From NCBI RefSeq assembly GCF_007748075.1, contig NZ_CP036280.1, positions 1,020,001 to 1,052,000 on the forward strand: a stretch of 32,000 bases of DNA. The letters run 5' to 3'. Under the pieces are notes generated by a model. It was not told the origin of the DNA, searched no databases, and was given only the letters and a program-made list of their open reading frames with translations. Below are positions 1 through 32,000 of the stretch, piece after piece. Numbering within the stretch: position 1 is the first letter of the stretch; each line of letters begins with the position of its first letter. The translations under genes and the position numbers were made by a program. The stretch comes from Mucisphaera calidilacus. GTDB lineage: Bacteria > Planctomycetota > Phycisphaerae > Phycisphaerales > Phycisphaeraceae.

Positions 1-1
1 C

Positions 2-1600
2 GCCGCCACGGGATCGCTCGGGCAGGGCCTGTCGGTGGCGGCGGGTCTGGCGGCCGCGGCGAAGATCGACGCACTGGACAAGCGCGTGTTCTGCATCATC
101 GGCGACGGCGAGTCGCGCGAGGGACAGATCTGGGAGGCCGTTGACTTCATCAAGGACCACGAGCTCAAGGCGGTGCTGCCGATCTTCAACTGCAACGTCT
201 ACGCGCAGTCGGACGTGGTCAGTCCCCAGCAGACACCCGAGACGACCGCCAAGAAGCTGGAGGCCGCGGGGTACAAGGCGCTGGTGATTGACGGGCATCG
301 CCCCGGCGAGATCCAGGCGGCCCTGAACGAGCACGCCGAAACCATGAGCAACCCCAACGCCCAGCCGATCGCGATCGTCGCCAAAACGGTCAAGGGCTGG
401 GGCAGCGCGTCCCAGCAGGGAGACGGCCACCACGGCAAGCCGGCCAGCGGCGACGGGATGGCTCAGGCCCTGGAAGAACTGACCGCGACGCTCAACGACC
501 TCGGGGCGATGGCCGACACGAAGCTCAGCATCAAGCTCATGAGCCCGCGGAACGCGGAGACGCGCGATGCGATAGCGGCTCCGAGCATGGACGAGGCCCT
601 CAAGGGCTTCGGCATGGAGGACGTGCTGAGCAAGGGAAAACTCGCCACGCGTCGGGCTTACGGCGTCGCGCTACGTGCTCTGGGCCAGGCGCGTGCGGAC
701 GTGGTGGCACTGGACGCCGATGTGAAGAACTCGACGTTCGCCGAGATGTTCTCGAAGGACGAGTCGCTGGCGTCGCGTTTCCTCGAGTGCCGCATCGCGG
801 AGCAGAACATGTTCTCGGTGGCCGCGGGCCTGTCCGCGGCGGGCAAGACGGCCTACACCTCCACCTTCGCGAAGTTTGTCGCCCGCGGTTACGACCAGAT
901 CGAGATGGCGATCAACTCGGGCGCGAACTTCAAAGTGGTGGGGTCGCACGCGGGCATCTCGCTGGCGGCGGACGGCCCGAGCCAGATGTCGCTGCCCGAC
1001 ATCGCGTGGTTCCGTTCCTTTGCGACGATGACCCGGCCGAACGGCCTGCCCGGCTGCTACGTGCTCCAGCCGTCGTGTGCCTATCAGGCCTACGCGCTGA
1101 CGATGGCGATGGCCGATTTCGACGGCGTCTGCTACATGCGCACGCTCCGGCCGGACATGGAGTTCCTCTACTCGGCCAACGACACCTTCACGCTCGGCGG
1201 CCACGAGGTGCTCTCGCAGGGCCGCGACCTGCTGATCGTCGCCACGGGCTACATGGTGCACCAGGCCAACAAGGCGCTCGAAGAACTGGACAAGCAGGGC
1301 ATCGACGCAACGCTGGTCGACCTCTACTCGATCCCGTTCGACAGCGACGCGATCCTGGACCTCGCGAACGCGAACAACGGGAACATCCTGACGCTGGAAG
1401 ACAACTACGGCGCCGGTGCCGGCTCCGCGATCGCCGACGCCGCGTCGGCCGACGGCGGTGGCTTCACCGTGCAGCAGATGCACGTGCGCAACCTCCCCAA
1501 GTCGGGACGGACGACGGAGGACGTCATGGCCTATTGCGGCCTGAGCGTGAACGACATCGTCAAGGGTGCCATGAGCATGCTCGAACTCTCAACCGCATGA
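2..1600 (+). CDS. tkt: Transketolase, 5' end cut by window edge
   Basis: The frame is open from base 2 and reads AATGSLGQGLSVAAGLAAAAK, then IIGDGESREGQIWEA (ThDP GDG motif). Later come ECRIAEQNM and GSHAGISLAADGPSQMSLPDIA, typical of the transketolase pyrimidine-binding domain. Stop TGA at 1598-1600. The GTG at 35 in the ORF track is internal. Confidence 0.85.
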   Translation, partial: AATGSLGQGLSVAAGLAAAAKIDALDKRVFCIIGDGESREGQIWEAVDFIKDHELKAVLPIFNCNVYAQSDVVSPQQTPETTAKKLEAAGYKALVIDGHRPGEIQAALNEHAETMSNPNAQPIAIVAKTVKGWGSASQQGDGHHGKPASGDGMAQALEELTATLNDLGAMADTKLSIKLMSPRNAETRDAIAAPSMDEALKGFGMEDVLSKGKLATRRAYGVALRALGQARADVVALDADVKNSTFAEMFSKDESLASRFLECRIAEQNMFSVAAGLSAAGKTAYTSTFAKFVARGYDQIEMAINSGANFKVVGSHAGISLAADGPSQMSLPDIAWFRSFATMTRPNGLPGCYVLQPSCAYQAYALTMAMADFDGVCYMRTLRPDMEFLYSANDTFTLGGHEVLSQGRDLLIVATGYMVHQANKALEELDKQGIDATLVDLYSIPFDSDAILDLANANNGNILTLEDNYGAGAGSAIADAASADGGGFTVQQMHVRNLPKSGRTTEDVMAYCGLSVNDIVKGAMSMLELSTA

Positions 1601-1754
1601 CCTGGTCCGGCTCAGGTCCAGATAACAGGGGATGCGCTGCGGCTCTCCGCGCCACGCGCAACGCGTTCTGTGCTGACACGGTCAGGCCGGACGCGATCGC
1701 CTGCTGTCACTCGGGTGCCGTGTGGCGGTCTGGGGATTGGAGTAGAGTTTTGGG

Positions 1755-2342
1755 ATGATGGCTTCGGTGTCGGACGAGCTGGTGTCGCTGATCGAGCGTG
1801 GTGGTGTGGTCATGTGGCCGCTGCTTGGGCTGAGCGTGCTGGCACTGGCGATGGTCCTGGAGCGGCTCTGGTTCTTGTTTCGTGCCGCTGGCCCCGGGTC
1901 GCGTGCCGAGTATGAGGTGCTGGTGGGGAATCCCGAAGCGGACGTCCGAGGCGGGTCGATCTACGCGATGACGGTGTCCGGGCTGCGGGGGGCGCGGACA
2001 GGCTCGGAGGCACGGGCCGTCATGTCGTCGAGTTATGGGCGGCTCGAGCGCTTCATCCCCGCGTTATCGACCATCATCACGGTCGCACCGATGCTGGGGA
2101 TCCTGGGCACGGTGCTGGGTATCATCGAAAGCTTCGAATTGCTGACCGGCTCGGGAGAAACACTCGACCCCACGGATGTGGGTGCGGGGATCGCGGAGGC
2201 CTTGATCACGACAGCGACGGGGCTGACGGTGGCGATCGGGACGCTGATCGCGCAACAGGTGCTGGTGGCGTGGATCCGCGTCATCGAGGGGCGGCTGGAC
2301 GTGCTCGCAGAGCTTGGGGCGGGCGGAGCATCCGAGCGATAG
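1755..2342 (+). CDS. MotA/TolQ/ExbB-family proton channel protein
   Basis: 195 aa. N-terminal GGVVMWPLLGLSVLALAMVLERLWFL and C-terminal APMLGILGTVLGII...GIAEALITTATGL are the family's TM1 and TM2-TM3 signatures. ATG start is preceded by GGAGTAGAG. Confidence 0.8.
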   Translation: MMASVSDELVSLIERGGVVMWPLLGLSVLALAMVLERLWFLFRAAGPGSRAEYEVLVGNPEADVRGGSIYAMTVSGLRGARTGSEARAVMSSSYGRLERFIPALSTIITVAPMLGILGTVLGIIESFELLTGSGETLDPTDVGAGIAEALITTATGLTVAIGTLIAQQVLVAWIRVIEGRLDVLAELGAGGASER

Positions 2343-2549
2343 AACTCGCAGAAGCCGGTCGGGGGTAAAAAGTGGCGCCTATTCTCCCCAGATTACTGGT
2401 ACCCTCTGGTTAAACGTTTTAAAATGTCGCATCACCACGGGGATCAGGAGGCCCCATAATGCGGATCATCGGGTTCACTCGTCTGAAAGGGTGTGAAGCG
2501 TCGATTTTCTGCCTACATCACCATTTATCCTCGCGAAGGATTCTCGCTC

Positions 2550-5195
2550 ATGCTCAAAGCCAATTCAGCCAAGATTCGCCACTTCCAGGTGGAGCCGTCA
2601 CTGCCTGAGGCGTTGAAGCCTCTTATTGATATCGCCAACAACCTCTGGTGGACCTGGAACTACGACGCGGTCGAGTTGTTCGTGCGTCTGGACCAGAACC
2701 TCTGGACCCAGACCAAGCACAACCCGGTCAAGCTGCTCGGGATGGTCTCGCAGGACAAACTCGAGTCGGCGGCTCGCGACGAGGGTTTCCTCGGTCAGCT
2801 CCAGCAGGTCCATCAGCAGCTCAAGACACACGTCTCCCGGGCGCCGTGGATGCCCGATGGGCAGAAAGACCCGAACGAATACTCGATCTGCTACTTCTGC
2901 TCCGAGTTCGGCATGACCGAATCGTTGCAGATTTACTCGGGCGGCCTGGGCCTCCTGGCCGGTGATCACCTCAAGTCGGCCTCGGAGCTGGGTATCCCGC
3001 TGCTCGCGGTGGGGCTGCTCTATCGCTACGGCTACTTCCAGCAGTACCTCAGCTCAGACGGCTGGCAGCAGGAAACCGACCCGAAGCTGGACTTCTCGCA
3101 GCTGCCCGTGCATCAGGTCAAGGACGCGAGCGGCGAACAGGTGAAGGTCTCGGTCCGCCTGCCCGGCCGTGACGTCAAGATCGCGCTGTGGAAAGTGAAG
3201 GTCGGCAAGGTCGATCTCTACCTGCTGGACACCAACCTGCCCGAGAACAACACCGAAGACCGCACGATCACCGGCCAGCTCTACGGCGGCGACATGGAGA
3301 TGCGCATCAAGCAGGAGATCGTGCTTGGCATCGGCGGTGTCCGTGCCCTCGAGGCGATCGGCATCCGACCGGACGTCTGCCACATGAACGAGGGGCACTC
3401 GGCCTTCCTCGGCCTCGAGCGTATCCGCCGCCTCATCGAGGACAACGACCTGGCGTTCGATGAAGCGCGTCAGGCCGCGGCCGCGTCGCACTGCTTCACG
3501 ACGCACACGCCCGTCCCCGCGGGCATCGACCGGTTCCCCCCGGAGATGATCAAACGCTACTTCAAGGACTACCACGAGAGCCTCCGCCTCGACATGGAGG
3601 GGCTGCTGGCGCTCGGCCGCGAGAACGTGGGCGACAAGGGCGAGTTCTTCTCGATGGCGGTCCTTGCGATCCGCACGGCCGACTGGTGCAACGGCGTCTC
3701 CAAGCTGCACGGCGAGGTCTCCCGCGGGATGTGGCAGAACGTCTGGCCCGACGTCCCGACCGGCGAGGTCCCCATCGGCCACGTCACCAACGGCGTGCAC
3801 GCACGCAGCTGGCTGGACCCGCAACTCGTCCGCCTCTTCGACCGCTACCTCGGCACGCCCTGGCGTGAGGATCAGGCGGACAAGGACGTGTGGAGAGGTA
3901 TCGCGGAGATCCCGGACGAGGACCTCTGGCGTGTCCACGAGGACGCCCGTCAGAAGCTCGTGGTCTGGGCCAAACGCAAGCTCCGCACCCAGATGGAGCG
4001 TCAGGGCAAGAGCCCGGAAATGATCCGCAACCACTGCGAGGCGCTGTCGGATGACGCGTTGACCGTCGGCTTCGCCCGTCGCTTCGCAACCTACAAGCGT
4101 GGTACGCTGCTCCTGCGTGACATGAAGCGCCTCGAGCGTCTGCTCGAGAGCGAGCAGCGTCCGATCCAGTTCCTCATCGCCGGCAAGGCACACCCCGCGG
4201 ACGGCGGCGGCAAGGCCCTGATCCGCGAGCTGGTGCAGTTCTCCAATGAGAGCAAGCTGGGCCACCGCATCGTCTTCCTTGAGGACTACGACATCGGCGT
4301 GGCACGCTACCTGGTGCAGGGCTGCGACATCTGGCTCAATACCCCGCGTCGCGGCATGGAAGCCTCCGGCACATCGGGCATGAAGGCGGCCATGAACGGC
4401 GTGCTGAACTGCTCGATCCTCGACGGCTGGTGGGACGAGGCTTACGAGCCCGACCTCGGCTGGGCGATCGGCCGTCGTGAGGAGTACGCGAACCCCGAGC
4501 AGGGCGATGACATCGAGAGCCGTGCACTCTATGACCTGCTGGAAAACCAGATCATCCCGCTGTTCTACCAGCGTGATGACCAGGGCATGCCCCGCGAATG
4601 GGTCGCCCGGATGAAGCAGTGCATCGGCCGGCTGGCGCCCGCCTTCAACACCAACCGCATGGTTCAGGACTACACACGCAAGTACTACCTGCCCGCGGCC
4701 CGGCGTGCCGCGACGATGGCAGCCGACGGCCTGAAGAACTCGGTCGATATGGCGCACGTCAAGCACCGCCTCCACGAGCACTGGGACGGCATCAAGATCC
4801 TGAACATCAACGCTCAGCTGGACAAGCCCCTCGAGCTTCGCCAGACACTCGACGTGACTGCTGAGATCAACCTGGCCAAGCTCGAACCGAGCGAGGTTCG
4901 GGTGCAGATCTTCGCAGGAACGATCGATAACGATGGCGACATGGTCGGCGGATCAACCATCGACATGCGTCACGAGAAGGATCTCGGCGGCGGCAAGCAC
5001 AAGTTCGTCGGCGTGATCGAACCGACCACCAGCGGCCGCTACGGATTCGCGGTCCGCGTGATCCCGGGTGCCGAGCTGCTCGACGGCTTCTGGGAGCCCG
5101 GCCTCATCTGCTGGGACGCTCCCGAGCGTCCGGTGGCCCCGGTCGTCGAGGAAAAGGTCGAAGAAAAGAAGGTCGTCGCCAGCAGCGCTTCCTGA
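2550..5195 (+). CDS. glgP: Alpha-glucan (glycogen/maltodextrin) phosphorylase, GT35 alpha-glucan family type
   Basis: YSGGLGLLAGDHLKSASELGIPLLAVGLLYRYGYFQQ, NEGHSAF, FARRFATYKR, GKAHPAD and EASGTSGMKAAMNG (PLP-lysine region) are all present. N-terminal LPEALKPLIDIANNLWWTWN is DUF3417-like. I prefer ATG 2550 over the GTG at 2493 given in the ORF track. Confidence 0.9.
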   Translation: MLKANSAKIRHFQVEPSLPEALKPLIDIANNLWWTWNYDAVELFVRLDQNLWTQTKHNPVKLLGMVSQDKLESAARDEGFLGQLQQVHQQLKTHVSRAPWMPDGQKDPNEYSICYFCSEFGMTESLQIYSGGLGLLAGDHLKSASELGIPLLAVGLLYRYGYFQQYLSSDGWQQETDPKLDFSQLPVHQVKDASGEQVKVSVRLPGRDVKIALWKVKVGKVDLYLLDTNLPENNTEDRTITGQLYGGDMEMRIKQEIVLGIGGVRALEAIGIRPDVCHMNEGHSAFLGLERIRRLIEDNDLAFDEARQAAAASHCFTTHTPVPAGIDRFPPEMIKRYFKDYHESLRLDMEGLLALGRENVGDKGEFFSMAVLAIRTADWCNGVSKLHGEVSRGMWQNVWPDVPTGEVPIGHVTNGVHARSWLDPQLVRLFDRYLGTPWREDQADKDVWRGIAEIPDEDLWRVHEDARQKLVVWAKRKLRTQMERQGKSPEMIRNHCEALSDDALTVGFARRFATYKRGTLLLRDMKRLERLLESEQRPIQFLIAGKAHPADGGGKALIRELVQFSNESKLGHRIVFLEDYDIGVARYLVQGCDIWLNTPRRGMEASGTSGMKAAMNGVLNCSILDGWWDEAYEPDLGWAIGRREEYANPEQGDDIESRALYDLLENQIIPLFYQRDDQGMPREWVARMKQCIGRLAPAFNTNRMVQDYTRKYYLPAARRAATMAADGLKNSVDMAHVKHRLHEHWDGIKILNINAQLDKPLELRQTLDVTAEINLAKLEPSEVRVQIFAGTIDNDGDMVGGSTIDMRHEKDLGGGKHKFVGVIEPTTSGRYGFAVRVIPGAELLDGFWEPGLICWDAPERPVAPVVEEKVEEKKVVASSAS

Positions 5196-5245
5196 TACGG
5201 ATCGGATAGTTGTTGAACGGAGCCGGCTTGGCCTACCCTGTGGGG

Positions 5246-5680
5246 ATGGCCGAACCGGCTCTGTTTGCTTCTCACGATGACGAACTGCTCGTGCGCGTAT
5301 ACGTGGCGCAGGGGCGGACGCTTGACGACCTGCCTTACACCGACGCTTTCGAGGCGATCGTTTCCGCGATCGCGCAGGACGCGGATCGCGTCGCCGATGA
5401 CGAGCGGGCGTCGATCCTGCATCGCTTGCTGAACCTGAGAAAGGCGGGCAAGCTGCCGAGGCTCGGCGCTGGCCACGGGCAGCGACCCAGGATCGAGCCG
5501 GAAGCGGAAGCGTTGCTCGAACGCCTGCTGCGGGAAGAGTTGGGCGAGGGGCTGGGCGGGCGTGATCGCCTGCCCTACACGGCCGGCTTCGATCGTGTGG
5601 CGGAGCGGTTCGCGGCCCAGAGCGGCCTGACGGTCGATCGGCATGATCTCTGGCGTCTGATCGCGAAGCTGGCGAAGTGA
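5246..5680 (+). CDS. Hypothetical protein with internal two-fold repeat (LPYTxxF ... LxxLxK)
   Basis: Coding-like composition, same strand and 12 nt upstream of the next gene. No family recognised. ATG 5246 preferred over TTG 5210. Repeat units LDDLPYTDAFEAIVSAI..ILHRLLNLRKAGKL and RDRLPYTAGFDRVAERF..LWRLIAKLAK. Confidence 0.5.
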   Translation: MAEPALFASHDDELLVRVYVAQGRTLDDLPYTDAFEAIVSAIAQDADRVADDERASILHRLLNLRKAGKLPRLGAGHGQRPRIEPEAEALLERLLREELGEGLGGRDRLPYTAGFDRVAERFAAQSGLTVDRHDLWRLIAKLAK

Positions 5681-5692
5681 AGGAGACGTGGC

Positions 5693-6193
5693 GTGTTTCA
5701 CGAGAAACATTCGTGCATGAAGCAGGGCCTGAAGGCCGAGGCGGTCTTCACGCTTCGGTATTCCGAAGCCAGGTACCTCCACGTGCTGGCACAACTGGAC
5801 GAGAAGGACCTCTGGTGGCGACCCTACGAGGCGGCGAACGCGGCGGGGAACATCGTGCTGCACGCGTGCGGCAACATGCGTCAGTGGCTGATCGCGGGCC
5901 TGGGCGGAGGGCAGGACACACGCGACCGAGAGGGTGAGTTCGCGGCGCGATCCGGTCATGACGCTGCCTCGTTGTCCAGACTGCTGCAGGAGACGGTGAA
6001 CGAAGCGGTGTCCGTGATCGAGGGGATGGAGAAGGATGACTGGCTGGAAACTCGGCACGTGCAGAATTGGCCGGTGACGGGGCTGGGGGCAATGATGCAC
6101 GGCGTTGCGCACTTCGAGGGTCACGCGCAGGAAGTGATCTATATCGCGAGGCTGCGCCTTGGCGAGGCCTACCGATTTAAGGACGTCTACTAG
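5693..6193 (+). CDS. DinB-superfamily / DUF1572-like metal-dependent four-helix-bundle protein
   Basis: LHACGNMRQWL near the middle and HGVAHFEGHAQEVIYIARL near the C-terminus give the His triad pattern of the DinB fold. GTG start lies 7 nt after AAGGAG (5680-5685). Confidence 0.7.
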   Translation: MFHEKHSCMKQGLKAEAVFTLRYSEARYLHVLAQLDEKDLWWRPYEAANAAGNIVLHACGNMRQWLIAGLGGGQDTRDREGEFAARSGHDAASLSRLLQETVNEAVSVIEGMEKDDWLETRHVQNWPVTGLGAMMHGVAHFEGHAQEVIYIARLRLGEAYRFKDVY

Positions 6194-6195
6194 CG

Positions 6196-7116
6196 GTGTC
6201 GTTGGCGGAAGAACCGTTGCTGCGTCGGGTCGCGACACGCTGGCATGAGCGTGCGGGTGTGCCCGTAGGGCCGGGTGACGACATGGCGGTGATCGAGGTG
6301 GGGGGCGCTCGGCTGCTGGTGGCGGCAGACCCCGTGATCGAGGGTGTGCATTTCGAACCGGGAACGCACGAGCGTCGCGTGGCGGCGAAGGCGGTGCATC
6401 GCAACTGCTCGGACGCCGCGGCGATGGGAGCGATACCCCGGGCCACGATCATGTGCGTGATGCTGGGGCAGGGCTGCGATCAGGATGCCGCTGAGCGTCT
6501 GCTCGACGCGTTGTGTGACACGGCCGACGCAGCAGGGTGCCCGAGCGTGGGCGGGGACATCTCGGTGCACGACGGACCCACGACCGTCGCGGTGACCCTG
6601 ATCGCGGACCCGGCAGGGGCAGAGCCGGTGCTGCGTAGCAGGGCGCGAGCGGGTGACGATCTGTACGTGACGGGCGTGCTCGGCGGTTCGATGGTGGATG
6701 AGAACGGATACATCCACCACCTCGATTTTTCGCCCCGGGTCGCCGTCGGACGGGCGCTGGTGGAAGACGCTTCGCTACGACCCAACGCCATGATCGACCT
6801 CAGTGACGGGCTGGCTCGCGACCTGCCCAGAGTTCTGGAAGCCTCCGGCGGGCTGGGTGCGGAGATCGAGCTGAACCGGTTGCCGGTGCGCGAGGTCGTC
6901 GCAGGACAGGACGGCTGGCGACGGGCCATCGGAGACGGGGAGGACTACGAGCTCTTGATGAGCTGCTCCAGCGCGATGCCGGCGACGATCCGCGGCGTGA
7001 GGCTGACGCGGATTGGTCGCGTAGTCGCGGACGGTGGCCTGCGCTACCTGACCGGGGACGGCCGCTGCTTCACGGAGGCCGAGTTATCTGGGCTGGGCTG
7101 GGAGCACGGAAGGTGA
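6196..7116 (+). CDS. thiL: Thiamine-monophosphate kinase
   Basis: GPGDDMAVIEVGG..LLVAADPVIEGVHF, GGDIS, DLYVTGVLGGS, IDLSDGLARDL and GEDYELL form the AIR-synthase-related / ThiL motif series. GTG start. Confidence 0.85.
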   Translation: MSLAEEPLLRRVATRWHERAGVPVGPGDDMAVIEVGGARLLVAADPVIEGVHFEPGTHERRVAAKAVHRNCSDAAAMGAIPRATIMCVMLGQGCDQDAAERLLDALCDTADAAGCPSVGGDISVHDGPTTVAVTLIADPAGAEPVLRSRARAGDDLYVTGVLGGSMVDENGYIHHLDFSPRVAVGRALVEDASLRPNAMIDLSDGLARDLPRVLEASGGLGAEIELNRLPVREVVAGQDGWRRAIGDGEDYELLMSCSSAMPATIRGVRLTRIGRVVADGGLRYLTGDGRCFTEAELSGLGWEHGR

Positions 7117-7610
7117 GTGAGCTCCGGTCGTTGTCGTTGGAATTGGCGGATGAAGAAGCGACGCTCGAACTCGGTCGACGCCTGGGTCGCCTCGCGCCGC
7201 CGGGCCTGCTCCTCGCTCTGACAGGCGAACTGGGCGCGGGCAAGACCACACTGGTACGCGGGCTGGCGGAAGGACTTGGGCTGGACGCCGGGGTGGTGTC
7301 GAGCCCGACTTTCGTGTTCGTTCAGGAGTATCCGGTGGAGGGACATCCGGGCGTGGAGGCTTTGGTGCACATCGATGCCTACCGGCTGGACGGGCCCGCG
7401 GGACTGCCCGGGATCGGCTGGGAGGGTGACGGCGAGGAGCTGCGCCTAAACGCCGTAACGGTGGTGGAATGGGCGGATCGTGTCGCAGATGGCCTGCCGC
7501 CGGAGCGGGTGACGGTCTCGCTGCGGCACCGCGACGAAGGCCGAGAGGCCGTGATCGAGGACCCGACGGGACTCATCGAACGCCAGCGGCTAGGGTATGA
7601 GCATGGGTAA
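7113..7610 (+). CDS. tsaE: tRNA t6A37 threonylcarbamoyl-transfer ATPase subunit TsaE
   Basis: LTGELGAGKTTLVRGLAEGLG (P-loop), VSSPTFVFVQEY, HIDAYRL and VVEWAD. GTGA overlap with the thiL stop. Confidence 0.85.
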   Translation: MSELRSLSLELADEEATLELGRRLGRLAPPGLLLALTGELGAGKTTLVRGLAEGLGLDAGVVSSPTFVFVQEYPVEGHPGVEALVHIDAYRLDGPAGLPGIGWEGDGEELRLNAVTVVEWADRVADGLPPERVTVSLRHRDEGREAVIEDPTGLIERQRLGYEHG

Positions 7611-7800
7611 GAAGTCAGCCGAAGCCGAGTCGCAAGCCGCAGGAAAGTGTGCGATTTGCCGGGAACCGATCCCTGACGAACGCGTGGACATGTTCTGCAG
7701 CGATCGATGCCGAACGATTGATCTGGGGAAGTGGCTCGATGGCTCCTACACGATCAGTCGACCGATCGAGCAGCGCGATCTGGAAGAGGGCGTGGACTAG
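7597..7800 (+). CDS. yacG: YacG-type zinc-ribbon protein (DNA gyrase inhibitor family)
   Basis: CAICREPIP...FCSDRCRTIDLGKWLDGSYTI gives the four-Cys zinc ribbon plus the DLG.W tail typical of YacG. Overlaps the tsaE 3' end by 14 nt. Confidence 0.7.
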   Translation: MSMGKKSAEAESQAAGKCAICREPIPDERVDMFCSDRCRTIDLGKWLDGSYTISRPIEQRDLEEGVD

Positions 7801-8297
7801 GACGCCTCGTCCCGGTCCTGCTGAGCCGCTTCGGGCGAGATGCCCTGGATAACCAGTCGGTGCCCCACGTGCTGGAAGCCGTGTTCGTCACAGATGCGGT
7901 TGACCAGTTCACGGATCTCTTCGAGGGGGAATTCGACGATCTTCCCGCTCTCGACGCACATCAGGTGTCCGGTGGGCGGGCGTCCGATGCAGGTCTGGTA
8001 GTGCGTCTGACGCGGGTCGAGCAGCACTTCCTCGATGATCTGGCACTCGACAAGATGCTTGAGGGTTCGGTAGATGGTGGCCTTGGAGACCTTCTGGTCG
8101 GAGGAACGCATCTCGTTGAGAAGCTGTTCGGCCTCGAAGACCTCGGTTTTCGTGAGGACGGTATCGAGGATGTGGGCACGCTCGGAGGTGAATTTCAGGC
8201 CCTGGTCATGGAGAAATCGCCGGAAGATCGAGCAGACGGGGGCCAGCATGAGGGGATCGTCGCCGTCATATTGCGGATGTGAGTGGGTGGTCACCAT
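7797..8297 (-). CDS. Fur-family transcriptional regulator
   Basis: Winged-helix segment KATIYRTLKHLVECQII, then HLMCVESGKIVEF and CDEHGFQHVGHRLVIQG, match the Fur layout. Both CxxC structural-zinc pairs are degenerate (CVES, GISPE). ATG 8297 preferred; the GTG at 8336 is possible. Confidence 0.75.
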   Translation of the reverse strand: MVTTHSHPQYDGDDPLMLAPVCSIFRRFLHDQGLKFTSERAHILDTVLTKTEVFEAEQLLNEMRSSDQKVSKATIYRTLKHLVECQIIEEVLLDPRQTHYQTCIGRPPTGHLMCVESGKIVEFPLEEIRELVNRICDEHGFQHVGHRLVIQGISPEAAQQDRDEAS

Positions 8298-8390
8298 GTT
8301 TGAAGTATAGCCGGTCGCTATCCGAGGCTGATGCACACGGCGTGGCCTGCTACGCTTGTCGTCAGCACCTTTTTCAAACAGGAGTGATCG

Positions 8391-9572
8391 GTGTCAGCAG
8401 AGAAGACGATCGGTATCGGGATCATCGGGCTGGGGACGGTCGGTGGCGGCGTGGCTCAGCTGCTCCGTGATAACGCGGAACTCTACGCCCGGCGAGCGGG
8501 GCGTCGGATCGAGGTGCGGAGCGTGCTGGTTCGCAACGTCGAAAAAGCACGCGCAGCAGCACTGGTAGACCCCGAGCTGGTGACGGACGATCCGGACGTC
8601 TTTTTTGGGACCGACGGCATCCGCGTCGTGGTGGAGCTGGCGGGCGGGATCGAGCACGCCGAGCGTTTCGTGCGCAGGACGCTCGAGTCGGGCCGACACG
8701 TGGTGACGGCGAACAAGGCCCTGCTGGCGGCAAAAGGACCGGAACTGTTCGCTCTGGCTCATCGCCACGGGGTGACGATCGGCTTCGAGGCATCGTGCGC
8801 GGGCGGGATCCCGTGCATCACGGCGATCTGCTTCGGGCTGATGGCGAACCGCATCTCGGGGCTGCTGGGGATTCTCAACGGCACCTGTAATTACATGCTG
8901 ACGGAGATGAAAGAAGCCGGTAAGAGCTACGAGCAGGCACTCGCCGACGCGCAAGCCGCGGGCTACGCCGAGGCCGACCCGACCCTCGACGTCACGGGCC
9001 GCGATGCCGCGGACAAGCTGGCCATCCTCAGCTCGCTGGCCTTCGAGCGACGTGTGGCGGCCGATCAGGTCGATTCGATCGGCATCGATGCACTGGACGC
9101 GGATGACGTGACAGCCGGTCTGAGCGCGGGTTACGAGCTGAAACTGCTCGGGGTGGCTCGGGACGTTGATGGAAAGCTCTCGTTGATGGTCGAGCCATGT
9201 TACGTGCCCAAAGAGGGTGTGCTGGCCGGCGTGCGCGGACCCTTCAACGCGCTCTTTGTCGAGGGTGACGCGGTCGGTAAGGCGATGTTCTACGGGCCGG
9301 GGGCGGGGCGAGAGGCCACGGCGAGTGCCGTTGTCAGCGATCTGATCAACACCGCGAGCGGCTGGTACGCGTCGGCCATGAGTCAGATGAAGCTGACGCC
9401 GAATTTCCATGAGCCAGCGGACGTGGTTGCCTCGGGCGAACGAGTCGGAACGTTTGCCCTGCGATCGGCGGGTTCACAGGATCTGCAGCTGCTGGTGAAC
9501 GTGACGGCAGACACGGCCCGGGAACGCGCTGGAGAGGGCGGACGCGCGATCCGTGTGATCCCCGAGGCATAA
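8391..9572 (+). CDS. hom: Homoserine dehydrogenase
   Basis: IGIGIIGLGTVGGGV (Rossmann loop), VVTANKALLA, FEASCAGGIP, ILNGTCNYMLTEM and AEADPTLDVTGRDAADKLAIL. GTG start lies 6 nt after AGGAG. The C-terminal ~70 aa are only weakly ACT-like. Confidence 0.9.
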   Translation: MSAEKTIGIGIIGLGTVGGGVAQLLRDNAELYARRAGRRIEVRSVLVRNVEKARAAALVDPELVTDDPDVFFGTDGIRVVVELAGGIEHAERFVRRTLESGRHVVTANKALLAAKGPELFALAHRHGVTIGFEASCAGGIPCITAICFGLMANRISGLLGILNGTCNYMLTEMKEAGKSYEQALADAQAAGYAEADPTLDVTGRDAADKLAILSSLAFERRVAADQVDSIGIDALDADDVTAGLSAGYELKLLGVARDVDGKLSLMVEPCYVPKEGVLAGVRGPFNALFVEGDAVGKAMFYGPGAGREATASAVVSDLINTASGWYASAMSQMKLTPNFHEPADVVASGERVGTFALRSAGSQDLQLLVNVTADTARERAGEGGRAIRVIPEA

Positions 9573-9614
9573 CGCGAATCCACGCTCAGACGGGGCATCG
9601 CGGCCTGCCGTCGA

Positions 9615-10673
9615 TTACGAGCGGATGCCGGACCGTTCACGGGCGAGCAGTTCTGCCTGCTGCTTGAGGAAAAGCTCGCGTTCGAGGGTGCGTTGCCGTT
9701 CGATGGTGTCGCGATCTTCGAGACGTGGCGTCCAGTCGTAGTAGCAGAGTTCCCAGTCGAGCTTGTTGTCGCGGGCGTTGAGGATGGTGTAGCCGGGGGC
9801 GGCGCCGTTCCAGTCGCCTGACCACCATGCGCCGGAGGCGGCGGGTGTGGTGATGTACCAGACGTTGTTGTACTGGTAGACCTCGGCGCGGTGGGAGTGG
9901 CCCTGAAGAAGCGCCTTGACGCTGTGACGTTCGAGGATGTGCCGCAGCGCGACGTTGTCTTGGACCACCATGTGGTTCATGGCGCGTGCTTCGGGGTTGC
10001 CGGTCTGCTGGCCGGTATTGCAGAAGGTGGCGATGTGGGTCATGACGACCTTGGGGCGTTCACCCGCGGCGCCGAGGTCGTAGGCGAGCCAGTTGAGTTG
10101 TTCTTCGCCGATGCGCGGCTCGTAGTCGGGCCCGTGGTCGGCCTCAACGGGGTGAATGCAGTCGAGGACAGCGAAGTGCCAGCCCTTGTGGTCAAAGCTG
10201 TAATAAGGCTTTTCCCACTCGAGGATGTCCATGATGAGTTTTTTGCCGAGGTCCGGGTCGTTGGCGTCGACCTTGCGGCGGGCGTTCCATCCGAGGACGT
10301 CGTGGTTGCCCATGCAGTTGTAGTAGGGGAAAGGGAGCGTGTCGGAGGCGGCCTTGTAGAGCTTGATCTGGTCGATGAACTCGTCCTTGGGGTTGTAGAG
10401 CCCGTCGAAGGCGAGGTCACCCCCCATGAGGGCGAAGTCGGGTTGAGGGTCGAGGGCGGCGACTTCGTTCATGCAGGTCTGGTAGCCGAGATGCCCGTCA
10501 CGTCGCCTGGCAACGTGCTGATCGGTGATGTGGACGAAGGTGAAGCCGTCACCGCGAGCTCCGCGCGAACCCGCTGAACGGGTCCGTTCACTCGTGGCAG
10601 CGCAGCCGGTGAGGAGTGTGGCGGCGGAGGCGGTGGTGCCTGCGAGAAAGGTGCGTCGGGTCAGCCTGGGCAT
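9615..10673 (-). CDS. Exported (Tat signal + lipobox) calcineurin-like metallophosphoesterase
   Basis: N-terminus MPRLTRRTFLAGTTASAATLLTGCAA has a twin-arginine motif and LTGC lipobox. HITDQH, GGDLAFDG, GNHD and GHSH are metallophosphoesterase motifs. Confidence 0.8.
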   Translation of the reverse strand: MPRLTRRTFLAGTTASAATLLTGCAATSERTRSAGSRGARGDGFTFVHITDQHVARRRDGHLGYQTCMNEVAALDPQPDFALMGGDLAFDGLYNPKDEFIDQIKLYKAASDTLPFPYYNCMGNHDVLGWNARRKVDANDPDLGKKLIMDILEWEKPYYSFDHKGWHFAVLDCIHPVEADHGPDYEPRIGEEQLNWLAYDLGAAGERPKVVMTHIATFCNTGQQTGNPEARAMNHMVVQDNVALRHILERHSVKALLQGHSHRAEVYQYNNVWYITTPAASGAWWSGDWNGAAPGYTILNARDNKLDWELCYYDWTPRLEDRDTIERQRTLERELFLKQQAELLARERSGIRS

Positions 10674-10761
10674 GGTGTTCTCCTGCTACAGGAAAGCGCA
10701 GGATATCAGGGCAGGATTCGGATACCGCGCAGGGATTACCCGGGGAACGGTGCGAAAGATC

Positions 10762-11451
10762 TCAGTTGAGGTAGATGAAGGCGTCGGGATCGCCCGTGGA
10801 GCAGCGGTGTGCCTTGATGACGGTGTCACGCAGGGACTGCAGGTGATGGATCAGCCATTTCACACGCAGAGCGGGATCGGGCTGAGCGAGCAGCGCGTAG
10901 CGAGCCGCGGGCTCCTGACAGATAGTGAGCGCTGCGAGGTCAACGAGGACCGAGGTGGGCACGTCGTTGCAGAGGCAGTTGCGCACGGCCTGGACGGAGG
11001 CGAGTTCGCCTAGGTTCGGATCCTGCAGAAGTTGGTCGATGCGTTGGCGGGACGCCTCGAGATCGATCTCAAGGGGGGCGTCGGTTTCAAGGGGCTCGAG
11101 GGTCGCGATGCGATACGGCTCGTGCGGGTGTTCTTCGGTGATCGCGGCTCGTGCACGCCCCTGCAGCAGGAGGTTGTAGCGACCGTCAGGGAGTTTGGTC
11201 TCTCGGATGATGCGTCCGACGCAGACGGCGGGCTGGAGCGTCGGGTTACCCTCGTAACTCTCTTTCCACCGCGGGTCATTAAACACAGCCATCGCGATAT
11301 GGCGATCGGTCTCTAGGGCATCGGCGACCATGGCGCGGTAGCGATGCTCGAAGATGTGCAGACGTATGGTGGCGTGAGGCAGCAGCACACAGGAGGCGAG
11401 CGGAAACAGCGGGATGGGCCGTTCGAAATTAATCTGACTCTCTTCGGTCAT
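10762..11451 (-). CDS. LON substrate-binding (Lon N-terminal) domain protein
   Basis: IPLFPLASCVLLPHATIRLHIFEHRYRAMV and PDGRYNLLLQGRARA match the stand-alone Lon N-domain family. No AAA or protease domain present. Confidence 0.8.
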   Translation of the reverse strand: MTEESQINFERPIPLFPLASCVLLPHATIRLHIFEHRYRAMVADALETDRHIAMAVFNDPRWKESYEGNPTLQPAVCVGRIIRETKLPDGRYNLLLQGRARAAITEEHPHEPYRIATLEPLETDAPLEIDLEASRQRIDQLLQDPNLGELASVQAVRNCLCNDVPTSVLVDLAALTICQEPAARYALLAQPDPALRVKWLIHHLQSLRDTVIKAHRCSTGDPDAFIYLN

Positions 11452-11511
11452 GAGTGATCCTAGGCTTGCCGTGAGGCTGAAGCCTGTGTGTTGATCGGCG
11501 TCTTCGCCTGA

Positions 11512-12492
11512 TTATCCGGTACGTTTGCGGCGTGGCGAGGGTGTGACCAGTAATTCCCCTCGCTGCATGGTCACGGTGTGATTGGGGGGGACAGACTCCG
11601 TGATGAAGACCGAGCCGCCGATGGTGGCGCCGGCACCGATGACGGTAGCGCCGCCGAGGATGATGGCTCCGCCGTAGATGGTGACGTCATCCTCCACCGA
11701 GGGGTGTCGTTTGCGTCCGCGCCACGCCTGCCCGCCGCGCGTCGAGAGAGCGCCGAGGGTGACGCCCTGGTAGAGCTTCACGCGGTCGCCGATGACGCAG
11801 GTCTCGCCGATGACGATGCCGGTCCCGTGGTCGATGAAGAAGCGATCGCCGATGGTCGCGCCGGGGTGGATGTCGATGCCGGTGTAGGTGTGCGCGACCT
11901 CGCTCATGATGCGCGCGAGCAGTGGCAATTCGAGTTTGTAGATCTCGTGGGCGAGCCGGTGGACGAGGATGGCGTCGATGCCGGGATAGCAGAAAATCGC
12001 CTCGTCCATGGAGTCCGCGGCGGGGTCACCATCGAACGTTGCCGCGACGTCGAGTAACAGCTTCTCGCGGATGTCAGGCAGCCGATCAAAGAAACGCATC
12101 GTGCGCTCAACCGCGTCGTCGTGGCAGTCGTCGCAGTCGTCGCCGATGCCCTTGCCCGCCGCGTTGTTGAGCTCGTAACGGAGGTTCTGCTCGATCTGGT
12201 CAAGGGTGAGGTCGAAAAAAGGCTGCAGAAGCCGGTCCAGATGCGGGTCGATGGTCTCGGTCTTGAGACGCTGGTCGTCGAAGAAGCCGGGGAACATCAG
12301 CTTTCGCGCGTGCTCGATGATCTCCACGGTCCGGGCTCGAGAGGGCAGAAAGGTCGCGTCGATGTGCTGTCCGATAGTGTTGGACTGGTAGCTCTCAGCA
12401 AACTGCCGGCTCACGGAACGGATGAAGTCATCTTTTTGTGAAGGGTCCAAAGCGGTCCTTTCCGTGCCCGGTGCAAGTGGTGCATGGGGCAA
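11512..12492 (-). CDS. cysE: Serine O-acetyltransferase, long-form (EpsC-like)
   Basis: FCYPGIDAILVHRLAHEIY, GIDIHPGATIGDRFFIDHGTGIVIGETCVIGDRVKLYQGVTLGA and hexapeptide repeats. Start is uncertain: TTG 12492 (ORF track) or TTG 12450, which lies 5 nt after GGAAAGGA. Confidence 0.85.
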   Translation of the reverse strand: MPHAPLAPGTERTALDPSQKDDFIRSVSRQFAESYQSNTIGQHIDATFLPSRARTVEIIEHARKLMFPGFFDDQRLKTETIDPHLDRLLQPFFDLTLDQIEQNLRYELNNAAGKGIGDDCDDCHDDAVERTMRFFDRLPDIREKLLLDVAATFDGDPAADSMDEAIFCYPGIDAILVHRLAHEIYKLELPLLARIMSEVAHTYTGIDIHPGATIGDRFFIDHGTGIVIGETCVIGDRVKLYQGVTLGALSTRGGQAWRGRKRHPSVEDDVTIYGGAIILGGATVIGAGATIGGSVFITESVPPNHTVTMQRGELLVTPSPRRKRTG

Positions 12493-12498
12493 AACCGA

Positions 12499-12509
12499 TT
12501 ATAGGTGTG
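12499..12509 (+). repeat. 11-mer TTATAGGTGTG, copy 1 (cysE / GT26 divergent intergenic region)
   Basis: Exact 11-nt match to 13388-13398. It is AT-rich in a GC-rich window and lies in the intergenic region 59 nt upstream of the GT26 ATG. Confidence 0.5.
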
Positions 12510-12567
12510 CACGGTCGGATCGTCGGTCGCTTGTGTGAAGGAGCCGTCTTTGTCGGGATCTGGTGAC

Positions 12568-13347
12568 ATGGAGGTGGTGCGTGTGATGGGGCTTCCTCTG
12601 GTCCGGGCGACAGAGGCCCGGGTCGTCGCGTGGGTGGTGGATCGTGTGGTCTCGGGGCGTGGGGGATGGGTGATCACGCCGAATCTGGACATCCTGCGAC
12701 GCTGCGTCGCCGACGAGCAGACGCGCTCTCTGGTGGAGCGTGCCGATATCCGGGTGGCCGACGGGATGCCACTGGTGGCGGCGAGTCGGATCGCGGGCGA
12801 TCCGTTGCCCGAGCGTGTGGCCGGATCCAGTCTGGCCTGGACGGTGAGTGAGGCTGCAGCGCGTGAGGGTGTTCCGATCCTGCTGATCGGTGGCGCGCCG
12901 GGCGATGCGGACGCGGCTGCGGCGGTGCTTACAGACCACTATCCCGGCTTGAGGGTCGCGGGGACGGCCTGCCCGCCGATGGGTTTCGAGTCGGACGCGC
13001 ACGAGATGGCGTCGCTGGAGGCGTTGCTGCGCGGTGCGGACCGCGCGGTGATCTTCGTAGGGCTCGGTTTTCCCAAGCAGGAACAACTGATCGAGCGGCT
13101 GCGTCCTCTTTCGCCTGAGTCGTGCTGGCTGGGCGTCGGGATATCCTTCAGCTACGTCGCGGGCACGGTTCAGAGGGCTCCGGCGTGGGCACGGGGGCTG
13201 GGTGCGGAGTGGATTTACCGCCTGGTTCAGGAACCCGGGCGGCTTTGGCGGCGCTATCTGGTGGAGGGCCTGCCTTTCGGATTGCGATTGCTTGTATGGG
13301 CGATCCGGGCGAGACTGGGAGATAAGGGCGGGCCTGAGGGTCTGTGA
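12568..13347 (+). CDS. WecB/TagA/CpsF-family (GT26) glycosyltransferase
   Basis: VITPNLDILRR, VADGMPLVAASRIAG, ERVAGSSL, FVGLGFPKQEQLI, RAPAW and EWIYRLVQEPGRLWRRY are the GT26 signature blocks. ATG 12568 preferred over GTG 12505. Confidence 0.85.
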   Translation: MEVVRVMGLPLVRATEARVVAWVVDRVVSGRGGWVITPNLDILRRCVADEQTRSLVERADIRVADGMPLVAASRIAGDPLPERVAGSSLAWTVSEAAAREGVPILLIGGAPGDADAAAAVLTDHYPGLRVAGTACPPMGFESDAHEMASLEALLRGADRAVIFVGLGFPKQEQLIERLRPLSPESCWLGVGISFSYVAGTVQRAPAWARGLGAEWIYRLVQEPGRLWRRYLVEGLPFGLRLLVWAIRARLGDKGGPEGL

Positions 13348-13387
13348 CGTCTGGGGTATTTGGGGTTATTGCAGGGCAGGACTATAC

Positions 13388-13398
13388 TTATAGGTGTG
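13388..13398 (+). repeat. 11-mer TTATAGGTGTG, copy 2 (upstream edge of the exosortase operon)
   Basis: Exact 11-nt match to 12499-12509. Preceded by TATACT (13383-13388). It lies 17 nt upstream of ATG 13415 and contains the alternative GTG 13394. Confidence 0.5.
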
Positions 13399-14416
13399 GC
13401 TGCCCGATATCAGGATGGTGAATGTGAAGGCTGACGCGACAAGGGAATCGTCTGCGCCGGGACCGGGGGCTGGCGAGACGGATGCTGTTTCCGATGAGCT
13501 CTCATCGGGCGTGGTGCCGCGCGCGGTCCTGCTGCTCGCGGGCGCGACACGGCGTGTCGGCCTCGCCGATCAGTTAGCCCGCTCGCCGCTGGAGCTTCCG
13601 GTCGAGGGCGATCGCCGGGTCTTTGATCTGTGGTTGTCACGCTTAAGCGCGTTGGCCCGGGCGACGGGCGCATCACGCCTGCCGGTGCGCGTCCTCGTGA
13701 ACGACCGGGTCCCGCGGCCGGATCATCGGACGGGCCCCGCCGGCCTCGCGGTCTCGATCGAACTCGACGGGCTTGAACTGCGTGGCACGGCTGGCCTGCT
13801 GGCCGATAGCTGTGCCGATTATGACGACGACGACTGGGTGCTGATCGCCAGTGGCGGCCAGATCGTAACGCGTTCCTTGATCGAACCTTACCGCCGGTTA
13901 CAGGCGGCGGAAGGCGTTTTTCGACTGCTGCGTCACGAGGACGGTGCTCCCGGTGGCGTGGCGCTGATGCGCTGCGGCGTGCTCCGTGACGTCGCCTCTC
14001 AGGGCTACATCGATCTCAAGGAGCAGTTCCTGCCGAAGCTCGCCGAACGGGAACGCGTGGTGACGGTAGACCACCCGACGATCACCCTGCCTGTACGCAC
14101 CGTCAATGACTACATCCAGGGCCTGCAGGCGTATCACCGCGGCAAGGATCTCGACGGTGCGATCGAACCTTATGCCGAGGACTGGCGTAGTAGCTTCTCG
14201 ATCATCGAGTCGGGTGCCGATGTTGAACAAACAGCCCGCCTGCACGACTCGGTCGTGCTGAGCGGCGGACGTGTGGGAGCGAGGGCGATTCTGGTGCGAT
14301 CGGTGGTGTGCAAAAACGGGGTGGTCCACGCGGGACGCATGCAGCGTGACGCGGTGATCGGCGGGCGCCAGAGCGGCGTCTCCTCGACCGAGGGGAGGTC
14401 CCGTGCCCGTCGATAG
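13394..14416 (+). CDS. Sugar-nucleotidyltransferase-like protein with C-terminal left-handed beta-helix; glycine-rich loop degenerate
   Basis: AVLLLAGATRRVG sits where LAGGxGTRL is expected. Also RGTAGLLAD, DWVLIASGGQIV, VRTVNDYIQGLQAY and a C-terminal hexapeptide-like run (DSVVLSGGRVGARAILVRSVVCKNGVVHAG). Start is GTG 13394 or ATG 13415. Family assignment is by eye only. Confidence 0.5.
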   Translation: MWLPDIRMVNVKADATRESSAPGPGAGETDAVSDELSSGVVPRAVLLLAGATRRVGLADQLARSPLELPVEGDRRVFDLWLSRLSALARATGASRLPVRVLVNDRVPRPDHRTGPAGLAVSIELDGLELRGTAGLLADSCADYDDDDWVLIASGGQIVTRSLIEPYRRLQAAEGVFRLLRHEDGAPGGVALMRCGVLRDVASQGYIDLKEQFLPKLAERERVVTVDHPTITLPVRTVNDYIQGLQAYHRGKDLDGAIEPYAEDWRSSFSIIESGADVEQTARLHDSVVLSGGRVGARAILVRSVVCKNGVVHAGRMQRDAVIGGRQSGVSSTEGRSRARR

Positions 14417-15287
14417 CACCAACTGGACACGAAACGGATGGACCGACCTGCACCTGATGGCGGTGCTGATCATGGTCTTCTCCGCCCTGTGGGTATGCCG
14501 AGAGGCGTGGCAGGATATCTTCCTGATCGCGGCGCGCGACGAGGAGAACAGCCACATCTTCCTCGTGCCCTTCGTGATGTTCTGGCTGGTGTGGGTCCGT
14601 CGCCAGAGATTCCGGTTCTGCTATCCCACCGGGCAGTGGGTCGGCCCGCTGATCGCGGGTCTGGGTGCTTTCATGTCGTGGTACGGCTACAACCACGCCG
14701 TCCAGGCCTCGTGGCACGTCGGCGCGGTGGTGATCGCGGTTGGAGCCTTCACATCCGTGATGGGAACACAGGTGCTCTGGCGCTTCGCTCCGGCCTTCGT
14801 GACGCTGCTGTTCCTGGTCCCGGTCCCGGGGCTGATCCGACAGGAGATCGCGATACCACTCCAGCGCTGGACGGCGTTGATCACGACCGAAACGCTGACG
14901 ACCTTCGGCGTCTCGGTAAGCCAATCGGGGAGCGTCCTCGAGATCAACGGGATGCAGGTCGGTATCGCCGAGGCCTGCAACGGGATGCGCATGGTCTTTG
15001 CCCTGCTGCTGGTGTCGTTCGCCTTCGCGTTCGGGACACCGCTGCGCAACTCGGTGCGTGTCTTCATCGTGCTGCTGAGCCCCGTCTCCGCGATTCTCTG
15101 CAACGTGGTACGTCTGTCGCCGACCGTGTGGGTCTACGGGGCCCTCGGCGAGGGCGCGGGCAAGCTGGTTCATGACCTGGGCGGCTGGGTGATGATCGGC
15201 GTGGCGTTCTTCCTGCTGCTGGGGATCAAGAGCCTGCTGGAGTGGGCCTTGATCCCGGTGACCCCCTATGTGCTGGCTCGTGACTGA
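14403..15287 (+). CDS. Exosortase (EpsH/Xrt family) transpeptidase
   Basis: Polytopic membrane protein. DEENSHIFLVPFVMFWLVWVRR is the N-terminal exosortase block. Putative catalytic Cys in IAEACNGMRMV (Cys codon 14976-14978), Arg in LCNVVRL (15111-15113) and His in VHDLGGW (15171-15173). An EpsI gene follows. Start uncertain (GTG 14403 overlaps the upstream gene by 14 nt; ATG 14457 is an alternative). Confidence 0.8.
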   Translation: MPVDSTNWTRNGWTDLHLMAVLIMVFSALWVCREAWQDIFLIAARDEENSHIFLVPFVMFWLVWVRRQRFRFCYPTGQWVGPLIAGLGAFMSWYGYNHAVQASWHVGAVVIAVGAFTSVMGTQVLWRFAPAFVTLLFLVPVPGLIRQEIAIPLQRWTALITTETLTTFGVSVSQSGSVLEINGMQVGIAEACNGMRMVFALLLVSFAFAFGTPLRNSVRVFIVLLSPVSAILCNVVRLSPTVWVYGALGEGAGKLVHDLGGWVMIGVAFFLLLGIKSLLEWALIPVTPYVLARD

Positions 15288-15304
15288 TCAGGGAGTTTGT
15301 GGGT

Positions 15305-16009
15305 ATGGCAACGGTGCTTCGTGAAAGCCTGGTCTGGACGTGGTTGGCCCCGAGTCTGCTGACTCTGGTGCTGATCGGCACGTGGGACCTGATCCAGCAG
15401 GGCTACGCGAAGCCCGCGGACGCCGAGCCCTATCACGAACGCGTCGCCGAAGCCGTCAACCAGCTGCCGGCATCGTTCGACGGCTGGAAGAGCGAGACGA
15501 TCGAGGCACAGCGTGAGGCCGTTCAACTCCTCAAGCCGAACGTGATCCTCAGCCGACGCTATCACCACGAGGACCACGACGTCCCGGTCAATCTGCTGCT
15601 GGTGCACTGCAAACAGGCACGCGACATGGTCGGGCACTACCCGCCGATCTGCTACCCCAGCGGCGGCTGGACGGAGCGCGTCGAGAACCGCCGCAGGATC
15701 GTCTTCGAGATCGGTGGCTGGTCGATCCCGGTGATGGAGTATCACTTCTTCCAGTCGCTGCCGGGCAGCTCCGTGGACGTCTACGTGATCAACACACTGC
15801 TGCTGCCCGATGGCCAGATCGACCCGTCGATGGACGTGATCCGTGACCTGGAGTCCGATTTCCGCAAGCGCTTTTTCGGCAGCGGCCAGCTCCAGATCCT
15901 GATCCGCGGCGAGCCGGATCCCGGTTACCGAGAGGATCTGGCGTACCGGTTTGTGGAGTTAAGTCTGCCCGTGATCGAGACGGTGCGAGGGGGTGTGCCC
16001 CGTGAGTGA
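15305..16009 (+). CDS. Exosortase-associated EpsI-family protein
   Basis: One N-terminal TM helix, then FDGWKSETIEA...VILSRRY...LLLVHCKQARDMVGHYPPICYPSGGW, which resembles the EpsI H-x-P-x-x-C-x-x-x-x-G-W block. Lies immediately downstream of the exosortase. ATG 15305 is 9 nt after GGGAG. Confidence 0.7.
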   Translation: MATVLRESLVWTWLAPSLLTLVLIGTWDLIQQGYAKPADAEPYHERVAEAVNQLPASFDGWKSETIEAQREAVQLLKPNVILSRRYHHEDHDVPVNLLLVHCKQARDMVGHYPPICYPSGGWTERVENRRRIVFEIGGWSIPVMEYHFFQSLPGSSVDVYVINTLLLPDGQIDPSMDVIRDLESDFRKRFFGSGQLQILIRGEPDPGYREDLAYRFVELSLPVIETVRGGVPRE

Positions 16010-16019
16010 GGAGAAAGTC

Positions 16020-18554
16020 ATGGCTGATACAGATGGCGGCGCGATGCTTCCCGTGCCCGTTCGACCGGGCGTGGACGAGAGCCAGTTGTCCGACCGACAG
16101 GACGTCTCGCCGCTGCGACGCGTCCACCACCTCTTGCAGGGGCGTTACGCCTGGGTGGTCGGACTGTCCCTGATCTTCGGGGCGCTCGGCGGCGCGGGCG
16201 GCTATTTCTTCCTCGACGATATCTACCTCGCCAAGGCCCATATCGAGGCGGAGTCTTACCGCGAGAAGACCGTCTATCAGCTTGAGGAGAACGAACGCCT
16301 GCCCGACTTCGACCGCTGGGTGGCACGACGCGCACGGCTCATCACCGAAGACCCACGCGTGCTGCAGCGGGCGTTCGAGGACCCGTCGGTGCAGCGACAC
16401 GTCCTGACGGCGGACCAGGTCACCGAGGGCGCCGAATCCCTGCGCGACAGCATGACCGTGTTCCACGATCCGCGCACGAGCATGATCACGGTGATGTACG
16501 AGCACACCGACCCCGAGGGCGCTGAGATCGTCACGCAGGCCGTGATCGAGGGGTTCATGGCGATCTACGGGCAACGCGACATCGACGCGATGAACCAGAA
16601 AATCGTGAAGGTGACGCAGGAACGCGAGGAACGTCAGCGCCAGATCAAGCAGAAAAAGCAGGAGATCAGCCTCATCGCGAACGAGTACGGCTCGGACGTT
16701 CTGCTCTCGATGTACGAACGGAAGCTGGCGGACTACCAGGAATTCGAGAGCAAGACGCGGCTGACCGAAACCGAGATGGTGATGCGAGGCATCGACGTCA
16801 CCCTGTCGATGGACGAGCAGATCGCCTTGCTCAACGCCCAGTCGGATCAGGACCCGAACAAGCTTACGGCGCAGGACTACGCGATCCGCGGCGAACCGAC
16901 CGTGCGCAAGCTCATGAGCCAGATGGACGCCGTCGCGGGCCAGATCCGGTCGCTCAACGCGCAGGGGTTGGGCTCGCAGCACTGGCGGGTGAAGAACCTC
17001 AAGGGCGAGTACGACAGCCTGGCGTCGACGCTGCAACGGGAGGTTGATCAGCTCAATGCGCTGCTCGCGACCCAGGAACAATCGGTGCAGGTCGCCATGG
17101 TCAGCACCGAGGACCTCTCCCTGCTCTCGGACTACCAGCTGATCCGCCGTTACGCCACCGAAGAGAAACTCCGCAAGGAGCTCGAGGAGCAGACACGCGT
17201 GCTGGGCCAGCGACGGCTGCAGATCGACGAGTTGAAGGAAGAGGTCCAGGCGCTCCAGCAGGATCTGGCCTTTGTCGAAGGGCGTCTCAAGCGGCTGACG
17301 ACCGAGGCGGGCACGGACGAGGACGCGGGGCGACTGGACATCGCGAGTAACGCCTTTGCCCTGCGGCAACCCGTGAACGGCGGCAAACGCAAGCAGCTGG
17401 CGGTCGCCGGCATGGGCGCCGGCGTAGTGCTGGGCGTCGGCGTGATGCTCTTGATCGGGCTGATGGACCCGCGTGTCCGCAGCACGGACGAGGCAACCAG
17501 TCGCGTCGGCCAGACACGACTGCTGGGGGTGCTGCCGATGCTGCCCGAGGACCTGGGCGACCCGGCAAACGCCGCGGTGGTGGGCTACTCGGTGCACCAC
17601 ATGCGCACGCTGCTCCAACTCGGGCACCGGGCGGCCACCTCGCCCGCGTTCGCCGTGACCGGCCCCGCTACAGGATCAGGCAAGACGAGCCTGACCATCT
17701 CACTGGGCATGTCGTTCGCGGCCACCGGCGCACGCACCTTGCTGATCGACTCGGACCTGGCGGGCGGCGGGTTGAGCTATCGTCTCGAGGCCGTGGTCCG
17801 CCGGCGCATCGGCCAGATCCTGGTGGATGCCGGCGAGATCACCAGCCAGGAGTTGCAGCAGGCGTTGGCGGCGGCGTCCTCATCGGGCCAGCGTCTGGGC
17901 GAATCGCTGATCAACCTCGGGCTGCTGGAACCCAGCCGGCTCAGCGAGATCCTCGAGATGCAAACAAACACCTACGTGGGGCTGCTCGACGCTATCAACG
18001 GCGAGCCGGTCGAAGGATGCATCACGCAGACCGACATCGAAAACCTCTGGGTGCTCCCGATCGGCGGCGCCTTGCTCGACGACATGGGGCGTATCTCGCC
18101 GAACTCGGTGCGCAACGTGATCCAGCAGGCCCGCGAACAGTTCGACGTGGTGCTGGTGGACACCGGCCCGATCCCGGGCAGCGTGGAGACCTCGATGGTG
18201 GCCGCGGAGGCCGACCAGGTGGTCATGATCGTCGCACGCGGCGACGAGCGGAGCCGGGTGGAGTCGGCGGTCGGCTTCCTGCACTCGCTCGGCGCTAACC
18301 TCGCAGGATTTGTCTTCAACCGCGCCGAACAGGCCGACCTCGAGCGGTCACACCTCTCGAGTTCACTGAGCAGCCGCTCAGCGGCGTTCTCGACCGATCA
18401 GCGTCAGGGCGGGATGCCCAATGACGCCAACGGGCCGAACTTCGGCGCCGTGGCACGCGCGATGGTCTCGCGTCACGGCGAGGCCGTGGTCACGAGCACG
18501 ATCGCCGACGTGGAGCCGAACGGCACCGGAGCGAGAGGGGAGCGAGGCGGTTGA
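16020..18554 (+). CDS. Wzc/EpsG-like polysaccharide co-polymerase (chain-length determinant) fused to a BY-kinase-type P-loop ATPase domain, with inserted MshEN-like module
   Basis: TM1 YAWVVGLSLIFGALGGAGGYFFL, a long coiled-coil periplasmic region, then TM2 LAVAGMGAGVVLGVGVMLLIGLM. Walker A GPATGSGKTS (17661-17690), Walker A' LLIDSDL (17739-17759), Walker B VVLVDTGP (18147-18170). ATG 16020 is 6 nt after GAGGAG. Confidence 0.85.
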   Translation: MADTDGGAMLPVPVRPGVDESQLSDRQDVSPLRRVHHLLQGRYAWVVGLSLIFGALGGAGGYFFLDDIYLAKAHIEAESYREKTVYQLEENERLPDFDRWVARRARLITEDPRVLQRAFEDPSVQRHVLTADQVTEGAESLRDSMTVFHDPRTSMITVMYEHTDPEGAEIVTQAVIEGFMAIYGQRDIDAMNQKIVKVTQEREERQRQIKQKKQEISLIANEYGSDVLLSMYERKLADYQEFESKTRLTETEMVMRGIDVTLSMDEQIALLNAQSDQDPNKLTAQDYAIRGEPTVRKLMSQMDAVAGQIRSLNAQGLGSQHWRVKNLKGEYDSLASTLQREVDQLNALLATQEQSVQVAMVSTEDLSLLSDYQLIRRYATEEKLRKELEEQTRVLGQRRLQIDELKEEVQALQQDLAFVEGRLKRLTTEAGTDEDAGRLDIASNAFALRQPVNGGKRKQLAVAGMGAGVVLGVGVMLLIGLMDPRVRSTDEATSRVGQTRLLGVLPMLPEDLGDPANAAVVGYSVHHMRTLLQLGHRAATSPAFAVTGPATGSGKTSLTISLGMSFAATGARTLLIDSDLAGGGLSYRLEAVVRRRIGQILVDAGEITSQELQQALAAASSSGQRLGESLINLGLLEPSRLSEILEMQTNTYVGLLDAINGEPVEGCITQTDIENLWVLPIGGALLDDMGRISPNSVRNVIQQAREQFDVVLVDTGPIPGSVETSMVAAEADQVVMIVARGDERSRVESAVGFLHSLGANLAGFVFNRAEQADLERSHLSSSLSSRSAAFSTDQRQGGMPNDANGPNFGAVARAMVSRHGEAVVTSTIADVEPNGTGARGERGG
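17805..17963 (+). other. Tandem MshEN (T2SSE_N)-type putative c-di-GMP-binding motifs inserted in the P-loop domain
   Basis: RIGQILVDAGEITSQELQQALAAA (17805-17876), SSSGQ spacer (17877-17891), RLGESLINLGLLEPSRLSEILEMQ (17892-17963). Unit 2 fits RLGxx(LVI)(LVI)xxG(LVIF)(LVI)xxxxLxxxLxxQ at every specified position. Unit 1 deviates at positions 2, 11 and 24. Confidence 0.6.
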
Positions 18555-18580
18555 TCCAGCCCGTATCGACGAAAGAGCCG

Positions 18581-19978
18581 ATGCCGACGGTGTGGGGCTT
18601 GACCCCGGTCGAGCTGCACGATCGCTTCTGGGCGTCGCGTGGCGTCCAGGTCGTCCGGTGCGGCGAGGTCATCGACGTCGTCGAGGACGCGGAGCTGTTT
18701 CTGCTGACGGCGGGCGCACTGCTGACGATCTTCCGCATGCGGGGACTGATCGAGGACCTGAGCTGGGTCAAGCCACGCGTCATGTGGGTGCGGATCAATG
18801 ACACCCACGAGCGTGGTTACCGCGAACGCGTGCTCCGCCACGACGACGGCCGGCTGCGCGGCTTCGAGCGTGACTACGGCGGCGCGGACACCCGCCTGTC
18901 GCGCGTCGCGCTGACGCCCGACCGAAAAATCGCCCTCGCCTGGCAACGCTGCTCCAACGCCCGCGAGGGCTGGGCGATGCTCCGGCAGAGTGTTCACCCC
19001 AATCGACGGCTGAGCCACCAGATCCGAGGCTGGACCTATGACCGCAATCAGCCCACGGAGGTACACACGTTTGTCCGCGACCTGATCGGCGTCTGGAAGC
19101 AGCCCGGCGCAACAGTCGAACGCGTCACGCGCGCGGGCCGTGAGGCGTGGGTGGATCAGGGAAACGCGCCGCCGGAAGGCGTGACGTTCATCGGCCCGAC
19201 CTGGATCGGAGCCGGACGCGCGCTGGACGCGAACGAGGCGGTCGTCGGCCCCGCGGTGCTGTGGGACGACCCCGCGTCACGCCCCGAACCCGAACACCTC
19301 GACTGGCGCGAGATCGAACCGGGAACCATGCTTGAACGCCCGGTGCGCGTGCCCCGTCGGTCGACAGCATCACGAGCGGCGAAGCGCCTCTTCGACATCG
19401 TGTTCGCGCTGCTGGCACTCATCCTCGTGCTGCCGGTCTTCCCGATCGTGATGCTCGCGATCTGGCTGGAGGACGGCGGCCCCTTCTTCTTCGCGCACAT
19501 GCGCGAGACCGTCGGCGGCAGAGAGTTCCCCTGTTTCAAGTTCCGGTCGATGCGCAAGGACGCCGAGGCGATCAAGGCAAAACTGGCCGAGGCCAACCAG
19601 GTGGACGGGCCGCAGTTCTTCATGGAGCAGGACCCGCGCGTGACCAACGTCGGACGCTGGCTGCGCAAGCTGCAGATCGACGAACTGCCGCAGTTCTTCA
19701 ACGTGCTCCGCGGCGAGATGTCCGTGGTGGGGCCGCGACCGAGCCCGCGGAAGGAAAACCAGTTCTGCCCGCCGTGGCGCGAGGCTCGACTCAGTGTCCG
19801 GCCCGGGGTGACCGGCCTCTGGCAGGTCTGCCGCACGCGCGAAGAAGGAAAAGATTTCCAGGAGTGGATCCGTTTTGACATCGAGTACGTCGAGCACGGT
19901 ACCCTGATGACAGATATATGGATCGTGTACCGCACGATCCGGATGCTGGTCCTGTCCCCGTTCAGCCAGAGAGGATGA
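18581..19978 (+). CDS. Monotopic phosphoglycosyl transferase (bacterial sugar transferase family) with ~266-aa soluble N-terminal extension
   Basis: C-terminal domain: KRLFDIVFALLALILVLPVFPIVMLAIWLEDGGPFFF (re-entrant helix), FKFRSM, DPRVTNVGRWLRKLQIDELPQFFNVLRGEMSVVGPRP (DE dyad and PRP motif). ATG 18581 preferred; TTG 18551, overlapping the upstream stop, is possible. Confidence 0.85.
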   Translation: MPTVWGLTPVELHDRFWASRGVQVVRCGEVIDVVEDAELFLLTAGALLTIFRMRGLIEDLSWVKPRVMWVRINDTHERGYRERVLRHDDGRLRGFERDYGGADTRLSRVALTPDRKIALAWQRCSNAREGWAMLRQSVHPNRRLSHQIRGWTYDRNQPTEVHTFVRDLIGVWKQPGATVERVTRAGREAWVDQGNAPPEGVTFIGPTWIGAGRALDANEAVVGPAVLWDDPASRPEPEHLDWREIEPGTMLERPVRVPRRSTASRAAKRLFDIVFALLALILVLPVFPIVMLAIWLEDGGPFFFAHMRETVGGREFPCFKFRSMRKDAEAIKAKLAEANQVDGPQFFMEQDPRVTNVGRWLRKLQIDELPQFFNVLRGEMSVVGPRPSPRKENQFCPPWREARLSVRPGVTGLWQVCRTREEGKDFQEWIRFDIEYVEHGTLMTDIWIVYRTIRMLVLSPFSQRG

Positions 19979-19984
19979 TCCATC

Positions 19985-22900
19985 GTGGCGATTCGATCGA
20001 AGGCCCGTCGCCGGCTGCTCCTGCTGCTGGTGATCGCTGTAGGTGGCGTATCTGTTATTGGTGGTTTCTGGGCGTTCCGCAAGCAGCAGGCCGAGGCTGC
20101 CCTGTTCGCCTCGCGTGCGGAGGGTGTGGCCGCTTACGAAGACGAACGCTACTTCGAAGCAATGCACGCGCTCGGGCCTTACGTGGTCAAGCACCGCGAT
20201 GACGCCGAGGCACTCTACCTCTACGCGCTCTCACGCCTGGAGGTCGAGGAGGGTGACGGCGTGAGTCACCTGCGCGCCGGCGCGAGTCACCTCCGTGACG
20301 TGGTGACCCTGAACCCCGAGAACGTGGAAGCCAAACGCCGACTCCTTGAGCTCTACAGCATGATGGGCTACGCGCCCGAAGCGCTGGACCTGGCGGACGT
20401 GCTGCTGGCCGATTTTCCGAACGATGCCGAGGCGTGGGCCCACAAGGCCTCCGCGTTGGTGACGGCTCGGCGGTTCGATGAACTCATCGAGATGGCGGAC
20501 GCCATCCTCGCCGATAACACCCTGCCCGAGGCGCTGCGGGTCGAAGCGATGCGGCACCGCGCCGTAGCCCTGCTCCGCAAGGACCGCGCGGCAGAGGCGA
20601 TGTTCCAGGCGATCGAACTCAACGAGAACGCGCCGGATGATTTCCGCGGCTACCTGCTCACGTTCGAAACCATGCGGGCAAACCAGAACACCGCGGACGA
20701 GGTCATCCGCTGGGCTGAATCGGTCGAGGCGGAGCACGACGATCTGGACGGGACCGCGCTGCTCGTCGCGATGGCCTGTCTCGACAAACCGGGCGGCCGC
20801 GCACAGGCCCTTGGCTGGCTCAAGGCCGAGGTCGAGAACCAGCCCGAGGAGACGCTCGTCATCCAGATGCTCATTCAGCGACTGGGTCAGCTCGGCCTGC
20901 TGGACATGAGCATCGAGATGCTCGGCGACCTCTGCGAACGCTCACCCTCGCTGCAGTACGAGCTTCGGCTCATGCGTTACCTGCTCTACGCGGGCCGCCA
21001 CCTAGAGGTGGTGGAGCGTTCGGACTTCCACGCGGAGAACCCGGATCGCGCAAGCCTGCGTGCCCTGGGCTACCGGGCGCAGGCCCTGTTCGAACTAGAC
21101 CGTGGCGATGAGGCTCAGGGGCTGATCGAGCGCCTCGAAGGCAAGTCAAGTGACACCGTCGCGCTCTCCTACGGAACAATGCTGCGACTGATCTACGTCG
21201 AGCAGGACGTCGCCCCGCTCAGGATCGTGCAGGCCGGCGAGACGGCGGTTCAACGCGACCCGATGAACCCCTACTTCCACTTCTGGATGGGCCAGGCGCT
21301 CTCATCCCTCGGGGAGCACGACCGCGCGATCGAGGCGTGGGCACAGGCACTGCGTCGCGCACCCGTGTGGATGGCCCCGACGATCGCGATCACACGCGAA
21401 ATGACCCTGGCGGACCGTGATCTGGAAGCCTTCGGCTTCGCGTACCAGATCTGGCGGCAGCAGCCGGAACACCCGATGCTGATCATGAACCTGTTCCGCT
21501 CGGCGGAGCCGGTACTCGACCAGATCACCGCAGAGACGCGACAGGTCCTGCTGGCGGATTCGCAGAGACTGCTGGCACGGTCGCCGGTCCACCCGGTCAT
21601 CCTGCCACTGCACGTCCGTCTGAAGGCCAGTCTCGATGGGCGTGACGCCGCCCGCGGTGCCATCGAGTCCGCGCTGACGCAGGACCCGCTGCCCGACACG
21701 GCCACGCTGCTGAGGCTCGCAGAGATCAGTCTCCAGCTGGGGCTGGAGATGGAGGATCGACTGGTAGGCGTGGCGGAGTCGGACACGTCCTCACCGAACG
21801 TGGTGCTCGCGCAGGCCACGCTCCTCTACCAGCAGGGGCAGGCGGCTCAGGCCAGGCAGCTCATGGATGACGCCGTCGCGAGTGCTTCATCGCCCGAACT
21901 GGCACTGGCGATGCGGCAGGTGCGCGCGACCGTTCTGGATCGCCAGCGCGACCCCGAAGCACTGTCGGCATGGGCCGGATTGATCGAGGATGCCCCGAAC
22001 GACGCGCGACTGCTCCAACGCGCACTCTCGATGCGCGCGATCTGGACCGATCGCGAAGTGTCGGAACGCGCGATCGAGTCGCTGCGCAAGGTCACGGGAC
22101 GCGAAGCGGTCGGCTGGCGCGTCGATCGTGCTCGCTGGCTACTCGGCCCCGAAGCCGGTGATGAGCAAGTCACGGAAGCGAAACGCCTGCTCGAGGGTGT
22201 CATCGAGTCGGCACCCGCCCTGGTCGAACCGCGTGTCATGCTGGCCGAGATCTATCGCCGTGAGGGCGATCCGGAGTCCGCGGTGACGCAACTCGAACGG
22301 GCTCTGGAGCTGCGCGACAATATCCGCATCCGTATGGTGCTCGCACAACTGCTCGTCCAGGCCGACCTGATTGACGAGGCCTTACGCGAGTACGCGACGC
22401 TGATCGATGCACGCGACACCCTGAGCCCGGAGCAGATGCAGCAGCTGGCGTTACAGGTGTCGGCGCTCGGCGAGAACGGCATGGCGATCGGGCTCCTGGA
22501 GTCGGCGGGCGACGGCCTCTGGTTGCAGGGGCGTCTGCTGCTGGCAAGCTTGTACGAGCAGGTCGGCCGAGCCTCCGACGCCGAAGGCCTCTACGAGACG
22601 ATGCTGCGCGACGAAGAACCGACACTGGCCCTGCTCAGCGGTGCCGCGCGCTTCTACCAGCAGCGTGGCGACGAGGCACGGGCCGAGGCCCTGATCGCGG
22701 GCCTGGGCGAGGTCGAGGGCCTGAGCGAGGCAGACGCCTTGATGATTCAAGGCGACTACTACCGACGCTCCGGCGTTCTTGAGCGGTCGCTCGGACTCTA
22801 CAAGCAAGCCATGGACCTTGACCCCGAGCGTCTCGAAGCCTGGCAACGGTCGCTGGCGGTCTCGGTCCTGCTGGGGGACAGCGAGGGCGCCCGGGCCCTG

Positions 22901-24325
22901 CTCGACGGGATGTCGCAGCGGTTCCCAGGCGATGGCCGTGTGAGCTTCATCACCGATCACCGCGCCACCATGGACCGCGCCGTCGGCGATCCGGGGATGG
23001 CGCCACTGGTGCTCCAGGTCGTCGAACAACCCGGCTCACGCGGCCCGGCACTGGCGATCCTCGACGCCACCTACTCGATCGATGGCGATCTCAGCGGCGC
23101 GACCGAAGCCGAGCGTCGTGCGGTCTTCGAATCGATGGCGATGAAGCTGCGACCCGTGGTGCGGATGTACCCGCGATACCTCAGCGGTCACCTGGTCCTG
23201 GCCCGGACGCTGATCGAGGCGGGCCGCATCGAGGAGGCGAAGACCATCACGCTGCAGGCGGTCCGTTCGTTCCCGGATTCGCCGGAACCGAAAGCGCTGG
23301 CAACAGACCTGCTGCTCCGCGAGGGCGAGTGGCTACAGGCACGGAGTATGGCGATGTCCTGGCGCGAGACGCTCGCCGATCCGAGGCCCGCAGACATTCG
23401 GCTCGCCCGTGCGATGAACCAGCTGCGCACGCCCGAGCAGGCGGTGATGACGCTCGATCCCTACATCGAGACAGCCCTGGAATCGCCGGTGACGCAGCAG
23501 GAACTGCTCTCGACGTGGGCGATCGGCATGATCCAGAGCGGACGCGGCGCCGAGGCGCGTCAGGCCCTGCTGCCCGCGGCACGCGAACACGCGGTCTGGC
23601 GCATGACATGGCTTCAGCTCATCGGACGTGTCATCACGACCAGGGACGAGGCCGTGGCATGGATGGAGGACCTCGAAAGCGTCCTCGATCAGGAGGTCGA
23701 GGACGAACGGCTGCAACTCGCACTGGGCTGGCGCGAGATCGGACAGCGATACGACGACCCGGCCCTGCGCGAACGCAGCGCATCGCTGCTGAGCGGCTCG
23801 CTGGACGAGGCCTCCTCAGCCCGTGCCATCCTCAGCATGGCCATCATGGACGACACCGATGGACGAAGCGAGAAGGCGGAAGCGGGTTACAGGCGGGTGC
23901 TCGAGCTCGAACCCGAGAACCCGATCGCGGCCAACAACCTCTCGATGGTCCTGCACAAGCGTGGAGCACACGACGAGGCCGTGGCGGTCGCACGCCTCGC
24001 CGTCCGCGTCGCCCCGATGGTGCCGACGTTCCGTGACACGCTTGCCATCGCGTTGCTCGGTGCCGGCGACCACGACGCGGCGCTGGAAGAGGCACAGACG
24101 GCCGTGAGGCAGCAACCCGATGAGGTCGCCTGGCTGCTGACACAGGCCGAGATCCTGGTGGCCATGCAACGCGCGGACGCACTCGAGGACGTGATCGAGA
24201 GCCTCGACCGCAATCTGCGCGTCAGCCCCAACGAAGACCCGGACTTCCAGCAGCGGCTGCAGGCCGTGCGTGCCGCTTTGGAGTCGATGTCAAGCAATCC
24301 TGTGCCCACCGCCGCAGCGCCCTGA
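19985..24325 (+). CDS. Giant (1446 aa) signal-anchored TPR-repeat protein, PrsT-like by context
   Basis: N-terminal RRRLLLLLVIAVGGVSVIGGFWAF forms a TM anchor with no lipobox Cys. The remainder is helical, with many 34-residue Ala/Leu/Tyr/Glu-rich TPR-like repeats (for example AEAGYRRVLELEPENPIAANNLSMVL). GTG start is 7 nt after the PGT stop. Confidence 0.8.
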   Translation: MAIRSKARRRLLLLLVIAVGGVSVIGGFWAFRKQQAEAALFASRAEGVAAYEDERYFEAMHALGPYVVKHRDDAEALYLYALSRLEVEEGDGVSHLRAGASHLRDVVTLNPENVEAKRRLLELYSMMGYAPEALDLADVLLADFPNDAEAWAHKASALVTARRFDELIEMADAILADNTLPEALRVEAMRHRAVALLRKDRAAEAMFQAIELNENAPDDFRGYLLTFETMRANQNTADEVIRWAESVEAEHDDLDGTALLVAMACLDKPGGRAQALGWLKAEVENQPEETLVIQMLIQRLGQLGLLDMSIEMLGDLCERSPSLQYELRLMRYLLYAGRHLEVVERSDFHAENPDRASLRALGYRAQALFELDRGDEAQGLIERLEGKSSDTVALSYGTMLRLIYVEQDVAPLRIVQAGETAVQRDPMNPYFHFWMGQALSSLGEHDRAIEAWAQALRRAPVWMAPTIAITREMTLADRDLEAFGFAYQIWRQQPEHPMLIMNLFRSAEPVLDQITAETRQVLLADSQRLLARSPVHPVILPLHVRLKASLDGRDAARGAIESALTQDPLPDTATLLRLAEISLQLGLEMEDRLVGVAESDTSSPNVVLAQATLLYQQGQAAQARQLMDDAVASASSPELALAMRQVRATVLDRQRDPEALSAWAGLIEDAPNDARLLQRALSMRAIWTDREVSERAIESLRKVTGREAVGWRVDRARWLLGPEAGDEQVTEAKRLLEGVIESAPALVEPRVMLAEIYRREGDPESAVTQLERALELRDNIRIRMVLAQLLVQADLIDEALREYATLIDARDTLSPEQMQQLALQVSALGENGMAIGLLESAGDGLWLQGRLLLASLYEQVGRASDAEGLYETMLRDEEPTLALLSGAARFYQQRGDEARAEALIAGLGEVEGLSEADALMIQGDYYRRSGVLERSLGLYKQAMDLDPERLEAWQRSLAVSVLLGDSEGARALLDGMSQRFPGDGRVSFITDHRATMDRAVGDPGMAPLVLQVVEQPGSRGPALAILDATYSIDGDLSGATEAERRAVFESMAMKLRPVVRMYPRYLSGHLVLARTLIEAGRIEEAKTITLQAVRSFPDSPEPKALATDLLLREGEWLQARSMAMSWRETLADPRPADIRLARAMNQLRTPEQAVMTLDPYIETALESPVTQQELLSTWAIGMIQSGRGAEARQALLPAAREHAVWRMTWLQLIGRVITTRDEAVAWMEDLESVLDQEVEDERLQLALGWREIGQRYDDPALRERSASLLSGSLDEASSARAILSMAIMDDTDGRSEKAEAGYRRVLELEPENPIAANNLSMVLHKRGAHDEAVAVARLAVRVAPMVPTFRDTLAIALLGAGDHDAALEEAQTAVRQQPDEVAWLLTQAEILVAMQRADALEDVIESLDRNLRVSPNEDPDFQQRLQAVRAALESMSSNPVPTAAAP

Positions 24326-24349
24326 TGCGTTGAGCGACCTAATATCGGA

Positions 24350-25756
24350 GTGAAGGGAAATTCCTTGCACTTCGAACGGCGTAGCGACATCCCGGTTCCC
24401 GCCTCCGAGCTCTACGCCTGGCACACGCGCCCCGGCGCTTTCGAGCGCCTGGTCCCGCCCTGGCAGGACGTGCGCGTGCTGCGGCGCGAGGGGAGCATCC
24501 ATGACGGGGATCGGATTGACCTGCGTGTGGGGCCAGGCCTGGGAGCCACGACGTGGAAGATCGAACACCGGGGGCATCGCACGGGCGAGGCGTTTGAAGA
24601 TCACCTTCTCTCGGGGCCCTTTCGCTCGTTTCGGCACCGGCACCTCTTCGAGTCGATCGATGCGGAGCGTTCGCGCCTGATCGATGCCATTGACTTCGAA
24701 CTGCCGGCGGGCTGGCTCTCCGAGCCTGTGGCCGGGTGGTGGATCCGTCAGCAACTCGGCCGCGCGTTTGCCTGGCGTCACGCCATCACACGGGATGACC
24801 TGTCGGCGCACGCACGGTTCGGCGGAGCACGGATGTCGGTCGCCGTGTCGGGCTCGACCGGGCTGATCGGTCGTTCGCTCTGCGCGATGCTGACAACGGG
24901 CGGGCATGCGGTGCATCCGCTCGTGCGTCACGACGGCAAGCGGCTGGTGCCGGGGGGTATCGATCCGGTGCGGTGGTCGTGGGAGCATCAGCAGATCGAA
25001 TCGAACCGTCTGGATGGGCTCGATGCGGTGGTGCACCTGGCGGCGGAGCCCATCCTGGGGAACTGGACGCCAGAAAAGAAGCGGCTGATCCGTGAGAGTC
25101 GTGTGATGGGAACCCGGCTGATCTCGGAGACGCTGGCTCGGCTCAGGCGCAAACCGAGCGTGCTGGTGGTCGCGTCGGCGATCGGGATCTACGGGGATCG
25201 GGGCGACGAGGTGCTGGACGAGACATCATCGGCGGGCGAGGGATTTCTGCCAGAGGTGGCAGCCGGCTGGGAGTCGGCGACGCGTCCCGCGGAGGATGCC
25301 GGTATCCGGGTGGTTCATGCTCGGATCGGCCTGGTGATGACCCCCCGAGGCGCGGCGCTGGCTCAGATGCTCCTGCCGTTTCGGATGGGGGCGGGCGGCC
25401 CGCTGGGAGATGGCCGGGCCTGGTGGAGTTGGGTCGAGCTGGAGGATGTTGTGGGCGCGTTGCATCACGCTTTGATGGACGAGGCGATACGGGGTGCTGT
25501 GAATGTGGTCTCGCCCGAGCCGGTTCGCCAGGGAGATTTCGCACGCTCTCTGGGACGGGCGTTGTGGCGGCCCTCGTTCGTGCCGACGCCTCGCTTCATG
25601 GTGCGGCTGGCGTTTGGTCGCGAGTTGGCGGACGCGGCTCTGCTGGGGAGTCAGCGCGTGTTGCCCGAGAAACTCACGGCGGCCGGTTATCGATTCCGCC
25701 AGCCTGATCTGTCGGCAATGCTCCGGACGTCGCTGGGCATCGAGGAAACAGCATGA
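24350..25756 (+). CDS. SRPBCC-domain / TIGR01777 (YfcH-like, NAD-binding epimerase fold + DUF1731) fusion protein
   Basis: N-terminal FERRSDIPVPASELYAWHTRPGAFERLVPPW (SRPBCC, COG4276-like). Then VAVSGSTGLIGRSL (Rossmann loop) and a C-terminal RVLPEKLTAAGYRFRQPDL (DUF1731-like). GTG start. Confidence 0.8.
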   Translation: MKGNSLHFERRSDIPVPASELYAWHTRPGAFERLVPPWQDVRVLRREGSIHDGDRIDLRVGPGLGATTWKIEHRGHRTGEAFEDHLLSGPFRSFRHRHLFESIDAERSRLIDAIDFELPAGWLSEPVAGWWIRQQLGRAFAWRHAITRDDLSAHARFGGARMSVAVSGSTGLIGRSLCAMLTTGGHAVHPLVRHDGKRLVPGGIDPVRWSWEHQQIESNRLDGLDAVVHLAAEPILGNWTPEKKRLIRESRVMGTRLISETLARLRRKPSVLVVASAIGIYGDRGDEVLDETSSAGEGFLPEVAAGWESATRPAEDAGIRVVHARIGLVMTPRGAALAQMLLPFRMGAGGPLGDGRAWWSWVELEDVVGALHHALMDEAIRGAVNVVSPEPVRQGDFARSLGRALWRPSFVPTPRFMVRLAFGRELADAALLGSQRVLPEKLTAAGYRFRQPDLSAMLRTSLGIEETA

Positions 25757-27186
25757 GTGACGGGACGATCGTGTGGCTGCGTCGGGACCTGCGCTTGTCG
25801 GATCAGCCGGCGCTGCGCTTTGCTATCGAACGCGGCGGGCCTGTGATCCCGGTGTACATCGAGTCCTTCAAAGAGGAGGGGCGCTGGGCACCGGGTGGGG
25901 CGCATCGGTGGTGGCTGCACGAGAGCCTGGGTTCGCTGGCCTCGGATCTGGAGGGCGTCGGCAGCCGCCTGGTGATCCGACGCGGTGAGGCGTTGGCGCA
26001 ACTGCGAGCGTTGGTGAAAGAAACGGGTGCGGACGCGGTGGTGTGGTGTCGGCGTTACGAGCCACTGGTCATCGAGCGGGACAAGGCGGTGAAGTCGTCG
26101 CTGTGCGAAGAGGGTGTCACGGTGGAGACGTTCAACGGGTCCTTGCTGTTTGAGCCCTGGACGGTGATGAATCAGCAGGAGAAGCCCTACCAGGTTTACA
26201 GCCCGTTCAGCCGCAATGCTCTGGATCAGGACGAGCCCGAGCGGCCGTTGAGCAGGCCGCGGAAGCTTGAGTCGCCGGAGTCCTGGCCCGAGTCGCTCGG
26301 TATTGATGACCTCGGGCTGTTACCCGAAGTGAAGTGGTACCAGCGGATGGCTGAGGTGTGGGAGCCGGGTGAGAAGGGCGCGCGTAAGCGGCTCAAGGCG
26401 TTCGTCGGCGAGCGTTCGGTCGATTACAAGTCGGAGCGTGATCGGCCCGACCTCGAGGGCACTTCGCGTCTGTCGCCTTACCTGCATCATGGGGAGTTGA
26501 GCCCGCGGCAGGCCTGGCACGCCGTGCTCGACGGGCTGCCGGAAGGCTCGAGTCGCCGCGACGTGATGAAGTACCTCAAGGAGTTGCTGTGGCGCGAGTT
26601 CGGCTATCACCTGCTCTATCACTTCCCGCAGACGCCCGAGCGTCCCTTGCGGGAGAAGTACGCATCGTTCCCGTGGCGTGATGCGCCGCAGGATCTTCGC
26701 GCGTGGCAGAAGGGGCAGACGGGATATCCGATCGTGGACGCGGGGATGCGTCAGCTCTGGGCAACAGGATGGATGCACAACCGTGTGCGCATGATCGTGG
26801 CGTCGGTGCTGGTCAAGCAGTTGCTGATCACCTGGGAGGAAGGTGCGGCCTGGTTCTGGGACACGCTCGTAGACGGCGATCTGGCGAACAACACGCTGGG
26901 GTGGCAGTGGGCGGGCGGTTGTGGTGCTGATGCGGCACCATACTTCCGCGTCTTCAATCCCGTGCTGCAGGGGGAGAAGTTCGATCCCGAGGGGGCCTAC
27001 ACGCGGTTGTGGGTGCCCGAGTTGAAGGAGGTCCCGCAGAAGTGGTTGTTCAAGCCGTGGGAGGCACCGAAAGAAGTGCTGGAGCAGGCGGGCGTTCAGC
27101 TTGGGCAGACCTACCCGGAGCCGATCGTCGATCCAAAGGCGGGTCGCGAGCGTGCCCTGGAGGCATTCGAGGTGGTCAAGGGATGA
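25753..27186 (+). CDS. phrB: Deoxyribodipyrimidine (CPD) photolyase, class I
   Basis: IVWLRRDLRLSDQPAL, SRLSPYLHHGELSPRQ, WREFGYHLLYHFP, TGYPIVDAGMRQLWATGWMHNRVRMIVASVL, GWQWAGGCGADAAPYFRVFNP. ATGA overlap with the upstream gene. Confidence 0.9.
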   Translation: MSDGTIVWLRRDLRLSDQPALRFAIERGGPVIPVYIESFKEEGRWAPGGAHRWWLHESLGSLASDLEGVGSRLVIRRGEALAQLRALVKETGADAVVWCRRYEPLVIERDKAVKSSLCEEGVTVETFNGSLLFEPWTVMNQQEKPYQVYSPFSRNALDQDEPERPLSRPRKLESPESWPESLGIDDLGLLPEVKWYQRMAEVWEPGEKGARKRLKAFVGERSVDYKSERDRPDLEGTSRLSPYLHHGELSPRQAWHAVLDGLPEGSSRRDVMKYLKELLWREFGYHLLYHFPQTPERPLREKYASFPWRDAPQDLRAWQKGQTGYPIVDAGMRQLWATGWMHNRVRMIVASVLVKQLLITWEEGAAWFWDTLVDGDLANNTLGWQWAGGCGADAAPYFRVFNPVLQGEKFDPEGAYTRLWVPELKEVPQKWLFKPWEAPKEVLEQAGVQLGQTYPEPIVDPKAGRERALEAFEVVKG

Positions 27187-27608
27187 GCGTAGAGGGTGTT
27201 GGCACGAGTCCGCGTTGGATGTCCGTCGTGCTCGCGCTGGCGGCGGCTTACAACGTGGTGTGGGGCGCTGCGGCGGTGCTGATACCGGCCCTGTTTTTCA
27301 CGGCGGCCGGGATGGAGCCGCCTGAGTACCTCTGGTTGTGGCAGTGCGTCGGGATGATCGTGGGCGTTTACGGGGTCGGGTACGGCTGCGCGGCGATGGA
27401 TCCTGCCCGGCACTGGCCGATCGTGCTGGTGGGACTGATGGGCAAGGTGTTTGGCCCGATCGGGTTTGCGCAGGCGCTCTGGATGGGTGAGATCACGATG
27501 CTGTTCGGCGTGAACATCATCTTCAATGACCTGATCTGGTGGGTGCCGTTCGGTTTGATCCTGATGCACGCCTGGCGAGTTCGGCGAGCGGCGGGTGGGG
27601 CGTCATGA
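27183..27608 (+). CDS. Small polytopic membrane protein (141 aa), family not recognised
   Basis: About four predicted TM helices (VVLALAAAYNVVWGAAAVLIPALFF, LWQCVGMIVGVYGVGYGCAA, IVLVGLMGKVFGPIGFAQALW, IIFNDLIWWVPFGLILMHAW). The ATG overlaps the phrB stop (ATGA). The upstream part of the 27009 ORF lies inside phrB and is rejected. Confidence 0.6.
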   Translation: MSVEGVGTSPRWMSVVLALAAAYNVVWGAAAVLIPALFFTAAGMEPPEYLWLWQCVGMIVGVYGVGYGCAAMDPARHWPIVLVGLMGKVFGPIGFAQALWMGEITMLFGVNIIFNDLIWWVPFGLILMHAWRVRRAAGGAS

Positions 27609-28027
27609 CGTGGCTGCTGCTGGTGCACGCGGGGGTGACGTGCTACATGGCGGGCCTGATCTGCCTGATCCAGAGGGTGCATTACCCGCTGATGGATCGT
27701 GTGCCGAGCGAGGGGTTCGCGTCCTTTGCGACAGAGCATCAGCAGCGGATCCTGCCGGTGGTCGGGCCGACGATGCTGGTCGAGGGCGTGTGCGCGGCGG
27801 CGCTCGTTGCGGTGTACCCGGCGTCGTGGCTGGTGTGGGCGGGGCTGGTGCTGGTCTTGGTCAACGGGGTATCGACGGCTCTGGTGCAGGTCCCGCTTCA
27901 TACCCAGCTCGCTCGGGGGTTTGACGCTGTGGCGCATCGCCGGCTGGTGATGAGCAACTGGGTTCGGACCGTGGCCTGGACGGCGCGTGCGGTGTTGTCA
28001 CTGGTGATGGTGGCGGTGCTGGGCTGA
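27605..28027 (+). CDS. Small polytopic membrane protein (140 aa), possibly DUF1772-like
   Basis: MTWLLLVHAGVTCYMAGLICLIQRVHYPLM..., ...MSNWVRTVAWTARAVLSLVMV. About four TM helices. The ATG overlaps the upstream stop (ATGA). DUF1772 similarity is from memory only. Confidence 0.55.
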   Translation: MTWLLLVHAGVTCYMAGLICLIQRVHYPLMDRVPSEGFASFATEHQQRILPVVGPTMLVEGVCAAALVAVYPASWLVWAGLVLVLVNGVSTALVQVPLHTQLARGFDAVAHRRLVMSNWVRTVAWTARAVLSLVMVAVLG

Positions 28028-29167
28028 GCGACGCAGTGCGCTGGTGGCCTTCCACGCGGTGAGTGCGAGAAAGGGGCCTGCGGTGACAGCGACGGCGAGG
28101 AGTGACCCGCCAAGCACGGTCGCACCCAGCCCGAGGAGGGGGCCGATGGCAAAGCCCGCCCCGATGAGCCCTTCGTGCTCGCCGCCGGCCTCGACTGAGG
28201 CGTTCTGAATGACCTGGACGTAGTAGAGAGCGGCGAAGTAGGAGAGACCCGCGGCGATGCCGAACATGATCTCGCCGGCGATGACGACCGCGATCGTCGT
28301 CCCGAACAGAATCAGGATGAGGCTGACGGGCTGGATGACCAGCGCAAGAAGCAGGGGCCAGACACGATCATGCCAGGCGGGAAAGAAGATCATGGCGGCG
28401 AAGGTGAGGAAGCGCATCCCGTGGATGAGCGCTGCGGTGTTGGTGGCGACCTCAGTTGAGAGGCCGAGGTCGGAAAGGATCTCGGGCAGCAGGGGGCTGA
28501 GGAGGAAGAGCAGGGCGTAGCTGGCGAGCATCGTCCAGCGGCTGGAAACGAGCAGGTGTTTCCATCGTTGGAGTTGTTCGGGTGATGGCCGCTCGGGGTG
28601 GTCGTGGTCCATGTGGAGCGGTCGCGCCCGGAGCGAAAGCATGATGGCTGCGACGGCGAGATTGAGCCCCGCAGCGACGAAGAGCAGGGCGTTGGGCTCG
28701 AGGCGGGTCATGATCTGGCCCGTGAGAACGAGCGCGACAGCGACGGCGGAGGACCAGGTGAGGTTGAAGTAGCCGATGGTGTTCAGCGCACGTCGGGGCG
28801 TGAGCCCGGAGCTGATATAGCTCTCGATGACGGGCCACATCATGCCGGTGAGCAGGCCCATGCCGAGGAACCCCGGGACGAGCACGGCGGGTGTGGGGCT
28901 CAGGCCGATGATGGCGTTGATAACGGCCTGCCCGAGTGTGGCGACGATGGCGAGGTTGCGCTCACCGAAGCGGTGCGCGATGGGGTGGCTGATGAGGGCG
29001 CCGAGGAGGTAGATGAGTCCCCAGCCCAGGGCGAGTCCCAGGTTCTGGAGTTCGGAGAAGCCGAGGATGTCGTGGGTGTAGAAGTAGAGGCCAAGCTCGA
29101 TGAGGCTGGTGGCGACCGATCCGATGAAAGTGAGCGCCAGGACACGGCGTTTGCCGGTGGGGTGCAC
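27998..29167 (-). CDS. MFS-type transporter (389 aa)
   Basis: About 12 hydrophobic segments, with a HRFGERNL loop after TM2 resembling the MFS D-R-x-G-R-R motif. GTG 29167 is 7 nt after AAGAGG. The upstream 175 codons of the 27998..29692 ORF overlap smpB out of frame and are rejected. The 3' end overlaps the convergent gene by 30 nt. Confidence 0.7.
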   Translation of the reverse strand: MHPTGKRRVLALTFIGSVATSLIELGLYFYTHDILGFSELQNLGLALGWGLIYLLGALISHPIAHRFGERNLAIVATLGQAVINAIIGLSPTPAVLVPGFLGMGLLTGMMWPVIESYISSGLTPRRALNTIGYFNLTWSSAVAVALVLTGQIMTRLEPNALLFVAAGLNLAVAAIMLSLRARPLHMDHDHPERPSPEQLQRWKHLLVSSRWTMLASYALLFLLSPLLPEILSDLGLSTEVATNTAALIHGMRFLTFAAMIFFPAWHDRVWPLLLALVIQPVSLILILFGTTIAVVIAGEIMFGIAAGLSYFAALYYVQVIQNASVEAGGEHEGLIGAGFAIGPLLGLGATVLGGSLLAVAVTAGPFLALTAWKATSALRRSAQHRHHHQ

Positions 29168-29184
29168 GTCGTTACCTCTTTCCG

Positions 29185-29670
29185 TCAGATGCGTCTGCGT
29201 GTCATGGCGCGTTGCATGTCGCGTTTGGCGTCTTTGGTCTTGAGGTCCTGGCGTTTGTCGTGCTGTTTCTTGCCCTCGCCAACGCCCAGGAGCAGCTTGG
29301 CACGTCCGCGGACGAAGTAGATGGCAAGGGGAACGAGGGTGGTGCCCTTGGCGGTGAGTCGGCCCTCGAGCTGCTTGATCTCTCGCTTGTGCGCGAGCAG
29401 GAGGCGGGGGCGTCGCGGGGCGTGCTGGTTGACGCCGGCCTGCTTGTACTGGGCGATGTCGACGTTGAGCAGCAGCAGCTCGCCGGAGCGGTTGTCGATC
29501 GTGGCGTAGCCCTCGGCGAGAGAGACCTGGGAATTGCGGATCGACTTGATCTCGGTGCCGAGGAGCTTGATGCCGACTTCCAGCTTGTCGACGATGTGAT
29601 AGTCGTGACGCGCTCGACGGTTCTCGATCCGCGGTGAAAAGTTCTCGGGTTTGGGTTTCCTCTTGGCCAT
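29185..29670 (-). CDS. smpB: SsrA-binding protein SmpB
   Basis: ENRRARHDYHIVDKLEVGIKLLGTEIKSIR, SLAEGYA, LLNVDIAQY, LLLHKREI-type block and a basic C-terminal tail. Confidence 0.9.
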   Translation of the reverse strand: MAKRKPKPENFSPRIENRRARHDYHIVDKLEVGIKLLGTEIKSIRNSQVSLAEGYATIDNRSGELLLLNVDIAQYKQAGVNQHAPRRPRLLLAHKREIKQLEGRLTAKGTTLVPLAIYFVRGRAKLLLGVGEGKKQHDKRQDLKTKDAKRDMQRAMTRRRI

Positions 29671-29708
29671 GGCGAGCCGCGTAGTCTAGCACCGCGAGCG
29701 TACGCTGC

Positions 29709-31067
29709 TTACTTGCCGATGCAGAATTGGGCGAAGAGCCTGCCGATGACGTCGTCTTCGGAGATGCGACCGGCGATGGAGCCTAGGTGGTCGAGGGCCT
29801 GTCGGATTGTGTCGGCGACCAGTTCGGGGTCGGTCAGACGGTGGTCGGACGGGTCAGGACCGATCTGATCGAGGAGGGATCCGAGCGTGGTGAGCGTGGC
29901 GTGGAGGGCGTGCTGGTGCCGGGGCTGGAGAGCGATGCGAGCGCTGCCGCGCGTGGTGTGGTCGGCGGCAAGATGGCCAGCGATGGCGGACCGGAGGGCT
30001 TCCAGACCGTTGCCCGTGAGACCGCAGACCGGCAGGGCGTGGTCGTCGTGGGGGTGTTGGGCGAGGTCGGCCTTGGTGCGGACGTCGATGTGGTTGGCGT
30101 CCTCGGGCAGGTTGACGGGCTGAGCGTCGTCAGCGGGGACGCAGCGGAGGATGAGGTCGGCGTCCTCGAGGGCCTCGCGTGCAATGAACTGGGCCTCGGC
30201 GTCGCGGCCGTGATCGGGGGTGTCGTCGAGACCGGCGAGATCGACCAGGATGACGGAGACGGTGTGCCCGTCAGGATGCGTGAGGTCGAGGGGGGCTTCG
30301 AGGCGGTCGCGGGTCGTGCCCGGCGCGTGGTGGGTGACGGCCCGGTGGTGGCCGAGCAGGGCGTTCATGAGGGTGCTCTTGCCGGCCGAGGGCGGGCCTG
30401 CAAGGACGACACGCGGCTGGGCGTGGTGTTCGCGGTGGACGTAGCCCGAATCGTGGAGTGTGCGCACGGCGTGGTGGATCGTGTTGATGCGTTCTGCGAG
30501 TTCATGCGCGGGGATGGCGACGACGTCATCCTGGTCGGTGAAGTCGATGCCGGCCTCGACGAGCGCGAGGGTGTCAGCGAGGGTGTGCATCCAGTTGTCG
30601 ACGGTCTGGCCGAGTCGTCCTTGTCGCCACGTCGTGGCGGCCTCGAGCTGGTGGTCGTTGTCGGCCGCAATGGTGGCAGACACCCCCTCGGCCTGTTCGA
30701 GGGTGAGTCGCCCGTTGCGGAAAGCTCGGTAGCTGAACTCGCCGGGCTCGGCGAGGCGCGCGCCGGCGGCGGTGGCGGCGTGCAGGGTGCGTTCCAGCAG
30801 CGAGGGGTTGCCGGGCAGCCAGAGTTCAGCGGCGGGCTCGCCGGTGTAGCTGCCCGAGGCTCGGAAGGCGCAGACTCGAGCGGGGATCGGCGGAAGATCC
30901 GTGTGTTTGAGCCGGGTGTCGGCGAGTTGCCGGGGCTTGTCGGGTGGCGTGCAGAGGCGGGCGAGGATGGCGTGGGCGTCGGGGCCGGAGAGGCGGATCA
31001 TGCCCCGGGCTGCGGGTCCGACGGGTGATGCGGTGGCGACGATGGTGTCGTTCGCCGGGTGGCTCAC
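29709..31067 (-). CDS. mnmE: tRNA uridine-5-carboxymethylaminomethyl modification GTPase MnmE
   Basis: DTIVATASPVGPAARGMIRLSGPDA, YTGEPAAELWLPGNP, RLAEPGEFSYRAFRNGRLTLEQAEGV, G1 loop GPPSAGKSTLMNALLG and C-terminal FCIGK tetrad. GTG start overlaps the yidC stop (GTGA). Confidence 0.9.
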   Translation of the reverse strand: MSHPANDTIVATASPVGPAARGMIRLSGPDAHAILARLCTPPDKPRQLADTRLKHTDLPPIPARVCAFRASGSYTGEPAAELWLPGNPSLLERTLHAATAAGARLAEPGEFSYRAFRNGRLTLEQAEGVSATIAADNDHQLEAATTWRQGRLGQTVDNWMHTLADTLALVEAGIDFTDQDDVVAIPAHELAERINTIHHAVRTLHDSGYVHREHHAQPRVVLAGPPSAGKSTLMNALLGHHRAVTHHAPGTTRDRLEAPLDLTHPDGHTVSVILVDLAGLDDTPDHGRDAEAQFIAREALEDADLILRCVPADDAQPVNLPEDANHIDVRTKADLAQHPHDDHALPVCGLTGNGLEALRSAIAGHLAADHTTRGSARIALQPRHQHALHATLTTLGSLLDQIGPDPSDHRLTDPELVADTIRQALDHLGSIAGRISEDDVIGRLFAQFCIGK

Positions 31068-32000
31068 TTGCGTTTCATCCGTCGGGCCGCGGCGCGTCCC
31101 CCGGGCTGGTTGGCCTCGTTCTGGACGTGCTTGCGTCCGCCCTCCTTGGCGGCACGCTGGGCTTCAACCTGCTGCTGGGCCTGCTCCATAGCCTTGTGTA
31201 TGCGGTCCCAGAATCCGCCGGGCTTGGGCTTCTTCTTCTCGAAGAGGCGCCCGGATTCTTCCTCGTGCTTGAGGTGGCGTCGGACGATCCAGGAGTCGAG
31301 GATGCCGGCGGCGGTGGAGGAGGTCATGTAGAGCGTGAGGCCGGCGGGTGCGGAGTAGAGGAAGAGCGGGAAGATCAGGAACATGATGCGCATGGTCCGC
31401 TGCATGGAGGCCTGCTGCTCGTTGGCGGGCGGCGGACTCATGAGCAGGTTGTTGATGAAGAAGACGATGGCCATGAGGATGGGGAGGATGTTGATCGCGT
31501 TGAAATGAGGCTCGATGAAGTAGAGGGGGATGGTGAGGCCGTCGCCACCAAACAGGATGAAGTTGTCGGGGCCGGAAAGGTCGGCGAGGAAACGCCAGTT
31601 CCCACCCGAGACGGTCTGGAAGACGCCCCAGAAGGCGGGCTCATGACGCAGCTCAATGGCGTAGAAGAGCATGGCGTAGAGCGCGGTCCAGATCGGCATC
31701 TGGAGGAACATGGGCAGGCAGCCGAGCATGCCGAGCGGGCTGGCGCCGGCCTCGCGCATGAGCCGCAGTTGCTCGGACTGGAGCTTGGCGGGGTCGTCCT
31801 TGTATTTCTTCTTGAGCTTCTCGATCTCGGGCTGGAGCTTCTGCATGACCTTGCCCATACGCATCATGCTGAGCTGGCTCTTCTTCATGATCGGGTGCAG
31901 GATCAGGCGGACGGTCACGACGAGGACGATGATGGCGACGCCCCAGTCCGCGAGGAGCCAGTGGAAGAAGCCGAGGAAGGCGAGGAGCCAGCGTGCGAGG
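31064..32000 (-). CDS. yidC: Membrane protein insertase YidC, 5' end beyond window edge
   Basis: The frame stays open to the window end: ...WGVAIIVLVVTVRLILHPIMKKSQLSMMRMGKVMQKLQPEIEKLKKKYKDDPAKLQSEQLRLMREAGASPLGMLGCLPMFLQMPIWTALY is the YidC/Oxa1 core. Basic C-terminal tail. The GTG at 31918 in the ORF track is internal. Confidence 0.85.
   Translation of the reverse strand, partial: LARWLLAFLGFFHWLLADWGVAIIVLVVTVRLILHPIMKKSQLSMMRMGKVMQKLQPEIEKLKKKYKDDPAKLQSEQLRLMREAGASPLGMLGCLPMFLQMPIWTALYAMLFYAIELRHEPAFWGVFQTVSGGNWRFLADLSGPDNFILFGGDGLTIPLYFIEPHFNAINILPILMAIVFFINNLLMSPPPANEQQASMQRTMRIMFLIFPLFLYSAPAGLTLYMTSSTAAGILDSWIVRRHLKHEEESGRLFEKKKPKPGGFWDRIHKAMEQAQQQVEAQRAAKEGGRKHVQNEANQPGGRAAARRMKRK

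What the first reader, a model, noticed from the sequence alone, without database searches (positions are those of the whole stretch)
17805..17963. Two MshEN-type c-di-GMP-binding motifs inserted inside the P-loop domain of the Wzc-like co-polymerase
There is a ~53-aa insertion between Walker A' (LLIDSDL, 17739-17759, followed by AGGGLSYRLEAVV) and the conserved VGLLDAINGE segment. It reads RIGQILVDAGEITSQELQQALAAA - SSSGQ - RLGESLINLGLLEPSRLSEILEMQ, that is, two 24-residue units separated by exactly 5 residues.

The published MshEN (T2SSE_N) receptor signature is two copies of RLGxx(L/V/I)(L/V/I)xxG(L/V/I/F)(L/V/I)xxxxLxxxLxxQ with a 5-residue spacer. Unit 2 matches every specified position. 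Unit 1 keeps R1, G3, L6, V7, G10, I12, L17 and L21, and deviates at positions 2 (I), 11 (E) and 24 (A).

As I recall the E. coli Wzc sequence, only a few residues occupy this position, so this looks like a domain insertion rather than family background. MshEN modules are best known at the N-terminus of MshE/GspE/PilB ATPases. I do not know of a description of one embedded in a BY-kinase-type ATPase. If functional, c-di-GMP would gate the polysaccharide co-polymerase ATPase directly. That would be a different control point from PilZ (BcsA, Alg44), PelD or GIL-type receptors.
Basis: partly seen in the sequence, partly recalled or inferred. Interest (0 to 1): 0.88.

Follow-up and report, generated by a model that had tools for sequence, protein, structure and literature searches.

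The report
c-di-GMP sensor module inside polysaccharide-export ATPase
A slime-forming marine bacterium, and its whole class, carries a small module resembling a known sensor of the signalling molecule cyclic-di-GMP spliced into the ATPase of its polysaccharide export protein, suggesting (untested) that the signal directly switches slime production.

Summary
Window 17805-17963 encodes two 24-residue motifs with a 5-residue spacer. The segment matches the curated 53-residue NCBIfam model for the MshE-type c-di-GMP module end to end (50.4 bits, cut-off 38). It aligns to V. cholerae MshE residues 7-61 and is predicted to fold like the solved MshE structure (0.8 Å over 54 columns).

It is a net insertion of about 58 residues just after Walker A' of a BY-kinase-fold ATPase. 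That ATPase is fused to an EpsF-like co-polymerase from Mucisphaera calidilacus.

The insert is gap-free in all 153 family representatives examined. The best 80 of 383 genomic relatives are all Phycisphaerae, mostly beside an exosortase, and 75 of 80 sit directly upstream of the sugar-phosphate transferase.

Three corrections are needed:
- An MshEN_N fusion to this type of ATPase is already on record. EpsG of proteobacterial exosortase loci carries it at the N-terminus (Wang 2016 supplement; TIGR03029).
- The family lacks the C-terminal tyrosine cluster, so it is not a typical tyrosine autokinase.
- Motif I has Ala, not Gln, at position 24 in most of the family (113 of 153).

c-di-GMP binding is plausible but untested. 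I rate it a new variant of a known kind.

The parts
16020..18554 (+). Gene for the 844-aa fused co-polymerase/ATPase (P0001). The mechanical ORF starts at GTG 15993.
16146..16214 (+). Predicted transmembrane helix 1
   Evidence: Hydropathy scan; inference
16215..17396 (+). Periplasmic, coiled-coil-rich region resembling the chain-length determinant EpsF
   Evidence: TIGR03017 EpsF, E 4e-8, profile 116-433/444, far below cut-off
17397..17465 (+). Predicted transmembrane helix 2
   Evidence: Hydropathy maximum
17592..17621 (+). Helix VHHMRTLLQL, at the position of the BY-kinase EX2RX2R oligomerisation motif. Here it reads [H/Y]xxHxxR.
   Evidence: Alignment to BceF; H 149/153 and R 153/153
17661..17690 (+). 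Walker A, GPATGSGKTS
   Evidence: G, K, T and S are invariant or nearly so in 153 relatives
17739..17759 (+). Walker A' (switch I), LLIDSDL. DxD is kept. The Arg of the BY-kinase DxDxR is absent.
17799..17807 (+). Basic triad RRR leading into motif I (family consensus R-R-K/R). It corresponds to R7-K8-R9 of V. cholerae MshE.
   Evidence: Alignment to 5HTL; conservation
17805..17876 (+). MshEN_N motif I, RIGQILVDAGEITSQELQQALAAA (predicted helices 1 and 2)
17877..17891 (+). Five-residue spacer, SSSGQ
17892..17963 (+). MshEN_N motif II, RLGESLINLGLLEPSRLSEILEMQ (predicted helices 3 and 4). It matches the strict motif in full.
17976..18005 (+). VGLLDAINGE, where the BY-kinase/MinD core resumes after the insert
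   Evidence: Alignments to CapB and MinD
18147..18170 (+). Walker B, VVLVDTGP
   Evidence: D and G invariant
18348..18392 (+). Ser-rich start of the C-terminal tail. There is no Tyr cluster.
12505..13347 (+). WecB/TagA/CpsF-family glycosyltransferase of the same locus
   Evidence: TIGR00696, 133 bits against cut-off 69; syntenic in 43/80 loci
13394..14416 (+). Conserved 340-aa protein of unknown function, with a weak hexapeptide-repeat hit
   Evidence: syntenic in 65/80 loci
14403..15287 (+). Exosortase
   Evidence: TIGR02602, 110.2 bits against cut-off 105.55; present in 64/80 loci
15299..16009 (+). EpsI-like / DUF3485 exosortase-associated protein
   Evidence: PF11984, 51 bits; TIGR02914 below cut-off
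18551..19978 (+). Polyprenyl glycosylphosphotransferase with an uncharacterised ~260-aa N-terminal domain. Its start overlaps the stop codon of the co-polymerase gene.
   Evidence: PF02397 at residues 278-466; directly downstream in 75/80 loci
19985..24325 (+). PrsT-like TPR protein of exosortase systems
   Evidence: TIGR02917, 153 bits, below cut-off; present in 40/80 loci

Best explanation
**What it is**
- The gene encodes a single-chain polysaccharide co-polymerase of a Phycisphaerae exosortase-linked exopolysaccharide locus.
- The N-terminal half has two transmembrane helices around an EpsF-like periplasmic domain.
- The C-terminal half is a cytoplasmic ATPase with the BY-kinase/MinD fold.
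- A complete MshEN_N module (four helices, two 24-residue motifs) is spliced into a surface loop about 15 residues after Walker A' (the switch-I region).

**Shown here**
- The module is homologous to the c-di-GMP-binding half of MshE.
- It is a true insertion.
- It is conserved across the family, with selection on the ligand-contact positions.
- The ATPase keeps Walker A, A' and B but has no tyrosine cluster.

**Inferred**
- The module binds one c-di-GMP.
- Because it sits next to switch I, binding changes ATP turnover and/or ring assembly of the cytoplasmic domains.
- c-di-GMP, rather than tyrosine phosphorylation, would then set the assembly/disassembly cycle that drives polymerisation and export.
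- By analogy with MshE and NfrB, I expect c-di-GMP to activate.
For: **Identity of the module**
- NF053729 matches end to end, above its cut-off.
- Sequence homology to 5HTL MshE and to PilF c-di-GMP domains.
- AF2 predicts four helices in the insert, at domain residues 92-98, 104-117, 121-127 and 133-145, with pLDDT about 85-90.
- The insert modelled alone has 5HTL as its top PDB match: rmsd 0.8 Å over 54 columns, TMq 0.80.

**Host fold**
- Top Foldseek hits are CapB, Wzc, VpsO, BceF and Etk at E 1e-11 to 1e-9, followed by MinD.

**Insertion**
- Split alignments to CapB, BceF and MinD.
- The three pieces map to TIGR03029 profile positions 86-142, 4-58 and 157-271 in that order along the protein.

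**Selection**
- The insert is gap-free in 153 of 153 relatives at 42-100% identity.
- Motif positions have mean entropy 1.39 against 2.59 bits for the other insert positions.
- All eight guanine-contact positions (h2, G3, h17, h21 in both halves) are kept in 138 of 153. Gln24 of motif II is kept in 148 of 153.
- The basic triad before motif I is conserved.

**Published precedent**
- The Leu triads and Gly residues dominate MshE affinity. R9, D12 and Q32 substitutions change it no more than fivefold (PMC5013675).
- Isolated MshEN_N modules bind c-di-GMP (same paper).

**Context**
- Conserved synteny with exosortase, EpsI, the sugar-phosphate transferase and PrsT.
- The host strain grows embedded in a dense extracellular matrix (PMC8882080).
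- No Tyr cluster.
Against: - No binding or activity data exist for any member.
- Motif I lacks Gln at position 24 in most of the family (Ala 113, Ser 20 of 153). Position 7 is often polar. Only 3 of 153 meet even the relaxed published motif I.
- This particular protein has Glu at motif I position 11, where the family has Leu.
- Pfam T2SSE_N does not hit.
- I could not check whether M. calidilacus makes c-di-GMP. No GGDEF gene lies in the window or in 1.37 Mb of related loci. GGDEF domains are reported only for other Phycisphaerae MAGs (PMC6461901).
The position of the module relative to the ATP site and the ring interfaces is inferred from the sequence position alone.
Confidence: 0.6

Rival explanations
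1. The insert is a degenerate MshEN_N that no longer binds a nucleotide. It would serve as a structural or protein-docking module, for example for the downstream sugar-phosphate transferase or for ring assembly. This is like XpsE/GspE N-domains, which kept the fold but lost c-di-GMP binding.
For: - Motif I departs from the published motif across most of the family, with Ala at position 24 and a variable position 7. Only 3 of 153 pass the relaxed motif I.
- Wang 2016 documents degenerate MshEN domains such as XpsE.
- There is no Pfam T2SSE_N hit.
- No GGDEF genes lie near any of the 80 loci.
Against: - XpsE lost the glycines, the arginine and the leucines (G11V, R38G, G40L, L54H, L58C, Q61V).
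- Here exactly those positions are the most conserved in the insert: G3 in 145 and 146, h2 in 153 and 151, h17 in 153 and 152, Q24 of motif II in 148 of 153.
- The score exceeds the curated NF053729 cut-off.
- Loss of Gln32 alone costs no more than fivefold in affinity in MshE.
Confidence: 0.25
2. The module binds a different cyclic dinucleotide, such as 3'3'-cGAMP, or has altered specificity because motif I is asymmetric.
For: - V. cholerae MshEN binds cGAMP weakly (PMC5013675).
- The two half-sites here differ systematically, with Ala against Gln at position 24.
Against: - Guanine recognition in MshE uses the backbone amides of G3 and x4 in both halves. Both RxG turns are conserved here.
- No MshEN_N with another preferred ligand is known to me.
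Confidence: 0.07
3. The resemblance is a chance match of an amphipathic helical linker to a loose motif.
For: The motif is rich in Leu, Gly and Gln, and short helical repeats are common.
Against: - E 1.4e-13 against the curated model.
- E 1e-16 for the profile against 5HTL.
- 5HTL is the rank-1 structural match at 0.8 Å.
- The length is exact: 24 + 5 + 24 residues.
Confidence: 0.01

Closest known systems
MshEN_N subdomain of V. cholerae MshE (PDB 5HTL; Wang et al. 2016, PMC5013675)
   Same: - A 53-residue module made of two 24-residue motifs and a 5-residue spacer.
- A four-helix fold.
- A basic triad before motif I.
- Conserved RxG turns, Leu triads and Gln in motif II.
- About 39% identity over 54 columns, predicted rmsd 0.8 Å.
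   Different: - It is internal to another domain, not at the N-terminus of a T2SS/T4P ATPase.
- There is no MshEN_C subdomain.
- Motif I ends in Ala instead of Gln.
EpsG, chain-length-determinant tyrosine kinase of proteobacterial exosortase/PEP-CTERM loci (TIGR03029; Methylobacillus sp. 12S BAC55137)
   Same: - The same two modules: MshEN_N plus a BY-kinase-type (AAA_31) ATPase.
- The same kind of locus, with an exosortase, an EpsF-like co-polymerase and a sugar-phosphate transferase.
- The architecture was already listed in Wang 2016 Suppl. Table 4.
   Different: - In EpsG the module is N-terminal (profile positions 4-58, before Walker A at 86-142) and the kinase is a separate polypeptide.
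- Here the module is inserted between profile positions about 142 and 157, and the ATPase is fused to the co-polymerase.
- The score is 64 against a cut-off of 313.8, so this is not an EpsG orthologue.
- I know of no c-di-GMP binding data for EpsG.
Wzc / CapB / VpsO / BceF BY-kinases (PCP-2a and PCP-2b)
   Same: - The fold is shared (Foldseek E 1e-11 to 1e-9).
- Walker A, A' (DxD) and B are present.
- The topology is shared: two transmembrane helices, a periplasmic domain and a cytoplasmic ATPase.
   Different: - No C-terminal Tyr cluster.
- EX2RX2R is replaced by [H/Y]xxHxxR.
- The Arg of DxDxR is missing.
- There is a 58-residue insertion.
- HMM scores are below all cut-offs.
BY pseudokinases EcpK and HfsB, the phosphorylation-independent PCP-2 subfamily (PMC12004946)
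   Same: A BY-kinase fold without a Tyr-rich tail, proposed to control co-polymerase cycles without tyrosine phosphorylation.
   Different: - EcpK has lost all Walker motifs and is a separate scaffold protein.
- This family keeps invariant Walker A, A' and B, is fused to the co-polymerase, and carries a ligand-binding module.
NfrB (GT2 glycosyltransferase with a C-terminal MshEN; named by NCBIfam as cyclic di-GMP-activated)
   Same: - An MshEN-type module attached to a polysaccharide-synthesis enzyme.
- The insert matches the NfrB model region 482-536.
   Different: - The output there is a glycosyltransferase, not a co-polymerase ATPase.
- The module is a terminal fusion, not an insertion.

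Membership tests
MshEN_N c-di-GMP-binding module | Two tandem 24-residue motifs separated by 5 residues (53 residues in all) | tested here: met
   Direct reading. NF053729 aligned 1-53/53.
MshEN_N c-di-GMP-binding module | Score above the curated model cut-off | tested here: met
   NF053729 scores 50.4 bits (57.5 for the insert alone) against 38. Pfam PF05157, which models the longer N+C domain, gives no hit.
MshEN_N c-di-GMP-binding module | Conserved contact residues in both motifs: R1, h2, G3, G10, h17, h21, Q24 | tested here: inconclusive
   Motif II is complete. Motif I keeps R, I, G, G, L and L but has Ala at position 24 (the majority residue in the family) and Glu at position 11 in this protein.
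MshEN_N c-di-GMP-binding module | Four-helix fold superimposable on 5HTL | tested here: met
   AF2 predicts four helices. 5HTL ranks first, rmsd 0.8 Å over 54 columns. This is a prediction, not an experiment.
MshEN_N c-di-GMP-binding module | Measured c-di-GMP binding | not testable with these tools
   Needs ITC or DRaCALA.
BY-kinase (Wzc/CapB type) | P-loop fold with Walker A, A' and B | tested here: met
   Foldseek. Motifs are invariant. A' has DxD but lacks the Arg of DxDxR.
BY-kinase (Wzc/CapB type) | C-terminal tyrosine cluster as autophosphorylation substrate | tested here: not met
   No Tyr in this protein's 75-residue tail. In the family, 126 of 150 have at most 1 Tyr in any 15 residues, against 4-9 in most of the canonical relatives P0005-P0027.
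BY-kinase (Wzc/CapB type) | EX2RX2R oligomerisation motif before Walker A | tested here: not met
   The aligned segment reads YSVHHMR. The family consensus is [H/Y]xxHxxR, and only the last Arg is kept.
BY-kinase (Wzc/CapB type) | Curated HMM cut-offs (TIGR01007, TIGR03018, PRK11519) | tested here: not met
   76.2 against 108; 57.8 against 230.7; 37.6 against 1068.
EpsG (TIGR03029) | MshEN_N at the N-terminus of a stand-alone kinase, and score above cut-off | tested here: not met
   The module order is permuted. The score is 64.1 against 313.8. The protein is fused to an EpsF-like domain.
Exosortase-linked EPS locus | Exosortase and EpsI-type gene adjacent, with PrsT-like TPR protein and priming sugar-phosphate transferase | tested here: met
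   TIGR02602 is above its cut-off. DUF3485, PF02397 and TIGR02917 hits are present. Synteny holds in 64, 47, 75 and 40 of 80 loci. PEP-CTERM substrate proteins were not searched.

The most novel reading that the evidence does not exclude
Across a whole bacterial class (Phycisphaerae), the tyrosine-phosphorylation switch of Wzc-type co-polymerases has been replaced by a second-messenger switch. c-di-GMP would bind a receptor module grafted next to switch I of the ATPase. That binding would directly drive the ring assembly/disassembly cycle that controls exopolysaccharide polymerisation and export. The proteobacterial EpsG fusion would be a second route to the same control point, possibly an independent one.
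Probability: 0.3. Interest if true: 0.75.

Novelty: new variant of a known kind. Interest (0 to 1): 0.55.

Why it matters
- c-di-GMP is known to control exopolysaccharide output at synthases (PilZ in BcsA and Alg44), at PelD, at BcsE (GIL domain) and at transcription. Direct control at the co-polymerase ATPase has only been hinted at by the unstudied EpsG fusion.
- This family gives a second, structurally different example: a domain insertion next to switch I, in a protein that has lost its tyrosine cluster.
- It suggests a concrete and easily testable idea, that a second messenger substitutes for tyrosine phosphorylation in cycling the co-polymerase.
- It supplies a candidate c-di-GMP receptor for Phycisphaerae, a class with almost no signalling biology.
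- It offers a candidate regulator for the conspicuous matrix of M. calidilacus.
- It adds a ligand-controlled case to the emerging 'phosphorylation-independent PCP-2' group.

Tried and rejected
- **Pfam T2SSE_N on the protein and on the insert:** no hit. This does not refute the finding, because the model covers the longer N+C domain and the dedicated 53-residue model hits.
- **The search for homologous proteins with the cytoplasmic domain and with the insert profile:** the word index returned only fragments and short unrelated MshEN peptides. They were of no use for architecture or taxonomy. The full-length search found only three close relatives.
- **tblastn of the domain and of an insert consensus against plasmids, to fetch an EpsG sequence:** no match. 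The EpsG arrangement was therefore read from the TIGR03029 profile coordinates and from Wang 2016.
- **Regex search for GGDEF genes in the window and in 80 loci:** none found. This is uninformative about whole genomes.
- **Literature searches pairing MshEN with tyrosine kinase, Wzc, BY-kinase, GumC, exosortase, PEP-CTERM or EpsG:** nothing relevant beyond the Wang 2016 supplement.
- **Chance similarity:** considered and rejected.
- **'Ordinary Wzc with a long loop':** considered and rejected.
Full report
**1. The observation**

The segment lies in ORF 15993-18554. The database copy of this protein is the 844-aa 'nucleotide-binding protein' of Mucisphaera calidilacus (P0001), which starts at 16020.

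Motif II satisfies the strict published motif. Motif I deviates at positions 2 (Ile), 11 (Glu) and 24 (Ala). Walker A (17661-17690), Walker A' (17739-17759) and Walker B (18147-18170) flank the segment.

**2. Is it really an MshEN module?**

Pfam finds only CbiA and AAA_31, split across the region, and gives no T2SSE_N hit.

NCBIfam's dedicated 53-residue model NF053729 ('c-di-GMP motif, MshE-related') aligns 1-53/53 to ORF residues 605-657. The E-value is 1.4e-13 and the score is 50.4 bits against a cut-off of 38. The insert alone scores 57.5 bits.

Other evidence agrees:
- The insert aligns to V. cholerae MshE (5HTL) residues 7-61 at E 2e-8, and to the T. thermophilus PilF c-di-GMP domains.
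- A profile of 38 family inserts reaches E 1e-16 for 5HTL and E 2e-30 for PilF.
- AlphaFold2 of the cytoplasmic domain (pLDDT 82.3, pTM 0.78) predicts four helices in the insert at pLDDT about 85-90.
- The insert modelled alone has 5HTL as its best PDB match, with rmsd 0.8 Å over 54 columns and TMq 0.80.

Chance similarity is excluded.

**3. Is it an insertion, and into what?**

The domain model's best structural matches are the BY-kinases CapB, Wzc, VpsO, BceF and Etk (E 1e-11 to 1e-9), followed by MinD.

Sequence alignments to CapB, BceF, VpsO and MinD break at the insert. Query residues 76 to 149 correspond to CapB residues 122 to 137, which is a net gain of about 58 residues.

The insertion point is about 15 residues after the DxD of Walker A'. 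In this ATPase class that is the switch-I region. This assignment rests on established knowledge of MinD/ParA-type ATPases and is an inference.

The N-terminal half has two hydrophobic helices. Between them is a periplasmic region that best matches the chain-length determinant EpsF (TIGR03017, E 4e-8, far below cut-off).

**4. Not a canonical tyrosine kinase**

- The C-terminal tail of this protein has no tyrosine.
- In 126 of 150 relatives no 15-residue window holds more than one Tyr. Most of the canonical relatives found in the same search have 4-9.
- The EX2RX2R helix reads [H/Y]xxHxxR.
- The Arg of DxDxR is absent.
- All BY-kinase HMMs score below their cut-offs.
- Walker A, A' and B are invariant, so this differs from the pseudokinases EcpK and HfsB, which lost them (PMC12004946).

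**5. Family and distribution**

An exhaustive HMMER search with the 286-residue cytoplasmic domain gave 668 cluster representatives at E<=1e-30. The best 150 all align end to end at 42-56% identity, and most are about 800 aa long.

In a MAFFT alignment of 153 members the insert is gap-free. Conservation within it is as follows:

| Measure | Result |
|---|---|
| Mean entropy, motif positions | 1.39 bits |
| Mean entropy, other insert positions | 2.59 bits |
| Permutations as low as observed | 0 of 100,000 |
| Gly3 kept, motif I / motif II | 145 / 146 of 153 |
| h2, h17, h21 kept | about 145-153 of 153 |
| Gln24 of motif II kept | 148 of 153 |
| Residue at motif I position 24 | Ala 113, Ser 20 |
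| Motif I position 7 | variable |
| Motif I position 11 | Leu in 90 (this protein's Glu is an outlier) |

All eight guanine-contact positions are kept in 138 of 153 members.

According to Wang et al. 2016, affinity depends mainly on the Leu triads and the glycines. R9, D12 and Q32 changes cost no more than fivefold. The degenerate XpsE lost exactly the residues that are conserved here.

A scan of one genome per species found 383 relatives. The best 80 are all Phycisphaerae: Phycisphaeraceae, Tepidisphaeraceae, Algisphaera, Poriferisphaera, Fontivita and Humisphaera. One MAG is labelled Bacillota but has the same synteny.

**6. Genomic context**

The window's locus reads, in order:
1. WecB-family glycosyltransferase
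2. conserved 340-aa protein
3. exosortase (TIGR02602, above cut-off)
4. EpsI/DUF3485 protein
5. this gene
6. sugar-phosphate transferase
7. PrsT-like TPR protein

tblastn of these neighbours against the 80 loci gives these counts:
- The sugar-phosphate transferase, including its uncharacterised N-terminal domain, is directly downstream in 75.
- Exosortase is present in 64.
- The 340-aa protein is present in 65.
- EpsI is present in 47.
- PrsT is present in 40.

About ten loci with full flanks have no exosortase within 10 kb.

The host strain grows as a viscous colloid in a dense extracellular matrix (PMC8882080).

**7. Prior knowledge**

Wang et al. 2016 (PMC5013675), Supplementary Table 4 and its notes, already list 'MshEN_N - AAA_31' for Methylobacillus EpsG, a proposed chain-length-determinant tyrosine kinase of beta- and gamma-proteobacteria.

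Mapping the three pieces of the present domain onto the TIGR03029 EpsG profile gives:
- the Walker A part maps to positions 86-142
- the insert maps to positions 4-58
- the rest maps to positions 157-271

EpsG therefore has the module at its N-terminus, whereas here it is internal.

No paper in the searchable library links MshEN with Wzc, BY-kinases, co-polymerases or exosortases.

The association of the two modules is therefore known, and it occurs in the same kind of locus. Four things are new:
- the inserted topology
- the fusion to the co-polymerase
- the absence of a Tyr cluster
- the Phycisphaerae-wide distribution

**8. Mechanism**

Shown: homology, insertion, conservation and context.

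Inferred: the module binds c-di-GMP, and its position beside switch I lets binding alter ATP turnover or ring assembly. That would gate polymerisation and export, possibly in place of tyrosine phosphorylation. I expect activation, by analogy with MshE and NfrB.

My confidence that the segment is an inserted MshEN_N homologue is about 0.97. My confidence that it binds c-di-GMP is about 0.65. My confidence in the whole statement is 0.6.

Main caveats:
- The asymmetric motif I.
- No check of c-di-GMP synthesis in this genome. No GGDEF genes lie in the window or the 80 loci, and GGDEF domains are reported in other Phycisphaerae.
- No access to model coordinates to place the module relative to the ATP site and the ring interfaces.

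**9. Verdict**

This is a new variant of a known kind. It is of moderate to good interest because it makes a specific, cheap biochemical test possible.

Noticed in passing
window 18551-19330 (+), N-terminal 260 aa of the sugar-phosphate transferase gene 18551-19978: The priming glycosylphosphotransferase has a soluble-looking N-terminal domain of about 260 aa. It has no Pfam, NCBIfam or PDB-sequence match. It is conserved and directly downstream of the MshEN-bearing gene in 75 of 80 Phycisphaerae loci. Its TTG start overlaps the upstream stop codon, which suggests translational coupling and perhaps a physical partnership.
   Followed up: partly
window 18348-18554 (+), C-terminal tail of the co-polymerase: In place of the BY-kinase tyrosine cluster the family has a Ser-rich tail (SHLSSSLSSRSAAFS here; family consensus is Ser-rich). 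Whether it is a phosphorylation substrate is unknown.
   Followed up: partly
window 17592-17621 and 17760-17790 (+): Two family-specific invariant features surround the ATP site. The first is VHH[I/M]RTLLQ in place of EX2RX2R (His 149/153, Arg 153/153). The second is GGGL[T/S]xR right after Walker A'. A nearly invariant Cys (P0001 C667, 148/153) follows the insert.
   Followed up: no
window 13394-14416 (+): A 340-aa protein with only a weak hexapeptide-repeat (GlmU-like C-terminal) hit. It is conserved upstream of the exosortase in 65 of 80 related loci. Its function is unknown.
   Followed up: partly
loci L020, L028, L032, L034, L035, L052, L061, L070, L075, L077; and L033, L040, L058: There are two locus variants. 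About ten loci with full flanks lack exosortase and EpsI between the 340-aa gene and the co-polymerase gene. Three loci have PrsT directly after the co-polymerase gene and no sugar-phosphate transferase. Two MAGs carry two copies each (L005 with L058, and L040 with L055).
   Followed up: no
locus L009 (JBLNDH010000708.1): This contig is labelled 'Bacillota bacterium' MAG but carries the complete Phycisphaerae-type gene order at 48-53% identity. A binning or labelling error is likely.
   Followed up: no
window 12505-24325: The exosortase-linked locus in the window contains no recognisable Wzx flippase, Wzy polymerase or Wza-type outer-membrane exporter. These must be encoded elsewhere or be too divergent to recognise.
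   Followed up: no
window 17805-17963 (insert): There is a weak Pfam DUF4388 match (E 0.029, profile positions 34-74) to the insert. DUF4388 co-occurs with MshEN in a Myxococcus architecture listed by Wang 2016, so part of that family may be related to MshEN_N.
   Followed up: no
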